Shown: one piece after another, positions 1-35,292 of the stretch | Layout of the letters: every line of letters starts with the position of its first letter | Position numbering within the stretch: the first letter of the stretch is position 1 | IMG/VR virus record: IMGVR_UViG_2802429231_000009 | Source of the DNA: a virus | Taxonomy: Duplodnaviria; Heunggongvirae; Uroviricota; Caudoviricetes | Direction: 5' to 3' (one strand) | DNA: 35,292 nucleotides | Translations under genes and position numbers: made by a program | Notes under the pieces: model-generated | Databases searched by the model: none | What the model saw: the letters and a program-made list of their open reading frames with translations, nothing else | Told to the model about the DNA's origin: nothing

Positions 1-1053
1 TTACGGGGTAATGCCAACCGCTGCCGCCACTTTGTCGCCACTTGGCAGCGTTGCCAGAGGATTGAAACGGAGCGCCGTTTCCAGATGATCCGGTGCCAGA
101 TGTGCGTAACGCATAGTCATTTTTATATCGTGGTGTCCGAGAATTTTTTGTAAGGCCAGAATGTTTCCACCCGACATCATGAAGTGCGCCGCAAACGTAT
201 GGCGCAGAACGTGTGTGAGTTGACCGCGAGGGAGCACGATAGACGTTTTTTCCATCACGGATAAAAATTGAAAATAGCAGTCTGTGAAGAAATTGAACCC
301 ATCAAGCGCCATGATCTCTTCGTAAAGCTCTTTACTGATAGGGATGCTTCTGTTTTTCTTCCCCTTCGTTCTGACAAAGGTAATTCGGTATTTGGTCACC
401 TGTGAGCGGGTAAGATTTACGGCTTCACGCCAGCGTGCGCCTGTGCTTAAGCATATCTTAACTACCAGTGCCAGAATTGGGTCCTGACGTTTGCAATCAG
501 CCAGCAATTCAACAATCTGCTCATGGGTAAGCCATGCCATCTCTTTTTCTGCGATGGTGAATTTTCGCATGTTCTCCAGTGGGTTCGGATACGACCATTC
601 GCCCAGACGGGATAGTTCGCTAAAAACACTACTTAGATAGCTTTGCTCCAGGTTAATGGTGACCGGGCTTGCTCCTTTCTTCCATTTCTCGCTGAAGTAG
701 ATCTCGCCTGTCAGGCGTTTATCTCGATAGTGGGCAAACATTTTAGAGGTGAGATCGGTTGCAAGAGGATTGCCTAGAGCGTCAACCATCAGCAGCAATT
801 TGTCATAGACATGCTGTCCAGCAGTCAGAGATTTACCATGTAGTTTGAACCATAGCTCAACCACGTCTTTCAGGGTTCGACGATCCACTGATTCGCCCAG
901 CCAGGGCTTTGATTCGGTTTCTTCCATCGTGTGACGCTCAAAAGCCAGAGCTTCGCCTTTGGTGGCGAATTGTTTACGCACACGACGCCCACTTCGTCCG
1001 GCGGGGTAACATTCGCAAAGCCATTTCCCTGTGGTGAGTTTTCGTACTGCCAT
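1..1053 (-). CDS. int: Phage tyrosine integrase (P2/186 Int family)
   Basis: ORF on minus strand ending with TAA at 1-3. Chosen start ATG at 1051-1053 preceded by GGAGGG, giving N-terminus MAVRKLTTGKW typical of this family. C-terminal LRHTFAAH...MTMRYAHL fits the tyrosine-recombinase R/HxxR/Y catalytic region. Confidence 0.88.
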   Translation of the reverse strand: MAVRKLTTGKWLCECYPAGRSGRRVRKQFATKGEALAFERHTMEETESKPWLGESVDRRTLKDVVELWFKLHGKSLTAGQHVYDKLLLMVDALGNPLATDLTSKMFAHYRDKRLTGEIYFSEKWKKGASPVTINLEQSYLSSVFSELSRLGEWSYPNPLENMRKFTIAEKEMAWLTHEQIVELLADCKRQDPILALVVKICLSTGARWREAVNLTRSQVTKYRITFVRTKGKKNRSIPISKELYEEIMALDGFNFFTDCYFQFLSVMEKTSIVLPRGQLTHVLRHTFAAHFMMSGGNILALQKILGHHDIKMTMRYAHLAPDHLETALRFNPLATLPSGDKVAAAVGITP

Positions 1054-1241
1054 AAAAAATGCCCTCCAGTAGAGAGCATTTTTACTGTATGTATAACCAG
1101 TGTCAATGTATGAAATCCTACGACCATACATCTCACTGAAGCCATAATGAAGTTGGCTATTCTTTTTGCTATGTGAGCATGTAACTTTTGCGGTTAACCT
1201 GCGGCTCATTTTTATTTTAGACGCAGATATAAAAACAAAAG

Positions 1242-1433
1242 TTATCGTGAGTTTTTAGTACAGATTTTTTTGGATTTACTAATAGTTCCATCATTGCAAA
1301 CGAATTTGCCATCTGAGGTACAGTGAGAAACACCTCCCTTTTTCCCTGAGCAGGGATAATTTCTAGCATAGGTAGTTAGTGGGTTTAATAACAAAGAACA
1401 TGACAAAACCACAAAAAATACCTTACCAAGCAT
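1242..1433 (-). CDS. Small Cys-rich protein with N-terminal signal-peptide-like segment (possible moron)
   Basis: 63-aa ORF with strong GGGAGGA Shine-Dalgarno just upstream. N-terminus [23 protein letters not shown] is hydrophobic; mature part has 6 Cys. AT-rich, between int and cI. Confidence 0.4.
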
Positions 1434-1448
1434 AGTTTCCTCCCGGTA

Positions 1449-2105
1449 CTATTTAACATACTTGACTGTTAAACTTATAATTTTACCAATTATTTCAATG
1501 TCTTCTATCTTGCATTCGAAGGCTCTGTTTCCACCCTCGACGAAGATTCTTCCACCGGGTAAACGAGTAATGTCACGGATCGTTATTTCGCCATCAATAC
1601 TTATTACCCATTTACCATCACGTATATCATCAAATTCTTTATCACAAATAAATTCAGAATTGTTATCTGTGATGACAAAAGGTTTTTTAAACGTAGAGGG
1701 TAGAAATCCCTTATCAAAAATATAAAAACCGTCTTTCTGCAATGCTCCATCAGACAATAAATATTTTTCTACTTCTATAGTATTTGTATTTGCTGATGCT
1801 TGCTTTGAACCATGCCCTGTTGTTAGCCAATTAAGCGAGGTGCCCGTTTCAAGGGCGCACTGGATTACCCAATCTGCTGGAAAAATATCACGCATATAGC
1901 GCGTTGCCATGGTGCTCTTAGAAACACCTAAATGATCACAGAGAGCCTGACGAGTACCGAACCCATATGCTTCAACTAAACGTTCTATGGCTTTCTTACC
2001 GCCGCTATTGAAATCCACAAGTCCTCCAAAGAAATCCAAAATTCGTTGACAGATTCCAAAAGCGATCTTAAAGTTGAACCAGAAGTGTTCTTTTGGAGCC
2101 TTCAC
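1449..2105 (-). CDS. cI: Phage immunity repressor, 186 CI-like (HTH)
   Basis: 218-aa ORF, GTG start, divergent from apl-like gene. HTH-like segment ERLVEAYGFGTRQALCDHLGVSKSTMATRYMR. Position between int and apl/cII as in 186. Confidence 0.65.
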   Translation of the reverse strand: MKAPKEHFWFNFKIAFGICQRILDFFGGLVDFNSGGKKAIERLVEAYGFGTRQALCDHLGVSKSTMATRYMRDIFPADWVIQCALETGTSLNWLTTGHGSKQASANTNTIEVEKYLLSDGALQKDGFYIFDKGFLPSTFKKPFVITDNNSEFICDKEFDDIRDGKWVISIDGEITIRDITRLPGGRIFVEGGNRAFECKIEDIEIIGKIISLTVKYVK

Positions 2106-2163
2106 TACTAATCACGACAAACAACGGCTCGCCACAAGCCATATCTAGAAGGAATGTTGCCTT

Positions 2164-2367
2164 ATGACACCTAACATTTCAATTACTCTGAATACACCAC
2201 ATGTCACAATCGAACGTTATAGCGAACTGACTGGCCTTTCTATTGATACGATTAACGACATGTTGGCTGATGGCCGACTACCTCGTCATCGTCTTCGTAA
2301 AGACAAAAAACGTGAAAAGGTAATGATTAACCTGGCTGCTCTGACTGTTGATGCTTTGTCTGCTTAA
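2164..2367 (+). CDS. apl: Apl/Cox-like excisionase and switch regulator
   Basis: 67-aa basic protein, first gene rightward of the repressor, immediately upstream of cII-like gene. Assignment by position and size. Confidence 0.55.
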
Positions 2368-2431
2368 TAGACGTCTATTTTCGCAATAAGACGCTGAGTT
2401 CGATTTTGCGATAAGTTCGGAGTTGAAAACC

Positions 2432-2941
2432 ATGTTTGATTACCAAGTTTCCAAACATCCACATTTTGATGAAGCCTGTCGTGCATTCGCACTGCGCCAC
2501 AATCTGGTGCAACTGGCAGAACGTGCGGGCATGAATGTGCAGATTCTGCGGAACAAGCTGAACCCAGCTCAACCTCATTTATTAACCGCACCAGAAATCT
2601 GGCTGCTTACCGATCTGACTGAAGATTCAACGTTGGTAGATGGTTTTCTGGCACAGATTCATTGTCTGCCATGTGTACCGATTAATGAGGTAGCAAAAGA
2701 GAAACTGCCACATTACGTCATGAGTGCAACCGCAGAGATCGGGCGTGTTGCTGCAGGTGCGGTATCTGGCGATGTAAAAACCAGTGCAGGTCGTCGTGAT
2801 GCTATCAGCAGCATTAACTCTGTAACACGACTGATGGCGCTGGCGGCTGTTTCATTGCAGGCCCGTTTACAGGCTAATCCTGCGATGGCGAGTGCAGTTG
2901 ATACCGTGACTGGCCTCGGTGCTTCATTCGGTTTGCTGTGA
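2432..2941 (+). CDS. cII: 186 CII-like lysogeny establishment activator
   Basis: Protein [19 protein letters not shown]... closely resembles 186 CII as I recall it. ATG at 2432 with GGAG 9 nt upstream preferred over the TTG at 2423 used by the ORF track. Confidence 0.72.
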
Positions 2942-2948
2942 GGTGCTT

Positions 2949-3245
2949 ATGCTGACGAAAGAACCATCATTTGCATCGCTGCTGGTAAAACAAAGCCCGG
3001 CAATGCACTACGGTCACGGCTGGATCATGGGTGAGGATGGTAAACGCTGGCATCCGTGCCGTTCACAAGATGAATTGCTGTCTGAATTGACCACGGGGAA
3101 ACGGAGAAAGTCAAAATGTATGCAGCGGAAAGTGAAGTGGTTTATCAGTTTCGTTACAGAGGGGAGAGTTATTCAGTACCTGAAGATGATTTGCTCTGTT
3201 GTTATCCGTCGTTGTCGGGCGATGGCAGTTACTTTTTCACGCTAA
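2949..3245 (+). CDS. Hypothetical early protein (Fil-like position)
   Basis: ATG at 2949 with GAGGTG upstream. N-terminal part looks protein-like, C-terminal part is low-complexity and overlaps the 3116 ORF in another frame. Confidence 0.3.
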   Translation: MLTKEPSFASLLVKQSPAMHYGHGWIMGEDGKRWHPCRSQDELLSELTTGKRRKSKCMQRKVKWFISFVTEGRVIQYLKMICSVVIRRCRAMAVTFSR

Positions 3246-3340
3246 AGGATGGGACGTTTTTACGGGGAGAGCAGGTTAAAGAGACGATACGAAAAAATGT
3301 ATCTCCTCTTGAACGTTACCGTAAGAACAAAGAACGATAG
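3116..3340 (+). CDS. Hypothetical early protein
   Basis: 74-aa ORF with ACGGAG RBS about 8 nt upstream; composition looks protein-like. Confidence 0.4.
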   Translation: MYAAESEVVYQFRYRGESYSVPEDDLLCCYPSLSGDGSYFFTLKDGTFLRGEQVKETIRKNVSPLERYRKNKER

Positions 3341-3362
3341 TTGCGTTTTGGGGATATGAATT

Positions 3363-3704
3363 ATGGCAATTAATGGCGCTGCGGCGACTGTTCCATTAAG
3401 CCCCGGTGAACGCCTGAATGGACTTAATCACATTGCGGAGTTAAGGGCGAAAGTTTTTGGCCTGAATATTGAGTCAGAGCTTGAGCGGTTTATTAAAGAT
3501 ATGCGTGATCCACGGGATATCAATAGCGAACAAAATAAACGGGCACTGGCTGCCATATTCTTTATGGCAAAAATTCCAGCTGAACGTCATAGCATCAGCA
3601 TTAATGAGCTGACCACTGACGAAAAGCGGGAGTTGATTAAAGCAATGAATCATTTTCGTGCAGTGGTGAGCTTATTTCCCAGACGGCTAACCATGCCGAA
3701 TTAA
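3363..3704 (+). CDS. Hypothetical early protein
   Basis: 113-aa ORF in the early rightward operon. Confidence 0.5.
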   Translation: MAINGAAATVPLSPGERLNGLNHIAELRAKVFGLNIESELERFIKDMRDPRDINSEQNKRALAAIFFMAKIPAERHSISINELTTDEKRELIKAMNHFRAVVSLFPRRLTMPN

Positions 3705-3771
3705 CCAGCTAATGAAATTAATGGCGTAAACCCGCCGGGCATCCCTTTATCTAAATTCAGGAGAATTGATT

Positions 3772-4005
3772 ATGCGTAATATTGAAACCCTCACGACTAA
3801 AACCGGACCGGATGACGCAGGGCTTAATATTTTACTGACAGAGGCTCGTCTGGAAGAACGCCGGGCAAGGGCTGAAGCAATGGCTGCCCGCCTTGATAGT
3901 CTTGCGTGTCATATCACATCCCGCCAGCTAAACCACGTCGAAGCGGCAGAACTGCTGCGTGTGACCGCTGAAGCAATCCAGAACGAAGCGCAGGAGATCC
4001 ACTAA
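3772..4005 (+). CDS. Hypothetical early protein
   Basis: ATG at 3772 preceded by CAGGAGAA; 77 aa; its stop overlaps the next start. Confidence 0.5.
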   Translation: MRNIETLTTKTGPDDAGLNILLTEARLEERRARAEAMAARLDSLACHITSRQLNHVEAAELLRVTAEAIQNEAQEIH

Positions 4006-4232
4006 TGGCTGATGCAATGGATCTCGTACAGCAGCGCGTTGAAGAAGAACGCCAGCGCCATATCCGTGCTGCCCGTGCCAAAACACCGGGCGTGTCTCGC
4101 GTGCTTTGCATTGAATGTGAAGCGCCAATTCCGCCAGCACGCCGCCGCGCCATTCCAGGAGTGCAGCTTTGCATTACCTGTCAGGAAATCGCAGAGCTGA
4201 AAGGCAAACATTACAACGGAGGTGCTGTATGA
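4005..4232 (+). CDS. TraR/DksA-family C4 zinc-finger protein
   Basis: 75 aa with CIEC-x17-CITC four-cysteine motif. Confidence 0.7.
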
Positions 4233-4531
4233 CAGGGGCTGTGCGTATCCATCAATTAAAAATTGCACCTAAGTATTTCAACGCTGTGGTTGCAGGTCAA
4301 AAGACGGCTGAACTTCGTAAAGACGATCGTGGCTATAAAGTTGGTGATGTTCTTTCTCTTTGCGAATGGAAGCATGGCGTATTTACGGGTAGGGAATGGG
4401 CCGCGGTTATCTCTCATGTGCTTCCGGTTAATGACGTCATGGCAGTTTCAGAACAATGGGTGATGCTATCAATTCGCTCATTAACCCCATTAGAAGCTTT
4501 AGGATATGTTATTGCAGGAGGTGCTGTATGA
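4229..4531 (+). CDS. Hypothetical protein, ASCH/DUF3850-like
   Basis: ATG at 4229 overlaps previous stop (ATGA); its stop overlaps the dam start. 100 aa. Confidence 0.5.
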
Positions 4532-5385
4532 GCACCATCCTGAAATGGGCGGGTAATAAAACCACCATTATGTCCGAACTGAAAAAATACCTTCCTGCTG
4601 GCACGCGACTGGTTGAACCTTTCGCGGGTTCTTGTGCTGTGATGATGGAGACGGATTACCCCAGCTATCTGGTTGCGGATATTAATCCTGATTTAATCAA
4701 CCTCTATAAAAAGGTTGCTGCTGATTGTGAGGCGTTTATATCTCGTGCCAGAGCTTTATTTGAGGAAGCAAACAGAGAGGTGGCTTATTACAACATAAGG
4801 CAGGAGTTTAATTACTCCACTGAAATTACTGATTTCATGAAAGCGGTATATTTTCTGTATCTCAATCGTCATGGTTACCGTGGGCTATGTCGCTATAACA
4901 AGAGCGGGTATTTCAACATTCCCTACGGTAATTATAAAAATCCGTATTTCCCTGAAAAAGAAATTCGCGCATTTGCAGAGAAAGCCCAGCGGGCAACGTT
5001 TATCTGCGCCAGCTTTGATGAAACGCTGGCGATGTTGAAGGCGGGGGATGTGGTGTATTGCGATCCGCCTTATGACGGTACGTTTTCCGGCTATCACACT
5101 GATGGCTTCACTGAAGATGACCAGTATCACCTGGCATCCGTTCTTGAACATCGATCATCTGAAGGTCATCCGGTCATTGTTTCTAACAGTGACACATCCC
5201 TGATCCGTTCGCTGTATCGCAATTTTACTCACCACTACATCAAGGCAAAACGCAGCATCGGCGTGGCAGCTGGTGAGAGTAAATCTGCAACAGAAATCAT
5301 CGCTGTTTCCGGGCCGCGCTGCTGGGTAGGATTTGATCCTTCGCGTGGCGTGGATTGTTCCGTCGTGTACGGAGTGCGTGCATGA
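4528..5385 (+). CDS. dam: DNA adenine methyltransferase (Dam-like, N6-adenine)
   Basis: N-terminus [18 protein letters not shown] segment and DPPY catalytic motif (VYCDPPYDG). Start ATG 4528 overlaps upstream stop. Confidence 0.85.
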
Positions 5386-7796
5386 GCCATGCTGATATGA
5401 ACAACTGCAGCGGCTTTAACGAGGTCGCCGCAGCATTCTCATGGAACAGCCCGAAAAAGGCCATTAACCCTTATCTGGACCCGGCGGAAGTTGCGCCGGT
5501 TTCTGCGCTTTCAAACCTGATCACTCTGTACGCTGCCGATAACGAGCAGGAACAACTGCGCCGCGAGGCACTGAGTGATCAGGTCTGGGAGCGTTATTTC
5601 TTTAATGAATCCCGTGATCCTGTCCAACGCGAAATGGAGCAGGATAAGCTAATTAGCCGGGCAAAGCTGGCGCATGAGCAGCAGCGTTTTAATCCAGACA
5701 TGGCCATTCTGGCGGACGTCAACGCCCAGCCTTCCCATATCAGCAAGCCGCTGATGCAACGTATTAAATACTTCAGCAGCCTGGGCAGGCCAAAGGCTTA
5801 TTCCCGCTATTTGCGTGAGACGATTAAGCCATGCTTGGAACGACTGGAGCATGTACGCGACAGTCAGCTATCCACTTCTTTTCGCTTTATGGCAAGCCAT
5901 GAAGGGCTGGACGGCCTGCTGATCCTGCCTGAAATGAGTCAGGATCAGGTGAAACGCCTGTCCACCTTGGTAGCTGCGCATATGAGCATGTGCCTTGATA
6001 CAGCTTGTGGCGATTTGTATGCCACCGATGATGTTACGCCAGAAGAAATCCGCAAGACATGGGAAAAGGTGGCAGCGGAAACCCTGCGTCTGGATGTTAT
6101 CCCGCCTGCGTTTGAGCAACTCTGTCGGAAAAGAAACCGCCGTAAACCCGTGCCTTATGAACTCATTCCGGGTTCGCTGGCGCGTATGTTATGCGCCGAC
6201 TGGTGGTATCGGAAATTATGGAAGATGCGTTGCGAATGGCGGGAAGAGCAGTTGCGTGCTGTTTGCCTGGTCAGCAAAAAAGCATCTCCCTATGTCAGCT
6301 ATGAAGCCGTGATGCATAAACGTGAGCAGCGCCGTAAGTCGCTGGAGTTTTTCCGTTCTCATGAACTGGTGAACGAAGACGGCGACACGCTGGATATGGA
6401 AGACGTGGTAAACGCCAGCAGCAGCAACCCTGCGCATCGCCGCAATGAGATGATGGCCTGTGTTAAAGGTCTGGAGCTTATCGCGGAAATGCGTGGTGAC
6501 TGCGCCGTTTTCTACACCATCACCTGTCCGTCACGTTTCCATTCCACGCTAAATAACGGCAGGCCCAACCCGACCTGGACAAATGCGACGGTAAGACAAA
6601 GCAGTGATTATCTGGTCGGTATGTTTGCTGCATTTCGTAAGGCTATGCACAAAGCCGGGTTGCGCTGGTATGGCGTGCGGGTGGCTGAGCCGCATCATGA
6701 CGGCACAGTTCACTGGCACCTGTTGTGTTTCATGCGCAAAAAAGACCGCCGCGCCATTACTGCATTGTTGCGTAAGTTTGCCATCCGTGAAGACCGCGAG
6801 GAGCTGGGCAATAACACGGGGCCGCGCTTTAAGTCTGAGCTGATAAACCCGCGCAAAGGAACGCCGACAAGCTACATTGCGAAATATATCAGTAAGAATA
6901 TTGACGGGCGTGGTCTGGCTGGCGAGATCAGTAAGGAAACGGGTAAATCCCTGCGTGATAACGCTGAATACGTTAATGCCTGGGCGTCTCTGCATCGTGT
7001 TCAGCAATTCCGCTTCTTTGGCATTCCGGGGCGTCAGGCTTACCGTGAACTGCGATTGCTGGCTGGTCAGGCGGCAAGGCAACAGGGTGACAAAAAAGCA
7101 GGTGCGCCGGTACTGGATAACCCGCGCCTTGATGCCATCCTGGCTGCTGCTGATGCTGGTTGTTTTGCCACCTACATCATGAAGCAGGGCGGCGTACTGG
7201 TTCCCCGCAAATATCACCTCATCAGAACCGCTTATGAAATCAACGAAGAGCCAACCGCCTATGGCGATCACGGTATTCGTATTTATGGCATCTGGTCACC
7301 CATTGCAGAGGGCAAGATCTGCACTCATGCAGTGAAGTGGAAAATGGTTCGTAAGGCCGTTGACGTTCAGGAGGCGGCAGCCGACCAGGGCGCTTGCGCC
7401 CCTTGGACTCGTGGCAATAACTGTCCCCTTGCGGAAAATTTGAACCAACAGGAGAAAGATAAATCAGCTGATGGGGACACCAGAACGGACATTACCCGCA
7501 TGGATGACAAGGAGTTGCACGATTACCTGCACAGTATGAGCAAAAAAGAGCGCCGGGAACTGGCAGCAAGGTTACGCCTGGTGAAGCCGAAACGGCGTAG
7601 AGACTACAAACAGCGAATTACAGACCATCAACGACAGCAGCTCGTCTATGAACTGAAGTCCAGAGGATTTGATGGCAGCGAGAAAGAGGTCGATTTACTC
7701 CTTCGCGGTGGCAGTATTCCGTCAGGAGCAGGCCTGCGTATCTTCTATCGGAACCAGCGTTTGCAGGAAGATGATAAGTGGCGGAATCTGTATTAA
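5382..7796 (+). CDS. A: Rolling-circle replication initiator (P2 gpA / 186 RepA, HUH endonuclease)
   Basis: HUH motif in [10 protein letters not shown] and tyrosine motif [12 protein letters not shown]. About 804 aa. ATG at 5382 overlaps dam stop (ATGA), preferred over the upstream start at 5355. Confidence 0.9.
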
Positions 7797-7890
7797 TTAC
7801 GCGGGTTAACAATTCGTGCTCTTAATAATACCAGGCATATCAGGCTGATGAACGTAAAAAAACGTTTTACATCAGTAAGATTATTATATA

Positions 7891-7906
7891 CTGTAAATAT
7901 AAACAG
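7891..7906. promoter_or_regulatory. LexA (SOS) box CTGT-N8-ACAG
   Basis: TACTGTAAATATAAACAGTG matches the LexA operator consensus; 43 bp upstream of the 7949 ORF. Confidence 0.6.
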
Positions 7907-7948
7907 TGGTTATGTATACAGTATTGCTTTGGTGTCATAGGAGGAAAG

Positions 7949-8137
7949 ATGCAGGACTATTTTTTGGAGTCTTTGAAGCTCCAGCGCATTGATTTTTTTC
8001 TTAAGCTTGTAGCGGCTAGTGAGTGTAGTGATGAAGAGAAGGGGCTGGCCCTGCAGTGGGTTTCTGAACTGACAGATGAACTCATGGCAAAAATCAGAAC
8101 CCACGAATACAACCGCTCAATGGATGTCATCAGCTGA
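7949..8137 (+). CDS. Small SOS-regulated protein, possible Tum-like antirepressor component
   Basis: 62-aa ORF immediately downstream of the LexA box and upstream of the DinI-like gene. Confidence 0.45.
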   Translation: MQDYFLESLKLQRIDFFLKLVAASECSDEEKGLALQWVSELTDELMAKIRTHEYNRSMDVIS

Positions 8138-8147
8138 GGTGACTTTT

Positions 8148-8381
8148 ATGCGCATTGAAATAATGATCGATAAAGAGCAGAAGATTAGCCAGTCTACACT
8201 GGACGCCCTTGAATCCGAGCTTTACCGCAATCTGCGCCCCCTGTATCCCAAAACGGTAATTCGTATCCGCAAAGGTAGCTCTAACGGTGTGGAACTGACC
8301 GGACTGCAACTGGACGAAGAAAGAAAACAAGTGATGAAAATTATGCAGAAGGTGTGGGAAGACGACAGCTGGCTGCATTAA
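8148..8381 (+). CDS. DinI-family protein
   Basis: MRIEIMIDKEQKISQSTLDALESELYRNL...KVWEDDSWL resembles E. coli DinI (MRIEV...ETWESADDWF). GAGGTGA RBS before the ATG at 8148. Confidence 0.78.
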   Translation: MRIEIMIDKEQKISQSTLDALESELYRNLRPLYPKTVIRIRKGSSNGVELTGLQLDEERKQVMKIMQKVWEDDSWLH

Positions 8382-8514
8382 GAAACGTTGCTGGCGTCTG
8401 AACTTGTTTCTGGCGTCAGCAAGGTTGAACAACGAGCCCTTGCGAGGCGTTAGCTCTGTAGTGCATGTCTATGCCGCATGAGATCGCATGATCGTTTGAG
8501 GATCGTTTTTGCTA

Positions 8515-8541
8515 AGGCCCGCCAGAACTGGCGGGCTTTTG
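8515..8541 (+). terminator. Rho-independent terminator-like hairpin
   Basis: GCCCGCC-AGAACT-GGCGGGC stem-loop followed by TTTT, downstream of the DinI-like gene. Confidence 0.5.
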
Positions 8542-8586
8542 CGTAGATCATGCAGGTGCATGAAAACCACTACATAAAGCGGGCAG

Positions 8587-8605
8587 GCGTGGCGGGGATA
8601 CGAGC
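8587..8605. other. Putative cos (cohesive end) site
   Basis: GGCGTGGCGGGGATACGAG resembles the 19-nt P2/186 cohesive-end sequence as I recall it, at the expected position before the portal side. Confidence 0.4.
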
Positions 8606-8742
8606 GCGCGTTGTGGCTTGCAGCGGTGATTCTTTACATTGTGTTATCTTGAATTTATTGTAGCATTTTCGTAACAAACTAAGGTTCTTCGATTGCATAG
8701 ATAGGAAAAAGTGTTTGTTTGTTAGTCACTGCTTGATTACAC

Positions 8743-8765
8743 TCGTCTACTCTTGAAGTAGACGA
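8743..8765. promoter_or_regulatory. Perfect inverted repeat, candidate operator upstream of the cargo operon
   Basis: TCGTCTAC-TCTTGAA-GTAGACGA, about 55 bp upstream of the 8821 start. Confidence 0.3.
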
Positions 8766-8820
8766 TAGGTATTCGCTAGCACTTTAGGGTAATCAAACAA
8801 CCTGTAAAGAGAGGATTATT

Positions 8821-9393
8821 GTGCAGGTAGTTCATATAGGGTTTCATAACTGCCTTAATCGTGGCAGTTATGAGACGATACGGCAAAGCGTACCCTTTTT
8901 AAGCCGTTCAGGCCCTAAACAATGGTTAACTCAAGGTTACTATTTTTGGACTGATGACCCATACTGGGCTCATCAGTGGAACGAAGGTCATGATACGGTC
9001 ATTAGTGAATTTTCTATCACCTTTGATTCAAAGGATGAGTTGCTTGATTTGGTTGGAAATGCTCGAGATATCAGGCAATTTGAAGCTATGCGTCAGAAAG
9101 TTGCCAGTACTTTGACTCGAATGAGCGCCTTGCATATCACAGTCAATCAGGTCATTAGCTTTTTTAGAGAGCTCGAGCAATCTGATGATTTTAAAGGCGT
9201 ATTTCCATATGCTGCTGTTAAGGCACAAGATAGTACGAAAGTGTCTAATCTTATAAGACTTAACTTTGTAGATGAGCGCCCAGAACAGATGGTTTCATTT
9301 ACCCGTCAGCAAATGTGTGTTTATGAACATGCTCGAGGTAAGATAGAGTTTAGAAGATTTATCTTTCCAGAGCATTTCTGTGAGAAGGATTAA
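8821..9393 (+). CDS. Cargo gene 1: uncharacterised 190-aa protein, candidate toxin/effector
   Basis: GTG start with AAGAGAGGA RBS, in an AT-rich island. No family recognised; contains an R-x4-H (RMSALH) motif of uncertain meaning. Confidence 0.55.
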   Translation: MQVVHIGFHNCLNRGSYETIRQSVPFLSRSGPKQWLTQGYYFWTDDPYWAHQWNEGHDTVISEFSITFDSKDELLDLVGNARDIRQFEAMRQKVASTLTRMSALHITVNQVISFFRELEQSDDFKGVFPYAAVKAQDSTKVSNLIRLNFVDERPEQMVSFTRQQMCVYEHARGKIEFRRFIFPEHFCEKD

Positions 9394-9402
9394 GGAGGAA
9401 AA

Positions 9403-9636
9403 ATGCTTTCCTTTGAACAAAGAATGGCCTTACTTAACAAGGCATTACAGCAGTATACTCCTGAGTCGCTTTATGAAAAATTAAGCTCGTACCCGGCTTA
9501 TGGACCAACAATCGTAAGCTACGAGCTTCCAAGCTCCGAAGGGTTCATTACATTGAGACCACGTCTGATCAATCATGCTGCTGAACGTTCAGTGGATTTC
9601 TTTTCAGATGATACTGAATTGGATTTAGCGGCCTGA
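9403..9636 (+). CDS. Cargo gene 2: uncharacterised 77-aa protein, candidate antitoxin
   Basis: Strong AAGGAGGA RBS; 9-nt gap from gene 1 and 2-nt gap to gene 3; acidic C-terminus. Confidence 0.5.
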   Translation: MLSFEQRMALLNKALQQYTPESLYEKLSSYPAYGPTIVSYELPSSEGFITLRPRLINHAAERSVDFFSDDTELDLAA

Positions 9637-9638
9637 CG

Positions 9639-10028
9639 ATGAAACTAAGATTACGGGATAATACTGTTACTCGACTGTTGTTTGTCGATGCTGAAGGGCG
9701 CAAAATCGAATCTGGTTTTGCGCTTCGATTTAAGCCCATTTTTGATGAAAATCCGCGCGAATTTTCAGTATTGTTTGATTTTTATTACATTACTGAGAAT
9801 GATCGGGCATTACGAGTCGAGTTTCAAAGTGTTTTTGAAACAGATAAAGACATTGACGATTCTTTTAAAGAATCGAAGTTTCCAGTTGTTAATGCTCCTG
9901 CGATATCGTTCCCGTTTTTACGTTCGTTTGTTGCCAATTTTTTGATGACAAGTGGGTATACACCGATCCTGCTTCCTAGCTTTAACTTTACAACTTTTGA
10001 ACAGGATATCGGGAAGTTTCCTAACTGA
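9639..10028 (+). CDS. Cargo gene 3: SecB-like chaperone family protein (putative)
   Basis: C-terminal NAPAISFPFLRSFVANFLMTSGYTPILLPSFNF parallels E. coli SecB [32 protein letters not shown] (from memory). 129 aa, translationally coupled to gene 2. Confidence 0.55.
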   Translation: MKLRLRDNTVTRLLFVDAEGRKIESGFALRFKPIFDENPREFSVLFDFYYITENDRALRVEFQSVFETDKDIDDSFKESKFPVVNAPAISFPFLRSFVANFLMTSGYTPILLPSFNFTTFEQDIGKFPN

Positions 10029-10030
10029 GA

Positions 10031-10057
10031 AAAGGGCTATGTTTAGCCCTTTTTTAT
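10031..10057. terminator. Terminator-like hairpin between convergent cargo operon and portal gene
   Basis: AAAGGGCTA-TGTT-TAGCCCTTTTTT with A-run on one side and T-run on the other. Confidence 0.5.
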
Positions 10058-10066
10058 TAAGTTGAT

Positions 10067-11110
10067 TCAATTTTTATCTAAGCTCATGGTGTAAGGCTCG
10101 AAGCGGATCACTTCTTCACCAAGCCAGTCGTTAAGCTCCTGTAGCCTTTTCTGTAGTGGGATAAGTTCGTTGCGAACAAAAACTTTGCTGGCTTTCTCTA
10201 CATCCCCAAAACCCCCAACATTATTCGGCATAATCCCCATCATCTGTGGCGGAACACGATGCGCGGCCATCATGTCATCACGACTCACGTTCTTGATGTT
10301 CAGAAATTCATCTTTCGCTGCGACTTCTGACAACGGGATGATCTGAAGCCCGTCCTTTTTGCCGTTAGGCGAGTACATAAACAGGTTGCGGAAGTTACCC
10401 GGTCCTTTGGCGCTTTTCATCGCGTGGCGGAGGTTGTTCACGTCCTCCTGGTTCTGCGCGGCATCGGTCATGTACATGATGAAGCCAGCATGACTGCCGT
10501 TTATGTAATACTTTCGACGGAACAGCGTGGCGGACTCATTGAGCAGGGCGGACGGAATAGCAGAAAGATAGCCGGGCAGGCCATAGATCTCCTGATTTAT
10601 GTCCGGTTCCATCAGATGGAAAATGCTGCCTTTCGTGAACTGATACGGCTGCGTGGTCATGCCGTATTGCACAAACCAGTAGGTATCCAGGTCTAACCCG
10701 CGTCGGGTGTATTTTGCCAGCGCAGGCTCAAGGGCGATAACTTCACTGAAGCGGTTAGTGCGTTTCTCCAGGTAGGCGTTACCAAATACCAGATAGTCCT
10801 GCACAAAACGCGAAAAAGCCTGCTGGCTGAGCAGCGGGTGAGGGATGTAGGTGCTGGTCAGAATGTTGCACTTCACCGCAATTGGTGAACTGTGATGCAC
10901 GGCAGCGCGGAAGGTGCGCGCCAGTCCGTCAAAGCTGACAGGAGGCTCATACCAGCGATCTGTCTGTACGCATTCCACATAGTCCAGCAGTTCGCGGCGG
11001 TCAAGTACAGGAACGGGATCACCGAAGCTGAATGCTTCGGCTGAAGTCTGGCTTTTATGCTTGAGCTGATTCGTCGCCGCAGCGCGGTTTTTCTTACTCT
11101 TTCCCATCAA
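10067..11110 (-). CDS. Q: Portal protein (P2 gpQ-like)
   Basis: 347 aa, P2-typical size and position, overlapping the terminase ATPase gene stop. Confidence 0.85.
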   Translation of the reverse strand: MMGKSKKNRAAATNQLKHKSQTSAEAFSFGDPVPVLDRRELLDYVECVQTDRWYEPPVSFDGLARTFRAAVHHSSPIAVKCNILTSTYIPHPLLSQQAFSRFVQDYLVFGNAYLEKRTNRFSEVIALEPALAKYTRRGLDLDTYWFVQYGMTTQPYQFTKGSIFHLMEPDINQEIYGLPGYLSAIPSALLNESATLFRRKYYINGSHAGFIMYMTDAAQNQEDVNNLRHAMKSAKGPGNFRNLFMYSPNGKKDGLQIIPLSEVAAKDEFLNIKNVSRDDMMAAHRVPPQMMGIMPNNVGGFGDVEKASKVFVRNELIPLQKRLQELNDWLGEEVIRFEPYTMSLDKN

Positions 11111-12873
11111 AAAATCTCCACAATATTGCTGGTATTGGCGGACTCGCCCTGCAGCGGTTCGTTAAACAGTGCGTGCATCGTTGCCCAGGCCAGATCGGCG
11201 TGGCTGGCTTCTTCGCTGCGGCTGGCTTCATAGGTCGGGCGGTTGCCACTGGCGGTGGTGGCGCGACGGATTGCCATAAATGACTGCGCTATGTCGGTGT
11301 GTCCGGCGTCAAACTCCAGACGACGGTGACTGATAATGTCGTAGGCTTTGAGTACCAGGGCGTTTTTAACGTTAGGGTTGTAGACAAACTCCCGGACGGC
11401 AGGAAAGAACGCTTTCACGTTCTCGTAAACCCCGTGACCGACACCTGTTGAGTCGATGCCGATATAGGTCACGTTGTACTGTTCGGTCAGTTTTTTGATG
11501 GCGTCAGCCTGGGCGCGGAAGTCCATCCCGCGCCACTGGTGACGCTCAAGAATGCGAAACTTACCGCCTGGCACGGCTGGCGGTGCCACCACCACGCATC
11601 CGGCGCTGTCGCCGTTCTGCGTACCTTTTGCCGGGTCATAACCGATCCACACCTCGCGCCAGCCAAACGGGCGCAGGGCCAGTGCATGAAAGTCGGTCCA
11701 GACTTCCCAACTGTCCACCATGCACGCCTGCAGTTCGCTGAGCGGGAACACGGACGCGAGATCGTCCACGAACTCGCACATCAGCAGGTTCTGGTATTCG
11801 TCCGGGCTGTACTCCATGCGTAGCTGGTCGAGGTCGAACAGGTTACAGCCGCCGCGCACCGCATCTTCCACGGTGACTATCTGGCGGTATTGCCCGTCTG
11901 CGCACAGCAGGCCGGGGGCCAGATTGCTGTGGGACAGGTCGATGTCCACCTTGTCGGCTTTGTTGCGTCCACGGTTGAACAGCGCACCGGACCAGAACGG
12001 ATAAGCACTGTGGGTCAGGCTGGATGGCGTGGAAAAATAGGTTTGTCGCCATTTTTTGTGAATAGCCATACCGGAAGCCACTTTACGCAGCTCCTGAAAT
12101 TTCGGTATCCAGAAATATTCATCCAGATACAGGTTGCCGTGATAACTCTGGGCAGTGCGGGCATTGGTGCCGAGGAAGTAAAGCGTGGCACCGTTAGGAA
12201 GCACCATCGGATCACCTTTCAGCTCCACCTCCACTTCTTTGGCGAAGTCGATGATGTACTGCTTAAAGACGTGGGCCTGTGCCTTGCTGGCGGAAAGGAA
12301 AATCTGGTTACGTCCGGTCAGCAGGGCGTCAATCAGGGCTTCACGGGCAAAATAGAAGGTTGCGCCGATCTGGCGTGACTTCAGCAGGTTGCGGATGCGG
12401 TTGGTTTTTCCGGCTTCCCACCAGTGGCGCTGGTAGTTGAACATGGAGGAATGGAAGATTTCTTCCAGCTTCTCAATCTGTTCATCGGTGAAAACATTCT
12501 TTTCCGGCTGACGGCGTGGGCCTTTGTTGCGGTTGGCGACGTTAGGGTTTAAGTCGGCTTCGTTGCCGCCATTGTTAAACTTGCCGATCCGCGCGTGGCG
12601 CTCCGACTGGCGCGCCAGCAGGTCAATCTCTTTGAAATCTTTCCCTTCTTTGTGCTCCTTCATAATGAGCTGGCAGTAGCGTGCGGCGGTGGTGAGCTGC
12701 ATCTGATCCAGCGGCCCATAGTCACCCCACTTGTCGCGTTTTTTCCAGCTGTGAACAGTTGCAACTTTCTCGCCCAGCATTTCAGCAATGCGGGCGACGC
12801 GGTATCCCTGAAAGTACAGCAGCATGGCCTGCCGACGGGGATCGAGATCTGCGGGTGTCAGTGTGGTGTTCAT
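11107..12873 (-). CDS. P: Terminase large (ATPase) subunit (P2 gpP-like)
   Basis: 588 aa, divergent from the O-N-M operon as in P2. Confidence 0.85.
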   Translation of the reverse strand: MNTTLTPADLDPRRQAMLLYFQGYRVARIAEMLGEKVATVHSWKKRDKWGDYGPLDQMQLTTAARYCQLIMKEHKEGKDFKEIDLLARQSERHARIGKFNNGGNEADLNPNVANRNKGPRRQPEKNVFTDEQIEKLEEIFHSSMFNYQRHWWEAGKTNRIRNLLKSRQIGATFYFAREALIDALLTGRNQIFLSASKAQAHVFKQYIIDFAKEVEVELKGDPMVLPNGATLYFLGTNARTAQSYHGNLYLDEYFWIPKFQELRKVASGMAIHKKWRQTYFSTPSSLTHSAYPFWSGALFNRGRNKADKVDIDLSHSNLAPGLLCADGQYRQIVTVEDAVRGGCNLFDLDQLRMEYSPDEYQNLLMCEFVDDLASVFPLSELQACMVDSWEVWTDFHALALRPFGWREVWIGYDPAKGTQNGDSAGCVVVAPPAVPGGKFRILERHQWRGMDFRAQADAIKKLTEQYNVTYIGIDSTGVGHGVYENVKAFFPAVREFVYNPNVKNALVLKAYDIISHRRLEFDAGHTDIAQSFMAIRRATTASGNRPTYEASRSEEASHADLAWATMHALFNEPLQGESANTSNIVEIF

Positions 12874-12919
12874 GGCACAAACCTACAGCCTTGAATGAAG
12901 GCTTTCCCCGCCTGCGGTT

Positions 12920-12937
12920 TGTGTGGTTGTCGGTACA
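12920..12937. promoter_or_regulatory. Ogr-type late promoter activator site (TGT-N12-ACA)
   Basis: TGTGTGGTTGTCGGTACA in the divergent P/O intergenic region. Confidence 0.5.
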
Positions 12938-13015
12938 AATACCGCGCATTGTTTCACTGCCCCCATCACCGCAACCATAAGGCTCCAGTAAGTTTTTTCT
13001 AACGGAGCACGGCTC

Positions 13016-13849
13016 ATGACAGTGAAAGCAAAGCGTTTTCGCATCGGGGTGGAAGGTGCCACCACCGACGGACGCGAAATCCAGCGTGAATGGCTGGAAC
13101 AGATGGCAGCCAGCTACAACCCGGCGGTGTATACCGCGCTGATTAACCTTGAGCACATCAAGTCTTATCTGCCGGACAGCACCTTTAACCGCTACGGCAA
13201 GGTGACGGCGCTGTTTGCTGAAGAAATCACGGAAGGTCCGTTGGCAGGCAAGATGGCGCTGTATGCCGACGTTGAGCCAACGGAATCCCTGGTGGAACTG
13301 GTGAAAAAAGGCCAGAAATTATTCACCTCTATGGAAGTCAGCCCGAAGTTTGCTGATACGGGCAAAGCCTACCTGGTCGGCCTGGCTGCCACTGATGACC
13401 CTGCCAGTCTGGGCACTGAAATGCTGACATTCAGCGCCAGTGCAGCCCATAACCCGCTGGCAAACCGCAAGCAGAATCCCGCCAATCTCTTTACCGCCGC
13501 AGAGGAAACGGTGATCGAACTGGAAGAAATCCAGGAGGACAAGCCGTCCCTGTTTGCCCGCGTCACGGCACTGTTCACCAAAAAAGAGCAGTCCGACGAT
13601 GCCCGGTTCTCTGATGTGCATAAGGCCGTGGAGTTGGTCGCCACTGAGCAGCAAAACCTGAGCGCACGCACCGAAAAATCCCTGTCTGAGCAGGAAGAAC
13701 ATCTGTCTGAGCTGGAGACTGCCCTGCAGGCACAGCAGACCGCCTTTAACGAACTGGTGAATAAGCTGAGTCATGAAGACAGCCGCCAGGACTACCGCCA
13801 GCGTGCAACAGGCGGTAACGCCCCCGCTGACACTCTGACCAATTGCTGA
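13016..13849 (+). CDS. O: Capsid scaffolding protein (P2 gpO-like)
   Basis: 277 aa; synteny and size. Confidence 0.8.
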   Translation: MTVKAKRFRIGVEGATTDGREIQREWLEQMAASYNPAVYTALINLEHIKSYLPDSTFNRYGKVTALFAEEITEGPLAGKMALYADVEPTESLVELVKKGQKLFTSMEVSPKFADTGKAYLVGLAATDDPASLGTEMLTFSASAAHNPLANRKQNPANLFTAAEETVIELEEIQEDKPSLFARVTALFTKKEQSDDARFSDVHKAVELVATEQQNLSARTEKSLSEQEEHLSELETALQAQQTAFNELVNKLSHEDSRQDYRQRATGGNAPADTLTNC

Positions 13850-13865
13850 TGGAGCACAAAACCCG

Positions 13866-14924
13866 ATGAAGAAGAATACCCGCTTTGCTTTTAACGCTTA
13901 CCTGCAGCAGCTGGCGCGTCTGAACGGTGTGGCCGTTGAAGAACTGTCCAGCAAGTTCACTGTAGAGCCGTCTGTGCAGCAGACGCTGGAAGATCAGATC
14001 CAGCAGTCCGCCGCATTCCTGACGCTGATTAACGTCACGCCAGTGACTGAGCAGTCTGGTCAGTTGCTGGGGCTGGGTGTTGGCAGCACCATTGCCGGAA
14101 CCACTGATACCACAGCTAAAGAGCGTGAGCCTGTCGATCCGACGCTGATGGTCGATGTGGAATATAAATGCGAGCAGACTAACTTTGACACGGTGCTGAC
14201 CTACGCGAAGCTGGACCTGTGGGCGAAGTTTCAGGATTTCCAGGTGCGTATCCGTGACGCCATCGTAAAACGTCAGGCACTGGACCGCATCATGATCGGC
14301 TTTAACGGCGTGAAGCGTGCGAAAACCTCCAACCGTAGCGAAAACCCGCTGCTGCAGGATGTGAACAAAGGCTGGCTGCAGAAAATCCGTGAGGATGCAC
14401 CGGATCACGTCATGGGCAGCAGCACCACGGGCGGTGAAACCACACCGGGTGCAGTGAAAGTCGGGAAAGGTGGCGAATATGCCAACCTGGACGCCGTGGT
14501 GATGGATGCCGTTAACGAGCTTATCGACGTGGTCTATCAGGACGATGACGATCTGGTGGTGATTTGCGGTCGTGAACTGCTGTCTGACAAGTATTTCCCG
14601 CTGGTCAACAAAGAGCAGGAAAACAGTGAAAAACTGGCTGCCGATATGATCATCAGTCAGAAACGCATGGGTGGCCTGCAGGCCGTGCGTGCGCCGTTCT
14701 TCCCGCCGAATGCGCTGCTGATCACCCGTCTGGATAACCTGTCCATCTACTGGCAGGAAGACACCCGCCGCCGTTCAGTTATCGACAACCCGAAACGTGA
14801 CCGGATTGAAAACTTTGAATCCGTTAACGAAGCCTATGTGGTTGAGGACTACCGCTGCGCCGCACTGGTGGAAAACATCCAGATTGGTGATTTCAGCGCC
14901 GCCGCAGCCGAAACAGGAGCGTAA
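13866..14924 (+). CDS. N: Major capsid protein (P2 gpN-like)
   Basis: 352 aa; synteny and size. Confidence 0.85.
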   Translation: MKKNTRFAFNAYLQQLARLNGVAVEELSSKFTVEPSVQQTLEDQIQQSAAFLTLINVTPVTEQSGQLLGLGVGSTIAGTTDTTAKEREPVDPTLMVDVEYKCEQTNFDTVLTYAKLDLWAKFQDFQVRIRDAIVKRQALDRIMIGFNGVKRAKTSNRSENPLLQDVNKGWLQKIREDAPDHVMGSSTTGGETTPGAVKVGKGGEYANLDAVVMDAVNELIDVVYQDDDDLVVICGRELLSDKYFPLVNKEQENSEKLAADMIISQKRMGGLQAVRAPFFPPNALLITRLDNLSIYWQEDTRRRSVIDNPKRDRIENFESVNEAYVVEDYRCAALVENIQIGDFSAAAAETGA

Positions 14925-14927
14925 TCC

Positions 14928-15578
14928 ATGAGCCTGAGTCCCGCACGGCAGCATCGCCTGCGCGTTCAGGCTGAACAGGCCGCCCGCGAGGGCGGCAGTG
15001 TTCGCCACGCATCGGGCTATGACCTGATGCTGCTGCAACTGGCGGAAGACCGCCGCCGTCTCAAGGGCGTTCAGTCCACGGTCAAAAAAGCGGAAATCAA
15101 GGTGGAGCTGCTGCCGAAGTACGCCGCCTGGGCAGAGGGTGTCCTGGCTGCCGGAGGCGCTCAACAGGATGACGTGCTGATGTACGTGATGCTGTGGCGC
15201 ATTGATGCCGGAGATTATGCCGGAGCGCTGGAGATCGGGCGTCATGCCCTGCGTCATGGCTGGGTGATGCCGCTGGGTAACCGCAACGTGCAGACCGTGC
15301 TGGCAGAGGAAATGGCAGACGCCGCGCAGAGCGCAATGCTTGCCGCCACCGGCTTTGATGCTGATCTGTTGCTGCAGACGCTGGAGCTGACAGACGGTCT
15401 GGATATGCCGGACCAGTCACGGGCGCGTCTGCATAAAGCGATTGGCGTTGTCCTGAGTGAAAGCAATCCGGCGTCCGCCCTTAATCATCTCAACCATGCG
15501 TTACAGCTCGATCCCCGCTGTGGCGTGAAAAAAGACAAACAGCAGCTGGAGCGCAGACTGCGCAATGACAGCCGCTGA
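14928..15578 (+). CDS. M: Terminase small/endonuclease subunit (P2 gpM-like)
   Basis: 216 aa; synteny. Confidence 0.75.
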   Translation: MSLSPARQHRLRVQAEQAAREGGSVRHASGYDLMLLQLAEDRRRLKGVQSTVKKAEIKVELLPKYAAWAEGVLAAGGAQQDDVLMYVMLWRIDAGDYAGALEIGRHALRHGWVMPLGNRNVQTVLAEEMADAAQSAMLAATGFDADLLLQTLELTDGLDMPDQSRARLHKAIGVVLSESNPASALNHLNHALQLDPRCGVKKDKQQLERRLRNDSR

Positions 15579-15673
15579 CAGAACGTGCCCCCGCGCACGG
15601 GCGGCACGGGGTGGCGAAAGGCACAGCCTCATCAAAACCCCGTCCACCGCCCTCTATTTCAGGAGAAAGCAGC

Positions 15674-16138
15674 ATGAAGTTTGTTGCGCCAGAACAGGCA
15701 CCGGAACAGGCGGAAATCATCAGAAATACGCCGTTCTGGCCTGATGTGGACCTGTCGGAGTTTCGCAGTGTCATGCGCACTGACGGCACGGTGACGCAGC
15801 CGCGTTTAAAGCAGGTTGCCCTGTCGGCAATTTCGGAGGTCAACGCAGAGCTGTATGAGTTTCGCAGACGCCAGCAGATGCTGGGGTATGCCTCGCTGGC
15901 AGAGGTTCCGGCGGAACAGCTGGACGGGAAAAGTGAGCGCATTCAGCACTATTTCAACGCGGTTTACTGCTGGGCACGCGCCATGCTCAACGAACGATAC
16001 CAGGACTATGACGCCACGGCATCCGGTGTGAAGCGAGGCGAAGAACTGGCGGAAGCCAGCGGTGATTTGTGGCGTGACGCCCGCTGGGCCATCAGCCGGG
16101 TGCAGGATGCGCCGCACTGCACAGTGGAGCTTATCTGA
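15674..16138 (+). CDS. L: Head completion/stabilisation protein (P2 gpL-like)
   Basis: ATG at 15674 with GGAGAAAG RBS, N-terminus MKFVAPEQ; stop overlaps next start. Confidence 0.75.
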   Translation: MKFVAPEQAPEQAEIIRNTPFWPDVDLSEFRSVMRTDGTVTQPRLKQVALSAISEVNAELYEFRRRQQMLGYASLAEVPAEQLDGKSERIQHYFNAVYCWARAMLNERYQDYDATASGVKRGEELAEASGDLWRDARWAISRVQDAPHCTVELI

Positions 16139-16341
16139 TGAAAGTGCGTGCGTATCAGTATGACACGGTGGACGCGCTTTGCTGGCGTCATTACGGGCGC
16201 ACGCAGGGTGTCACGGAGCAGGTACTGAAGGCAAATCCGGGGCTTGCCGAATACGGCCCCTTTTTACCTCACGGGCTGCAGGTGGAGCTGCCGGACATAC
16301 CGACCACCACCACCGTGCAGACCGTCCAGCTATGGGACTGA
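16138..16341 (+). CDS. X: Tail protein X (P2 gpX-like)
   Basis: 67 aa, same size and position as P2 gpX. Confidence 0.75.
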   Translation: MKVRAYQYDTVDALCWRHYGRTQGVTEQVLKANPGLAEYGPFLPHGLQVELPDIPTTTTVQTVQLWD

Positions 16342-16344
16342 ATT

Positions 16345-16560
16345 ATGACGCTTGAGCGAATCAGCGCCTTTATCACGTATTGCATCGCCGTCGTGCTGGC
16401 CTGGCTGGGCGATTTGTCCATCAAGGATGCCTCAACGCTGGGCGGCCTGATGATTGGTGTGCTGATGCTGGCTATCAACTGGTACTACAAACACAAAGCC
16501 TACCAGCTTCTGCGCGACGGGCAGATCTCGCGGGAGGACTATGAATCCATCAATCGTTAA
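16345..16560 (+). CDS. Holin
   Basis: 71 aa with two hydrophobic helices and a charged C-terminus, directly upstream of the endolysin. Confidence 0.65.
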   Translation: MTLERISAFITYCIAVVLAWLGDLSIKDASTLGGLMIGVLMLAINWYYKHKAYQLLRDGQISREDYESINR

Positions 16561-17053
16561 ACGCTGCCTTGTCGGGGCCGTGCTGGCTATTGCTGCCACG
16601 CTGCCGGGTTTTCAGCAGCTTCACACCTCCGTGGAGGGGCTGAAACTGATTGCCGATTACGAAGGCTGTCGTCTGCAGCCGTATCAGTGCAGCGCGGGTG
16701 TCTGGACCGACGGCATTGGTAATACATCGGGCGTCATTCCCGGCAAAACAATCACGGAACGACAGGCAGCAGAAGGGATGATCTCCAACGTGCTGCGTGT
16801 GGAGCGGGCGCTGGAAAGGTGTGTGAAGCAACAGCCACCACAGAAGGTGTATGACGCTACGGTGTCGTTTGCCTTCAACGTGGGAACGGGCAATGCCTGT
16901 AGTTCCACGCTGGTGAAATTGCTCAATCAGCGGCGCTGGGCGGATGCGTGCCGACAGTTGCCGCGCTGGGTTTATGTAAAAGGTGTGTTTAATCAGGGGC
17001 TGGATAACCGCCGTGCGCGGGAGATGGCCTGGTGTTTACAGGGAGCAAACTGA
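16541..17053 (+). CDS. Endolysin, T4-lysozyme-like with N-terminal SAR-like segment
   Basis: Hydrophobic N-terminus CLVGAVLAIAATLPG, then LKLIADYEGCRLQPYQCSAGVWTDGIGNT resembling the lysozyme E...D...T catalytic region. Confidence 0.75.
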   Translation: MNPSIVKRCLVGAVLAIAATLPGFQQLHTSVEGLKLIADYEGCRLQPYQCSAGVWTDGIGNTSGVIPGKTITERQAAEGMISNVLRVERALERCVKQQPPQKVYDATVSFAFNVGTGNACSSTLVKLLNQRRWADACRQLPRWVYVKGVFNQGLDNRRAREMAWCLQGAN

Positions 17054-17054
17054 A

Positions 17055-17432
17055 ATGAAAAAGAAATTAATCAGCGGACTGTTTCTGATGTTATGGATGG
17101 CGCTGTTAATCGCAGCAATGGTGTATCCGCAGGGGATCTTTCCGGTACTGGCAGCGTCCGGCGTTTGGGTAGCCTGTTTGCTGACATGGGCGGTAATTCC
17201 GGTAGCACTGGCTGCGTTAATTCAGAATGGCCCGCTCTGGCAGGAGTTAAGGGCATCTTTGCTGAAGACAATTACCCGAAAAGAAAATGTATTTATCTGT
17301 TGGGTGATGCGATTGCTGATTGTTGTAAGTCTCGCATGGACGGGGTGGGCTATTACCCTGGTCTTTTATCTGCTGACCGTTATTGCCTTCTGGATCACCC
17401 GTAATCAGATGGCGCAACAGGTAGCAGCATGA
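17055..17432 (+). CDS. Lysis regulatory membrane protein (P2 LysA-like)
   Basis: ATG at 17055; about 125 aa with four predicted hydrophobic helices. Confidence 0.6.
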   Translation: MKKKLISGLFLMLWMALLIAAMVYPQGIFPVLAASGVWVACLLTWAVIPVALAALIQNGPLWQELRASLLKTITRKENVFICWVMRLLIVVSLAWTGWAITLVFYLLTVIAFWITRNQMAQQVAA

Positions 17433-17857
17433 ACCGGTTGCTGCTGGTTGTGCTGGCGTTATTACTGGCGGCGCTGGGCTGGCAGACGTGGCGGCTGGCT
17501 GATGCCAGCCAGACCATCAGCACGCAGGCAAACGAGCTGCAGAGCAAAAGCCAGGCACTGGCAAAGAGCAACAGCCAGCTTATCAGCCTGTCCATTCTGA
17601 CTGAAACCAATAACCGGGAGCAGGCGCGGCTCTATGCCGAAGCAGAACAGACCAGCGCACAGCTGAGACAACGACAACGCCGGATCGAGGAACTGAAACG
17701 TGAGAACGAGGATTTACGCCACTGGGCTGATACTCCTTTGCCTGCTGACATTATCCGGCTGCGGGAACGTCCGGCACTCACCGGAGGTGCAGCTTACCGT
17801 CAGTGGTTGTCCGCGAGTGACGCCGTGTCGGCTGGAGCAGGCAGCACCGCGCACTAA
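17429..17857 (+). CDS. i-spanin (Rz / P2 LysB-like)
   Basis: N-terminal TM helix, then coiled-coil-like Q/E/R-rich region. Confidence 0.7.
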   Translation: MNRLLLVVLALLLAALGWQTWRLADASQTISTQANELQSKSQALAKSNSQLISLSILTETNNREQARLYAEAEQTSAQLRQRQRRIEELKRENEDLRHWADTPLPADIIRLRERPALTGGAAYRQWLSASDAVSAGAGSTAH

Positions 17858-17990
17858 CGGTGATCTGAATGCGTTGCTGGATGAAACGGAGGCCGCCTGG
17901 GCGGTCTGTGCAGACAAAGTGGACATGATTATTGCGTGTCAGGAGCGAAACAGTGAACAAACCACAATCCCTGCGCCACGCCCTCAATAA
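17700..17990 (+). CDS. o-spanin lipoprotein (Rz1 / P2 LysC-like), overlapping the i-spanin gene in another frame
   Basis: GTG start; signal peptide with lipobox LTLSG-C; Pro-rich; begins inside the i-spanin gene and extends beyond it. Confidence 0.65.
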   Translation: MRTRIYATGLILLCLLTLSGCGNVRHSPEVQLTVSGCPRVTPCRLEQAAPRTNGDLNALLDETEAAWAVCADKVDMIIACQERNSEQTTIPAPRPQ

Positions 17991-18384
17991 AGCGGTGCCT
18001 TATGTCCGCAATAACCCGGACAAACTGCATCTGTTTGTGGATAACGGTTCGCTGGTTGCCACGGGGGCCAGCTCCATGTCATGGGAGTACCGCTATACCC
18101 TGAACGTGGTGATAGAGGATTTCAGCGGCGACCAGAATCTGCTGATGGCCCCGGTTTTACTGTGGCTTCGGGATAACCAGCCCGATGCCATCAATAACCC
18201 GGCGTTACGGGAAAAGCTATTCACCTTTGAGGTGGATATTTTGCGCAACGATGTCTGTGATATCAGCCTTAACCTGCAATTGACGGAACGTGTGCTGGTC
18301 AGTACTGACGGCAGTGTGTCGAGCGTTGAAGCTGTAGCAGAACCCGATGAACCTGAAGAAATGTGGACGGTGAAACGTGGCTGA
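17953..18384 (+). CDS. R: Tail completion protein R (P2 gpR-like)
   Basis: GTG at 17953 with AGGAGCG RBS (alternative ATG at 17932); synteny. Confidence 0.7.
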   Translation: MNKPQSLRHALNKAVPYVRNNPDKLHLFVDNGSLVATGASSMSWEYRYTLNVVIEDFSGDQNLLMAPVLLWLRDNQPDAINNPALREKLFTFEVDILRNDVCDISLNLQLTERVLVSTDGSVSSVEAVAEPDEPEEMWTVKRG

Positions 18385-18823
18385 ACTGCAGAAGGTGGAC
18401 GACTGGCTGAGTGCCTTGCTGGCGAATCTGGAACCAGCCACGAGAAGCCGCATGATGCGCCAGCTGGCGCAGGAACTGCGCCGGACACAGCAGCAGAATA
18501 TCAGGATGCAGCGCAATCCAGATGGCAGCAGTTATGAACCGCGCAGGGTAACAGCACGCAGCAAAAAAGGCCGCATCAAACGTCAGATGTTTGCAAAGTT
18601 GCGCACCACAAAATACCTGAAAACTGCCGCCAGCGCCGACTCTGCCAGCGTACAGTTTGAAGGCAAGGTGCAGCGTATTGCCCGTGTTCACCATTACGGC
18701 CTGCGTGATCGCGTCAGTCGCAAAGGACCGGAGGTCCGTTACGCAGAGCGCCGCCTGCTGGGTGTAAATGATGATGTTGAGGCAATGACCCGCGACATGA
18801 TTCTGCAATGGCTGGCGGGGTGA
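18377..18823 (+). CDS. S: Tail completion/virion morphogenesis protein S (P2 gpS-like)
   Basis: GTG start overlapping R stop; 148 aa. Confidence 0.7.
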   Translation: MAELQKVDDWLSALLANLEPATRSRMMRQLAQELRRTQQQNIRMQRNPDGSSYEPRRVTARSKKGRIKRQMFAKLRTTKYLKTAASADSASVQFEGKVQRIARVHHYGLRDRVSRKGPEVRYAERRLLGVNDDVEAMTRDMILQWLAG

Positions 18824-18827
18824 TCTT

Positions 18828-18845
18828 TGTATCAGCACTGATACA
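18828..18845. promoter_or_regulatory. Ogr-type late promoter activator site (TGT-N12-ACA)
   Basis: TGTATCAGCACTGATACA palindrome upstream of the V operon. Confidence 0.55.
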
Positions 18846-18891
18846 AGTTGCAGCACTGCCGCCTTTCTTCCCCTGATGGCAACCTTTCCCT

Positions 18892-19470
18892 ATGAACGCA
18901 CAATTAACCGAAATCATGCGCCTTATCACCAACCTGATCCGCACAGGGGTAGTCACCGAAGTGGACAGGGAAAACTGGCTTTGCCGGGTGAAAACGGGCG
19001 AGCTTGAAACCAACTGGATCAGCTGGCTGACGCTGCGTGCCGGGAATGCCCGTACATGGTGGCGACCATCGGAAGGTGAGCAGGTGGTGCTGCTGAGTCT
19101 GGGCGGCAATCTGGAAACCGCCTTTGCGCTGCCCGCTGTCTATTCGAATCAGTTCGCACCACCGTCGACGTCGGCGGACGCCTGCGTGACAGAACATCCT
19201 GACGGTGGCTGGTTTGAATACGAACCCGCCACCGGGCGCTGGTATGTCAGGGGCATCAAATCAATGGTCATTGAGGCTGCTGACAACATCACCATGAAAA
19301 CCAGTGAGTTTGTACTGGAGGCTGACCGCACGCGCATTAACAGCGAAGTGGTGATCAATGGTGGCGTTACCCAGGGCGGCGGAGCGATGAGTTCTAACGG
19401 GATCGTGGTTGATGCGCATCAGCATACTGGCGTCCTGAAAGGCGGCGATACAACCGGAGGCCCGGTATGA
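18892..19470 (+). CDS. V: Baseplate spike protein V (P2 gpV-like)
   Basis: 192 aa; synteny. Confidence 0.8.
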   Translation: MNAQLTEIMRLITNLIRTGVVTEVDRENWLCRVKTGELETNWISWLTLRAGNARTWWRPSEGEQVVLLSLGGNLETAFALPAVYSNQFAPPSTSADACVTEHPDGGWFEYEPATGRWYVRGIKSMVIEAADNITMKTSEFVLEADRTRINSEVVINGGVTQGGGAMSSNGIVVDAHQHTGVLKGGDTTGGPV

Positions 19471-19826
19471 CGCTTTATAGCGGGATGAACAATACCAGCG
19501 GCAAAGTCATTACTGATATTGATCATCTGCGCCAGTCGGTGCGGGACATTCTGCTGACACCGCAGGGTAGCCGTATTGCCCGCCGGGAATATGGTTCCCT
19601 GCTGTCGGCACTGATAGATCAGCCACAAAATCCGGCATTACGCCTGCAGGTCATGTCGGCAGTGTATGTGGCGCTGAGTCGCTGGGAGCCACGGTTGACG
19701 CTGGATTCCATCACCATCAACAGCAATTTTGACGGTTCAATGGTGGTGGAGCTGACCGGGCGGCGGAATAACGGTGTGCCTGTGTCCCTTTCCGTATCAA
19801 CAGGAGCAGAGAATGGCAGTGATTGA
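19467..19826 (+). CDS. W: Baseplate protein W (gp25-like)
   Basis: 119 aa; synteny. Confidence 0.8.
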   Translation: MTLYSGMNNTSGKVITDIDHLRQSVRDILLTPQGSRIARREYGSLLSALIDQPQNPALRLQVMSAVYVALSRWEPRLTLDSITINSNFDGSMVVELTGRRNNGVPVSLSVSTGAENGSD

Positions 19827-20721
19827 CCTTTCGCAGTTGCCTGCACCGCAGATTGTGGATGTGCCGGACTTTGAGACGCTGCTTGCCGAACGCAAGGCAG
19901 AATTTGTGGCGCTTCATCCGAAAGATGAGCAGGAAGCAGTGATCCGCACGCTGGAACTGGAATCTGAACCCGCCACTAAATTGTTGCAGGAGAACGCTTA
20001 CCGTGAGTTGCTTCTGCGCCAGCGTATTAACGAAGCCGCGCAGGCGGTGATGGTGGCTTACGCGATGGGCGGCGATCTTGACCAGCTCGCTGCCAACTAC
20101 AACGTGACACGCCTGACGGTGACGCCTGCTGATAATGATGCTGTGCCGCCCGTTGCAGCTGTGATGGAAAGCGATGAAGCGTTGCGCCTGCGTGTGCCTG
20201 CAGCCTTTGAAGGGCTTTCTGTTGCGGGGCCAACTGCAGCTTATGAATTTCATGCCCGAAGCGCCGACGGTCGGGTGGCGGATGCCAGTGCAACCAGCCC
20301 GGCACCTGCAGAGGTGGTGCTGACTGTCCTTAGCCGCGAAGGCGATGGAACTGCAGAAAAAGACCTGCTGGACGTGGTGGAAAAAGCTCTGAACAGTGAG
20401 AACGTCCGCCCGGTGGCTGACCGTCTTACGGTTCGCAGCGCAGAAATCATCCCGTATCGCGTGGAAGCCACCATTTTTCTCTATCCGGGACCGGAAGCAG
20501 AGCCGGTAATGGCAGCGGCAAAAGCCAGTCTGCAGAAGTACATTGCCAGCCAGACGAGGCTTGGTCGGGATATTCGCCGTAGCGCCATCTTTGCTGCTCT
20601 GCATGTTGAGGGTGTTCAACGTGTGGAACTGGCTTCTCCGCTGGCGGATGTGGTCCTGAACAAAACACAGGCGGCATCATGTACGCAGTGGAGCGTAACC
20701 AACGGAGGAACGGATGAATAG
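19813..20721 (+). CDS. J: Baseplate protein J (P2 gpJ-like)
   Basis: ATG at 19813, N-terminus MAVIDLSQLP; 302 aa. Confidence 0.8.
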   Translation: MAVIDLSQLPAPQIVDVPDFETLLAERKAEFVALHPKDEQEAVIRTLELESEPATKLLQENAYRELLLRQRINEAAQAVMVAYAMGGDLDQLAANYNVTRLTVTPADNDAVPPVAAVMESDEALRLRVPAAFEGLSVAGPTAAYEFHARSADGRVADASATSPAPAEVVLTVLSREGDGTAEKDLLDVVEKALNSENVRPVADRLTVRSAEIIPYRVEATIFLYPGPEAEPVMAAAKASLQKYIASQTRLGRDIRRSAIFAALHVEGVQRVELASPLADVVLNKTQAASCTQWSVTNGGTDE

Positions 20722-21319
20722 TCTGCTGCCACCGGGTTCAACTTCACTGGAGCGCCGACTGGCGCAAACCTGTAGCGGGATTTCTGATTTGCAGGTGCCG
20801 CTGCGTGACTTGTGGAATCCGGCTACCTGTCCGGTCAGCTTCCTGCCTTATCTCGCCTGGGCGTTCTCTGTGGATCGCTGGGACGAGGGCTGGACAGAAA
20901 GCGTCAAACGCCAGGTAGTGAAGGATGCTTTTTATATTCATCAGCATAAAGGAACCACCAGTGCCGTGCGGCGGGTGGTGGAACCGTTCGGATTCCTGAT
21001 CCGCATTATTGAGTGGTGGCAGACTGGAGAAACACCGGGCACGTTTCGCCTGGACATCGGCGTGCAGGACCAGGGCATCACTGAAGATACCTATCTGGAA
21101 CTTGAGCGGCTGATAAGCGATGCCAAACCATGTAGCCGTCACATGATCGGCATGTCCATCAATCTGCAAACCAGTGGCCCGCACTGGGTAGGGGCCGCCA
21201 GCTATCTTGGTGAAGAAATCACGATCTATCCGTATATCAACGAAACAATTATTTCTGGCGGCACCGCGCATGAAGGCGGGGCGGTCCATGTTATTGACAC
21301 AATGAGAGTGAATCCATGA
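20714..21319 (+). CDS. I: Tail protein I (P2 gpI-like)
   Basis: 201 aa; overlaps J stop. Confidence 0.75.
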   Translation: MNSLLPPGSTSLERRLAQTCSGISDLQVPLRDLWNPATCPVSFLPYLAWAFSVDRWDEGWTESVKRQVVKDAFYIHQHKGTTSAVRRVVEPFGFLIRIIEWWQTGETPGTFRLDIGVQDQGITEDTYLELERLISDAKPCSRHMIGMSINLQTSGPHWVGAASYLGEEITIYPYINETIISGGTAHEGGAVHVIDTMRVNP

Positions 21320-22845
21320 GCACAAAATTTTATACCCTGCTGACGGATATTGGCGCGGCGAAACTTGCCAGCGCCGCCGCGCTCGGTGTGCCGTTAAAAA
21401 TTACCCATATGGCGGTCGGCGATGGCGGCGGAACATTACCAACGCCGGACGCAAAGCAGACTGCACTGGTAAATGAGAAACGCCGGGCTGCGCTGAATAT
21501 GCTCTATATCGACCCGCAAAACAGCAGCCAGATTATTGCTGAACAGGTGATCCCTGAAAACGAGGGCGGTTGGTGGATACGTGAAGTGGGCCTGTTTGAT
21601 GAATCCGGGGCATTGATTGCCGTGGGCAACTGCCCGGAAAGCTATAAGCCGCAACTGGCTGAAGGCAGCGGGCGCACCCAGACCGTGCGCATGGTGTTGA
21701 TTACCAGCAGCACGGACAATATCACCCTGAAAATCGACCCTGCCGTCGTGCTGGCAACCCGCAAGTATGTGGATGATAAGGTACTGGAGCTGAAGGTGTA
21801 CGTGGATGATCAGATGGCAAAACATCTTGCAGCACCGGACCCGCATTCACAGTATGCACCCAAAGAAAGTCCTACGTTTACCGGGACACCCAAAGCGCCA
21901 ACGCCAGCGGCGGGGAATAATACCACGCAGGTTGCGACCACCGCGTTTGTTCAGGCGGCACTGACGGCTCTTATTAATGGTGCGCCAGCCACGCTGGACA
22001 CGCTGAAAGAAATTGCCGCAGCCATAAACAATGACCCGAAATTCAGTACCACCATTAACAATGCGCTGGCACTGAAAGCGCCGCTGTCGAGTCCGGCACT
22101 CACCGGAACGCCAACCGCACCGACTGCGGCACAGTCGGTCAACAATACACAGATTGCCACCACGGCATTTGTGAAATCGGCGATTGCGGCAATGGTGGGT
22201 TCTGCACCTGCGGCACTGGATACACTGAACGAACTGGCGGCGGCGCTGGGGAATGACCCGAACTTTGCCACGACAATGCTTAATGCACTGGCAGGTAAAC
22301 AACCGCTGGACAATACGCTGACTAATTTGAGTGGAAAGGATGTTGCTGGTCTTCTCGCATACCTTGGTTTGGGAGAAGGTTCTGCATTACCTGTAGGAGT
22401 ACCAGTTCCGTGGCCTTCAGCCACTCTGCCGACAGGCTGGTTGAAATGCAATGGCGCTGCCTTTGATAAGGTTAAATATCCCCGTCTTGCTACAGCATAT
22501 CCATCAGGGAAACTACCTGATCTCCGTGGTGAGTTTATTCGTGGCTGGGATGACGGACGAGGCGTTGATGCTGGACGTGCTTTATTGAGCATTCAGACTG
22601 GGATGCTGGAAAAACATCGCCATATTGTTGTTGCCAACGATGGGTATGATTCAAAAGAGGAATGGGAACTGGCGACAATCTTCAGAAGAGCATACACGCA
22701 AGGCCGGGGGCTTGATGCTGCTGATGTCGGAGGGACTCTGATTCCATCACCAACGCTACATACACGAGGGAGTATTGGTAACACAGGTGGAAGCGAAACC
22801 CGTCCGCGAAATATTGCATTTAACTTTATCGTGAGGGCTGCATAA
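21316..22845 (+). CDS. H: Tail fibre protein H
   Basis: 509 aa with a conserved-looking N-terminal domain, tandem Ala/Thr-rich repeats (TTAFV...DTL...AAA..NDP.F.TT) and a distinct C-terminal domain. Confidence 0.8.
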   Translation: MSTKFYTLLTDIGAAKLASAAALGVPLKITHMAVGDGGGTLPTPDAKQTALVNEKRRAALNMLYIDPQNSSQIIAEQVIPENEGGWWIREVGLFDESGALIAVGNCPESYKPQLAEGSGRTQTVRMVLITSSTDNITLKIDPAVVLATRKYVDDKVLELKVYVDDQMAKHLAAPDPHSQYAPKESPTFTGTPKAPTPAAGNNTTQVATTAFVQAALTALINGAPATLDTLKEIAAAINNDPKFSTTINNALALKAPLSSPALTGTPTAPTAAQSVNNTQIATTAFVKSAIAAMVGSAPAALDTLNELAAALGNDPNFATTMLNALAGKQPLDNTLTNLSGKDVAGLLAYLGLGEGSALPVGVPVPWPSATLPTGWLKCNGAAFDKVKYPRLATAYPSGKLPDLRGEFIRGWDDGRGVDAGRALLSIQTGMLEKHRHIVVANDGYDSKEEWELATIFRRAYTQGRGLDAADVGGTLIPSPTLHTRGSIGNTGGSETRPRNIAFNFIVRAA

Positions 22846-23447
22846 TGGATAACGCTGTATTAAATAGCGAGCTTATTGCCACGAAGGCGGGGAATATTAC
22901 TGTCTATAACTATGATGGAGAAACACGGGAATATATTTCCACTTCAAATGAATATCTTGCCGTTGGTGTCGGTATCCCGGCATATTCCTGTTTAGATGCT
23001 CCTGGCACATATAAGGCTGGTTATGCAATCTGCCGTTCAGTAGATTTAAACTCATGGGAATATATGCCAGACCATCGCGGTGAAATTATCTATAGCACCG
23101 AAACAGGAGAAGCAAAAGAAATCACGGTGCCGGGTAATTATCCTGAAAATACAACCACTATCGCCCCGTTAACGCCATACGATAAATGGGATGGTGAGAA
23201 ATGGGTGACGGATACCGAGGCACAGCATAGCGCCGCAGTAGACGCAGCAGAAGCACAGCGTCAGTCACTGATTGATGCTGCAATGGCTTCCATTAGTCTG
23301 ATTCAGTTGAAATTGCAGGCCGGGCGGAAGCTGATGCAGGCAGAGACCACCCGACTTAACACTGTGCTGGATTACATCGATGCGGTGACGACAACGGATA
23401 CCAGCACTGCGCCGGATGTCATCTGGCCTGAACTGTCGGAGGCGTAG
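22845..23447 (+). CDS. G: Tail fibre assembly chaperone G (Tfa)
   Basis: 200 aa; start in TAATG overlap with H; C-terminus ...TSTAPDVIWPELSEA typical of Tfa proteins. Confidence 0.8.
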   Translation: MDNAVLNSELIATKAGNITVYNYDGETREYISTSNEYLAVGVGIPAYSCLDAPGTYKAGYAICRSVDLNSWEYMPDHRGEIIYSTETGEAKEITVPGNYPENTTTIAPLTPYDKWDGEKWVTDTEAQHSAAVDAAEAQRQSLIDAAMASISLIQLKLQAGRKLMQAETTRLNTVLDYIDAVTTTDTSTAPDVIWPELSEA

Positions 23448-23640
23448 GTCATTCAATATCTGGAGCACGGGGTGTATCGACCAGTTCTAGTGCATCCAGA
23501 TAACTCACCCACGAATTATATTGTTCCAGTTCGCCACCTTTCAGGCGATAAATAGCTGCTTTATCAGACCATTGCTTACTGTTTATAAACTCGTTAGCCT
23601 AGTCTATTCGCAGTTGTTTCTCTGCTTCGGTAGCAACCAC
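23448..23640 (-). pseudogene. Inverted 3' fragment of an alternative tail fibre assembly gene
   Basis: Minus-strand translation gives ...VVATEAEKQLRID*ANEFINSKQWSDKAAIYRLKGGELEQYNSWVSYLDALELVDTPRAPDIE* with an internal stop and no start. Confidence 0.5.
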
Positions 23641-23690
23641 AATCTCATATAAATTAAACTAATAAGTTTTTATTAAAAGTAAGATAGATG

Positions 23691-23712
23691 CCACCATTTT
23701 ATATAAATGGTG
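23691..23712. terminator. Hairpin downstream of the 290-aa cargo gene
   Basis: CCACCATTT-TATATA-AATGGTGG perfect inverted repeat just 3' of the minus-strand gene. Confidence 0.3.
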
Positions 23713-23720
23713 GTTCGCAG

Positions 23721-24593
23721 TTAACTAGCATGTAATAAGTTGAACAGGTTTTTAGTTACTTCGTTTTTAGTACTAAAAAACATATCTTTAAGGTCCGGTA
23801 ATGCAAAGGCAGCATTTTGGTCATTCGGTACAACAATAGGAGGCTCATATCCGTTGTCATACATTTTCTTTAAAGCGGCTACTATTTTTGTCTGATTTTG
23901 ACTGAATTCTTTCATGTCAATAAAAATTTCTCCAGATAGGGTCCCATCATCTTCACGTAGTATCGCTGGTTTGACACGACATATCTGATCCATTTCTCCA
24001 GTAGAAAAACCGGCAATCGCTGCATTAAATAACAAAGATGAAGTAGCCCATTTTTCATATAGTTTTTTGATAGCCATGCTTCTGATTTTTTTATCGTTGA
24101 TATATCCAATGCCACTGGCCAAAACTTCGGTTAATGGATTTTCCCCGCGAGTTACTCCAGACCAATAGTTGTGCATCCAGGGCGCATTTTGCTCAAGCGG
24201 AGAGCCGAGATAATCAGTGATCCACTCTGAGTCCACCTCTGTAAAGTTCAAACCATGAAAATCAATTTCTGCAATAGTGTTTTTATAGTTTTGATTTAAA
24301 CCCAAACGGTCAATTGCTATTTCAGCCATTTCTTTTGTTTTGAATAGATATATTCCGGTTAGGCGGGAAACTTTATCTCTGAAATTGTCTGAGCGTACCT
24401 TTTCAAGAGCTAACTCATTTTGTAATTTTTCATTGTGATTATCTGATAAGTATTTTCTTACTAGATTGTAGAACCAAATAGATACTCCAAACTCACTTTT
24501 ATAACAGATTGATTCAATTCTTCCTATTGCAACCTCCCAGGCAACAATTGGATTGTTTAAATTTAAGTAAGCATATAGTTTTCTCTGTTCCAT
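23721..24593 (-). CDS. Uncharacterised 290-aa cargo protein at the P2 Z/fun-equivalent position
   Basis: AT-rich ORF with AAGGAAAA RBS; lies between tail fibre genes and sheath gene; no family recognised. Confidence 0.6.
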   Translation of the reverse strand: MEQRKLYAYLNLNNPIVAWEVAIGRIESICYKSEFGVSIWFYNLVRKYLSDNHNEKLQNELALEKVRSDNFRDKVSRLTGIYLFKTKEMAEIAIDRLGLNQNYKNTIAEIDFHGLNFTEVDSEWITDYLGSPLEQNAPWMHNYWSGVTRGENPLTEVLASGIGYINDKKIRSMAIKKLYEKWATSSLLFNAAIAGFSTGEMDQICRVKPAILREDDGTLSGEIFIDMKEFSQNQTKIVAALKKMYDNGYEPPIVVPNDQNAAFALPDLKDMFFSTKNEVTKNLFNLLHAS

Positions 24594-24753
24594 TTTTATT
24601 TTCCTTATAGATGCTATGAAGGTTATTATTACATAAATGTTCGATAAATGTTTTTAAGTTTTAACTTCGTTTCGGTGCCAATAAATATACATTACAAGTG
24701 AAATTTATCAAGGTAACAAAAGGAGAGCTAATGCTAATAGGCTATGTACTCCA

Positions 24754-25023
24754 ATGGGCCGTTTCTTTTTTCATGTCATGGGTGCCCTGGCTGAAATGGA
24801 ACGCGAACTGATAGTTGAACGTACCAGGGCGGGGCTTGCTGCAGCTCGCGCCAAAGGCAGAGTAGGTGGACGCCGTCCTAAGTTGACCATCGAACAGTGG
24901 GCACAGATTGGACGCTTACTCGAGGCCGGAGAATCAAGACAGCGTATTGCACTGATTTTTGATGTGGGTGTTTCCACAATTTATAGAAAATTTCCGGCAA
25001 ATAAGAGTAATGAATCTCCCTGA
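24754..25023 (+). pseudogene. Serine DNA invertase (Hin/Gin/Pin/Cin family), C-terminal fragment only
   Basis: FFHVMGALAEMERELIVERTRAGLAAARAKGRVGGRRPKLT...VSTIYRKFP matches the C-terminal HTH region of invertases; catalytic N-terminal domain absent. Confidence 0.6.
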
Positions 25024-25071
25024 ATCAGCATTATTTTGATTATCCCTGCAAGTAGACAAATACCGTCATTT

Positions 25072-25089
25072 TGTGTGAATAACGGTACA
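25072..25089. promoter_or_regulatory. Ogr-type late promoter activator site (TGT-N12-ACA)
   Basis: TGTGTGAATAACGGTACA upstream of the sheath gene. Confidence 0.5.
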
Positions 25090-25165
25090 ACTGCGCTTAG
25101 CTGTTTGTCAGGCACAATCACTTCAACATAGGGCGAAGCCTAATCCAATCAGGAGGTTCGCCACT

Positions 25166-26338
25166 ATGGCTCAGGATTACCACCACGGGGTGCGCGTTGT
25201 TGAAGTCAACGAAGGCACCCGATCCATTACCACGGTGAGCACCGCCATCGTGGGCATGGTCTGCACGGGCGATGATGCCGATGCAAAAATGTTTCCTCTT
25301 AATAAACCCGTGCTGATCACTGATGTACTGACCGCCAGCGGTAAAGCGGGTGAGTCCGGCACGCTGGCCCGTTCGCTGGATGCCATCGCTGACCAGGCAA
25401 AACCCGTGACCGTTGTTGTGCGTGTGCCGCAGGGTGAAACGGAAGAAGAAACCACGACTAATATTATCGGCGCAGTGACCGCTGAAGGTAAAAAAACAGG
25501 CATGAAAGCCCTGTTATCTGCCCAGACACAGCTCGGCGTTAAACCGCGCATTCTCGGCGTGCCAGGTCACGATAACAAAGCCGTTGCGACTGAGTTGCTG
25601 AGCGTGGCGCAAAGCCTGCGTGGGTTTGCTTACCTGTCAGCGTATGGCTGCAAGACGGTACAGGAGGCGATCACTTACCGTGAAAACTTCAGCCAGCGCG
25701 AAGGGATGCTGATCTGGCCTGACTTTACTGGCTGGGACACGGTGCTGAATGACGAAGCAACGGCATATGCCACCGCCCGTGCGCTCGGTCTGCGCGCCAA
25801 AATTGATGAGCAGACCGGGTGGCACAAGAGCCTGTCCAACGTAGGCGTGAACGGTGTCACCGGAATTTCTGCTGATGTGTTCTGGGATCTGCAGGACCCG
25901 GCAACCGATGCAGGTCTGCTTAACCAGAACGACGTCACCACCCTTATCCGCAAGGACGGTTTCCGCTTCTGGGGTTCCCGCTGTCTGAGTGATGATCCGC
26001 TCTTTGCCTTCGAAAACTACACCCGCACGGCGCAGGTGCTGACGGACACGATGGCAGAAGCGCACATGTGGGCGGTGGACAAACCGCTTAACCCGTCGCT
26101 GGCCCGCGACATTATCGAAGGTATCCGCGCCAAAATGCGCAGTCTGGTAAGCCAGGGCTATCTCATTGGTGGTGATTGCTGGCTGGATGAGTCGGTGAAC
26201 GACAAAGACACGCTGAAAGCCGGAAAACTCACCATCGACTATGACTACACGCCAGTGCCGCCACTTGAAAATCTGATGCTGCGCCAGCGCATCACCGATC
26301 AGTACCTGGTGAATTTCGCCAGCCAGGTCAGCGCGTAA
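25166..26338 (+). CDS. FI: Tail sheath protein (P2 FI-like)
   Basis: 390 aa; AGGAGG RBS; synteny. Confidence 0.85.
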
Positions 26339-26347
26339 GGGGACAAC

Positions 26348-26863
26348 ATGGCTTTACCACGCAAATTAAAACACCTGAACCTGTTTAACGACGGGAACAA
26401 CTGGCAGGGGATCGTTGAGTCGCTGACGCTGCCGAAATTCACCCGCAAATATGAGAAGTATCGCGGCGGCGGAATGCCGGGTGCAGTGGATGTGGATCTG
26501 GGGCTTGATGACAGTGCGCTGGACACAGAATTTTCCATTGGTGGTACTGAACTGCTGCTGTTTAAACAGATGGGCAAAGCCACGGTGGATGGCATCCAGC
26601 TGCGCTTTACCGGCTCTATCCAGCGTGACGATACCGGGGAAGTGCAGGCCGTGGAGCTTGTGGTGCGTGGACGTCACAAAGAAGTGGATTCCGGTGAGTG
26701 GAAGACGGGCGAAAGCAACACCACCAAAGTGACCAGTACCAACAGCTACGCGAAGCTGACCATCAATGGTGAGGTGCTCTATGAAGTGGACCTCATCAAC
26801 ATGGTGGAAATTGTGGACGGTGTGGACCTGATGGAAGCGCACCGCAACGCCCTCGGCCTCTGA
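26348..26863 (+). CDS. FII: Tail tube protein (P2 FII-like)
   Basis: 171 aa; synteny. Confidence 0.85.
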   Translation: MALPRKLKHLNLFNDGNNWQGIVESLTLPKFTRKYEKYRGGGMPGAVDVDLGLDDSALDTEFSIGGTELLLFKQMGKATVDGIQLRFTGSIQRDDTGEVQAVELVVRGRHKEVDSGEWKTGESNTTKVTSTNSYAKLTINGEVLYEVDLINMVEIVDGVDLMEAHRNALGL

Positions 26864-26917
26864 TGTATCTGAACGGCGCGGGATTCCGCGCCAGAACCCA
26901 ATTTACAGGACAACAAA

Positions 26918-27220
26918 ATGAGCGATAAGCAGACTGAAAAGACCATTCAACTGGATACCCCCATCAAGCGCGGAAAAACGGAAATCACCGAAATTGTGCT
27001 GCGTAAACCGCAGTCCGGTGCGCTGCGCGGTACACGCCTGCAGGCCATTATGGATATGGATGTGAATGCGATGATGACCGTGATCCCCCGCATCTCCAGT
27101 CCGGCACTGACTGCACAGGAAATTGCAGAGATGGACCCGGCAGATCTCACTGCCATGTCGGTTGAGGTTGTCATTTTTTTGTTGAAGAAGTCGGTGCTTG
27201 CCGGTTTACCGACAGCCTGA
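26918..27220 (+). CDS. E: Tail assembly chaperone E
   Basis: 100 aa, directly upstream of the tape measure gene; contains the T-TTT-TTG slippery site. Confidence 0.75.
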   Translation: MSDKQTEKTIQLDTPIKRGKTEITEIVLRKPQSGALRGTRLQAIMDMDVNAMMTVIPRISSPALTAQEIAEMDPADLTAMSVEVVIFLLKKSVLAGLPTA

Positions 27221-27354
27221 CGGTTGACGATCTGGTGGCTGATATCGCCACCATCTTTCACTGGCCGCCATCCGTTACTGACGTTATGCCGCTGACCGAA
27301 GTGCTGGAATGGCGGTATAAAGCGATTCAGAGAAGCGGGGCCAACGATGAGTGA
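26918..27354 (+). CDS. Tail assembly chaperone E+E' (-1 programmed frameshift product)
   Basis: Slippery site at 27175-27181; the -1 frame stays open from 27181 to a TGA at 27352-27354 without its own start codon. Confidence 0.55.
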
Positions 27355-30300
27355 TAATAACCTGCGGCTGCAGGTCATTCTTAATGCGGTTGACAAACTC
27401 ACCCGCCCATTCCGTGCTGCACAGGCCAGTTCGAAAGAGCTGGCTGGCGCAATCAGAAACTCCCGTGACGCATTAAAGCAACTCAATCAGGCGGGTAACA
27501 GCCTGGAAAAATTTCGCAAGCTGCAGGCTGATAACAAGAAGTTAGGCGACAGGCTGAACTATGCCAGACAGAAGGCTAATTTGCTTAGCTCTGAGCTGGA
27601 GGCGATGGAACAACCATCACAACGGCACCTTGTGGCTTTAGGTCGGCAAACGCTGGCAGTCCAACGCCTGGAAGAACAGCAAAAATATTTGCAGAAGCAA
27701 ACGGCGCTTGTGCGTGCAGAGCTGTACCGGGCGGGAATTTCTGCGAAAGATGATGCGGGAGCAACCGCCCGTTTAGCCCGTGAAACATCACGTTATAACC
27801 AGGAATTGTCGAAACAGGAGGCGCGGCTGAAGCGACTGGGGGAAGCTCAGCGCAGGATGAATGCAGCACGTGCCAGTTATGCCCGTTCGCTGGAGGTGCG
27901 CGATCGTATTGCAGGTGCCGGAGCCACCACCACGGCTGCAGGGCTGGCAATGGGCGCACCAGTGATGGCGGCAGTAAAAAGCTATACCAGCATGGAAGAT
28001 GCCATGAAAGGTGTGGCAAAGCAGGTCAATGGTCTGCGTGACGATAATGGCAACCGCACTGCACGTTTTTATGAAATGCAGGATGCCATCAAGGCTGCCA
28101 GCGAACAGTTGCCGATGGAAAACGGTGCGGTGGATTTCGCTGCACTGGTTGAAGGTGGTGCGCGCATGAACGTCGCAAACCCTGACGACAGCTGGGAAGA
28201 CCAGAAACGTGACCTGCTGGCCTTCGCCAGTACGGCAGCAAAGGCGGCAACAGCCTTTGAGCTGCCAGCGGATGAACTGTCAGAAAGTCTGGGGAAAATC
28301 GCCCAGCTCTACAAAATCCCTACCCGCAATATTGAACAGCTCGGTGATGCGCTGAACTATCTGGATGATAACGCCATGTCGAAAGGGGCAGATATCATTG
28401 ATGTCATGCAACGCCTGGGTGGTGTGGCTGATCGTCTGGATTATCGTAAAGCGGCGGCGCTGGGTTCCACCTTCCTGACACTGGGCGCTGCGCCAGAGGT
28501 TGCAGCCAGTGCAGCAAACGCGATGGTGCGTGAATTGTCCATTGCCACCATGCAAAGCAAGAGTTTCTTTGAAGGGATGAATCTGCTGAAACTCAATCCT
28601 GAAGTGATTGAAAAGCAGATGACGAAGGATGCGATGGGAACCATCCAGCGCGTGCTGGAGAAGGTGAACGCACTGCCGCAGGACAAGCGTCTGTCTGCCA
28701 TGACCATGTTGTTTGGTAAAGAGTTTGGTGATGACGCGGCGAAACTGGCAAACAACCTGCCGGAACTGCAGCGCCAGCTAAAACTGACAGCGGGCAATGA
28801 TGCGCTCGGCTCCATGCAGAAAGAATCCGACATTAACAAGGACTCACTTTCTGCGCAGTGGTTGCTGGTTAAAACCGGAGCGCAGAACACCTTCAGCAGC
28901 CTGGGCGAAACGCTGCGCCAGCCGCTGATGGATATTCTGTACATGGTGAAAAGCGTCACGGGAGCGTCGCGTCGTTGGGTGGAAGCTAACCCGGAACTGA
29001 CGGGCACACTGATGAAAGTAGCCGCTGTGGTGGCTGCCGTTACCGTGGGCCTCGGCACCTTAGCGGTGGCGCTGGCTGCAGTGCTGGGGCCGCTGGCAGT
29101 CATCCGTCTGGGGTTCTCTGTGCTGGGTATCAAAACGTTACCTTCCGTTACGGCAGCAGTAACCCGAACCAGCAGCGCGTTGTCCTGGCTGGCTGGCGCA
29201 CCACTGGCACTGCTGCGACGCGGGCTTGCTTCATCGGGCAACGCTGCGGGTTTACTTACTGCGCCGTTGTCGTCTTTGCGCCGCACGGCATCACTGACGG
29301 GAAATGTCCTGAAAACTGTAGCAGGTGCGCCGGTTGCACTTTTGCGGTCTGGATTATCCGGTTTACGTGCAGTTGCTGTGATGTTTATGAATCCACTGGC
29401 AGCACTACGCGGCGGGTTTGCTGCCGCAGGCGCGGTGCTGCGTGTGCTGGCATCCGGTTCGCTGGCGATGCTGCGCGTTGCCCTGTATGCCGTATCAGGT
29501 CTGTTAGGTGCTTTGCTCAGTCCGATAGGTCTTGTGGTTACTGCACTGGCGGGTGTGGCGCTGGTTGTCTGGAAATACTGGCAACCCATCACCGCATTTC
29601 TCGGTGGCGTGGTGGAAGGATTCAAAGCAGCGGCTGGTCCCATCAGTGCCGCATTCGAACCACTTAAGCCTGTGTTCCAGTGGATTGGAGACAAAGTGCA
29701 GGCGCTGTGGGGCTGGTTTACTGACCTGCTGACGCCTGTTAAGTCGACCTCTGCCGAACTGCAGAGTGCAGCGGCAATGGGGCGACGATTCGGGGAGGCA
29801 CTGGCGGAAGGGCTGAATATGGTCATGCATCCGCTGGACTCGCTGAAATCCGGCGTTTCCTGGTTGCTGGAGAAACTCGGCATTGTCAGTAAAGAGGCTG
29901 CAAAAGCGAAACTGCCGGAAAGCGTGACGCGTCAGCAACCTGCGACGGTGAATGCAGACGGTAAAGTGATGATGCCATCGGGTGGTTTTCCGTCATGGGG
30001 ATATGGCTTTGCGGGGATGTATGACAGCGGCGGGTATATCCCGCGCGGGCAGTTCGGCATTGTCGGTGAAAACGGGCCTGAAATTGTTAACGGTCCGGCA
30101 AACGTGACCAGCCGGAGAAATACAGCTGCACTGGCTGCGGTTGTTGCCGGAATGATGGGTGTTGCTGCCGCGCCAGCAGAGCTTCCACCGTTGCACCCTT
30201 TGGCACTTCCCGCGAAAGGCGGTGAAGCGATGGTGAGTCGCGCAGCTGCTGTGCCGCCCGTTCACCGGATTGAGGCACCGACGCAGATCATCATCCAGAC

Positions 30301-30424
30301 GCAGCCAGGACAAAGTGCGCAGGATATTGCGCGGGAGGTGGCACGCCAGCTTGATGAACGTGAACGCAGACTGAAGGCAAAGGCCAGGAGTAACTACAGC
30401 GATCAGGGGGGATACGACGCATGA
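27347..30424 (+). CDS. T: Tail tape measure protein (P2 gpT-like)
   Basis: 1025 aa, coiled-coil N-terminal half and Ala/Gly-rich hydrophobic repeats. Confidence 0.85.
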   Translation: MSDNNLRLQVILNAVDKLTRPFRAAQASSKELAGAIRNSRDALKQLNQAGNSLEKFRKLQADNKKLGDRLNYARQKANLLSSELEAMEQPSQRHLVALGRQTLAVQRLEEQQKYLQKQTALVRAELYRAGISAKDDAGATARLARETSRYNQELSKQEARLKRLGEAQRRMNAARASYARSLEVRDRIAGAGATTTAAGLAMGAPVMAAVKSYTSMEDAMKGVAKQVNGLRDDNGNRTARFYEMQDAIKAASEQLPMENGAVDFAALVEGGARMNVANPDDSWEDQKRDLLAFASTAAKAATAFELPADELSESLGKIAQLYKIPTRNIEQLGDALNYLDDNAMSKGADIIDVMQRLGGVADRLDYRKAAALGSTFLTLGAAPEVAASAANAMVRELSIATMQSKSFFEGMNLLKLNPEVIEKQMTKDAMGTIQRVLEKVNALPQDKRLSAMTMLFGKEFGDDAAKLANNLPELQRQLKLTAGNDALGSMQKESDINKDSLSAQWLLVKTGAQNTFSSLGETLRQPLMDILYMVKSVTGASRRWVEANPELTGTLMKVAAVVAAVTVGLGTLAVALAAVLGPLAVIRLGFSVLGIKTLPSVTAAVTRTSSALSWLAGAPLALLRRGLASSGNAAGLLTAPLSSLRRTASLTGNVLKTVAGAPVALLRSGLSGLRAVAVMFMNPLAALRGGFAAAGAVLRVLASGSLAMLRVALYAVSGLLGALLSPIGLVVTALAGVALVVWKYWQPITAFLGGVVEGFKAAAGPISAAFEPLKPVFQWIGDKVQALWGWFTDLLTPVKSTSAELQSAAAMGRRFGEALAEGLNMVMHPLDSLKSGVSWLLEKLGIVSKEAAKAKLPESVTRQQPATVNADGKVMMPSGGFPSWGYGFAGMYDSGGYIPRGQFGIVGENGPEIVNGPANVTSRRNTAALAAVVAGMMGVAAAPAELPPLHPLALPAKGGEAMVSRAAAVPPVHRIEAPTQIIIQTQPGQSAQDIAREVARQLDERERRLKAKARSNYSDQGGYDA

Positions 30425-30906
30425 TGATGGTGCTGGGATTGTACGTGTTTATGCTGCGCACCGTGCCGTATCAGGAGCTGCAGTATCAGCGCAGCTGGCG
30501 ACATGCGGCTAACAGCCGGGTTAACCGACGCCCGTCAACGCAGTTTCTGGGACCGGACAACGACGTGCTGACGCTTTCTGGTGTTCTTATGCCGGAGATA
30601 ACAGGCGGCAGGCTGTCGTTGCTGGCACTGGAGCAGATGGCAGAACAGGGGAAAGCATGGCCTCTGATTGAAGGCAGCGGCACGATTTACGGCATGTATG
30701 TGATTGAGGGACTGAATCAGACTAAAACGGAGTTTTTCCGCGACGGTATGCCGCGCCGGATTGAGTTCACCCTGTCGCTCAAACGGGTGGATGAATCCCT
30801 GTCCGATATGTTCGGTGATCTCAGTTCGCAGCTGAATAATCTGCAGGACACGGCAACATCTGCATTAAGCGATATCAGTAAAACGGTGGGAGGGCTGCTG
30901 TCGTGA
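30421..30906 (+). CDS. U: Tail protein U (P2 gpU-like)
   Basis: 161 aa; start overlaps T stop. Confidence 0.8.
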   Translation: MMMVLGLYVFMLRTVPYQELQYQRSWRHAANSRVNRRPSTQFLGPDNDVLTLSGVLMPEITGGRLSLLALEQMAEQGKAWPLIEGSGTIYGMYVIEGLNQTKTEFFRDGMPRRIEFTLSLKRVDESLSDMFGDLSSQLNNLQDTATSALSDISKTVGGLLS

Positions 30907-32003
30907 ATTTCAGCTCTGAACTGCTTAACAAAGGCAACAAAACTCCGGCATTCAGCATCAGTATTGAGGGCAGGGATATCACCACTGTGCTGGATAACCG
31001 CCTGATGAGTCTGACGCTGACGGACAATCGGGGCTTTGAAGCGGACCAGCTTGATCTGGAACTGGATGATGTCGACGGAAAAATCGTGCTGCCGCGCCGT
31101 GGTGCGGTCATTACGCTGGCGCTGGGGTGGAAGGGGCAGCCGCTTTTCCCGAAAGGGGCATTCACGGTGGATGAAATTGAACACACTGGTGCACCGGACC
31201 GCCTGACTATCCGGGCGCGAAGTGCTGATTTTCGGGAAACGCTGAATACCCGTCGTGAAAAATCGTGGCACAAGACCACAGTTGGGGAAGTGGTGAAGGA
31301 AATAGCCGCGCGTCACAAGCTGAAGATGGCACTGGGTAAAGACCTGTCGGATAAGCCCGTGGAACATATAGACCAGACTAATGAGAGTGACGGCAGTTTT
31401 CTGATGCGGCTGGCGCGCCAGTACGGTGCTATTGCGTCGGTGAAAAATGGCAATCTGTTATTCATTCGGCAGGGACAGGGTAAAAGTGCTAGCGGTAAAC
31501 CACTGCCGGTGATCACTATCACACGTAAGGACGGCGACAGTCACCGCTTTACCCTGGCAGATCGCGGAGCTTACACGGGCGTAATTGCCAGCTGGTTGCA
31601 TACCCGCGAACCCGCGAAGAAAGAAAGCACCACGGTGAAGCGTAAGCGCAGGACTAAGAAGCAGAAGAAAGAGCCGGAAGCGAAGCAGGGCGATTACCTG
31701 GTGGGTACGGATGAAAACGTGCTGGTACTCAATCGCACCTATGCCAACCGGAGTAACGCCGAACGGGCAGCGAAAATGCAGTGGGAACGCCTGCAACGCG
31801 GTGTTGCGTCATTCTCGCTACAACTGGCGGAAGGTCGGGCAGATCTCTACACGGAAATGCCTGTGAAGGTCAGTGGCTTTAAACAGCCAATAGATGATGC
31901 GGAATGGACCATTACCACCCTGACGCATACTGTCAGCCCGGATAACGGTTTTACGACCAGTCTGGAGCTTGAAGTGAAGATTGATGATTTCGAAATGGAA
32001 TGA
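30903..32003 (+). CDS. D: Tail protein D (P2 gpD-like)
   Basis: GTG start overlapping U stop; 366 aa. Confidence 0.8.
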   Translation: MNFSSELLNKGNKTPAFSISIEGRDITTVLDNRLMSLTLTDNRGFEADQLDLELDDVDGKIVLPRRGAVITLALGWKGQPLFPKGAFTVDEIEHTGAPDRLTIRARSADFRETLNTRREKSWHKTTVGEVVKEIAARHKLKMALGKDLSDKPVEHIDQTNESDGSFLMRLARQYGAIASVKNGNLLFIRQGQGKSASGKPLPVITITRKDGDSHRFTLADRGAYTGVIASWLHTREPAKKESTTVKRKRRTKKQKKEPEAKQGDYLVGTDENVLVLNRTYANRSNAERAAKMQWERLQRGVASFSLQLAEGRADLYTEMPVKVSGFKQPIDDAEWTITTLTHTVSPDNGFTTSLELEVKIDDFEME

Positions 32004-32093
32004 TTCTTCGCAATGGAGAACTTTTAAGTTTGCAAAATGGAATAATGCGGTATCATTATTGTGAATTTAGCAAAAATGGGGAGAACTCGAAAA

Positions 32094-32312
32094 ATGATGA
32101 TTTGCCCACTGTGTGGAAGTGCCGCCCATACTCGCAGCAGTTTTCAGGTATCTTCATTGACCAAAGAGCGTTACAACCAGTGCCAGAACATTAACTGCAG
32201 CCATACTTTTGTTACCCATGAAACTTTTGTTCGTTCGATTGCAACGCCAAAGGAGTCAAATCCGGTTCAGCCGCATCCAATGAAATCAGGACAGGTGGCG
32301 CTCTCACTTTGA
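32094..32312 (+). CDS. ogr: Ogr/Delta-family zinc-finger late gene activator
   Basis: MMICPLCGSAAHTRSS...KERYNQCQNINCSHTF... closely parallels P2 Ogr (MFHCPLCQHAAH...CQNVNCSATF) as I recall it; 72 aa. Confidence 0.85.
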   Translation: MMICPLCGSAAHTRSSFQVSSLTKERYNQCQNINCSHTFVTHETFVRSIATPKESNPVQPHPMKSGQVALSL

Positions 32313-32398
32313 CGCTGCCGCCATTTTGTCGCCATCGTTAAAAAACAGTGCTTCTAACATCATGATTTTAAACAGCATAAATCTCAGGCAACAAAAAA

Positions 32399-32435
32399 CC
32401 CATCAACCTTGAACCTAAATGGCGGGGTTGATGGG
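32399..32435. repeat. 10-bp perfect inverted repeat near prophage right boundary
   Basis: CCCATCAACC...17 bp...GGTTGATGGG between ogr and ybjL. Confidence 0.3.
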
Positions 32436-32547
32436 CTCCACAAAATGGGGACATCAAAGAAAAGCAGTGGCACTAATTAAGACTGATGCCCTGAGGAAAA
32501 GTTCTGCGATTGTGCAAAAAAATTTCATTTTCAGGGCAACTTCAGTT

Positions 32548-34233
32548 TTATCCTAATCCTGGCCATACCATGACGATGATTGTCCCTGCCAGCGTCAGCA
32601 GGACGTTGGCGATTGCATAGGTGCCCGCATAGCCCAGCGCCGGGATATTACTGCGTGCTGTATCGCTGATGATCTCCATTGCTGGCGCGCAGGTGCGTGC
32701 GCCCATCATTGCGCCGAACAACAGTGCGCGGTTCATTCGCAATACATAAGCACCGAACAAGAAACAGATAACCACTGGCACCAGACTGACAATCAATCCG
32801 GCAATCAACATCTGACCGCCAATCGCACCCAGTCCGTTATTAATACCGCTACCGGCGCTCAGACCAACGCCCGCCATAAACACCATTAAGCCGAATTCTT
32901 TCACCATGCTTAACGCACCCTGCGGAATGTAACCGAAGGTCGGGTGGTTAGCGCGCATAAAGCCCAGCATAATACCGGCGAATAACAACCCGGCAGCGTT
33001 CCCCATGCCGAAACTGAATGTGCTGAACTGGAAAGTGATCATCCCGATCATCAGCCCAATAACAAAGAAGGCGCAGAATGCCAGCAAGTCAGTGACCTGA
33101 CTGTGAATCGAGATAAAGCCGATGCGATCGGCGATGGTTTTTACGCGACGGGCATCGCCGCTGACTTGTAAAACGTCACCTTTGTTAAGCACGACGTTGT
33201 CATCTATCGGCATCTCAATCTGGCTACGAATGACGCGGTTAAGGAAGCAGCCGTGATCGGTCAACTTCAGTTGTGCGAGACGTTTGCCAACGGCATTATG
33301 GTTTTTAACGACCACTTCTTCAGTGACGATACGCATGTCGAGAAGGTCACGATCAAAAACCTCTTTGCCGTTACGGAAGCTGGGATCGAGTCGGGCGTGG
33401 GCGTCGGGATAGCCTACCAACGCTATTTCATCGCCCATTTGCAGCACGGCATCACCGTCTGGATTTGCCAGAATTCCGTTACGTCGAATACGCTCAATGT
33501 AGCAACCGGTTTGTCGATAAATACCCAGCTCACGCAGATTTTTGCCGTCGGTCCAGGCCACCAGCTCCGGGCCGACGCGGTAGGCGCGGATCACTGGTAA
33601 ATAAACCTTACGGTTGGCATCAGTATCCAGGCCACGTTCGCGGGCGATTTGCTGGGCGCTGGTCTGTAAGTCCTGATGCTGCAATTTCGGCAAGTAACGC
33701 GCCCCAACAATCAAACTCACCAGACCGATTAAATAGGTTAAGGCGTACCCGAGGCTCAGATTATCCAATGCCAGTGAGAGCTGTCTGCTTTCCATGCCGG
33801 AATGACGCAGTGTATCGCCAGCACCGACAAGAACCGGTGTCGACGTCATAGAGCCTGCTAACATACCGGCCGTCAGGCCAATATCCCAGCCAAACAGCTT
33901 ACCTAACCCTAAGGCTATCACCAGCGCACTGCCAACCATTACCAGTGCTAACATTAGGTAATTTTTCCCATCGCGAAAAAAAATGGAAAAAAAGTTCGGT
34001 CCGGCTTCGACCCCGACGCAGAAAATAAACAGCATAAAGCCAAGATTAAGCGCGTCGGTGTTAATGCTGAAATGTTGTTGGCCTAATAACAGCGATACGA
34101 CTAAAACACCAATGGAATTACCCAGTTGGATCGAACCAAGTCGTAATTTTCCGAGACATAGCCCAAGCGCGAGGACCACAAATAATAACAGAATGTAATT
34201 CCCATTTAACAATTCGGCGACGTTTATATTCAC
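32548..34233 (-). CDS. ybjL: Host putative AAE-family transporter YbjL
   Basis: 561-aa membrane protein; N-terminus [20 protein letters not shown] recognised as E. coli YbjL. Confidence 0.8.
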
Positions 34234-34502
34234 GGAGGCTAACTTCTTGTTTACTAGTAAGCTGTTGAAAGAAATGGTAATTTACGATAATGTTTCTTAC
34301 CAGAATTCAGGGCGCAGATTCATTCAGCGCACCTAAACGATAGTAAAGTAACAATATATTTTACTAGTGTAATCACATTAGGTATCAACGGCTATATGAA
34401 TTGCGTTGGCCTATATTAGCATGGAATGCGAAGCGGCTTTATCTTACTGAACGCCACACTGGCGAAAAATGTGTTCGATAGACGCAGTGTCAGGAGGAAC
34501 GA

Positions 34503-34880
34503 GTGAAACATAAACAACGTTGGGCAGGGGCAATCTGCTGTTTTGTCCTCTTCATTGTGGTGTGCCTTTTTCTGGCGACGCACATGAAAGGCGCTTTTCG
34601 GGCTGCCGGGCATCCTGAAATCGGCTTGCTGTTTTTCATTCTTCCTGGAGCCGTTGCCAGCTTCTTTTCACAGCGTAGAGAAGTCCTGAAACCTCTGTTT
34701 GGCGCAATGCTGGCGGCACCCTGTTCGATGCTCATCATGCGGCTGTTTTTTTCACCGACGCGCTCATTCTGGCAAGAGCTGGCATGGTTATTAAGTGCGG
34801 TGTTCTGGTGTGCGCTGGGGGCATTGTGTTTCTTATTTATCAGCAGCTTTTTTAAACCACAGCACAGAAAAAATCAATAA
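34503..34880 (+). CDS. ybjM: Host inner-membrane protein YbjM
   Basis: 125 aa, GTG start with AGGAGGA RBS, hydrophobic; position between ybjL and grxA. Confidence 0.7.
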   Translation: MKHKQRWAGAICCFVLFIVVCLFLATHMKGAFRAAGHPEIGLLFFILPGAVASFFSQRREVLKPLFGAMLAAPCSMLIMRLFFSPTRSFWQELAWLLSAVFWCALGALCFLFISSFFKPQHRKNQ

Positions 34881-34899
34881 AGCCCTCAACGGGAGGGCT
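34881..34899. terminator. Hairpin between convergent ybjM and grxA
   Basis: AGCCCTC-AACG-GGAGGGCT. Confidence 0.4.
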
Positions 34900-34909
34900 T
34901 GTCAGACGA

Positions 34910-35292
34910 TCAGGCGTCCAGATTCTCTTTCACCCATGCAGCAAAATCGGTATAGCCACCGATATGTTGCTGATCGACAAAAATCTGCGGCACGGTTTCT
35001 ACGGGTTTACCTGCCTTTTGTTGTAGATTTTCTTTAGTGATCCCTTCCGCACGAATATCTATACTCTAAATAATTCGAGTTGCAGGAAGGCGGCAAGCGA
35101 GTGAATCCCCAGTCACTTACATAAGTAAGTGACTGGGGTGAGCGAACGCAGTCGCAGCACATGCAACTTGAAGTATGACGAGTATACATACTGATACTGA
35201 AAATCATCGCGTTCATTGCTCAATTTCTCAGCCAGATCTTTTGCACGCACACAGTAAGGGCAACCCGGACGACCAAAAATAACGGTTTGCAT
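34910..35292 (-). pseudogene. grxA: Glutaredoxin 1 gene interrupted by an ERIC element
   Basis: Minus strand reads MQTVIFGRPGCPYCVRAKDLAEKLSNERDDFQYQYV, then a 125-bp insert with an in-frame stop, then DIRAEGITKE...WVKENLDA*. Start codon is the last 3 nt of the window. Confidence 0.65.
35059..35183. repeat. ERIC/IRU repetitive element (MITE-like imperfect palindrome)
   Basis: Contains GTGAATCCCCAG...ACATAAGTAAGTGACTGGGGTGAGCG matching the ERIC core, with imperfect terminal inverted repeats and TA flanks. Confidence 0.8.

Follow-up and report, generated by a model that had tools for sequence, protein, structure and literature searches.

In phage 186, the end of cI coincides with the start of int (position 22433) and no gene lies between them; according to the phage record, the cI-int lysogenic operon is driven by pL and by pE, which CII activates. 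In Vibrio phage K139, a P2/HP1-like member of the Peduoviridae, the leftward lysogenic operon contains the gene glo, flanked by int and cI, and the record describes its product, Glo, as 'periplasmic protein; involved in phage exclusion'. Phages may carry extra cargo genes, for which Hendrix and colleagues introduced the term moron. The chromosome of Escherichia coli K-12 carries ydcA (b1419), an uncharacterized member of the likewise uncharacterized YdcA family, beside cybB; the gene is reported to be acid-induced through YdcI, and its deletion renders E. coli W sensitive to 300 mM 3-hydroxypropionate (PMC7642389). Dis2 (Lpg0823) of the Legionella Dot/Icm type IV secretion machine is a periplasmic, disulfide-pinned protein located near the outer membrane (PMC8486379). 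It has two similar lobes and five disulfides, lies at the periphery of the secretion cap, is dispensable for assembly and contacts the lipoproteins DotC, DotD, and DotK (PMC8486379; PMC12716638); Dis2 makes these protein-protein contacts at a distance from the translocation channel (PMC12716638). Dis2 has been described as Legionella-specific and without a similar structure (PMC8486379; PMC12716638).

Here we compare with these systems the lysogenic operon of a 186-like prophage that is integrated next to rcdA in E. coli and contained in a 35,292-nt stretch of DNA, referred to below as the window. The window starts at the stop codon of int, and beyond cI it continues with the rightward genes apl/cox, cII, fil, and other early genes (Table 1). 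The pR-like site would mark a switch region of the 186 type, where the leftward lysogenic transcript presumably originates. Compared to phage 186, approximately 380 nt are additionally present between cI and int, which comprise a ydcA-like ORF and the spacer that follows it. The original prediction had placed the ORF between int and cI in the lysogenic operon, and both the layout and the comparison with phage 186 bear this out; because cI and int abut in that phage, the ydcA-like gene represents an insertion. The same prediction called the position moron-like, which holds insofar as the ORF is inserted between genes that are adjacent in phage 186, whereas a promoter and a terminator of its own were not found by scanning. 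Specifically, a consensus scan detected no minus-strand promoter-like site at 1434-2018, and no minus-strand terminator-like site was detected from the cI stop codon to int, including positions 1054-1241; two weak minus-strand terminator-like matches are located inside cI, at around 1889-1904. Downstream of the ORF, the hairpin in the int leader (Table 1) is the first one encountered. Because no promoter-like or terminator-like site separates the ORF from cI, the ORF should be made whenever the repressor is made. Judging from the layout, its co-transcription with cI, presumably from pL/pE, is very probable.

Table 1. Features of the cI-int region of the prophage, with positions in the window.
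Feature	Position	Strand	Basis and remarks
int, tyrosine integrase, last gene of the lysogenic operon	1..1053	minus	Pfam PF24624, PF00589; RefSeq
Spacer of 188 nt, from the stop codon of the ydcA-like ORF to the start of int	1054..1241	minus	alignment of three slot variants; GC 36%
13-bp hairpin between A and T runs, directly before the int ATG	1055..1083	minus	fold energy
ydcA-like ORF	1242..1433	minus	63 codons, ATG to TAA; read from the sequence
Codons 24-63, mature 40-residue peptide	1245..1364	minus	sequence and family alignment
Codons 1-23, predicted Sec/SPase I signal peptide	1365..1433	minus	inferred cut after Ala23
Shine-Dalgarno sequence GGGAGG	1439..1444	minus	5 nt before the ATG of the ydcA-like ORF; read directly
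cI, repressor of the 186 type, GTG start	1449..2018	minus	Pfam PF07022, PF16452; RefSeq
pR-like promoter TTGACA-17-TAAAGT, facing the apl/cII early operon	2046..2074	plus	consensus scan only

The GC content is 35% in the ORF and 38% in cI, compared to 51.5% in the whole window; since the adjacent cI is likewise AT-rich, composition alone does not single out the ORF. According to the alignment of three slot variants, the distal ~100 nt of the spacer came with the cargo, and the proximal ~90 nt constitute the int leader, which is conserved in all three. The hairpin before int contains the int Shine-Dalgarno sequence (GGAGG, 1063-1067) in its 3' arm. Its fold energy is -17.5 kcal/mol (z-score -5.8), a stability reached by none of 200 shuffled sequences, and every slot variant retains it, one of them with C-G in place of a U.G pair. 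No Rfam match was found in 900-2400. The hairpin resembles a terminator and might stop or attenuate transcription of cI-ydcA, which would leave cI-ydcA as the main lysogenic message.

The ORF has exactly the coordinates that were first proposed for it, and the strong ribosome-binding site ascribed to it is found at the spacing given in Table 1; its ATG is located 15 nt downstream of the cI stop codon (TAG, 1449-1451). The product had been said to contain six cysteines in about 40 mature residues, but this count has to be corrected: there are five cysteines in the whole protein (residues 12, 28, 38, 46, and 58), only four of which (C28, C38, C46, and C58) belong to the 40-residue mature part, C12 being located within the presequence. 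The four conserved cysteines of the exported domain imply two predicted disulfides. The lysine-rich mature peptide has nine Lys and Arg residues versus two Asp and Glu residues (net charge of about +7, pI 9.7, mass 4.3 kDa), and the AlphaFold model of the product features a beta-hairpin core with a pLDDT of 87-93 across residues 31-60.

Export of the product was assessed from hydropathy and family alignments, i.e., from comparative evidence. The signal-peptide-like N-terminus noticed in the original prediction consists of the n-region MLGK, a hydrophobic core with 11-residue Kyte-Doolittle means of up to 2.8, and the residues T-Y-A preceding the predicted cleavage site, and it conforms to a family-wide pattern. 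In 30 aligned full-length homologues, the first ~22 residues are free to vary yet hydrophobic, whereas Ala23 (position -1) is invariant and the nearly fixed mature part begins directly after it. An Ala occurs 0-6 residues ahead of the conserved P-C in 167 out of 172 distinct N-termini; position -3 of the family N-termini is mostly occupied by A, S, T, or V, and their median peak hydropathy over nine residues is 2.86. Because a variable hydrophobic presequence is combined with an invariant Ala at -1, we infer a Sec signal peptide that is cut by SPase I, and it is highly probable that the product is exported and cleaved, with the predicted cut after Ala23. As an alternative, the product could be a membrane-anchored lipoprotein with Cys12 in VVLSC as the lipobox cysteine, tethered in the manner of the exclusion lipoproteins Cor, Llp, and Ltp. 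The residues V-L-S-C agree with the final four positions of the PROSITE pattern for lipoboxes, one Yersinia homologue is called 'Lipoprotein' in UniRef, and a Cys is present in 51 of 167 presequences. However, the lipobox cysteine follows an uncharged hydrophobic stretch and is typically residue 15-35, whereas Cys12 is too near the N-terminus, Lys4 falls inside the stretch that needs to be uncharged, and the SLLL after Cys12 prolongs the hydrophobic core; there is no in-frame start upstream of the ATG within the window, and the presequence Cys, unlike the Ala at -1, is not conserved in the family. The position of Cys12, Lys4, the lack of an upstream start, and the unconserved Cys thus make the lipoprotein reading, which the original prediction had marked for checking, very unlikely.

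Homologue searches assign the product to the YdcA family, which the original prediction had not recognized. The product is identical to RefSeq protein WP_000900883.1, named 'hypothetical protein' or 'YdcA family protein', and matches the NCBIfam equivalog model NF007463 (PRK10040.1-2) with 115.8 bits versus a cutoff of 93, residues 5-63 being aligned to model positions 1-58 out of 58; it scores below the cutoff of the PRK10040 sibling model NF007462 (68.5 versus 118 bits), which is presumably the K-12-type YdcA model. In addition, phrog_6000 matches the product at 1.9e-34, and PF27300 is among the precomputed annotations of P0001, the cluster representative (98% identical), and of nearly all homologues; a Pfam scan of the ORF with a model set that does not contain PF27300 gave only a sub-threshold GULLO2-like match. 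The YdcA core, with its four cysteines, can be described by the pattern P-C-S-G-x-K-G-G-[VI]-x-x-C-x(3-5)-F-[VI]-C-x-D-G-[ST]-x-S-x-S-K-K-x-C, and the invariant positions of a 93-sequence core alignment include P27, C28, K32, G33, G34, C38, F44, C46, G49, S52, S54, and C58 (numbering of the window protein). In the product, as in the family, a predicted signal peptide precedes this four-cysteine motif. Thus, the assignment of the ORF as a real gene and a prophage-borne member of the catalogued YdcA family, as judged from its sequence, is well supported. The family comprises 463 clusters at 50% identity in an exhaustive profile search and 1037 clusters at 90% identity in a word-indexed search with full-length alignment. 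Two annotation leads were dismissed: the UniRef name 'Conjugal transfer protein' of a homologue was rejected as an annotation artifact that no analysis supports, and the 'ydcA' literature on a Bacillus rhomboid protease, a Neisseria genetic island, and plasmids appears to reflect name collisions.

The ORF is present in 648 out of 5426 complete E. coli genomes, where it forms two main allele groups. A scan of IMG/VR returned 80 near-identical copies, which are informative for allele counts only. A DNA search of the phage collection matched only the int leader and the 5' end of int, and neither this cI nor the ORF was found among the deposited coliphages. Between the two main E. coli alleles there are 12 nucleotide differences, namely, 11 synonymous changes and one conservative replacement (R24K), and the dN/dS ratio between them is 0.022 for the ydcA-like ORF, 0.149 for cI, and 0.016 for int. 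In comparisons with homologues from other genera, dS is saturated and dN ranges from 0.10 to 0.18, and the 32-residue core is 78-84% identical. Purifying selection on the ORF is strong. A short ORF in a stretch of 35% GC, where open frames are less frequent and annotation is unreliable, might have been regarded as a functionless hitch-hiker or as a chance reading frame in AT-rich DNA. Against this stand the excess of synonymous over nonsynonymous changes between the alleles, a core that is maintained as protein despite saturated dS between genera, and the 463 clusters of the family. A chance or decaying ORF is therefore excluded by the substitution pattern and the cross-genus conservation of the core, and we regard this explanation as extremely improbable.

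To place the gene in its genomic contexts, we analyzed 80 loci from a scan of one genome per species, approximately 23 of which belong to P2-like prophages as determined by BLAST against the window proteins. In three Yersinia species and three Pasteurellaceae prophages, the gene order is CI, the YdcA-like protein, zero to two ORFs, and Int, with CI 33-36% and Int 42-49% identical to the window proteins. In Buttiauxella, CI is followed by one ORF and then by the YdcA-like gene, and an integrase was not found downstream. Haemophilus phages HP2 and S2 encode a 60-residue homologue, unannotated in both records, which starts on the ATGA that ends cI; a further ORF with a signal peptide separates it from int. 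The gene of the betaproteobacterial P2-like prophages belongs to a group of cargo genes that has the early region on one side and the D-U-T tail genes on the other, and in most cases an unclassifiable gene directly precedes it; a Pfam scan assigned almost none of the upstream genes in these prophages to a family. One E. coli variant has its slot occupied by the ydcA-like gene together with a KAP-family NTPase, which matches the PADLOC candidate defense gene PDC-S20 at 2.4e-171. Since such layouts recur across these prophages, the junction after cI represents a recurrent cargo site whose most frequent occupant is the ydcA-like gene. The absence of conservation across related prophages, which had been named as an observation that would speak against the original prediction, is thus not what was found, given the presence of the ORF in E. 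coli genomes and its occurrence in the same slot of prophages with only distantly similar CI proteins.

Other family members are found outside this junction. In Moraxella and Acinetobacter phages, the gene is located among the late structural genes and on their strand; these late-region copies lie outside the lysogeny operon, which counts against a lysogen-exclusion reading. Small plasmids of Acinetobacter and plasmids of Rhizobium also carry family members, and the family has stable chromosomal members, including K-12 ydcA. Because chromosomal and plasmid members exist, a general envelope function fits better than a phage-specific one.

Most family members consist of a signal peptide and a single domain, and some contain two or three tandem domains; the 120 best matches listed from the search with full-length alignment are mostly single-domain. 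Among the 58 representatives of at least 100 residues, nine contain another Pfam domain, and five of these nine are secreted nucleases with an Endonuclease_NS (three), SNase (one), or PLD-type domain (one). The order is the same in each fusion, namely, signal peptide, YdcA domain, linker, and nuclease. By reading the sequence we assigned an SNase-like C-terminal region to a sixth fusion, from a Methylococcales locus (L143). An SNase gene is also the immediate same-strand neighbor of the family gene at three of the 80 species-level loci (L133, L135, and L155), and SNase genes occur among both upstream and downstream neighbors. On the assumption that a genome holds at most a few SNase genes among thousands, far fewer than one such neighbor would be expected among 80 loci. 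The fusions and the SNase neighbors thus tie the domain to extracytoplasmic nucleic-acid metabolism, in which it could be either a binder of DNA or another polyanion, which would fit its charge, or an anchor. The fusions are a minority of the long representatives, and this counts against a DNA-related envelope reading.

Comparison of the full-length family profile with the PDB identified a single protein at E = 4.2e-5, chain AN of 7MUC and 7MUD, which is Dis2 (PMC8486379). With the domain-only profile Dis2 scored E = 0.32, no better than LDL-receptor modules; part of the full-length score is therefore due to the signal peptide. The LDL-receptor class A modules, which score like Dis2 against the domain-only profile, were treated as cysteine-pattern noise. 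In Foldseek searches, Dis2 was the first and the second match for both AlphaFold models, with probabilities of 0.97 and 0.80, 38-44% identity over 27-39 alignment columns (1.8 Å over 27 columns in one of them), and E-values of 0.1-0.4. Furthermore, PF27300 is precomputed on a Dis2 orthologue, and a directed hmmsearch matched both Dis2 lobes with 11-16 bits. Each lobe contains the pattern C-S-K-x-G-G-I-x-Y-C...G-R-L-V-C-N-x-G-x-x-S, which matches the YdcA core. Although these lines are individually marginal, homology between the YdcA domain and the Dis2 lobes appears likely. Should this homology be real, the domain would be able to serve for protein docking on the inner side of the outer membrane.

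We propose that this 186-like E. coli prophage carries the ydcA-like gene as accessory cargo, loosely speaking a moron, which was inserted between its cI and int genes. The gene would be transcribed together with the repressor gene from the lysogenic promoters, so that every lysogen would make the product. Its strong ribosome site would serve for translation, Sec would export the protein, and a cut after Ala23 would release the mature part. Once periplasmic, the product would be oxidized to a very basic 4.3-kDa mini-protein pinned by two disulfides. There it may be a free binding module that resides on the periplasmic side of the outer membrane, binds a polyanion such as DNA, or does both. In this way it may change what can enter the lysogen, and the preferred possibility is interference with incoming phage or foreign DNA, i.e., superinfection exclusion. 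As a whole, an exported, lysogen-made cargo protein that acts as an envelope binding module is our best explanation, with a probability of approximately 0.55, and the step that the product is an envelope-acting binding module is, taken on its own, somewhat probable. Its specific function is a separate question. Glo of K139 shares the slot and the signal peptide with the product; however, Glo is a helical-looking protein of 137 residues that is not cysteine-pinned, whereas the product has 63 residues with a four-cysteine core, and a single pairwise BLASTP comparison yielded no similarity (15 bits, E = 0.16). Since the sequences are not similar, the analogy with Glo is positional and topological only. 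An exclusion or envelope role of the product, as suggested in the original prediction, is plausible on this analogy; that it excludes incoming DNA or phage in the manner of Glo is a tentative suggestion. A comparison of the product with PADLOC-DB 2.0 matched 0 families at E ≤ 0.01, our searches found no characterized homologue, and we found no literature on a P2-like periplasmic exclusion gene of the YdcA family.

Two other functions have to be weighed against interference with entry. The gene might contribute to host fitness with no phage action, as an extra constitutive copy of a housekeeping periplasmic stress factor that confers, e.g., acid or organic-acid tolerance. In line with this, a chromosomal ydcA with a core 78% identical to that of the product is kept in E. 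coli and its relatives, the family occurs in many non-phage contexts, and both the 3-hydroxypropionate sensitivity and the acid induction of ydcA point in the same direction. However, the 3-hydroxypropionate phenotype was overridden by deletion of yieP and was left without an explanation (PMC7642389); moreover, a fitness role leaves unaccounted for both the repeated capture of the gene beside repressors of unrelated immunity types and the nuclease fusions. We consider the host-fitness function unlikely, but rank it directly after interference with entry. Alternatively, the product might be an extracytoplasmic nucleic-acid-binding or nuclease-regulating module, which would affect eDNA, biofilm, or DNA uptake and not phage exclusion as such; the free prophage copy would in this case either bind DNA, in the periplasm or extracellularly, or modulate a periplasmic nuclease of the host. 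Such a nuclease-linked accessory is suggested by the fusions of signal peptide, YdcA domain, and nuclease involving three unrelated nuclease folds, by the adjacent SNase genes, by the strongly basic mature peptide, and by the phage copies in the naturally competent genera Haemophilus, Moraxella, and Acinetobacter. Against it, the left 9 kb of the prophage contain no nuclease gene next to the ORF, accessory domains of secreted nucleases can be anchors instead of DNA binders, and Dis2, for which alone among the relatives a structure has been solved, makes its protein-protein contacts off the channel (PMC12716638). We judge a nuclease-linked or DNA-binding function to be quite improbable and place it third, after interference with entry and host stress fitness. 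Several of these observations could be combined in a more speculative way, for which we see a small chance: the domain shared by YdcA and the Dis2 lobes would be a general extracytoplasmic docking module, directed at the outer-membrane-proximal periplasm and/or DNA, that temperate phages have repeatedly captured in free form to block the entry of foreign DNA. Bacteria would attach this domain to secreted nucleases and to the type IV secretion cap, and the phage copies would be those found behind cI (P2-like phages) or in late regions (Moraxella and Acinetobacter); this extension is likewise doubtful.

If the docking and exclusion reading is true, the family would represent a new and widespread class of minimal, 40-residue periplasmic exclusion factors directed against superinfection, transformation, or conjugation. 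The product is encoded by approximately one in eight sequenced E. coli strains, and its gene probably shares a transcript with the prophage repressor. A small periplasmic moron behind a repressor gene is as such unsurprising; the value of the present case is a clean target with leads attached. An anonymous ORF has been turned into a defined target, namely, a synthesizable 40-residue peptide with two disulfides that belongs to a family of several hundred clusters, and there are three leads to its function: the links to secreted nucleases, the probable solved relative Dis2, and the positional analog Glo of K139. The analysis also identifies the junction of cI and int in 186-like prophages as a place for cargo, which can include a candidate defense gene, and it suggests that Dis2, published as Legionella-specific, may have relatives across the Proteobacteria.

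The described systems resemble the prophage gene in different respects. YdcA of E. coli K-12 has the same architecture as the product, in that the four-cysteine core comes after a Sec signal peptide of variable sequence, and the product is its prophage-borne paralogue, with a core that is 78% identical; the two genes differ in location, since the ORF sits in a phage lysogeny operon, whereas K-12 ydcA belongs to a chromosomal locus. Dis2 consists of two lobes and is a stoichiometric part of a type IV secretion machine, whereas the product would correspond to a single free lobe with four cysteines, and the neighbors of the ORF are prophage genes, with no type IV secretion genes nearby. Unlike morons, the ORF has no predicted promoter or terminator of its own and presumably rides on the repressor transcript; like morons, it is inserted between genes that are neighbors in the close relative 186, has a lower GC content than the phage, and is placed for expression in the lysogen.

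The 186-like prophage of E. coli FDAARGOS_1251 (NZ_CP069445) carries, in the slot between cI and int, a ydcA-like gene together with a KAP-family NTPase of 443 residues, which scores 2.4e-171 against PDC-S20, a candidate defence gene in PADLOC, and also resembles, more weakly, PifA and QatA. This pairing makes the cI-int slot a cargo or defence hotspot. The int leader of about 90 nt is kept across three variants of the slot and is also conserved (96%) in P2-like phages of Klebsiella. The int start codon ATG is directly preceded by a 13-bp hairpin (-17.5 kcal/mol, z = -5.8) with A and T runs on its flanks, within which the int Shine-Dalgarno sequence is buried; a promoter-like site lies just upstream, so its transcripts would begin within the 5' arm of the hairpin. 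Read-through from the lysogenic promoter pL could be terminated or remain untranslatable for int, and a local start could free the int ribosome site. The spacer between the ydcA-like gene and int contains, on the opposite strand, a terminator-like hairpin, and no obvious plus-strand gene is present upstream of it in the region faced; this element may be left over from the arrival of the cargo, or it may serve to stop antisense transcription.

Features of the window and of related loci (L) and proteins (P)
Feature	Location	Strand	Setting
int-leader hairpin plus promoter-like site	window 1055-1106	minus	
Promoter-like site TTGACA-17-AAAAAT	window 1106-1078	minus	
Terminator-like hairpin and T-run	window 1188-1204	plus	
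Fil-family gene	window about 2949-3104		downstream of cII
Hypothetical ORF	window 3116-3340		after Fil-family pseudogene
FDAARGOS_1251 locus	L168 2697-4028		
YdcA-like ORF, Moraxella phage Mcat23	L165 3501-3611	that of late genes	among late structural genes
YdcA-like ORF, Acinetobacter phage Ab11510-phi	L166 3501-3599	that of late genes	among late structural genes
Nuclease fusions and neighbours	P0115, P0177, P0184, P0191; L133, L135, L143, L155		
Other architectures beyond Providencia, loci	L111, L113, L117, L126, L129-L131, L134, L140, L142, L147, L150, L158, L161		
Other architectures, proteins	P0080, P0082, P0233, P0241		

The Fil-family gene is labelled an incomplete pseudogene in the 100%-identical RefSeq record, and the ORF that follows it encodes 74 residues. 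The UniRef name given to the protein identical to the YdcA-family member of the window, "Conjugal transfer protein", finds no support in any of our results.

The YdcA-like ORFs of phages Mcat23 and Ab11510-phi are unannotated or mis-annotated, and their late-region location indicates that phages of different types have captured the family at different sites. The chromosomal ydcA is seemingly disrupted in Shigella flexneri SFBU0723 and E. coli ECMA0423 (L137 and L163), where changes or a lost reading frame affect the signal peptide and the first motif, suggesting that some lineages can do without this housekeeping copy.

Fusion proteins follow the order signal peptide, YdcA domain, linker and enzyme, the latter being an SNase, Endonuclease_NS or PLD-type nuclease, and in three other species an SNase gene immediately adjoins the YdcA-domain gene. 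Long Lys-rich repeats of the KEKATKA type follow the domain in Providencia (L104, L116, L141 and L145), and proteins from many Beta- and Alphaproteobacteria have a C-x-C...C-T-G-P-R-G-G-x-Y-C motif (Pfam PBCV_basic_adap) after it; tandem two-domain forms of about 130 residues also occur in Enterobacteriaceae. The Legionella Dot/Icm component Dis2 (Lpg0823) has been described as Legionella-specific and without structural relatives (PMC8486379, PMC12716638). Dis2 (PDB 7MUC/7MUD chain AN; P0324 and P0325) seems to be built from two YdcA-like lobes. For one Dis2 orthologue there is a precomputed match to the YdcA family PF27300.

Follow-up and report, generated by a model that had tools for sequence, protein, structure and literature searches.

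Positions 7,891–8,381 of the viral record IMGVR_UViG_2802429231_000009 (35,292 nucleotides; this whole stretch of DNA is referred to as the window) fall in what is very probably a LexA-repressed two-gene operon, tumA–tumB, belonging to a Fels-2-like Escherichia coli prophage of the P2/186 family, and SOS induction of the prophage would proceed via TumA. A module of this kind has already been described for Fels-2, PSP3 and 186-type prophages, and the present analysis adds no new biology to it. The account below concerns the evidence for the operon, the assignment of its two products, and a second LexA-like box that was encountered upstream of the integrase gene.

Gene order of the prophage

The window represents a Fels-2-like prophage from E. 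coli that belongs to the P2/186 family. Positions 1–2200 recur with 100% identity in the chromosome of E. coli strain C51, and the prophage looks whole, because its late region matches complete Klebsiella phage genomes with 96% identity across ~22 kb. The genes that frame the operon are the following:

1–1053, minus strand: int
1242–1433, minus strand: 63-aa ORF with a signal-peptide-like N-terminus, between cI and int
1449–2018, minus strand: cI, 186-type immunity repressor of 189 aa with a GTG start (Pfam Phage_CI_repr, E = 3.3e-31; Phage_CI_C, E = 4.7e-29)
after cI and before gene A: apl-like and cII-like genes, further early genes, then dam
5355–7796: replication gene A (gpA; Pfam Phage_GPA, E = 8e-128)
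10067–11110: portal gene

The start codon of cI was inferred from an alignment of CI proteins, and the encoded repressor is 33% identical to 186 CI. The tumA–tumB pair is placed directly after replication gene A and before the late genes, in a genome with a 186-type CI. The 63-aa ORF, which is labelled 'YdcA family protein' in RefSeq where a counterpart occurs in some identical or near-identical E. coli genomes, is a moron-like insertion separating int from cI; homology to Klebsiella phage 4LV2017 begins only at ~1111, adjoining the int promoter. An Rfam scan of positions 900–10100 returned a single match, below threshold.

Further downstream, between tumB and the portal gene and thus at the position of tin and old in P2, three plus-strand ORFs of low GC content (8821–10028; ~0.40 versus 0.53) constitute a PD-T4-9 A/B/C defence system. 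PADLOC matches its A, B and C components with E values of 2.8e-96, 5.1e-39 and 1.1e-60, respectively, and PD-T4-9_C additionally has a weak Pfam match to SecB (1.7e-5).

A predicted LexA operator overlapping the promoter of tumA

The first-pass annotation had proposed a LexA box upstream of a 62-aa ORF that is followed by a DinI-family gene. This arrangement is borne out by an exact and conserved match to the pattern TACTGT-N8-ACAGT and by a Pfam DinI match, and the elements of the operon are assigned as follows:

7866–7894, plus strand: p95-type promoter (−35 TTTACA at 7866–7871, 17-nt spacer, −10 TACTGT at 7889–7894)
7889–7908: predicted LexA operator TACTGTAAATATAAACAGTG, from the TACTGT-N8-ACAGT pattern and its conservation
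7949–8137, plus strand: tumA, candidate antirepressor of 62 aa, from profile homology to the N-terminal part of 186 Tum
8148–8381, plus strand: tumB, DinI-family protein of 77 aa (Pfam PF06183; phrog_189)
8388–8422, plus strand: strong hairpin directly 3' of tumB, with an 11-bp perfect stem and without a U-tract (MFE fold; region z-score −3.8)
8514–8540, plus strand: intrinsic terminator, with a TTTT tract 3' of the GC-rich stem GGCCCGCCA/TGGCGGGC(C)

The −10 hexamer of the promoter doubles as the left arm of the LexA box, and LexA bound at 7889–7908 would occlude the −10, since the two overlap. The annotated p95 promoter of 186 aligns with that of the window, with a −35 of TTCACA and a −10 of TACTGT within the LexA site; the −35 of the window is the better of the two, the layout is otherwise alike, and the same succession of −35, 17 nt and TACTGT is also present in divergent relatives. 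A consensus scan missed the promoter because its −10 matches at only three of the six positions.

The core motif CTGT-N8-ACAG occurs once in the whole window, at 7891–7906. Taken alone the core proves nothing, because 0.52 matches per window are expected by chance, and at least one was obtained in 41 of 100 shuffles. The longer pattern TACTGT-N8-ACAGT is matched exactly at 7889–7907, and the 20-mer at 7889–7908 agrees with the E. coli LexA consensus TACTGTATATATATACAGTA at 17 of 20 positions. When the upstream regions of six phages were aligned (the window, Fels-2, PSP3, 186, a Yersinia phage and an ESSI2-like phage), both box arms, TACTGT and ACAGT, proved invariant amid diverged flanks. A LexA box is present in all nine of the divergent tum/tumA loci, which include four distant metagenomic TumA homologues, at a distance of 35–61 nt 5' of the start codon. 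It is also present in 78 of 80 IMG/VR loci, all of which encode a TumA 100% identical to that of the window and are uninformative on box diversity. Furthermore, TumA homologues retain the box even where no DinI gene is adjacent.

The expected frequency of the 8-base core is what could be held in favour of a chance match in AT-rich intergenic DNA, in which case the operon would be constitutive or phage-controlled. We give this explanation almost no credence: across divergent phages the arms do not vary while the flanks and the centre do, the box always lies over the −10, and the 186 record assigns the homologous site to LexA, within a promoter annotated as SOS-dependent. By its conservation across divergent phages, the predicted LexA box of the window is more than a chance match.

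A possible second LexA-like site, degenerate in that GTG replaces the left-arm CTG, is seen on the plus strand at 7904–7923 (CAGTGGTTATGTATACAGTA) and shares 5 nt with the first box. It has a counterpart in Fels-2 but in none of the other four phages of the alignment.

TumA corresponds to the N-terminal part of Tum in profile comparisons

The tumA start codon is preceded by GGAGG at 7940–7944. BLASTP of the 62-aa ORF against 186 Tum and against PSP3 TumA gave no match, nor did BLASTP of PSP3 TumA against 186 Tum, and searches of the ORF against Pfam, NCBIfam, the PDB sequence profile and PADLOC were equally without a match. In PHROGs the protein belongs to phrog_698 (E = 3.6e-38), a family of unknown function. 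Only profile methods detect the relationship between TumA and Tum. With hhalign, a profile of 34 diverse members of the TumA family was aligned to a second profile, built from the first 70 residues of 186 Tum and of its relatives, with 96.9% probability and E = 1.4e-10, residues 1–46 falling on residues 1–46 at ~18% identity in the profile alignment. A 60-aa Yersinia phage protein annotated as 'tum protein' was likewise aligned to TumA, at E = 2.8e-10. The match to PSP3 TumA alone, a comparison of a profile with a single sequence, is weak (E = 0.006, probability 6%) and in the same register. As judged from these profiles, the 62-aa ORF is remotely homologous to, and the counterpart of, the half of Tum that lies N-terminal to the DinI-like part.

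At closer range, TumA is 98% identical to STM2728 of Fels-2. RefSeq and most phage records label tumA as encoding a 'hypothetical protein', and no Pfam or NCBIfam model covers TumA; the profile link to Tum would justify annotation of the TumA family. An AF2 model of TumA is a two-helix hairpin (pLDDT 89), for which Foldseek retrieved from the PDB only generic helical hairpins (E > 0.5), and the fold is uninformative.

It could be argued that the operon is SOS-controlled and that TumA is no antirepressor, the prophage being induced in some other way, e.g., by RecA-dependent cleavage of CI, with the operon serving only to modulate the host SOS response through its DinI-like protein. PHROGs assigns no function to TumA, the link to Tum is remote, and CI of the window carries a faint Peptidase_S24 signal (E = 0.009; 16 bits versus a Pfam cut-off of 23.3), all of which would fit this scenario. 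However, the S24 match lies below the Pfam cut-off, and Phage_CI_C accounts better for the domain. TumA, on the other hand, resembles reported antirepressors, namely 186 Tum and, by personal communication, PSP3 TumA, in gene position and promoter architecture and is linked to them by profile homology, and the LexA box is retained by TumA homologues that are not followed by a DinI gene. We therefore regard this scenario as unlikely, and an antirepressor role of TumA as the favoured reading.

TumB and the end of the operon

TumB matches the Pfam DinI family PF06183 with E = 6.6e-23 and 81.3 bits, as compared with a cut-off of 24.2, and its PHROGs family, phrog_189, is described as 'RecA filament binding protein DinI'. 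It aligns with residues 71–145 of 186 Tum at 41% identity over 75 residues (E = 3e-24), is 78% identical to PSP3 TumB, and matches the solved structure of DinI (PDB code 1ghh) with E = 2.7e-6. Against the chromosomal DinI equivalog model, NCBIfam NF007893, TumB scores 42.7 bits, below the cut-off of 111 bits, and the activity of TumB may for that reason differ from that of DinI. On these scores TumB is classed as a phage paralogue and not as host DinI.

The tumB gene has a Shine-Dalgarno sequence of its own (GAGGTGA, 8136–8142) and begins after a gap of 10 nt from the tumA stop codon. A 101-aa ORF that starts at 8076 in another frame and overlaps tumA was rejected as the coding sequence; it is without the Shine-Dalgarno sequence seen before 8148, and relatives annotate the 77-aa form. 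Over the tumA stop codon and the tumB Shine-Dalgarno sequence lies a weak plus-strand hairpin (8126–8143; GTCATC-AGCTGA-GGTGAC, then TTTTATG), which could lower tumB translation or give partial termination; the fold of 8120–8155 (−9 kcal/mol, z −1.5) is not significant and is inside chance expectation.

The terminator at 8514–8540 corresponds in position to t95a of 186 and is where the operon probably ends. A tblastn search of the window with 186 orf97 and Fels-2 STM2726 gave no match. Of the two alignments that had been suggested at the outset, the one to 186 Tum was successful (41% identity for the DinI ORF, profile alignment for the 62-aa ORF), and orf97 has no homologue in the window.

Two genes rather than a broken tum

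A Tum-like module had been proposed from the sequence, and the DinI ORF does align to the C-terminal half of Tum and the 62-aa ORF, by hhalign, to its N-terminal half. The combined size is also about that of 186 Tum, as had been noted: the products of tumA and tumB amount to 139 aa in total versus 146 aa for Tum. Whether the two ORFs are separate genes or a split tum had been left unclear. The annotation of PSP3 and the literature (PMC3121763) decide for two genes: the equivalent pair in the PSP3 record is named tumA, with the note 'UV induction of prophage', and tumB, and two CDSs are annotated at the corresponding site of Fels-2. Lemire et al., who cite Bunny, Liu and Roth 2002, state that a stop codon splits tum in two in Fels-2 and PSP3, and that the upstream gene of the PSP3 pair carries antirepressor activity, the latter on the basis of a personal communication (PMC3121763).

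Such a stop codon might instead have inactivated a single ancestral tum, leaving two remnants, in effect a pseudogene, and a prophage that is no longer SOS-inducible. The combined size and the order of the ORFs, which is that of the Tum halves, are compatible with this. Nevertheless, neither ORF is interrupted, and each is preceded by a Shine-Dalgarno sequence of its own. The pair is also kept in 80 loci in which TumA is 100% identical; the spacing of tumB behind tumA is constant in 78 of these, the remaining two being a partial match and a contig end. Fusion to DinI was found in 0 of 85 representatives of the TumA family, and standalone proteins of 63–78 aa are common in the 186-type N-terminal subfamily. 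In the 186 record itself internal starts are annotated that yield the DinI part separately, and some TumA homologues have no DinI gene beside them. In addition, Fels-2, whose tum is split, has been linked to the lethal effect of lexA-null mutations in Salmonella (PMC3121763, PMC12626290): every surviving lexA-null isolate had lost Fels-2 (PMC12626290, citing Bunny et al. 2002). Inactivation of a single tum is accordingly judged to be very improbable. The genes tumA and tumB are distinct and not the pieces of a broken tum, and the fused Tum of 186 is the less common arrangement.

Proposed course of induction

By analogy with the homologues, LexA seated on the operator that overlaps the −10 would keep the promoter off in an undamaged lysogen. 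DNA damage would lead to RecA-stimulated self-cleavage of LexA, by which the promoter would be freed. The helical hairpin of TumA would then bind the 186-type CI and block the binding of CI to its operators, so that the early lytic promoter would fire. Sequence and conservation speak for LexA control of the promoter, and the later steps are modelled on 186, PSP3 and Fels-2. Tum is described as binding its cognate repressor and thereby preventing operator binding; such an activity, required for SOS induction, is known for 186 Tum and reported for PSP3 TumA (PMC3121763). TumB has its own ribosome-binding site for translation; to go by its DinI relatives, its probable target is RecA filaments, and it would tune the strength or duration of the SOS response. 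The 186 record carries the note 'modulates SOS induction'.

One TumA and many CI variants

Among the 80 IMG/VR loci with a TumA 100% identical to that of the window, the identity of CI to the window CI ranges from 38 to 100%. In the same loci the N-terminal helix-turn-helix domain is 69–100% identical to that of the window CI, and the C-terminal domain only 24–99%. Mean identities over all pairs of CI proteins are 77% for the N-terminal domain and 41% for the C-terminal domain. This correlation, and it is a correlation only, suggests that TumA targets the N-terminal DNA-binding domain of CI and may act across CI variants. One TumA could then co-induce several different Fels-2-like prophages within a cell.

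Comparison with known prophage systems

The closest described relative is Fels-2 of Salmonella LT2, where STM2728/STM2726.1 and their upstream region show 97.4% DNA identity to the window over 91% of 901 bases, comprising promoter, LexA box and both genes, with the same intergenic gap of 10 nt. Fels-2 has an extra ORF of 243 aa, STM2726, after the DinI gene, which is missing from the window; the window for its part has a PD-T4-9 system further downstream. Int of the Fels-2 type abuts cI, whereas int of the window has its own promoter. The same module is found in Felsduovirus and in related Klebsiella and E. coli phages.

PSP3 shares with the window the split layout of tumA/tumB, the position after gene A and the LexA box (TACTGTATAAATATACAGTA), but its TumA is barely related in sequence to that of the window and its two genes lie 3 nt apart instead of 10. 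In 186, the SOS operon p95-tum-orf97 likewise has its LexA operator over the −10 and an antirepressor module followed by a DinI-like module, and the target of the antirepressor is again a 186-type CI. The two modules are fused in 186 into a single protein of 146 aa with internal starts, as opposed to two genes in the window, and 186 has orf97, of which the window has no homologue.

More distant parallels are provided by Gifsy-1, -2 and -3 and Fels-1, in which LexA-repressed operons encode a small antirepressor (GfoA, GftA) and a DinI homologue, as in the window (PMC3121763). Their order is the reverse, with dinI first, and these phages are lambdoid, their repressors falling in the gfoR/gtgR group with DicA and RacR, which is treated apart from 186 CI (PMC3121763). 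The antirepressors of these operons are not confined to one repressor and can act on several in trans (PMC3121763).

P2 differs from the window in the manner the first-pass annotation had indicated: at the corresponding position it has orf91 (DUF3850), tin and old, and neither tum nor a DinI gene. A DinI-like nature of P2 orf91 was considered and dismissed, the annotation of the record being DUF3850.

A LexA-like box in the int promoter

Upstream of int, two further elements were identified:

1078–1106, minus strand: near-consensus promoter TTGACA-17-AAAAAT with a LexA-like box in its spacer, from promoter scan and motif
1083–1102, minus strand: LexA-like box CACTGGTTATACATACAGTA, filling the spacer, 49 nt 5' of the int start codon

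All 48 loci with this int type have the motif CTG-N10-CAG, positioned at −49 to −52. These loci represent 17 distinct sequence variants, in which the box centres differ and the upstream flanks are unrelated, and in ESSI2_ev129 the box is a perfect CTGT-N8-ACAG. Where int abuts cI, as in 186 and Fels-2, the box is absent (0 of 17 loci). A full-text literature search, of incomplete coverage, returned no description of the LexA-like box of int.

Between the −10 and the int ATG, a hairpin with a U-tract (1082–1056, minus strand; −13.2 kcal/mol, z −3.7) includes the int Shine-Dalgarno sequence. The predicted transcription start of int is located inside the 5' arm of this hairpin, and a transcript initiated there would be without that arm and unstructured. 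This suggests that read-through transcription from cI would be terminated or translationally blocked, and that integrase would be made only from SOS-initiated transcripts. It is possible, although we consider it somewhat doubtful, that this prophage and many relatives of the same int type are wired to SOS at two points, i.e., the int box and tumA–tumB, with a TumA that is pan-specific by virtue of acting on the CI N-terminal domain.

Distribution and significance

Of 5426 complete E. coli genomes, 1144 (21%) carry the module, in up to four copies each, and it also occurs in dozens of sequenced phages. SOS control of int and the pairing of one TumA with many CI variants could merit experiment. 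As for tumA–tumB itself, the module decides whether very common prophages of E. coli, Klebsiella and Salmonella are roused by DNA damage, such as that caused by quinolone antibiotics.

Follow-up and report, generated by a model that had tools for sequence, protein, structure and literature searches.

Positions 8586–8604 of the window, which is the whole stretch of DNA analysed here (35,292 nucleotides, IMG/VR record IMGVR_UViG_2802429231_000009), are very probably the cos cleavage site of a 186/Fels-2-type prophage (P2 family, Peduoviridae) that is apparently intact and SOS-inducible and resides next to ybjL in an Escherichia chromosome. Between this site and the portal gene Q a cargo of three genes is present at 8821–10028, which, judged by its profile matches, is the known toxin-antitoxin-chaperone defence system CmdTAC (PD-T4-9).

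The equivalent of the 19-nt cohesive end is GGCGTGGCGGGGATACGAG (8586..8604, plus strand) and was assigned by homology to annotated cos sites. In its local context it reads ...AAAACCACTACATAAAGCGGGCA / GGCGTGGCGGGGATACGAG / CGCGCGTTGTGG... with the slashes marking its borders. Here, the cohesive ends of P2 (GGCGAGGCGGGGAAAGCAC, NC_001895, bases 1–19) and of 186 (GGCGTGGCGGGGAAAGCAT, NC_001317, bases 1–19) served as references. The identity amounts to 15/19 with 186 and to 14/19 with P2 as well as with P4, and the site is thus a G+C-rich cohesive end of the type GGCGNGGCGGGG-N7. Up to base 13 it is identical to 186, and all four mismatches fall within the last six bases, the 3' third being ATACGAG in the window versus AAAGCAT. 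Since the site has four mismatches, a search of the window with the 19-mer of 186 allowing up to three gave no match, and the match was therefore established via alignment of the flanks. The original prediction had placed a GC-rich 19-mer resembling the P2/186 cohesive end at 8587–8605. The resemblance stands, and the coordinates have to be shifted by one base to the left. That the 19-mer lies just before an AT-rich cargo is likewise borne out by a GC content of 0.39–0.44 over 8501–10000, compared to 0.53–0.63 in the late genes.

The flanks of the 19-mer match the experimentally defined cos sites of P2, 186 and P4 as well, in line with the prediction. From −40 to +26 relative to the cut, the window is identical to 186 at 51/66 positions, to P2 and to P4 at 47/66 each, and to Salmonella phage SEN8 at 61/66. 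The window and the right ends of P2, 186 and P4 have in common the string TGCA..TGCAT.AAAACC....C...AAG.GGGC. on the 5' side of the cut and GCGCG after the 19-mer. The right-arm half of this core (TGCAGGTGCATGAAAACC...AAAGCGGGCA; 8551..8585, plus strand) extends up to the top-strand cut and was delineated by a pattern match and by alignment to P2, 186, P4 and SEN8. Directly past the cohesive end, the alignment revealed CGCGCG (8605..8610, plus strand), which is kept in P2, 186, P4 and nearly all loci and represents the last conserved bases before the variable cassette, divergence starting at 8611. The window therefore possesses the core of about 55 bp surrounding the cut that is conserved in P2, P4 and 186. 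The segment from −40 to +26 corresponds to the 55-bp core that a passage of PMC5694545 cites, after Ziermann and Calendar (1990), as a feature of the family.

The same site is present in other phage records. In SEN8 (NC_047753, Felsduovirus), bases 1–19 are annotated as 'putative cos site' and are identical to the window at 19/19 positions, as is the following CGCGCG. This record opens exactly at the equivalent of the junction between 8585 and 8586 and ends at the equivalent of 8585, and the record of Erwinia phage EtG opens at the same point. Furthermore, a 59-bp 'putative cos site, homologous to the cos of P2' of Escherichia phage Cartapus (OV696611) contains the same 19-mer (19/19). In these three records the site is called 'putative' or assigned by homology, and none is marked as physically mapped. 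The record of Escherichia phage Midge (PV287706, 186-like) starts halfway through the 19-nt cohesive end (...GGCGTGGCG / GGGAAAGCAT...), and therefore the termini of cos-phage records are unreliable evidence for cut positions. The cargo between cos and the portal gene differs from that of the window in SEN8, which harbors a hypothetical protein and an HNH endonuclease, and in Cartapus, which harbors a DUF4145 protein.

In E. coli relatives, a RefSeq/PGAP pseudogene ('hypothetical protein, internal stop') spans cos, at about 8478–8663 in window equivalents. It seems to be an artefact, with automatic annotation misreading the non-coding packaging signal at cos as a pseudogene.

The core is embedded in a conserved cos module of 153 bp (8458..8610, plus strand), which was delimited by blastn blocks and information content. 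In blastn comparisons with prophages of other species, the homology blocks begin at 8458–8461 and stop at 8610, leaving a conserved island from −128 to +25 from the cut with unrelated DNA on either side. Across 55 loci, alignment columns are highly informative from −38 up to +25, where they reach about 2 bits; by +27 the information content has fallen to about 0 and stays there. The homology breaks sharply 6–7 bp past the 19-mer. Within the module, three GCAT motifs start at 8463, 8476 and 8486 (8463..8489, plus strand), at the conserved offsets −123, −110 and −100 from the top-strand cut, and a fourth is found at 8558–8561 (−28). All four offsets are equal in the window, 186, P4 and SEN8, with P2 having −122 for the first. 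Among 55 related prophages, GCAT is present at these offsets in 48–55, the three motifs of 8463–8489 in 48–50. Where about one GCAT per 230 nt is expected, about 4.8 are observed, all on the right-arm side, and these spaced motifs are candidate recognition or binding elements of the terminase.

The module also contains the predicted rho-independent terminator hairpin of the tum operon (8514..8541, plus strand; −23.4 kcal/mol, z = −5.0, followed by a T run), at the place equivalent to the t95b terminator of 186. A terminator-like hairpin just past cos, at 8609–8625, was dropped as its stability resembled that of shuffled sequences (z = −0.3).

The surrounding genes place the site in a syntenic position, with A (5355–7796), tum (8148–8381), cos, the cargo, Q (10067–11110) and P (11107–12873) following each other. 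On the whole, the prophage order is int, a 186-type CI repressor (Pfam Phage_CI_repr and Phage_CI_C), early genes, A, a LexA-like box, a small ORF, tum, cos and the cargo, and past the cargo portal Q, terminase P, scaffold, capsid, terminase M, lysis genes, tail genes, D and ogr. The right flank of the prophage is Escherichia ybjL-ybjM-grxA. From the positions of int, at the window start, and of ogr/ybjL, a phage genome of about 32.5 kb is estimated, similar in size to those of P2 (33.6 kb) and SEN8 (35.2 kb). The portal gene Q (10067..11110, minus strand) was identified by Pfam Phage_portal (9.6e-18), and gene P for the large terminase subunit (11107..12873, minus strand) by Terminase_6N (3e-65), Terminase_6C (1.7e-49) and Terminase_5 (3.3e-27). 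Gene M for the small (endonuclease) subunit (14928..15578, plus strand) matches Phage_term_smal (2.2e-40) and is annotated as terminase endonuclease subunit in the E. coli relative. Both cognate terminase genes, M and P, are located on the same element as cos.

On the right arm of the virion DNA, the gene nearest to cos is the DinI-like tum (8148..8381, plus strand; Pfam DinI, 1.3e-22). The ORF was listed as 8076–8381 with 8148 as its likely start, and E. coli relatives annotate a DinI-like gene of 234 nt. Upstream of tum and of an ORF for 62 amino acids (7949–8137), a LexA-box-like perfect palindrome CTGTAAATATAAACAG is present (7891..7906, plus strand), the only match to CTGT-N8-ACAG without mismatch in the window. 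In 186, tum is found in the same position and the LexA site at p95 is analogous to the palindrome, so that the arrangement mirrors the SOS-controlled p95-tum operon of 186. The LexA-like palindrome together with tum suggests that the prophage is SOS-inducible through an antirepressor. The likeness to 186 extends to its cos, where the shared core TCATGCA..TGCAT.AAAACC....CATAAAG.GGGCA is followed across the cut by GGCG and further on by GCGCG, a terminator hairpin lies upstream and the tum SOS operon is found on the right arm. 186 differs in having a tW terminator within its 176-bp gap between cos and the portal gene and an orf97 between tum and cos.

Another AT-rich island of this prophage is located at 23501–25023 (GC 0.36), between the tail-fibre and the tail-sheath regions. 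Its ORF for 290 amino acids (23721–24593, minus strand) has no Pfam or PADLOC match, and for the neighbouring ORF for 89 amino acids (24754–25023) the match is limited to the C-terminal end of the resolvase catalytic domain and to the resolvase HTH domain. Since P2-like phages have their second hotspot (Z/fun) at this place, the island may hold an uncharacterised cargo gene.

Measured from the 19-mer to the stop codon of the portal gene, the cos-to-Q interval comprises 1462 bp in the window versus 167 bp in P2 and 176 bp in 186, which agrees with the prediction that a three-gene operon is inserted where P2 has little spacer. Among related prophages, however, this arrangement is not unusual, but the common state of the lineage. 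Here, 80 loci encoding relatives of Q were taken from a collection with one genome per bacterial species, cos being located by motif, and 69 of them carry a recognisable cos with conserved flanks. The spacer exceeds 260 bp in 57/69 loci: 12 have up to 260 bp, 8 have 261–1000 bp, 43 have 1–3.5 kb and 6 have more than 3.5 kb, with a median of 1687 bp. A similar picture was obtained for IMG/VR contigs with the exact 35-nt junction, of which 50/56 with Q downstream exceed 260 bp (median 1689). Among 80 such contigs, 66 distinct 20-mers are found at +26..+45; the scan used a junction-spanning pattern, to which contigs ending at cos are invisible.

One of the loci is on JAEYLX010000057.1, a 4.5-kb contig labelled as a Bacillota MAG, whose portal gene is 96% identical to that of the window and which has the same enterobacterial cos. 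Probably, this contig is mis-binned or a contaminant.

The content of these intervals is mostly defence-related. When the largest ORFs between cos and Q were sampled from 20 loci of different species, 15/20 matched PADLOC defence families, among them IetS, type II methyltransferase, bSEFIR, SIR2-like, Old/Gabija-like ATPases, AbiLi, PDC-M01A, PDC-M03A, PD-T7-4 and PD-Lambda-2_B-like. The longest cargo ORF reads from cos toward Q, convergent with the portal gene, in 44/47 loci, and the same holds for the window. In 'empty' relatives, the spacer consists of a GC-rich stretch of about 100 bp and a terminator, all of which is replaced in the window, where the native terminator sequence of the empty site is absent. 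Only at 10071–10124, 5–58 bp into Q from its 3' end, does homology to relatives resume, and the final residues of the portal protein vary among these relatives. Therefore, the cassette exchange seems to include the C-terminal codons of Q.

Such a complete replacement of the native cos-Q spacer and its terminator could also mean that the site is a genuine cos by descent that is no longer used, either because the prophage is defective or because a cargo so near to the cut impairs packaging; it also has to be considered that attL lies outside the window. This reading is nevertheless very unlikely. The ORFs for head, terminase, tail, lysis and regulatory functions are all full length, including terminase and portal, and the cos module is 97–100% identical to copies in many other prophages and phage records. 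Furthermore, the breakpoint at +26 is present in 57/69 related prophages, and the isolated phages SEN8 and Cartapus carry cargo at this place, which indicates that replacement at +26 is compatible with viable phages.

The functional cos is predicted to be cut between 8585 and 8586 on the top strand and between 8604 and 8605 on the bottom strand, which would leave 5' overhangs of 19 nt. The position of the bottom-strand cut is deduced from homology, as the 19-mer agrees with 186 at only two of its last six positions. In principle, these differences would also fit a cos with an end structure unlike that of P2 and 186, with another overhang length or a shifted bottom-strand cut, and the variation of position 13 within the lineage (A, C, G or T) could be read in the same way. 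However, the flank C/T-GCGCG is found at the same distance from GGCG in P2, 186, P4 and 69/69 loci. This fixed distance argues for an unchanged cut geometry and makes a deviating end structure extremely improbable. The variant of the window, GGCGTGGCGGGGATACGAG, is also the commonest 19-mer among the related loci (32/69). Lambda cos (cosQ-cosN-cosB) is likewise a cohesive-end site at which a two-subunit terminase introduces staggered nicks. It yields 12-nt ends, is not known to share sequence similarity with the cos of the window and has its recognition elements arranged differently relative to the cut.

That the match is a GC-rich coincidence without any packaging role can be dismissed, short as the 19-mer originally noted is, since its 13-mer GGCGWGGCGGGGA is single-copy in the window and matched by 0/100 shuffles, the 60-nt pattern of positions common to P2, 186 and P4 (TGCANNTGCATNAAAACC...GGCGNGGCGGGGA...GCGCG) has one match at 8551–8610 with 0 mismatches and 0 expected (likewise 0/100 shuffles), and the site is syntenic and conserved in more than 120 viral contigs of IMG/VR.

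As first coding DNA after cos, three co-oriented ORFs match the PADLOC families PD-T4-9 A, B and C over their full length and in this order. These are cmdT (PD-T4-9_A; 8821..9393, plus strand; PDLC04069, 2.8e-96) for the putative ADP-ribosyltransferase toxin, with its function assigned from published work (PMC9519451, PMC11618068), cmdA (PD-T4-9_B; 9403..9636, plus strand; PDLC04070, 5.1e-39, residues 1–77 of 77) for the antitoxin, and cmdC (PD-T4-9_C; 9639..10028, plus strand; PDLC04071, 1.1e-60) for the putative SecB-like chaperone. Since cmdT starts 236 bp from the predicted left end of the virion DNA, the operon would indeed be the first after the packaging site, as had been proposed for the case that the 19-mer is cos. 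For CmdT and CmdA, Pfam gave nothing useful, so that the identification relies on PADLOC. The product of cmdC scores 25.2 bits against Pfam SecB, just under the cut-off of 26 bits (E 1.7e-05; residues 79–119 only), and database sources name it protein-export chaperone SecB.

PD-T4-9, which was renamed CmdTAC, has been found in E. coli ECOR22 and guards against T-even phages by abortive infection (PMC9519451). [quoted passage not shown] The accessions of the ECOR22 proteins are RCP66309-11. The exact CmdTAC protein sequences of the window are present on hundreds of Escherichia and Klebsiella contigs. On DNA level, the cargo (8606–10066) has no match among 50,697 phage records and is found in only 3/5,426 complete E. 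coli genomes, in which the order A - DinI - cos - cmdTAC - portal is identical. The same arrangement occurs in Lelliottia, with a CmdT homologue at the equivalent place.

The AT-rich leader of the cargo contains a promoter-like site, TTTACA-17-TATTGT (8633..8661, plus strand), a weak match (9/12) found by consensus scan only. At the other end, a hairpin is located between the convergent genes cmdC and Q (10028..10055), which folds on both strands with −16.3 kcal/mol (z −4.95) and −13.1 kcal/mol (z −5.18), has T runs on both sides and ends 11 bp before the stop codon of Q. It was missed by the terminator scan, spotted by eye and confirmed by folding. This putative bidirectional terminator would take the place of the native terminator of the tQ/tW type.

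The slot itself has a known precedent. In 186-related E. coli prophages, the retrons Ec67 and Ec86 reportedly replace the DNA between cos and the packaging gene, as is said of the work of Dodd and Egan of 1996 (Virology 219:115), according to whose title the replacement is said to end at a transcription terminator. In comparison to these prophages, the window has foreign defence-type DNA in the same slot, with CmdTAC as cargo and not a retron. As in a slot of this type, the foreign DNA starts directly past the cos core, homology to all relatives stopping at 8610 or 8611. Its other border in the window is not the native portal-operon terminator, which is missing; a bidirectional terminator comes with the cassette instead. 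The location of retron Ec67 between cos and a DNA packaging gene of a prophage is also stated in a passage of PMC7826664, citing Dodd and Egan (1996).

Furthermore, cosL-Q has been described as a hotspot (PMC5694545). For 18,150 E. coli loci, Rousset et al. (2022) described gpA-gpQ, close to cos, as a hotspot of defence systems, noting that the P4 hotspot adjoins the same cos core (PMC9122126). Four of the systems newly discovered by Vassallo et al. (2022) were located at gpA-gpQ, and PD-T4-9 originates from that E. coli screen (PMC9519451). The P2 gpA-gpQ defence hotspot next to cos is also described in PMC13586616. The window fits to this hotspot, having variable accessory genes between the replication endonuclease gpA and the portal gpQ. 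In P4, the accessory/defence region (gop-beta-cII) begins right past cosL and CGCGCGC, which is the same side and the same breakpoint as in the window, whereas the cargo of P2 (tin, old) is found on the opposite side of cos. Among the related loci, the A side of cos ranges from 431 to 4378 bp and the Q side from 104 to 6452 bp. Since the A side is variable as well, the published gpA-gpQ hotspot consists of two slots split by the cos module. Surveys of the hotspot treat A-to-Q as one interval, whereas in the window and its relatives cos divides it into two independently variable sub-slots.

Mechanistically, the terminase of gpM (small subunit) and gpP (large subunit) would recognize the module of about 150 bp at 8458–8610, whose conserved elements lie nearly all on the A/tum side, probably by binding to the GCAT elements. 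It would then nick at the two predicted positions and create the 19-nt 5' cohesive ends, so that the virion chromosome would start at 8586 with the cargo operon as the first coding DNA at its left end. The DNA on the Q side past +25 would be dispensable for packaging, which would allow cassettes to accumulate there. Cassettes could replace the cos-to-Q DNA because only about 6 bp past the 19-mer are constrained and the rest would have no essential function. The cassette of the window would extend from 8611 to about 10070 and comprise the AT-rich leader with the promoter-like site, cmdT-cmdA-cmdC and its own bidirectional terminator. If active as predicted, the terminator would insulate cmdTAC from the late P-Q transcript, and vice versa. 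According to published work, CmdTAC expressed from the prophage would abort infections by T-even phages when the incoming capsid protein titrates the chaperone.

A further possibility, which we regard as rather doubtful, is that the cos cut itself drives the exchange of cassettes. Here, linear left ends with a conserved stub of only 25 bp, made by the terminase or just injected, would recombine and thereby swap defence cassettes among P2-like phages and with P4-like satellites, whose stub and breakpoint are the same. This idea is based on the sharp lineage-wide breakpoint 6–7 bp past the cohesive end and on the orientation bias of the cargo (44/47). If it were true, the position at the extreme end would be mechanistically required and not merely tolerated.

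Published descriptions already exist for this family of cos sites, for the exact variant of the sequence, for the slot and for the system it carries, and the current understanding is unchanged by the finding. Slightly new, and of descriptive nature only, are the fixed breakpoint at +26, the 153-bp cos island splitting the hotspot, the spacing of the GCAT motifs and the orientation bias of the cargo. For this prophage, the finding provides a virion map, with the predicted left end at 8586 and cmdTAC as the first operon on the left arm. For the family, the Q-side slot invariably begins at +26 from the cut, which gives a precise anchor for mining defence cassettes, the interval to be mined being everything between ...GGCGTGGCGGGGNNNNNNN-CGCGCG and the stop codon of the portal gene.

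What the first reader, a model, noticed from the sequence alone, without database searches (positions are those of the whole stretch)
8821..10028. Three-gene AT-rich cargo operon with a SecB-like chaperone between cos and the portal gene
Three tightly linked ORFs (190, 77 and 129 aa; gaps of 9 and 2 nt) form an AT-rich island bounded by hairpin terminators, between the putative cos site and the portal gene. In P2 the variable A-to-Q region carries tin/old and is a known cargo site for anti-phage genes. The third protein's C-terminus parallels SecB, which suggests a toxin-antitoxin-chaperone (TAC) type arrangement like the HigB-HigA-SecB-like system of Mycobacterium tuberculosis. The first two proteins match no toxin or antitoxin family I recognise, so this could be an undescribed TAC-like or abortive-infection module. 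The R-x4-H motif in protein 1 is only a weak hint of a HEPN-like RNase.
Basis: partly seen in the sequence, partly recalled or inferred. Interest (0 to 1): 0.85.

Follow-up and report, generated by a model that had tools for sequence, protein, structure and literature searches.

The report
Known CmdTAC anti-phage operon in prophage
The three genes are a close copy of CmdTAC (PD-T4-9), a published toxin-antitoxin-chaperone system that a P2-type prophage carries to kill T4-infected cells by ADP-ribosylating mRNA, so the find is real but already explained.

Summary
Three tightly linked + strand ORFs (8821-9393, 9403-9636, 9639-10028; gaps of 9 and 2 nt) form a 39% GC island (8611-10066). It lies between a cos-like site (8586-8604) and the portal gene of a P2/186/Fels-2-type prophage.

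The module is not undescribed. All three proteins match the PADLOC models PD-T4-9_A/B/C over their full length (E 3e-96, 5e-39, 1e-60). PD-T4-9 is CmdTAC, from the same hotspot in E. coli ECOR22, characterised in Nat Microbiol 2022 and Nature 2024. The window allele is 94%, 95% and 98% identical in protein to the ECOR22-type allele.

My own tests agree with the published anatomy:
- CmdT has an ADP-ribosyltransferase fold with invariant H9, Y41 and Q164.
- CmdA ends in the LAA ClpXP degron.
- CmdC has the SecB fold, and its best structural match is the M. tuberculosis TAC chaperone Rv1957.

The claim that it is undescribed and the HEPN hint are wrong: R100-x4-H105 is not conserved and the fold is not HEPN.

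Published mechanism, inferred for this allele: newly made T4 capsid protein Gp23 pulls CmdC off the complex, ClpXP degrades CmdA, and CmdT ADP-ribosylates GA sites in mRNA and blocks translation.

Novelty: already known. Interest is low.

The parts
8514..8539 (+). Hairpin terminator that ends the orf62-DinI/tum unit. It lies upstream of cos and outside the cargo.
   Evidence: RNA fold dG -23.4 kcal/mol, z -4.7, 0 of 200 shuffles as good. Inverted repeat I1. The DinI domain ORF ends at 8381.
8586..8604 (.). Putative cos cohesive-end sequence GGCGTGGCGGGGATACGAG.
   Evidence: Aligns with the annotated cos (bases 1-19) of phage 186 (NC_001317) and P2 (NC_001895). Conserved phage homology runs through it and stops at 8610-8613.
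8611..10066 (.). Cargo island in the cos-to-portal slot, containing the leader and promoter region, cmdTAC and a terminator.
   Evidence: GC 0.394 against 0.515 for the window. The left edge is where homology to Fels-2/186-type phages ends; the right edge is the portal stop codon. Relatives carry other cargo in this slot.
8633..8661 (+). Candidate sigma-70 promoter, TTTACA-17-TATTGT. Consensus match only.
   Evidence: 9 of 12 matches. It lies inside the block 8460-10100, which stays with cmdTAC in all loci compared. Function not shown.
8743..8765 (+). Hairpin (9-bp stem) in the presumed leader. Role unknown.
   Evidence: dG -12.6, z -2.5, 4 of 200 shuffles as good. Weak evidence.
8821..9393 (+). 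cmdT, the toxin: a 190-aa mRNA ADP-ribosyltransferase of the H-Y-[E/D/Q] type, with Y41 present.
9403..9636 (+). cmdA, the antitoxin: 77 aa, with a conserved N-terminus, an aromatic-rich and Pro/Ser/Gly-rich C-terminal half (the chaperone-addiction region) and a C-terminal LAA degron.
   Evidence: PD-T4-9_B E 5.1e-39. 73 of 77 residues identical to the ECOR22-type allele. It ends ...ELDLAA. Distant homologues end FAA and MAA. Strong GGAGG ribosome-binding site.
9639..10028 (+). cmdC, the SecB-like chaperone and phage sensor: 129 aa.
   Evidence: PD-T4-9_C E 1.1e-60. Pfam SecB E 1.7e-5. AF2 pLDDT 87. Foldseek top match 5mtw (Rv1957, the TAC chaperone) at E 1e-6, then SecB 1qyn, 1fx3 and 1ozb. 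126 of 129 residues identical to the ECOR22-type allele.
10029..10054 (.). Two-way hairpin terminator shared by cmdC (+) and the portal/terminase operon (-). It occupies the position of tQ in P2 and tW in 186.
   Evidence: dG -17.3 on + and -13.1 on -, 0 of 200 shuffles as good on either strand. P2 and 186 annotate terminators at the matching position.

Best explanation
This is an intact allele of the CmdTAC (PD-T4-9) toxin-antitoxin-chaperone defence system. It is carried as cargo between cos and the portal gene of a P2/186/Fels-2-type prophage. In an uninfected lysogen, CmdT (ADP-ribosyltransferase), CmdA (antitoxin) and a CmdC tetramer (SecB-like chaperone) form an inactive complex. CmdC shields the disordered C-terminal half of CmdA, which ends in LAA. 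When a T-even phage infects, newly made major capsid protein (T4 Gp23) competes for CmdC. The exposed CmdA is then degraded by ClpXP. Freed CmdT uses NAD+ to ADP-ribosylate the N6 of adenine in GA dinucleotides of single-stranded mRNA. Translation stops, no phage progeny form and the cell does not recover (abortive infection). Shown here: the identity of the system, the gene anatomy, the ART fold and invariant H/Y/Q residues, the LAA tail, the SecB fold and the hotspot context. Taken from the literature for the 94-98% identical ECOR22 allele and inferred for this one: the trigger, ClpXP dependence, RNA target, abortive-infection phenotype and 1:1:4 stoichiometry.
For: Full-length PADLOC matches to PD-T4-9_A/B/C. 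PD-T4-9 was renamed CmdTAC and came from a P2-like prophage hotspot in ECOR22. Published ECOR22 primers match the N2250 locus with 0-1 mismatch, and the window is 92-93% identical to that locus in DNA. Protein identity to the ECOR22-type allele is 178/190, 73/77 and 126/129, and no substitution falls on an invariant column. The Y41A primer changes the second Tyr of GYYFW, which is Y41 in the window protein. H9, Y41 and Q164 are invariant in 55 homologues down to 29% identity, which fits the published H-Y-[E/D/Q] triad. The CmdT model has pLDDT 94.4 and an ART fold. The CmdC model has a SecB fold and its best match is the TAC chaperone Rv1957. CmdA ends in LAA, and distant antitoxins end in FAA and MAA. 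The T-A-C order is kept in a Vibrio P2-like prophage in the same hotspot and in a Thiolinea defence island. The mechanism comes from PMC11618068 and bioRxiv 10.1101/2024.02.24.581848.
Against: No experiment was done on this allele. It differs from the tested one at 12 CmdT, 4 CmdA (3 of them in the C-terminal half) and 3 CmdC positions, so the trigger range could differ. The promoter is only a 9-of-12 consensus match. The ECOR22 upstream cloning primer CD3 was not found in the window or in any fetched locus, so the native upstream region of the tested construct differs. No CmdT, CmdA or CmdC relative has a solved structure detectable by sequence, so the folds are predictions. The complex and its stoichiometry could not be modelled here.
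Confidence: 0.93

Rival explanations
1. Same CmdTAC architecture, but this allele senses a different phage protein or covers a different phage range from the ECOR22 system, because the differences fall in the sensor parts (CmdC and the chaperone-addiction half of CmdA).
For: 3 of the 4 CmdA differences (L55V, A59T, S63P) lie in the C-terminal half, and CmdC differs at T11N, V59I and K126E. The CmdTAC of E. coli O112ab:H26 also protects against a Demerecviridae siphovirus, and swapping the chaperone retargets the system.
Against: CmdC is 97.7% identical and none of its 28 invariant columns is changed. The differences are few and mostly conservative. No data link these positions to specificity.
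Confidence: 0.12
2. The module works mainly as an addiction (post-segregational killing) cassette that stabilises the prophage or its cargo slot, with phage defence a side effect.
For: It is a toxin-antitoxin system with a labile antitoxin (LAA tail) on a mobile element. cmdT plus cmdA without cmdC is toxic.
Against: Deleting the system from its native host ECOR22 raised T4 plating at least 1000-fold, so defence is a native function. The slot is a documented defence hotspot with swappable cargo. A distant homologue sits in a chromosomal defence island beside SIR2 and type I restriction genes.
Confidence: 0.04
3. One reading: protein 1 is a HEPN-like RNase toxin (R-x4-H) in a HigBAC-like TAC system.
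For: The motif R100-MSAL-H105 does exist in the sequence.
Confidence: 0.01

Closest known systems
CmdTAC / PD-T4-9 of E. coli ECOR22 (Vassallo et al. 2022, PMC9519451; Vassallo, Doering & Laub 2024, PMC11618068)
   Same: Same three genes in the same order, in the same A-to-portal hotspot of a P2-like prophage. Proteins are 94% (T), 95% (A) and 98% (C) identical to the ECOR22-type allele. Y41, the H/Y/Q triad, the LAA tail and the SecB fold are all present.
   Different: About 7% DNA divergence (H3). The ATG that gives the 192-aa annotation in the ECOR22 type is ATT here, which leaves the GTG start that the authors used. The upstream flank of the ECOR22 clone differs, since primer CD3 was not found. 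This allele has not been tested.
CmdTAC of E. coli O112ab:H26 (Mets et al., bioRxiv 10.1101/2024.02.24.581848)
   Same: ART toxin, an antitoxin with a C-terminal AA degron that needs ClpXP, a SecB-like chaperone, prophage-borne, anti-Tevenvirinae.
   Different: That antitoxin is longer (its degron is at residues 120-121, against 77 aa here). The system sits in an unclassified prophage and also protects against a siphovirus. Its sequence was not compared here.
M. tuberculosis HigBAC TAC system (Rv1955-Rv1957)
   Same: A chaperone-addicted toxin-antitoxin design. The CmdC model's best structural match is Rv1957 bound to a ChAD peptide (5mtw, E 1e-6, TM 0.63).
   Different: The toxin is an ART, not a HigB/RelE RNase. 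The antitoxin shows no HigA/HTH match. Gene order and trigger also differ.
P2 tin/old and 186 tum/orf97 accessory genes
   Same: Non-essential cargo in the cos-proximal A-to-Q region of P2-family phages. tin also blocks T-even phages.
   Different: Those genes lie on the A side of cos, while cmdTAC lies on the portal side. The proteins and mechanisms are unrelated.
Other ART-fold toxin-antitoxin toxins (MbcT, ParT, RES toxins, DarT)
   Different: Different targets (NAD+ itself, Prs, ssDNA), two-gene systems without a chaperone, and 5-10% sequence identity.

Membership tests
CmdTAC / PD-T4-9 | Three co-oriented, tightly linked genes in the order toxin, short variable ORF, SecB-like chaperone | tested here: met
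   ORFs of 190, 77 and 129 aa with gaps of 9 and 2 nt. The same order is found in Vibrio and Thiolinea homologues. This matches the homologue criterion used in PMC9519451.
CmdTAC / PD-T4-9 | Sequence homology of all three proteins to the reference system | tested here: met
   PADLOC PD-T4-9_A/B/C at E 2.8e-96, 5.1e-39 and 1.1e-60, full length. Identity of 93.7%, 94.8% and 97.7% to the allele that matches the ECOR22 primers.
CmdTAC / PD-T4-9 | CmdT has an ADP-ribosyltransferase fold with the H-Y-[E/D/Q] triad, including catalytic Y41 | tested here: met
CmdTAC / PD-T4-9 | CmdA ends in an LAA-type ClpXP degron | tested here: met
   The C-terminus is ...DTELDLAA. Homologues end LAA, FAA and MAA.
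CmdTAC / PD-T4-9 | CmdA has N-terminal helices followed by a disordered chaperone-addiction region | not tested
   Only composition was examined: residues 28-77 are rich in Pro, Ser and Gly, with Y30, Y33, Y40, F48, F66 and F67.
CmdTAC / PD-T4-9 | CmdC has the SecB fold | tested here: met
   Model pLDDT 87, four strands followed by a long helix. Foldseek matches 5mtw, 1qyn, 1fx3 and 1ozb at E 1e-6 to 4e-5 with TM 0.6-0.7. Pfam SecB E 1.7e-5.
CmdTAC / PD-T4-9 | 1:1:4 CmdT:CmdA:CmdC complex | not testable with these tools
   No multimer prediction was available.
CmdTAC / PD-T4-9 | Abortive-infection defence against T-even phages, triggered by Gp23, dependent on ClpXP, with ADP-ribosylation of GA sites in mRNA | not testable with these tools
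   Known only for the ECOR22 and O112ab:H26 systems. Inferred here from 94-98% identity.
Canonical TAC (HigBAC / MqsRAC type) | Toxin and antitoxin homologous to classical type II pairs (HigB/HigA, MqsR/MqsA) | tested here: not met
   Proteins 1 and 2 have no Pfam or NCBIfam match to any toxin-antitoxin family. The toxin fold is ART.
HEPN RNase toxins | Conserved R-x4-6-H motif in an all-helical HEPN fold | tested here: not met
   R100-x4-H105 and R178/R179-x5-6-H185 exist in this sequence but are not conserved. H184/185 is Asp in the ECOR22-type allele. The model is a mixed beta/alpha ART fold.
Housekeeping export chaperone SecB | Reaches the NCBIfam/TIGRFAM SecB equivalog cut-offs and sits in the secB locus context | tested here: not met
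   Best NCBIfam score is 27.3 bits against a cut-off of 143; TIGR00809 scores 18.1 against 102.8. The gene is on a prophage next to a toxin and antitoxin. The RefSeq name 'protein-export chaperone SecB' is an over-annotation.

The most novel reading that the evidence does not exclude
The most novel reading not excluded is that this second E. coli allele has a shifted trigger specificity relative to the ECOR22 system. It differs at 3 positions in CmdC, and 3 of its 4 CmdA differences lie in the chaperone-addiction half. Natural allelic series in the cos-to-portal slot would then show how TAC sensors diversify. A minor addition: the A-to-Q hotspot of this phage lineage is really two independent cargo slots on either side of cos, and cmdTAC always travels with the cos block (8460-10100).
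Probability: 0.12. Interest if true: 0.3.

Novelty: already known. Interest (0 to 1): 0.1.

Why it matters
It matters little as a discovery. The system, its hotspot and its mechanism are published, and PADLOC already detects it. It is useful as a positive control for the scan: a reader working from raw sequence correctly recognised a TAC-type abortive-infection module in the P2 hotspot. It also shows that RefSeq still labels the three genes 'hypothetical protein' (twice) and 'protein-export chaperone SecB', so these annotations could be corrected to CmdT, CmdA and CmdC. The allele comparison (ECOR22 type against window type) offers a small natural set of variants for studying sensor specificity.

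Tried and rejected
- Pfam, NCBIfam and PHROGs gave nothing useful for proteins 1 and 2. Only PADLOC identified them.
- The operon has no megablast match among 50,697 phage records. Only 3 of 5,426 complete E. coli genomes carry it, although the exact CmdT protein is indexed in 460 blocks of the assembly collection.
- I could not confirm accession RCP66309-11 directly, because the cluster listing shows only four accessions per member. Instead I used the published primers, whose text is machine-read from a PDF and has occasional dropped letters, to identify the ECOR22-type allele.
- The ECOR22 upstream primer CD3 was not found in the window or in any fetched locus.
- The consensus terminator scan missed both flanking hairpins and reported four weak sites inside or near genes, which I disregard.
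I rebuilt the alignment without it.
- HEPN, housekeeping SecB and a HigBAC-type toxin were considered and rejected (see the membership tests).
- Rfam found no RNA family in or near the operon.
- The direct repeats inside the operon are short two-copy matches and probably chance.

Full report
**Observation.** The window carries three + strand ORFs at 8821-9393 (190 aa, GTG start), 9403-9636 (77 aa) and 9639-10028 (129 aa), separated by 9 and 2 nt. GC falls to 0.38-0.42 across them, against 0.52-0.60 on either side. The island 8611-10066 has GC 0.394, against 0.515 for the whole window.

- Upstream genes: the replication gene A (5355-7796), a 62-aa ORF and a DinI/Tum-like gene that ends at 8381.
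- Downstream genes: the portal gene (10067-11110) and the terminase gene (11107-12873), both on the - strand.
- Upstream hairpin: a strong hairpin at 8514-8539 follows the DinI-like gene.
- Downstream hairpin: a hairpin at 10029-10054 folds on both strands and fills the 38-nt gap between cmdC and the portal gene. It occupies the position of the annotated tQ and tW terminators of P2 and 186.

**Cos and the edges of the cargo.** Window 8586-8604 (GGCGTGGCGGGGATACGAG) aligns with the annotated 19-nt cohesive ends of phage 186 (15 of 19) and P2. Homology to more than 60 Fels-2/186-type phage records runs through this site and stops at 8610-8613.

In P2 and 186 only about 170 bp and a terminator separate cos from the portal gene. 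Here the distance is 1.46 kb, and that space is the cargo.

P2 tin/old and 186 tum/orf97 lie on the other (A) side of cos. Relatives carry different cargo in the cos-to-portal slot: a Hypoth_Ymh-domain protein in vB_EcoM-813R9 and a 565-aa hypothetical protein in Fels-2. The A-to-Q region is a documented defence hotspot (PMC9122126; PMC9519451; bioRxiv 10.64898/2026.02.27.708500).

**Identity.** Pfam, NCBIfam and PHROGs say nothing useful about proteins 1 and 2. For protein 3 they give only sub-threshold SecB matches. PADLOC, however, matches all three over their full length to PD-T4-9_A, _B and _C (E 2.8e-96, 5.1e-39, 1.1e-60).

PD-T4-9 was found by functional selection in E. coli ECOR22, in a P2-like prophage between the replication endonuclease and portal genes. 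It was shown to be a toxin-antitoxin-chaperone system and renamed CmdTAC (PMC9519451).

**Relation to the tested allele.**
- The gene-specific parts of the published ECOR22 primers (PMC11618068 supplement) match the E. coli N2250 locus with 0-1 mismatch. They match the window with 0-5 mismatches.
- The window is 92-93% identical in DNA to that locus.
- Cluster members that fit the primers (P0010, P0022, P0031, with consecutive accession numbers) are 178/190, 73/77 and 126/129 identical to the window proteins.
- None of the differences falls on a column that is invariant in the family alignments.
- The window therefore holds a second, close allele, not the ECOR22 sequence itself.
- The exact window proteins are widespread in public assemblies: CmdT is indexed in 460 blocks of the collection, and in all six places shown it sits in this slot. 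Only 3 of 5,426 complete E. coli genomes carry the operon, and no deposited phage record does.

**Independent tests of the parts.**

*CmdT.* An alignment of 55 homologues, down to 29% identity, has invariant H9, C11, P25, W35, G39, Y41, W43, T44, W53, D76, L77, G79 and Q164. This fits the H-Y-[E/D/Q] triad reported for CmdT. The Y41A primer changes the second Tyr of GYYFW, which is residue 41 when counted from the GTG start.

Neither residue is conserved.

*CmdC.* The model (pLDDT 87) has four strands followed by a long helix. Its best Foldseek match is the M. tuberculosis TAC chaperone Rv1957 bound to a ChAD peptide (5mtw, E 1e-6). The E. coli and H. influenzae SecB structures come next. It falls far below the SecB equivalog cut-offs (27 bits against 143), so it is a SecB-like TAC chaperone and not the export chaperone that RefSeq names it.

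*CmdA.* It ends in ...ELDLAA, and LAA is the ClpXP tag described for CmdA. The antitoxins of a Vibrio operon (42% CmdT identity) and a Thiolinea operon (38%) end in FAA and MAA. Their lengths are 89 and 107 aa, in line with the reported variability of the antitoxin. I did not model CmdA or the complex.

**Conservation of the module.** The T-A-C order recurs in a Vibrio parahaemolyticus P2-like prophage, again between the portal and GPA genes. It also recurs in a Thiolinea chromosome, flanked by SIR2 and type I restriction genes.

In E. coli loci that have an extra cargo gene (225, 290 or 372 aa), that gene is inserted at window 8453-8459, on the A side of cos. The block 8460-10100 (terminator, cos and cmdTAC) stays intact at 99% identity.

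**Mechanism.** This is taken from the literature and inferred for this allele. CmdT, CmdA and four CmdC subunits form an inactive complex, and CmdA also helps CmdT to fold. During T4 infection, newly made Gp23 capsid protein becomes the main partner of CmdC. CmdA is then degraded through ClpP. CmdT ADP-ribosylates the N6 of adenine in GA dinucleotides of single-stranded RNA, which blocks mRNA translation and phage production. Protection is seen only at a multiplicity of infection below 1, which marks abortive infection (PMC11618068). An independent study of another CmdTAC reached the same view and showed that the chaperone is a swappable sensor (bioRxiv 10.1101/2024.02.24.581848).

**Expression signals.** These are weakly supported. 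There is one 9-of-12 sigma-70 match at 8633-8661, and there are good ribosome-binding sites before cmdT (AGAGAGGA) and cmdA (GGAGG).

**Verdict.** This is an already known system, so interest is low.

Noticed in passing
window 23721-24593 (- strand), with 24754-25023 (+): The second P2 hotspot (the Z/fun position, between the tail-fibre assembly gene and the tail sheath gene) holds a lone AT-rich (GC 0.31-0.39) 290-aa ORF. It has no Pfam or PADLOC match and only weak PHROG matches of unknown function. Next to it is a truncated DNA-invertase remnant (89 aa). Only 7 of 5,426 complete E. coli genomes carry the whole segment. It is a candidate for uncharacterised cargo or a defence gene.
   Followed up: partly
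window 8453-8459, compared with L007, L009, L010 and L011: The A-to-Q hotspot has two separate cargo slots on either side of cos. The A-side slot, just after the DinI/tum gene, is empty in the window. Other prophages with the identical cmdTAC block have a 372-aa, a 290-aa (DUF6236) or a 225-aa gene there.
   Followed up: partly
window 32390-32468 (- strand): A full-length RybB sRNA gene (Rfam RF00110, 106.5 bits) lies just outside the ogr end of the prophage, before ybjL. The integrase is at the other end of the window (1-1209), and in the related genome rcdA lies beyond the integrase. The prophage therefore sits in the rcdA-rybB-ybjL interval, possibly using the rybB end as its attachment site.
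   Followed up: no
window 8815-8823: The ECOR22-type allele reads ATG ATT GTG here, which gives the 192-aa annotation. The window reads ATT ATT GTG, so only the GTG start (190 aa) remains. This supports the GTG start and the Y41 numbering used in the Nature paper.
   Followed up: yes
window 4169-4531 and 4456-5385 (+): An ASCH/DUF3850 ORF and a Dam-like D12 N6-adenine methyltransferase (PADLOC orphan MTase, E 6.5e-111) lie just upstream of replication gene A. P2 has a DUF3850 gene (orf91) downstream of A instead.
   Followed up: no
window 1114-2149 and 1449-2105 (-): The window's prophage is not the same as that of E. coli MFDS1006657, although cmdTAC is 100% identical. The integrase is 98.2% identical and the late region 99.1%, but the integrase-to-repressor interval is unrelated and much shorter. 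The window has a 186-type CI repressor at 1449-2105 and lacks the ASCH, acetyltransferase and hypothetical genes found there in MFDS1006657. This points to mosaic exchange around a fixed cmdTAC block.
   Followed up: partly
window 8841-8876 (+): A 14-nt inverted repeat (93% complementary, 8-nt spacer) lies within the first 60 nt of the cmdT coding sequence. It could form an mRNA hairpin near the start codon. Not examined further.
   Followed up: no
RefSeq annotation of NZ_CP073589.1, NZ_AP045787.1 and NZ_CP189474.1 (L001, L002): In complete E. coli genomes the three genes are annotated as 'hypothetical protein' (twice) and 'protein-export chaperone SecB', not as CmdT, CmdA and CmdC. The SecB name is an over-annotation, given the equivalog scores (27 bits against a cut-off of 143).
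   Followed up: yes

Follow-up and report, generated by a model that had tools for sequence, protein, structure and literature searches.

A probable relic of a serine-invertase tail-fibre switch, with an AT-rich accessory gene, in the G-FI hotspot of a P2/186-like Escherichia coli prophage

Between the tail fibre assembly gene G and the tail sheath gene FI, this P2/186-like E. coli prophage very probably holds what is left of a serine-invertase tail-fibre switch, of the Mu G/P1 C/e14 P type, that no longer functions. We analysed the prophage together with some host flank as a single window, the whole stretch of 35,292 nucleotides. An earlier note on the region had proposed an ancestral invertible tail-fibre segment now fixed in one orientation, and collinearity with the intact switch of E. 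coli UMNK88 and an orphan crossover site inside the fibre gene H bear this out. Because the window holds no partner site, no alternative cassette and no catalytic recombinase, the fibre is fixed as H plus G; inversion would no longer be possible and a single fibre type, H with its current variable part (Sv) plus G, would be made.

The switch relic and an unrelated AT-rich gene, here called the cargo gene, lie together in the interval from G to FI, which is the classical Z/fun hotspot. The literature describes this hotspot as mixed in purpose: besides fibre swaps it holds defence-like cargo and DNA invertases (10.1101/2024.10.15.618418). The window matches most of a prophage in strain GN02461, annotated by PGAP from the replication endonuclease to ogr, at 96-97% identity; the two prophages differ at the old/tin hotspot and by an extra insert in GN02461. 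At old/tin the window carries the PD-T4-9 (CmdTAC) defence system (8821-9393 and 9639-10028, both + strand), with matches to component A at E=2.8e-96 and to the SecB-like component C at E=1.1e-60, and the small gap between these two components would hold the antitoxin. The same position in GN02461 is occupied by other cargo, a hypothetical protein and a DUF262 protein. GN02461 also has a gene for a TIR-domain protein (L004 14946-16033) inserted in the interval that separates baseplate gene V from the virion morphogenesis gene; this gene is absent from the window (18714-18877), suggesting a further variable site among these phages. Coordinates of the features discussed below are given in Table 1.

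Table 1. Features of the window, with positions counted from its first nucleotide
Feature	Position	Strand	Remarks
Integrase	4-1209	-	Pfam
186-type CI repressor	1449-2105	-	Pfam
CII/CP76	2423-2941		Pfam
Tail fibre gene H, 509 aa, intact	21316..22845	+	Pfam Phage_tail_fib, Collar
Orphan left crossover site (cixL-like), 26 bp	22352..22377	.	Inside H; TTCTCGCATACC TT GGTTTGGGAGAA
Tail fibre assembly gene G, 200 aa, intact	22845..23447	+	Pfam Caudo_TAP, E=9e-29
G' pseudogene fragment, codons 73-148 only (76 codons)	23419..23646	-	Pfam, PHROG, tblastn
Left deletion joint	23647..23655	.	G' codon 73 fused to 3' flank of cargo module
Terminator-like hairpin	23691..23713	-	Just past cargo stop codon; conserved in L015, L020 and C4
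Cargo ORF, 290 aa, AT-rich	23721..24593	-	N-terminal domain DUF2441-like, ADP-ribosyltransferase-superfamily fold
Candidate sigma-70 promoter for cargo	24684..24711	-	TTGATA-16-TATATT; consensus scan only, 10/12 positions
Invertase 5' stub, ATG + codons 2-6 (MLIGYV), RBS kept	24731..24748	+	Contiguous with L020 cargo-module homology
Invertase 3' remnant, residues 98-189	24748..25023	+	End of catalytic domain/helix E + HTH; catalytic Ser9 region absent
Tail sheath gene FI	25166..26338	+	PGAP annotation of homologous loci; conserved right border of G-FI (Z/fun) hotspot

Remnants of the switch between G and FI

The fibre gene H consists of a constant N-terminal part followed by the currently expressed variable C-terminal part, Sv, and G is the chaperone for the expressed fibre tip. 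H is equal in length to and collinear with H of UMNK88 (91.8% identity), and at the boundary between its constant and variable parts we found the one residual crossover site of the window, which encodes ..LAYLGLGEG.. within the fibre. The full site has a single match in the window where none is expected by chance, and in sequence it equals the left arm (L002 2508-2534) of the inverted pair in UMNK88. A search of the 35-kb window for the full or right site with up to 3 mismatches returned no partner. Looser searches of the whole window, with the AAACCNNGGTTT core and with half-sites at up to 2 mismatches, recovered nothing but the site in H and chance-level matches, and an inverted-repeat search gave no pair resembling the crossover pair of UMNK88 or of the relative L020. 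Likewise, tblastn of an intact invertase, G' and S'v against the whole 35-kb window recovered only the G' fragment and the invertase remnant, with no S'v and no other serine invertase, so that the finding which would have refuted the earlier note did not turn up. In L021, the variable fibre cassette beside cixR (~6957-7024) is of the same type as the window's tip at 22348-22415 (GEGSALPVGVPVPWP...), and the fixed specificity of the window is thus among the alternatives still switched in relatives.

Immediately after G, the opposite strand carries the C-terminal part of an alternative assembly gene, G', as the earlier note had recognized. Its identity is established far beyond chance by matches to Pfam Caudo_TAP (positions 66-125 of 131, E=7e-10) and to the PHROG tail fibre assembly family (E=7.5e-16), and by tblastn with residues 73-148 of the intact UMNK88 G' (70% identity, E=1.6e-29). 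The translation, EIVVATEAEKQLRID*ANEF...APDIE*PTPPTVQAR*, is interrupted by two in-frame stops (TAG at 23599-23601 and TGA at 23449-23451) rather than by the one internal stop first reported, and the C4/L026 version of the fragment has none. The 3' ends of G and of the fragment overlap by 29 nt, tail to tail, as they do for the intact G' gene. UMNK88 G' homology detected by tblastn stops at 23646 and homology to the cargo module of L020 begins at 23656, a position that corresponds to 10 nt outside cixR in L020. Missing at this left joint are G' codons 1-72, S'v and cixR, and strain C4 has the identical joint. We considered an invertase-mediated origin of the window's left deletion and rejected it, as the joint lies outside cixR and no half-site is left.

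The second remnant had been described as the HTH portion of a Hin/Gin/Pin-type invertase, and this assignment held. The ORF at 24754-25023 (89 aa) matches Pfam Resolvase at positions 109-144 of 145 (E=2.9e-10), HTH_7 (E=1.3e-15) and a PHROG DNA invertase family (E=3.9e-37), and over residues 98-189 the remnant shares 98.9% identity with the invertase of UMNK88. The accompanying statement that the catalytic domain is lacking is right for the Ser9 region, but the end of the domain is still there, as are codons 1-6 of the gene, which had been missed. These six codons are joined out of frame to residue 98, with ~270 nt (codons 7-97) gone, the catalytic serine included. The retained invertase start (24698-24811, + strand) now gives an out-of-frame peptide of 26 aa, MLIGYVLQWAVSFFMSWVPWLKWNAN, which ends at 24811; the HTH ORF begins at an internal ATG at 24754, with no RBS apparent by eye. 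The genes for Gin, Cin and Hin contain a Fis-dependent recombinational enhancer in their 5' part, and codons 7-97, the interval where such an enhancer would lie, are deleted in the window. At the near-identical locus of GN02461, PGAP marks the G' and invertase pieces both as incomplete pseudogenes.

The intact relatives Mu G/Gin, P1 C/Cin and e14 P/Pin share a fibre gene split at a crossover site into constant and variable parts, two tip and chaperone cassettes placed tail to tail, an invertase just outside the segment, and 26-bp sites with an AAACC-NN-GGTTT centre. In contrast, the window is down to a single site, a single complete cassette and roughly half of the invertase, and is inoperable. 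A complete serine invertase, two inverted 26-bp sites and two tip/chaperone cassettes are all three wanting, while the crossover site inside the fibre gene is present and synteny with UMNK88 and L020 indicates descent from an intact switch. Unlike the switches of Mu and P1, the relic sits in a P2/186-type tail module.

Intact relatives and the course of decay

Alignment to an intact segment was provided by UMNK88, which has the same backbone and the same gene order in its G-FI locus: H, G, G' (147 aa, - strand), S'v (- strand), an invertase of 188 aa and the sheath gene. The best inverted repeat there is a 27-nt pair, TTCTCGCATACCTTGGTTTGGGAGAAG / CTTCTCCCAAACCAACGTTTAAGAAAA, with its arms inside H and at the start of S'v; an AAACC-NN-GGTTT core of this kind is typical of Hin/Gin/Cin/Pin sites. 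The UMNK88 stretch from G' through S'v to the invertase was present to at least 80% in 262 of 5426 complete E. coli genomes, indicating that the intact switch is common. Identity between the window and UMNK88 is 91.8% over 21001-23632 and 97.7% over 24748-25400. Between these aligned flanks, UMNK88 has 982 bp that hold the G' N-terminus, S'v, cixR and invertase codons 1-97; in their place the window has a 1115-bp cargo stretch that brings its own 18-nt invertase stub. Both ends of the query are also matched at ~90% identity by Escherichia phage 500465-1 (NC_049342) and Klebsiella phage KP12, further examples of the intact invertible locus, in which a DNA invertase is annotated at this place.

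Loci carrying close homologues of the cargo protein were collected by exact-protein look-ups (L015, L017-19, L020 and L021 among them), a contig scan having given distant relatives only. Several of these loci combine the cargo gene with a full-length invertase. L020, with a cargo protein 87% identical to that of the window, is complete, containing the sheath gene, a 183-aa invertase, cargo, a crossover site, S'v, G', G and H, with its crossover pair at 2521-2554 and, inside H, at 4182-4215. In the Citrobacter sedlakii loci L017-19, whose cargo protein is 60% identical, a 185-aa invertase is followed by cargo, CTCTCCAAAACCTTCAATTGGGAGAAG and S'v-type coding sequence, and L021 and L015 show the same arrangement, with cargo between cixR and the full-length invertase. 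All invertases in L020, L015, L017-19 and L021 are 183-192 aa long and keep the MLIGYVRVSTNDQ N-terminus, and the switches of L020, L015, L017 and L021 are apparently functional alongside the cargo. Window positions 23656-24749 form one unbroken block with 84% identity to L020, where the block begins 10 nt outside cixR and ends at codon 6 of the invertase. Three short-read contigs with an intact invertase and cargo, L015 (end at 5960), L018 and L019 (ends at 5964), stop at the cixR crossover core or ~24 nt beyond it. Ends of this kind would arise if the sequenced population contained both orientations, and are suggestive of active inversion.

The ancestral layout, as relatives show it, would have been H[constant part-cixL-Sv] G / G' S'v-cixR / cargo module / invertase / sheath. 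In the most economical order of events, one inferred from only a few genomes, the locus would first have lost G' codons 1-72, S'v and cixR by a deletion (joint at 23647-23655) common to the window and C4. Loss of ~270 nt inside the invertase gene, codons 7-97 with the catalytic serine, would have followed, the gap in C4 being smaller and nested, and the window/GN02461 lineage would then have gained two nonsense mutations in its G' stub. This decay is seen at an intermediate stage in strain C4: in three E. coli genomes, C4 among them, the window's cargo and left joint are accompanied by an invertase gene that keeps codons 1-17 and resumes near codon 70. H of C4 (L001 1184-2689) is annotated as two incomplete pieces, and the fibre module of C4 is in this respect more broadly degraded than that of the window.

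Other cargo-bearing loci have lost the switch in different ways. In L016 (cargo 77% identical), only invertase residues 133-185 remain, and a half crossover site, TTCTCTAAACC-TT, is fused at the core dinucleotide, exactly where the deletion that took away S'v ends, to a frameshifted C-terminal fragment of G' (~2140-2300), as if an invertase-catalysed deletion had used a quasi-site inside G'. In L027, cargo directly abuts G with only a degenerate invertase 5' stub upstream, and the contig contains no detectable match to the 3' part of the invertase. L028 keeps cixR, S'v and G' and has its invertase split in two, where an assembly error is possible. The decay of L016 is clearly independent and that of L027 probably so; overall, the cargo-bearing loci would represent at least two clearly independent switch losses, including that of the window/C4 clade, and probably four, versus four intact lineages.

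The 3' part of the window's invertase gene is only 70-74% identical to the invertase alleles linked to cargo, as opposed to the 97.7% shared with UMNK88, indicating that recombination has shuffled the locus. What we describe as an internal deletion could instead be, wholly or in part, a recombination joint. In its strongest form, this alternative takes the invertase gap as the right joint of an illegitimate or short-homology recombination that imported the cargo into a UMNK88-like resident, with the switch dying at that moment. We consider this unlikely, though it is the best placed of the alternatives. It accounts for the mosaic remnant, in which the stub is contiguous with an L020-like module (84%) and the 3' part is UMNK88-like (97.7%, against ~73% to L020). 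However, the window and C4 share the left joint and differ in their right joints, so that one import is insufficient and at least one later deletion is needed, and the mosaic is accounted for just as well by homologous exchange within a still intact invertase gene and a subsequent deletion.

The earlier note had read the locus differently, with the cargo inserted in the place of the invertase N-terminus; on this reading, the insertion itself would have destroyed the invertase by replacing its N-terminal catalytic domain. In the window alone, this is what the arrangement resembles, with the cargo immediately upstream of an N-terminally truncated invertase ORF. The comparison with relatives makes it very improbable. 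Cargo and full-length invertase coexist in L020, L015, L017-19 and L021, and C4 combines the same cargo with a different and smaller gap. The RBS, the ATG and codons 1-6 of the invertase remain downstream of the cargo module in the window itself, and the ~270-nt gap is separate from it. On its other side the cargo abuts a different deletion, that of G' codons 1-72, S'v and cixR, rather than the loss of the invertase N-terminus.

The open HTH-coding 3' end is kept in the decayed variants of the window, C4 and L016, as would be the case if the 89-aa HTH ORF had been domesticated as a small DNA-binding protein, for example for the orphan site in H. This too is most unlikely: the internal ATG is not preceded by any RBS apparent by eye, translation from the native start is out of frame, the breakpoints differ (residue 98 in the window, about 73 in C4 and 133 in L016), the L027 contig lacks a detectable 3' match altogether, and PGAP calls the piece a pseudogene. 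That the switch still works, by an invertase supplied in trans from another prophage (for example e14 Pin) acting on a cryptic second site, is scarcely credible even though cixL in H is intact and Gin/Cin/Pin/Hin-family invertases cross-complement, since there is no second full site in 35 kb, half-site matches are at chance level, and with no alternative S'v cassette in the window any inversion would truncate H. We therefore retain decay of an intact switch, by deletion and then by nonsense mutation, as the preferred reading of the locus.

The cargo gene and its module

The cargo is a compositionally distinct accessory gene between G and FI, with a GC content of 0.29-0.39 in its region versus 0.50-0.58 in the flanks. 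The module appears to be self-contained, an AT-rich unit of a single gene that brings its own terminator and promoter region. In the intact relatives, the alignments place it beyond the invertible segment, with cixR on one side and the invertase start on the other. The cargo would be expressed independently of the switch. Its position is that of the P2 Z/fun moron hotspot, although the gene is neither Z/fun nor listed in PADLOC; a comparison of the protein with PADLOC-DB v2 gave no match at E<=1.

To characterize the protein we combined homology and structure searches. There are 103 homologues, in Proteobacteria and beyond, and many carry precomputed matches to PF10386 (DUF2441), some of them flagged as weak. 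Direct hmmscan of the window protein gave no Pfam match even at E<=10, and two PHROG matches were both to families of unknown function. A tblastn search of 50,697 phage records returned no match to the cargo, a BFVD fold search was uninformative, and a PDB sequence-profile search with the cargo profile gave only a marginal match to 2AUA (E=0.42). An AlphaFold model built from 54 sequences reached a pLDDT of 93.4, and on this model we are confident that the predicted fold is shared with the solved DUF2441 structure and with ADP-ribosyltransferase (ART) enzymes. The resemblance is between the N-terminal domain of the cargo and DUF2441 (PF10386; structure 2AUA, which is BC2332 of Bacillus cereus), of the ADP-ribosyltransferase clan; Pfam places DUF2441 in the ART clan (PMC7955679). 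Unlike DUF2441, the cargo carries an extra C-terminal domain of ~125 residues. Invariant residues of the cargo protein are R25, S38, E60, E64, R67, R77, D121, S122 and E156. We know of no activity for any DUF2441 member; the modelled fold suggests an NAD-using or ADP-ribosyl-transferring enzyme.

Only 7 of 5426 complete E. coli genomes contain at least 80% of a G-to-FI query that includes the cargo. More distantly related homologues stand as single genes in three further mobile settings. In Yersinia, the homologue adjoins tail-fibre genes at a host-flanked prophage edge; in Pantoea, a kinase and an AAA ATPase accompany it in an island that contains P2-like remnants; and in Vibrio, it lies in a gene-cassette-like array next to ParE/Phd. 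This lone-gene occurrence in other mobile-element hotspots suggests a role that benefits the lysogen, as anti-phage defence or as a toxin, and the cargo is possibly a stand-alone accessory gene of this kind, a putative defence gene or toxin. More tentatively still, it may be a candidate single-gene anti-phage or toxin module of ART fold that moves with the 5' end of the invertase gene just outside cixR. On this tentative proposal, which we regard as having a fairly small chance of being right, carriage may accompany repeated collapse of the switch, with the collapse in L016 looking as if the invertase had catalysed it through the G' quasi-site.

Meaning for the prophage and its relatives

The relic is a case of ordinary prophage decay, of a known kind of system in a known hotspot, and was already flagged as pseudogenic in public annotation. 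Literature searches on decayed P2 invertases and on parallels in SopE phages turned up nothing of direct relevance. The added value of the analysis is modest and consists of the comparative decay series and of a clearly bounded, uncharacterised cargo module of ART fold. The series delimits this module as a terminator, a 290-aa gene and a promoter region, and the module recurs in P2-like hotspots, in the Vibrio gene-cassette-like array and in a defence-like island. Being compact, delimited and recurrent, it is an easy candidate for cloning and anti-phage testing. Annotation pipelines and host-range predictors should not list the locus among phase-variable fibres. The decay leaves the prophage with a single, fixed tail-fibre specificity and offers a clean example of stepwise erosion, from an intact switch through the loss of one cassette and one site to nested invertase deletions and finally nonsense mutations.

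Follow-up and report, generated by a model that had tools for sequence, protein, structure and literature searches.

Between the tail fibre assembly and tail sheath genes of P2-like phages lies an interval that has been named moron position 2 (PMC3573123) and the Z/fun hotspot (PMC13586616; iLund4u preprint). In the stretch of viral DNA analysed here (the window, 35,292 nt) this interval holds a single gene of 290 codons. An earlier note, made from the letters of the DNA, had recognised no family for it and had suggested that it was inserted cargo and perhaps a defence or exclusion protein. Is the gene an insertion, and what became of the sequence around it? To what family does its product belong? 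Does it act against phages, or does it serve the lysogen, or the prophage itself, in some other way? The slot is already known, and so are effectors with an ADP-ribosyltransferase (ART) fold and prophage hotspots as a general kind of system. The family described here, and its antitoxin-less architecture of two parts, are uncharacterised so far.

Position and origin of the gene

A complete P2-like prophage of the 186/Fels-2 type makes up the window, its genes running from integrase through CI, CII, gpA and portal to gpD, with the chromosomal genes ybjL and ybjM after them. The tail fibre gene (21316-22845), identified by Phage_tail_fib and Collar matches, is succeeded by the tail fibre assembly gene on the plus strand (22845-23447; Caudo_TAP, E 9e-29), which is the equivalent of P2 G and forms the left boundary of the slot. 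The right boundary is the tail sheath gene, equivalent to P2 FI and also on the plus strand (25166-26338; Phage_sheath_1, E 2e-32). Between these two an open reading frame of 290 codons with an ATG start lies on the minus strand at 23721..24593, exactly as first read from the sequence, and both its homologues and its dN/dS ratios mark it as a gene. By our own arithmetic from the base composition of the gene, the chance of an open frame of this length is about 1e-9. In P2 this interval holds the fun(Z) gene, which is likewise antisense and lies directly upstream of pF/FI (the F-operon promoter), and the placement of the new gene in the Z/fun-equivalent slot, already proposed in the earlier note, is therefore correct. 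Slot 1, the other cargo slot of the same prophage, carries CmdTAC (PD-T4-9 A/B/C).

The gene is AT-rich, with a GC content of 0.357 and a GC3 of 0.309, against a GC3 of 0.655 for the sheath gene. Local GC drops to 0.28-0.42 across it from about 0.55 on either side. The cargo segment as a whole is present in 7 of 5426 complete E. coli genomes, compared with around 1060 that have the invertase/sheath flank. Since the gene is AT-rich, self-contained and rare relative to its flanks, and since most of the invertible tail-fibre cassette has been replaced, it is inserted cargo, as had been suspected. It shares with other Z/fun-type cargo its location between G and FI, its antisense orientation and its variability among related prophages, and it has the marks of a moron in its atypical composition and in promoter-like and terminator-like signals of its own, the former being a consensus match only. 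We therefore read the gene as a moron that was gained by horizontal transfer and sits in moron position 2.

Decay of the neighbouring invertase

Related prophages, that of E. coli W among them, have, in this part of the genome, an inverted tail-fibre/assembly cassette, then an intact serine invertase of 189 aa, then the sheath gene. To the left of the cargo in the window is a tail fibre assembly remnant in inverted orientation and without its N-terminus (23449..23598, minus strand), which is a RefSeq pseudogene in the 99%-identical E. coli GN02461. To the right is a serine invertase pseudogene with an internal deletion (24732..25023, plus strand), of which the C-terminal end of the Resolvase domain and HTH_7 persist; at the same locus of GN02461, RefSeq has a partial HTH/recombinase corresponding to window positions 24748-25023 on the plus strand. 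The decayed flanks reported previously are thus real, except that the left piece derives from a tail fibre assembly gene and not from a tail fibre gene, and the invertase fragment can now be described in greater detail.

The start codons of the invertase, ATGCTAATAGGCTATGTA (MLIGYV), are retained at 24732-24749 and are joined out of frame to codon ~97; the retained 3' part comprises codons ~97-189 at 24748-25023. Homology to the E. coli W-type arrangement restarts at window position 24746, 290 nt inside the invertase gene. Replacement of the N-terminal half of the invertase by the cargo was considered and rejected, because survival of the start codons indicates an internal deletion. In strain C4, 44 nt remain at the 5' end of the invertase and 106 nt more of the gene are present than in the window, whose allele is therefore a further, nested deletion. 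Since the region of the catalytic serine is lost, the inversion switch of the tail fibres is frozen. The cargo gene and the invertase are divergently oriented in the window, and in Citrobacter sedlakii a homologue of 60% identity is likewise divergent from an adjacent, intact invertase next to the sheath gene. Close to the start of the invertase no hix/gix-like crossover site was found, the sequence there having no match within 9 mismatches of the hixL consensus, and no transposon-like terminal repeats were found around the insert.

Gain of the cargo goes together with loss of the inversion switch. The locus shows how cargo enters P2-like phages, and the coincidence suggests that a host-range device was apparently traded for a gene of benefit to the lysogen.

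Expression signals and selection

A Shine-Dalgarno sequence, AAGGA, can be read 8 nt before the ATG (24602..24606, minus strand). About 90 nt upstream of the ATG is a candidate σ70-like promoter, TTGATA-16 nt-TATATT (24684..24711, minus strand), which matches the consensus at 10 of 12 positions and whose hexamers are kept in strain C4. The region contains 6 promoter-like sites compared with 4.8 in shuffled sequences, a density that is not above chance and makes this candidate weak evidence. Beginning 8 nt past the stop codon there is a terminator-like hairpin of 9 bp, CCACCATTT-loop-AAATGGTGG (23691..23713, minus strand); such sites number 4 in the region where 1.4 are expected. The gene is probably a transcription unit of its own that runs antisense to the late tail operons.

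The protein has a mass of 33.3 kDa, is acidic (pI 5.55) and is predicted to be soluble and cytoplasmic; no transmembrane segment, hydrophobic segment or signal peptide was found in its sequence. Ratios of dN/dS are 0.13-0.17 within E. coli and about 0.1 against Citrobacter, the latter with dS saturated. The gene is under purifying selection.

Family and fold

Scans of the window protein against Pfam and NCBIfam returned nothing, and it matched none of the defence HMM families of PADLOC-DB v2.0.0 at E<=10. In PHROGs only two families of unknown function were matched, over residues 40-160. A k-mer-seeded search recovered 103 full-length relatives, many with weak DUF2441 matches, and a profile search of 1.84 billion representative proteins recovered 511 clusters at E<=1e-3, 146 of them at E<=1e-30. 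Nearly all of the 511 clusters are of proteins 270-310 aa long that cover the whole profile.

The profile and structure searches that the earlier note had suggested now put a name to the family that it could not recognise. A profile of 81 sequences matches a single solved structure, 2AUA (Bacillus cereus BC2332), with E 1.1e-11 over residues 54-165, and Foldseek agrees with the BC2332/DUF2441 match. Residues E60, E64, R67, S76-R77-L78, Y82, D121, Y143-W144 and E156 are identical in BC2332. By homology to BC2332, the structural representative of DUF2441, the window protein is a divergent protein of the DUF2441/BC2332 type and has the ART fold with its split beta-sheet (SCOP d.166.1). DUF2441 belongs to the ADP-ribosyl clan of Pfam, and the BC2332-like family, d.166.1.6, to the ADP-ribosylation superfamily of SCOP.

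How close is the relationship to DUF2441 itself? The window protein does not match the Pfam DUF2441 HMM (PF10386) even at E<=10. When 37 relatives were compared with the same HMM, 17 gave weak matches, the best at E 5.8e-4, and three peripheral relatives exceeded the gathering cutoff of 25 bits, with 41.0, 32.3 and 25.2 bits. A family member in Legionella is named a DUF2441 protein by NCBI. As peripheral relatives pass the threshold and the window member falls below it, the family borders or overlaps DUF2441, and on profile evidence the window protein is a below-threshold member of a divergent, longer DUF2441 branch. No activity or phenotype has been reported in the literature for any DUF2441 protein or member of this family. 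The prophage has an ART toxin of its own, PD-T4-9_A/CmdT, but kinship of the window protein to it was rejected (hhalign probability 0.3%).

Conserved residues and the putative active site

The protein can be divided into three segments. Residues 1-53 (24435..24593, minus strand) form an N-terminal segment that is specific to the family, lies outside the BC2332 match and contains the motif AWEVAIGR; here W19 is conserved in 99%, G24 in 95% and S38 in 98% of sequences. Residues 54-165 (24099..24434, minus strand) are the DUF2441/BC2332-like core, with its ART fold, and residues 166-290 (23724..24098, minus strand) are the faster-evolving C-terminal half, for which no fold match and no family match was obtained. 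In the alignment of 81 sequences, which extends down to 22% identity, the strictly invariant residues are R67, R77, D121, Y143 and E156, all of them in the core and all identical in BC2332. The near-invariant positions are W19, G24, S38, E60, E64, S76, F84, A90, W97, W124, W139, G146, P153, G161, P266 and D267, of which P266-D267 is the only pair in the C-terminal half. Mean pairwise identity is 0.335 across the N-terminal 165 residues and 0.223 across the C-terminal 125, and a relative of the same length from a Pantoea plasmid has detectable similarity to residues 1-165 only.

The window protein sequence contains no canonical H-Y-E, R-S-E (STS, ExE) or RES motif as such. As candidates for a triad, R77 stands before the strand 81-84, D121-S122 ends the strand 107-121 and is followed by a helix, and E156 starts the strand 155-165; Y143 is a further candidate, and all of these are invariant or close to it. 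Judged only by sequence order and secondary structure, R77, Y143 and E156 would be the ART catalytic triad. The order R77...D121-S122...E156, with spacings of 44 and 35 residues, presumably resembles that of R-S-E enzymes such as iota toxin.

Distribution and genomic context

Members of the family are spread patchily over gamma- and beta-proteobacteria, a cyanobacterium, Nitrospirota, Chloroflexi and an actinobacterial MAG. The G-FI slot is occupied by them in E. coli and, at 60% identity, in Citrobacter. The other P2 slot, between gpA/Ogr and portal, is used in a Moritella prophage, where the neighbour is a PLD/NgoFVII-like gene; in a decayed Pantoea P2 remnant, together with a Ser/Thr kinase, an ORC/CDC6-like gene and an AAA_15/21 ATPase; and in a viral contig, where the family member adjoins PDC-M38A/B. 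In another viral contig a member lies between terS and terL, and in Yersinia one lies at the edge of an HP1-like prophage.

Further members are found beside ParE/Phd in a cassette region of Vibrio chromosome 2, with a methyltransferase and two toxin-antitoxin (TA) pairs in a Nitrospirota island, and with RelE and recombinase fragments in a small island of Candidimonas. The gene for the Hachiman protein HamB is 2.6 kb from a member in Amphritea. On a Legionella conjugative plasmid the family gene is located between a HEPN protein, RelE and a type I-F CRISPR-Cas system, and on a Pantoea megaplasmid it adjoins umuDC and an AAA ATPase. Several loci are flanked by ordinary housekeeping genes, and a bulk scan of neighbours found mixed contexts with no single family enriched.

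No neighbouring gene is common to the approximately 20 loci compared, so the unit is a single gene, in agreement with the earlier reading. Neither a conserved adjacent antitoxin gene nor a conserved antitoxin RNA was seen across these loci. For the cargo gene in the window, an RNA antitoxin or a repeat partner was rejected because nothing in Rfam matches its flanks at E<=1 and they hold no meaningful repeats, whether as a tandem or as an inverted array.

Proposed function and its alternatives

WP_059331867.1, a RefSeq protein identical to the window protein except at a single residue, is listed in Table S10 of DefensePredictor ('uncharacterized_clusters') with a mean log-odds of 5.07 (sd 1.19, range 2.89-6.31). 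It is labelled there 'Predicted novel defense gene', without homology to known defence proteins. The strict log-odds cutoff of that study is 4, and a mean of 5.07 with a minimum of 2.89 is close to the threshold. The overall validation rate in the study was 45%, and WP_059331867.1 is not in the tables of cloned and validated units (S6-S8). The WP accessions were not found in any main text that could be searched.

Our preferred reading, which we put forward tentatively, is that the cargo gene encodes an anti-phage or superinfection-exclusion effector, a single polypeptide without an antitoxin that would use NAD+ through its ART-fold core. Several observations lead to it: the fold and the invariant residues that resemble an active site, the precedents of DarT and CmdT, the single gene without an antitoxin, a core that is conserved where the tail varies, the recurrence of the family in cargo slots and defence islands, and an independent machine-learning score. 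From these we infer NAD+ binding, catalysis, a defence phenotype and a role for the C-terminal half. NAD+ would be bound in the core by the invariant set R77, D121(-S122), Y143 and E156. The enzyme would then transfer ADP-ribose to a macromolecule of the phage or the host, or else it would cleave NAD+, and this activity would stop the infection by abortive infection or exclusion. The variable C-terminal half may silence the enzyme in the uninfected lysogen and may set its trigger or its target specificity. A more far-reaching version of this proposal is more doubtful. It would make the protein a self-regulated, antitoxin-less ART-fold immune effector in which the fast-evolving C-terminal half senses the phage, would give DUF2441/BC2332, an orphan of structural genomics for 20 years, its first biological function, and would have the gene moving between both P2 slots, plasmids and integron-like arrays, possibly with small serine recombinases.

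Could the gene instead be a moron for lysogenic conversion or host fitness, with no part in defence, comparable to neaT or sopE in P2-like prophages, whose product modifies a bacterial or environmental target for the lysogen? This is the main rival explanation, and neaT of the CFT073 prophage phi-b0847 is its precedent: it is also in moron position 2, and is also a single antisense ORF, strongly AT-rich and phyletically rare (PMC3573123). The Z/fun hotspot has been termed mixed purpose (iLund4u preprint), and virulence cargo such as CDT is also found in P2 hotspots. However, a virulence role tied to one host is made less likely by the spread of the family over free-living and environmental lineages (Nitrospirota, cyanobacteria, Chloroflexi, marine Vibrio and Moritella), and the window protein is without a signal peptide or transmembrane segment. 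The repeated co-occurrence with TA, CRISPR, Hachiman and PDC genes, the use of both P2 cargo slots and the DefensePredictor call of defence also speak against a fitness moron, which we consider unlikely.

We regard it as similarly improbable that the protein is a pseudo-enzyme, an ART-like scaffold without catalysis that would work through binding (as a decoy, a regulator or a sensor, say), whichever biological role it has. The five polar or aromatic residues that are invariant in 81 divergent members and common to BC2332 are the pattern typical of an active site, and in a ProFunc analysis the BC2332 site was matched with those of catalysis in diphtheria toxin, exotoxin A and cholix toxin.

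The probability is somewhat lower again for an ART that works in counter-defence or otherwise for the benefit of the phage, altering host immunity or host machinery on behalf of the prophage in the manner of AcrF11 or of T4 Alt, ModA and ModB. AcrF11 is a weak match to the protein, and small phage-borne relatives exist. Against this, the antisense orientation to the late operons and the gene's own promoter-like and terminator-like signals suit expression in the lysogen, and many members are outside phages, in cassette arrays, chromosomal islands and plasmids. A tblastn search of 50,697 phage genomes, P2 included, gave no match to the window protein, the full-length architecture of which, in two parts, is unlike that of the small phage proteins. 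An addiction or stabilisation toxin that retains the cargo or the prophage without conferring immunity, with a small RNA or micro-ORF as its unannotated antitoxin, is very unlikely: ART-fold toxins (DarT, RES, CmdT) are usually TA toxins and family members often adjoin TA loci and mobile-element genes, but no adjacent ORF is conserved in any locus, the flanks offer neither an Rfam match nor a repeat array, and the neighbouring TA pairs (ParE/Phd, PemK/RHH, RelE/HTH) are complete by themselves.

If the effector reading is true, a one-gene NAD+-dependent effector would be added to the anti-phage repertoire, and a function and an active site would be assigned to DUF2441, so far known only from an unannotated crystal structure of 2005. 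A toxin-like ART-fold enzyme that is tolerated in the absence of an antitoxin would also be a compact model for auto-inhibition and trigger sensing. Should the defence prediction fail, this would be the second case, after neaT, in which the slot is not specific to defence, and would temper the inference of guilt by location.

Comparison with known systems

In BC2332 the core is at the C-terminus, as residues 102-213 of 224. In the window protein, by contrast, the core is preceded by the AWEVAIGR motif and followed by the variable half of approximately 125 residues. The cargo family is a separate lineage of 270-310 aa, with its 511 clusters.

Among toxins, those with a RES domain (ParT, MbcT, VPA0770 and NatT) do not reach any sequence threshold against the window protein. 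They always come with an antitoxin of the Xre type, and their R-E-S triad is not reproduced in the window protein. AcrF11, an ADP-ribosylating anti-CRISPR, is much smaller at 137 aa and acts in the opposite direction, as anti-defence. The product of neaT, for all the likeness of its gene in layout, is an unrelated membrane acyltransferase (PF01757) and a fitness factor in bacteraemia (PMC3573123).

CmdT of CmdTAC (PD-T4-9) and DarT of DarTG are NAD+-dependent effectors with an ART fold that are carried on prophages or in hotspots and that ADP-ribosylate nucleic acid, stopping the phage. Fun(Z) of P2, which blocks the growth of T5, has 528 aa and no tblastn similarity to the window protein, and is thus of a different family in the same slot. 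Like it, the gene described here is a non-essential lysogenic-conversion cargo, carried as a single gene, antisense, in the G-FI slot.

Serine recombinases and the cargo gene

A small serine recombinase or invertase gene adjoins a member of the family in four independent contexts: E. coli (window 24732-25023), Citrobacter (L028, 7266-7823), Candidimonas (L011, 9356-9739) and a Legionella plasmid (L033, 4393-4950). On the Legionella plasmid the recombinase comes first and its end is 14 nt from the family gene. The family gene and a small serine recombinase may be a co-mobile unit, or the adjacency may merely reflect that invertases are common in hotspots.

The neighbour in the window is an internally deleted, plus-strand pseudogene of the serine invertase of a tail-fibre switch, in which codon ~97 is joined out of frame to the start codons MLIGYV. 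In strain C4 (L002) the corresponding invertase gene still has 44 nt of its 5' end, as well as 106 nt more of the gene than the window allele. Compared with the alleles of E. coli W and Citrobacter, the 5' stub and the sequence upstream of it are different, a hint that the cargo gene and the 5' end of a foreign invertase came in together.

Other loci and a truncated variant

Genes for umuDC-type translesion polymerases adjoin the homologue in two unrelated loci, a viral contig (L024, 5059-6327 and 7453-8259) and a Pantoea megaplasmid (L032, 6084-7726). A SRAP peptidase gene is also present at L024. In a second viral contig, of 45 kb (L023), the homologue and a 130-aa ORF are inserted between the genes for the small and the large terminase subunit (8457-12756), an unusual position for cargo.

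In public assemblies there is also a truncated variant, P0010 (226 aa, 8 member sequences), which is 99% identical to the window protein over the 58% of it that is covered. This suggests that the gene is occasionally inactivated in some strains, or that these assemblies are broken.

Variable cargo slots of the prophage

The virion-morphogenesis/baseplate V interval is a third variable cargo slot of this prophage lineage, because the otherwise 99%-identical prophage of E. coli GN02461 has a TIR-domain gene there (L001, 616-1416) that is absent from the window.

Moron position 1, the interval from gpA (5355-7796) to the portal gene (10067-11110), is occupied in the window by a complete PD-T4-9 system on the plus strand: A (8821-9393), B (9403-9636) and C (9639-10028), with PADLOC E-values of 3e-96, 5e-39 and 1e-60. 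In this low-GC cargo region the stretch from gpA to the system contains a plus-strand DinI-like ORF (8076-8381; Pfam E 1e-22).

Comparison with known ADP-ribosyltransferase-fold systems

The toxin of CmdTAC is an mRNA ADP-ribosyltransferase. PD-T4-9 is CmdTAC according to the iLund4u preprint, and the prophage may therefore hold two unrelated ART-fold cargo genes. For the window protein, a second HMM stretch, weak and non-significant, pairs the family's C-terminal hairpin region (residues 197-245) with the N-terminal part of BC2332 (2AUA, residues 35-87). On this alignment, the family and BC2332 could be circularly permuted relative to each other, with the 'C-terminal domain' contributing strands to the ART fold.

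Follow-up and report, generated by a model that had tools for sequence, protein, structure and literature searches.

The grxA locus and its inserted element

The window, that is, the whole stretch of 35,292 nucleotides that was analyzed, ends in grxA, the gene of glutaredoxin 1 (Grx1). The gene takes up the last 383 bases on the minus strand (34910-35292), with its ATG at 35292, the very end of the window, and its stop at 34910. The gene order ybjM - grxA - ybjC - nfsA is that of the orthologous region in the annotation of E. coli 042, and it is the same in the genomes that carry the insertion described here and in those that do not. In the annotated locus of E. coli 042, ybjM and grxA converge, and grxA is monocistronic; its interruption should thus have no polar effects on other genes.

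Alignment with the grxA of E. coli 042 (WP_001195231.1) revealed a clean gain of 125 bases after codon 36 (GTA). Apart from this insert, the two halves of the gene, 108 nt upstream and 150 nt downstream, are collinear with the reference, and nt 1-107 are identical to it. The first 108 nt encode MQTVIFGRPGCPYCVRAKDLAEKLSNERDDFQYQYV and the last 150 nt encode DIRAEGITKENLQQ...KENLDA followed by a stop codon. The initial annotation had placed a 125-bp element with the core of an ERIC repeat within the grxA frame after codon 36, and the reference alignment bears this out. The length that it gave stands as well, and its coordinates, 35059-35183, are off by 1-3 nt, the G at 35059 being part of codon 37 (GAT). 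Because the flanking TA is duplicated, the insert can be placed equally well at 35060-35184 or at 35062-35186. In the related intact alleles of genomes L007, L008, and L011, the empty site has a single TA and reads GTA-GAT, while the carriers have a TA on both sides of the insert. Hence, the TA was duplicated upon insertion. The coordinates of all features are collected in Table 1.

Table 1. Features of the interrupted grxA gene and of the ERIC element (positions in the window)
Feature	Position	Strand	Remarks
grxA 5' segment	35185..35292	-	Codons 1-36 (MQTVIFGRPGCPYCV...QYQYV); CPYC active site at residues 11-14
grxA 3' segment	34910..35059	-	Codons 37-85 and stop; intact; frame +2 relative to the 5' segment
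Premature in-frame TGA inside ERIC	35113..35115	-	Ends the 59-aa product
Second in-frame stop, TAG, at the ERIC/grxA junction	35059..35061	-	Used in sister genomes without the TGA
ERIC (IRU/RU-1) MITE	35060..35186	+	127 bp with the two terminal TAs; adds 125 bp to the empty site
TA, copy of the duplicated target on the grxA 3' side	35060..35061		Empty-site comparison
TA, other target copy, within codon 36 (GTA)	35185..35186		Comparison with intact grxA
ERIC left terminal inverted repeat (TACTCTAAATAATTCGAGTTGCA)	35062..35084		Within inverted-repeat pair I1; pairs with 35162-35184 in the fold
ERIC right terminal inverted repeat (TGCAACTTGAAGTATGACGAGTA)	35162..35184		Inverted-repeat search and fold
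ERIC central hairpin, perfect 14-bp arms (CCCCAGTCACTTAC / GTAAGTGACTGGGG), 4-nt loop	35107..35138		I2, 100% complementary; "TCA" variant

The ERIC elements of Enterobacteriaceae, also called IRU or RU-1, were reportedly described by Sharples and Lloyd in 1990, by Hulton et al. in 1991, and by Wilson and Sharp in 2006. We searched the window with a 44-nt core pattern made from what we take to be the sequences of the ERIC1R and ERIC2 primers. It matched once, at 35101-35144, with no mismatch, and never in 100 shuffled sequences; the ERIC2 primer site is exact in the insert. The conventional orientation of the element, that of the ERIC2 primer, is on the plus strand and thus antisense to grxA. 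Folded end to end, the element has a predicted energy of -54.7 kcal/mol (z = -7.78), and none of 200 shuffled sequences was as stable. When the collection of 5426 complete E. coli genomes was searched, all 127 nt aligned with E. coli ERIC copies at 125/127 identical positions (98.4%, E = 6e-55). The nearest intergenic copies, all at 125/127, lie between ybhJ and ybhI in E. coli SK1144/LS4, downstream of ilvN, and between yeiL and psuT. Similarity to the ybhJ-ybhI copy starts and stops exactly at TATACTC...GAGTATA, the unit being TA + 123 bp + TA. In this collection, the median number of ERIC matches per genome is 12, and the window has a single copy. In its length of about 127 bp, its core, its palindromic stem-loop, its terminal inverted repeats and TAs, and the duplication of its TA target, the insert is like the known members of the family, whose hallmarks are precisely 127 bp, terminal inverted repeats, a terminal TA, and a TA target duplication (PMC2759123, PMC2229807, PMC3184786). 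Judged by these features of its sequence, the insert is a canonical ERIC (IRU/RU-1) MITE. It differs from the habit of the family, which is not a structural criterion, in its location: the usual copies are found in transcribed intergenic regions, whereas this one lies in the middle of a conserved and well-characterized coding sequence.

The element is also recognized by an RNA family model. The covariance model of the Rfam family RF02818 (V_AS5, Vibrio RNA AS5) aligns over its full length (model positions 1-129) with 35059-35182, at 45.4 bits and E = 1.5e-8. This is below the gathering score of 96, which rules out membership, and nothing at this locus speaks for an antisense RNA gene. We do not propose an RNA gene at this site, since Rfam gave just this sub-threshold match and a chance-level match to P18. 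The V_AS5 match presumably reflects an ERIC-like repeat in Vibrio, and the family itself was possibly built on such a repeat and not on a dedicated antisense RNA.

Carriers of the insertion and their lineage

The insertion is not private to the source strain of the window. The exact 59-aa product of the interrupted gene is also encoded on an ENA metagenome contig (L002), whose DNA matches the window exactly across both junctions, with a single-base difference in ybjM. A look-up with the YbjM protein of the window led to four NCBI drafts (L005, L006, L009, and L010) with the identical insertion at the identical site; the accessions of these carrier drafts are GCA_019081145.1, GCA_015332285.1, GCA_053006925.1, and GCA_037034325.1, and SRR3987466, SRR8452353, and SRR29176808 are among the read sets of carriers. 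Three Logan contigs (L012, L013, and L014) hold the junction between the grxA 3' segment and ERIC, and break 25-29 nt into the repeat (locus 3082-3086). In such unitig assemblies the allele is visible just as a contig break in grxA, and searches based on genes would miss grxA::ERIC.

Over the 2512 bp of ybjL-ybjM-grxA, the carriers are 0-8 SNPs apart. They are separated by 61-69 SNPs from genomes that share their YbjM protein but have an uninterrupted grxA, and by 39 SNPs in 1670 bp from E. coli 042. The intact relatives include GCA_000768485.1 and GCA_002110175.1. None of the 5426 complete E. coli genomes has this or any other insertion in grxA. The best identity to these genomes was 97.9% for ybjL-grxA and 95.7% for the ybjC-nfsA-rimK region of carrier L006 (3300-5378). 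The YbjL protein of the window is the commonest E. coli allele (99,274 indexed blocks), with an intact grxA in all ten places listed.

The tightness of the carrier clade and the absence of the insertion from the complete E. coli genomes indicate a single, lineage-specific transposition that was inherited vertically. The simplest history is thus one insertion in the ancestor of the clade, followed by vertical descent. The initial annotation had taken the intragenic copy as a hint of recent mobility. The event is indeed lineage-specific and younger than the divergence from other E. coli, but it is recent in this sense only: the allele is fixed in a clade known from at least eight assemblies besides the window, with 0-8 SNPs per 2.5 kb of flanking sequence, and the element itself has diversified there. 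Judged by the identities given above, and with 2.7 kb of core chromosome in the window, the carriers may represent a divergent or cryptic Escherichia lineage, or the local region may have been imported by recombination.

We regard as unlikely the second possibility, in which the grxA::ERIC allele arose in another Escherichia species or clade and was brought in with its flanks by homologous recombination. It would account for a region that is unusually divergent from the complete E. coli genomes, on both sides of the insertion, and that yet encodes a common YbjL allele. However, the putative source did not appear among the GTDB species representatives, where we scanned for the exact 5' junction and for inserts of 110-138 bp between the grxA flanks, nor among the JGI metagenome contigs, where a gapped pattern for inserts of this size was used; both results apply to exact E. 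coli-like flanks, with distant genera outside the coverage of the patterns. An import would alter just the place of the event, not its nature.

Truncation of grxA and its consequences

As it stands, grxA is a pseudogene. The in-frame stop that the initial annotation had reported is the TGA within ERIC, and it closes a product made of 36 Grx1 residues and 23 residues encoded by the element. This 59-aa product matches the Pfam Glutaredoxin profile (PF00462) at positions 2-23 of 60 only, with 23.7 bits. The 49 codons after the insert continue unchanged, as had also been claimed: removing 125 nt gives an 85-aa protein with the full domain (profile positions 2-60 of 60, 53.6 bits). Hence, the encoded product does not have a full glutaredoxin domain, although its CPYC motif is present. 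As 125 = 3n+2, the 3' half of the gene is out of frame. Its frame contains a TAG located two codons ahead of codon 37 (D37), lacks any ATG, GTG, or TTG before the GTG at Val59, and shows no evident Shine-Dalgarno sequence; the sole ORF listed in it is a GTG ORF of 27 aa (34910-34993). With no start codon that could serve in the downstream frame, the production of Grx1 is almost certainly abolished, as far as the codons allow one to predict.

The two halves of the gene are otherwise little changed. The only non-synonymous change shared by all carriers is D47N in the 3' half (codon 47, AAT, at 35029), which four intact alleles (L007, L008, L011, and E. coli 042) do not have. It could result from relaxed selection after the inactivation, or it could be a mere polymorphism of the lineage. 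The undamaged state of the halves in every carrier fits a young pseudogene, yet it would also be expected of a sequence that is still useful.

We are highly confident that the locus results from the transposition of an ERIC MITE into the TA of codon 36 in the common ancestor of the carriers, a small and divergent lineage of Escherichia, with truncation of the gene as the outcome. The element would have inserted into the TA of the GTA codon, duplicating these two bases and lengthening the gene by 125 bp. Translation would then stop at the TGA met in the incoming frame, and the 49 C-terminal codons, having no usable start, would leave the cell with no functional glutaredoxin 1. This null allele would have been passed on vertically. 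To judge only from its footprint, the element would have been mobilized in trans by a transposase. The duplication of a TA is typical of enzymes of the IS630/mariner type. No transposase is encoded in the window, and none is known for ERIC (PMC2229807).

Loss of grxA is likely to have been neutral or mildly advantageous. E. coli has redundant disulfide reductases (Grx2, Grx3, and the thioredoxins), and it therefore tolerates this loss. In E. coli K-12, Grx1 re-reduces OxyR and so switches it off, and a grxA null would thus be expected to prolong the response to peroxide. Together, the redundancy of the reductases and the role of Grx1 as a reductant of OxyR make an effect that is neutral or mildly beneficial likely. 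A stronger version of this idea, in which ERIC is transposing now, or did so recently, in this lineage and the hit in grxA was kept because the loss of Grx1 is useful, seems doubtful to us. If active transposition were nonetheless true, the carrier genomes would be the place to seek the enzyme that mobilizes ERIC. The candidate would be a TA-targeting transposase, similar to those of IS630/mariner, with ends matching TATACTC...GAGTATA.

One may ask if the interrupted gene could still yield a working glutaredoxin, by translational bypass of the element, by re-initiation producing complementing fragments, or by a frequent and precise excision that would make the insertion a reversible switch. 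The undamaged halves in all carriers would agree with this, thioredoxin-fold proteins can reassemble from fragments, and a strong hairpin between direct TA repeats has a geometry that favors slippage deletion. Yet we find it very improbable. A ribosome taking off at GTA and landing on the GTA near the end of the element would meet TAG as the next codon, not GAT. Re-initiation would have to contend with the TAG ahead of D37, the missing start codons before Val59, and the missing Shine-Dalgarno sequence noted above. Bypass, re-initiation, and split-protein ideas were thus rejected on codon context. As for excision, repeats of two bases give very low rates, and a reverted empty site was found in none of the members of the carrier clade.

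Diversity of the element and comparison with known insertions

The element is not the same in all carriers. In the window, L006, and L002, it carries CAG-TCA-C...GGGGT; in L005, L009, and L010, it carries the canonical CAG-GAG-C...GGGGG, with an imperfect hairpin and without the TGA, so that the junction TAG ends a product of 77 aa (P0002). The TCA/T form completes the pairing of the central stem and gives rise to the TGA. The variant blocks are at 35107-35144 in the window and at about 3105-3142 in L005, L009, and L010, and the split of the carriers into TCA and GAG types agrees with the SNPs in their flanks. Among carriers, up to 6 of the 127 positions of ERIC differ, for at most 0.3% in the flanks, which makes the element around 15 times more variable. 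The same alternative states are found at other ERIC loci: TCA/T between ybhJ and ybhI, GAG/G downstream of ilvN, and GAG/T between yeiL and psuT. This recurrence suggests that the block differences in the interior of the element may have arisen by short-patch (ectopic) gene conversion between copies or by hairpin-templated correction, with the caveat that the interior of a repeat may be mis-assembled in drafts, above all at the G-run in L010.

We dropped the ybhJ-ybhI copy as the donor of the insertion, as the sister-type copy in grxA is equally close to the ones downstream of ilvN and between yeiL and psuT. No single locus stands out as the donor, since several of them share 125/127 positions with either the one grxA type or the other.

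The initial annotation had foreseen misassembly as an explanation that could undo its claim, and the idea that the assembler spliced into grxA an ERIC copy that belongs to another part of the genome, which could draw on the dispersed nature of the repeat and on the breaks of the three Logan contigs within it, is effectively refuted by the identity of both junctions in five other independent assemblies (four from NCBI and one ENA metagenome) and of the 3' junction in three further read sets, all from one tight clade, and by a repeat of 127 bp that is shorter than a typical read, so that single reads can span both junctions.

Elements of this kind, their preferred target, and copies that lie within genes have all been published, and the locus does not reveal a new mechanism. 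The initial annotation had called an intragenic ERIC unusual; such copies are rare, but they have already been reported (PMC2759123, PMC10969869). The part of PMC10969869 that cites Wilson and Sharp (2006) mentions strain-specific ERIC insertions in E. coli. We found no paper linking grxA with an ERIC insertion. Relative to the usual copies of the family, besides its location, the grxA copy of the window differs by its perfect hairpin, with TCA where the canonical sequence has GAG.

The closest known cases are the intragenic ERIC/RU-1 fusions ECA3499, YPO3245, PLU3667, SC2711, and STM0083 (Delihas 2007, PMC2759123). They share with grxA::ERIC the presence of the element within reading frames and the addition of ERIC-encoded residues to those of the host protein. 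In Erwinia, Yersinia, Photorhabdus, and Salmonella, where these fusions occur, they are mostly extensions at the 3' end or hypothetical ORFs of small size (PMC2759123). In contrast, grxA::ERIC is a mid-gene, frame-shifting, and clearly inactivating insertion in Escherichia, of which close relatives keep the empty site. Knock-outs of genes by other MITEs are also on record, as with MITEAba12 in the hns of Acinetobacter, and with RUP and Correia elements in transposase genes (PMC10969869, PMC2229807). In all of these, a non-autonomous element with terminal inverted repeats and a target duplication inactivates a gene. The difference is that a cognate IS transposase has been proposed or is known for MITEAba12 and RUP, whereas ERIC has none known.

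The grxA::ERIC allele is thus a clean and phylogenetically bounded case of ERIC behaving as a transposon, with a loss of function in a housekeeping redox gene as the outcome. It identifies an Escherichia lineage that is naturally null for grxA, and it can be typed by PCR, the ybjM-ybjC amplicon being longer by 125 bp. It also calls for caution in annotation: the "hypothetical proteins" of 59 and 77 aa are the front half of Grx1 fused to residues encoded by ERIC.

Most of the window is taken up by a prophage of the P2 family (about 2200-32400), which has a layout running from integrase to ogr, tail genes, and a gpD at 30903-32003. It lies between a gene of the TetR family (1449-2105, minus strand), which is probably ybjK/rcdA, and ybjL; the other genes of the window are ybjJ, ybjL, and ybjM. 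In the ranges tried, a search for att sites found the ends of the prophage to share no exact direct repeat of at least 12 nt. Over 83-84% of its length, the prophage is 95.7-95.9% identical to the Klebsiella phages KP12 and Kp4849-2, and about 770 complete E. coli genomes have a similar one at this site. The prophage is absent from the carriers L005, L006, L009, and L010 and present in L014, which indicates that it arrived after the ERIC insertion.
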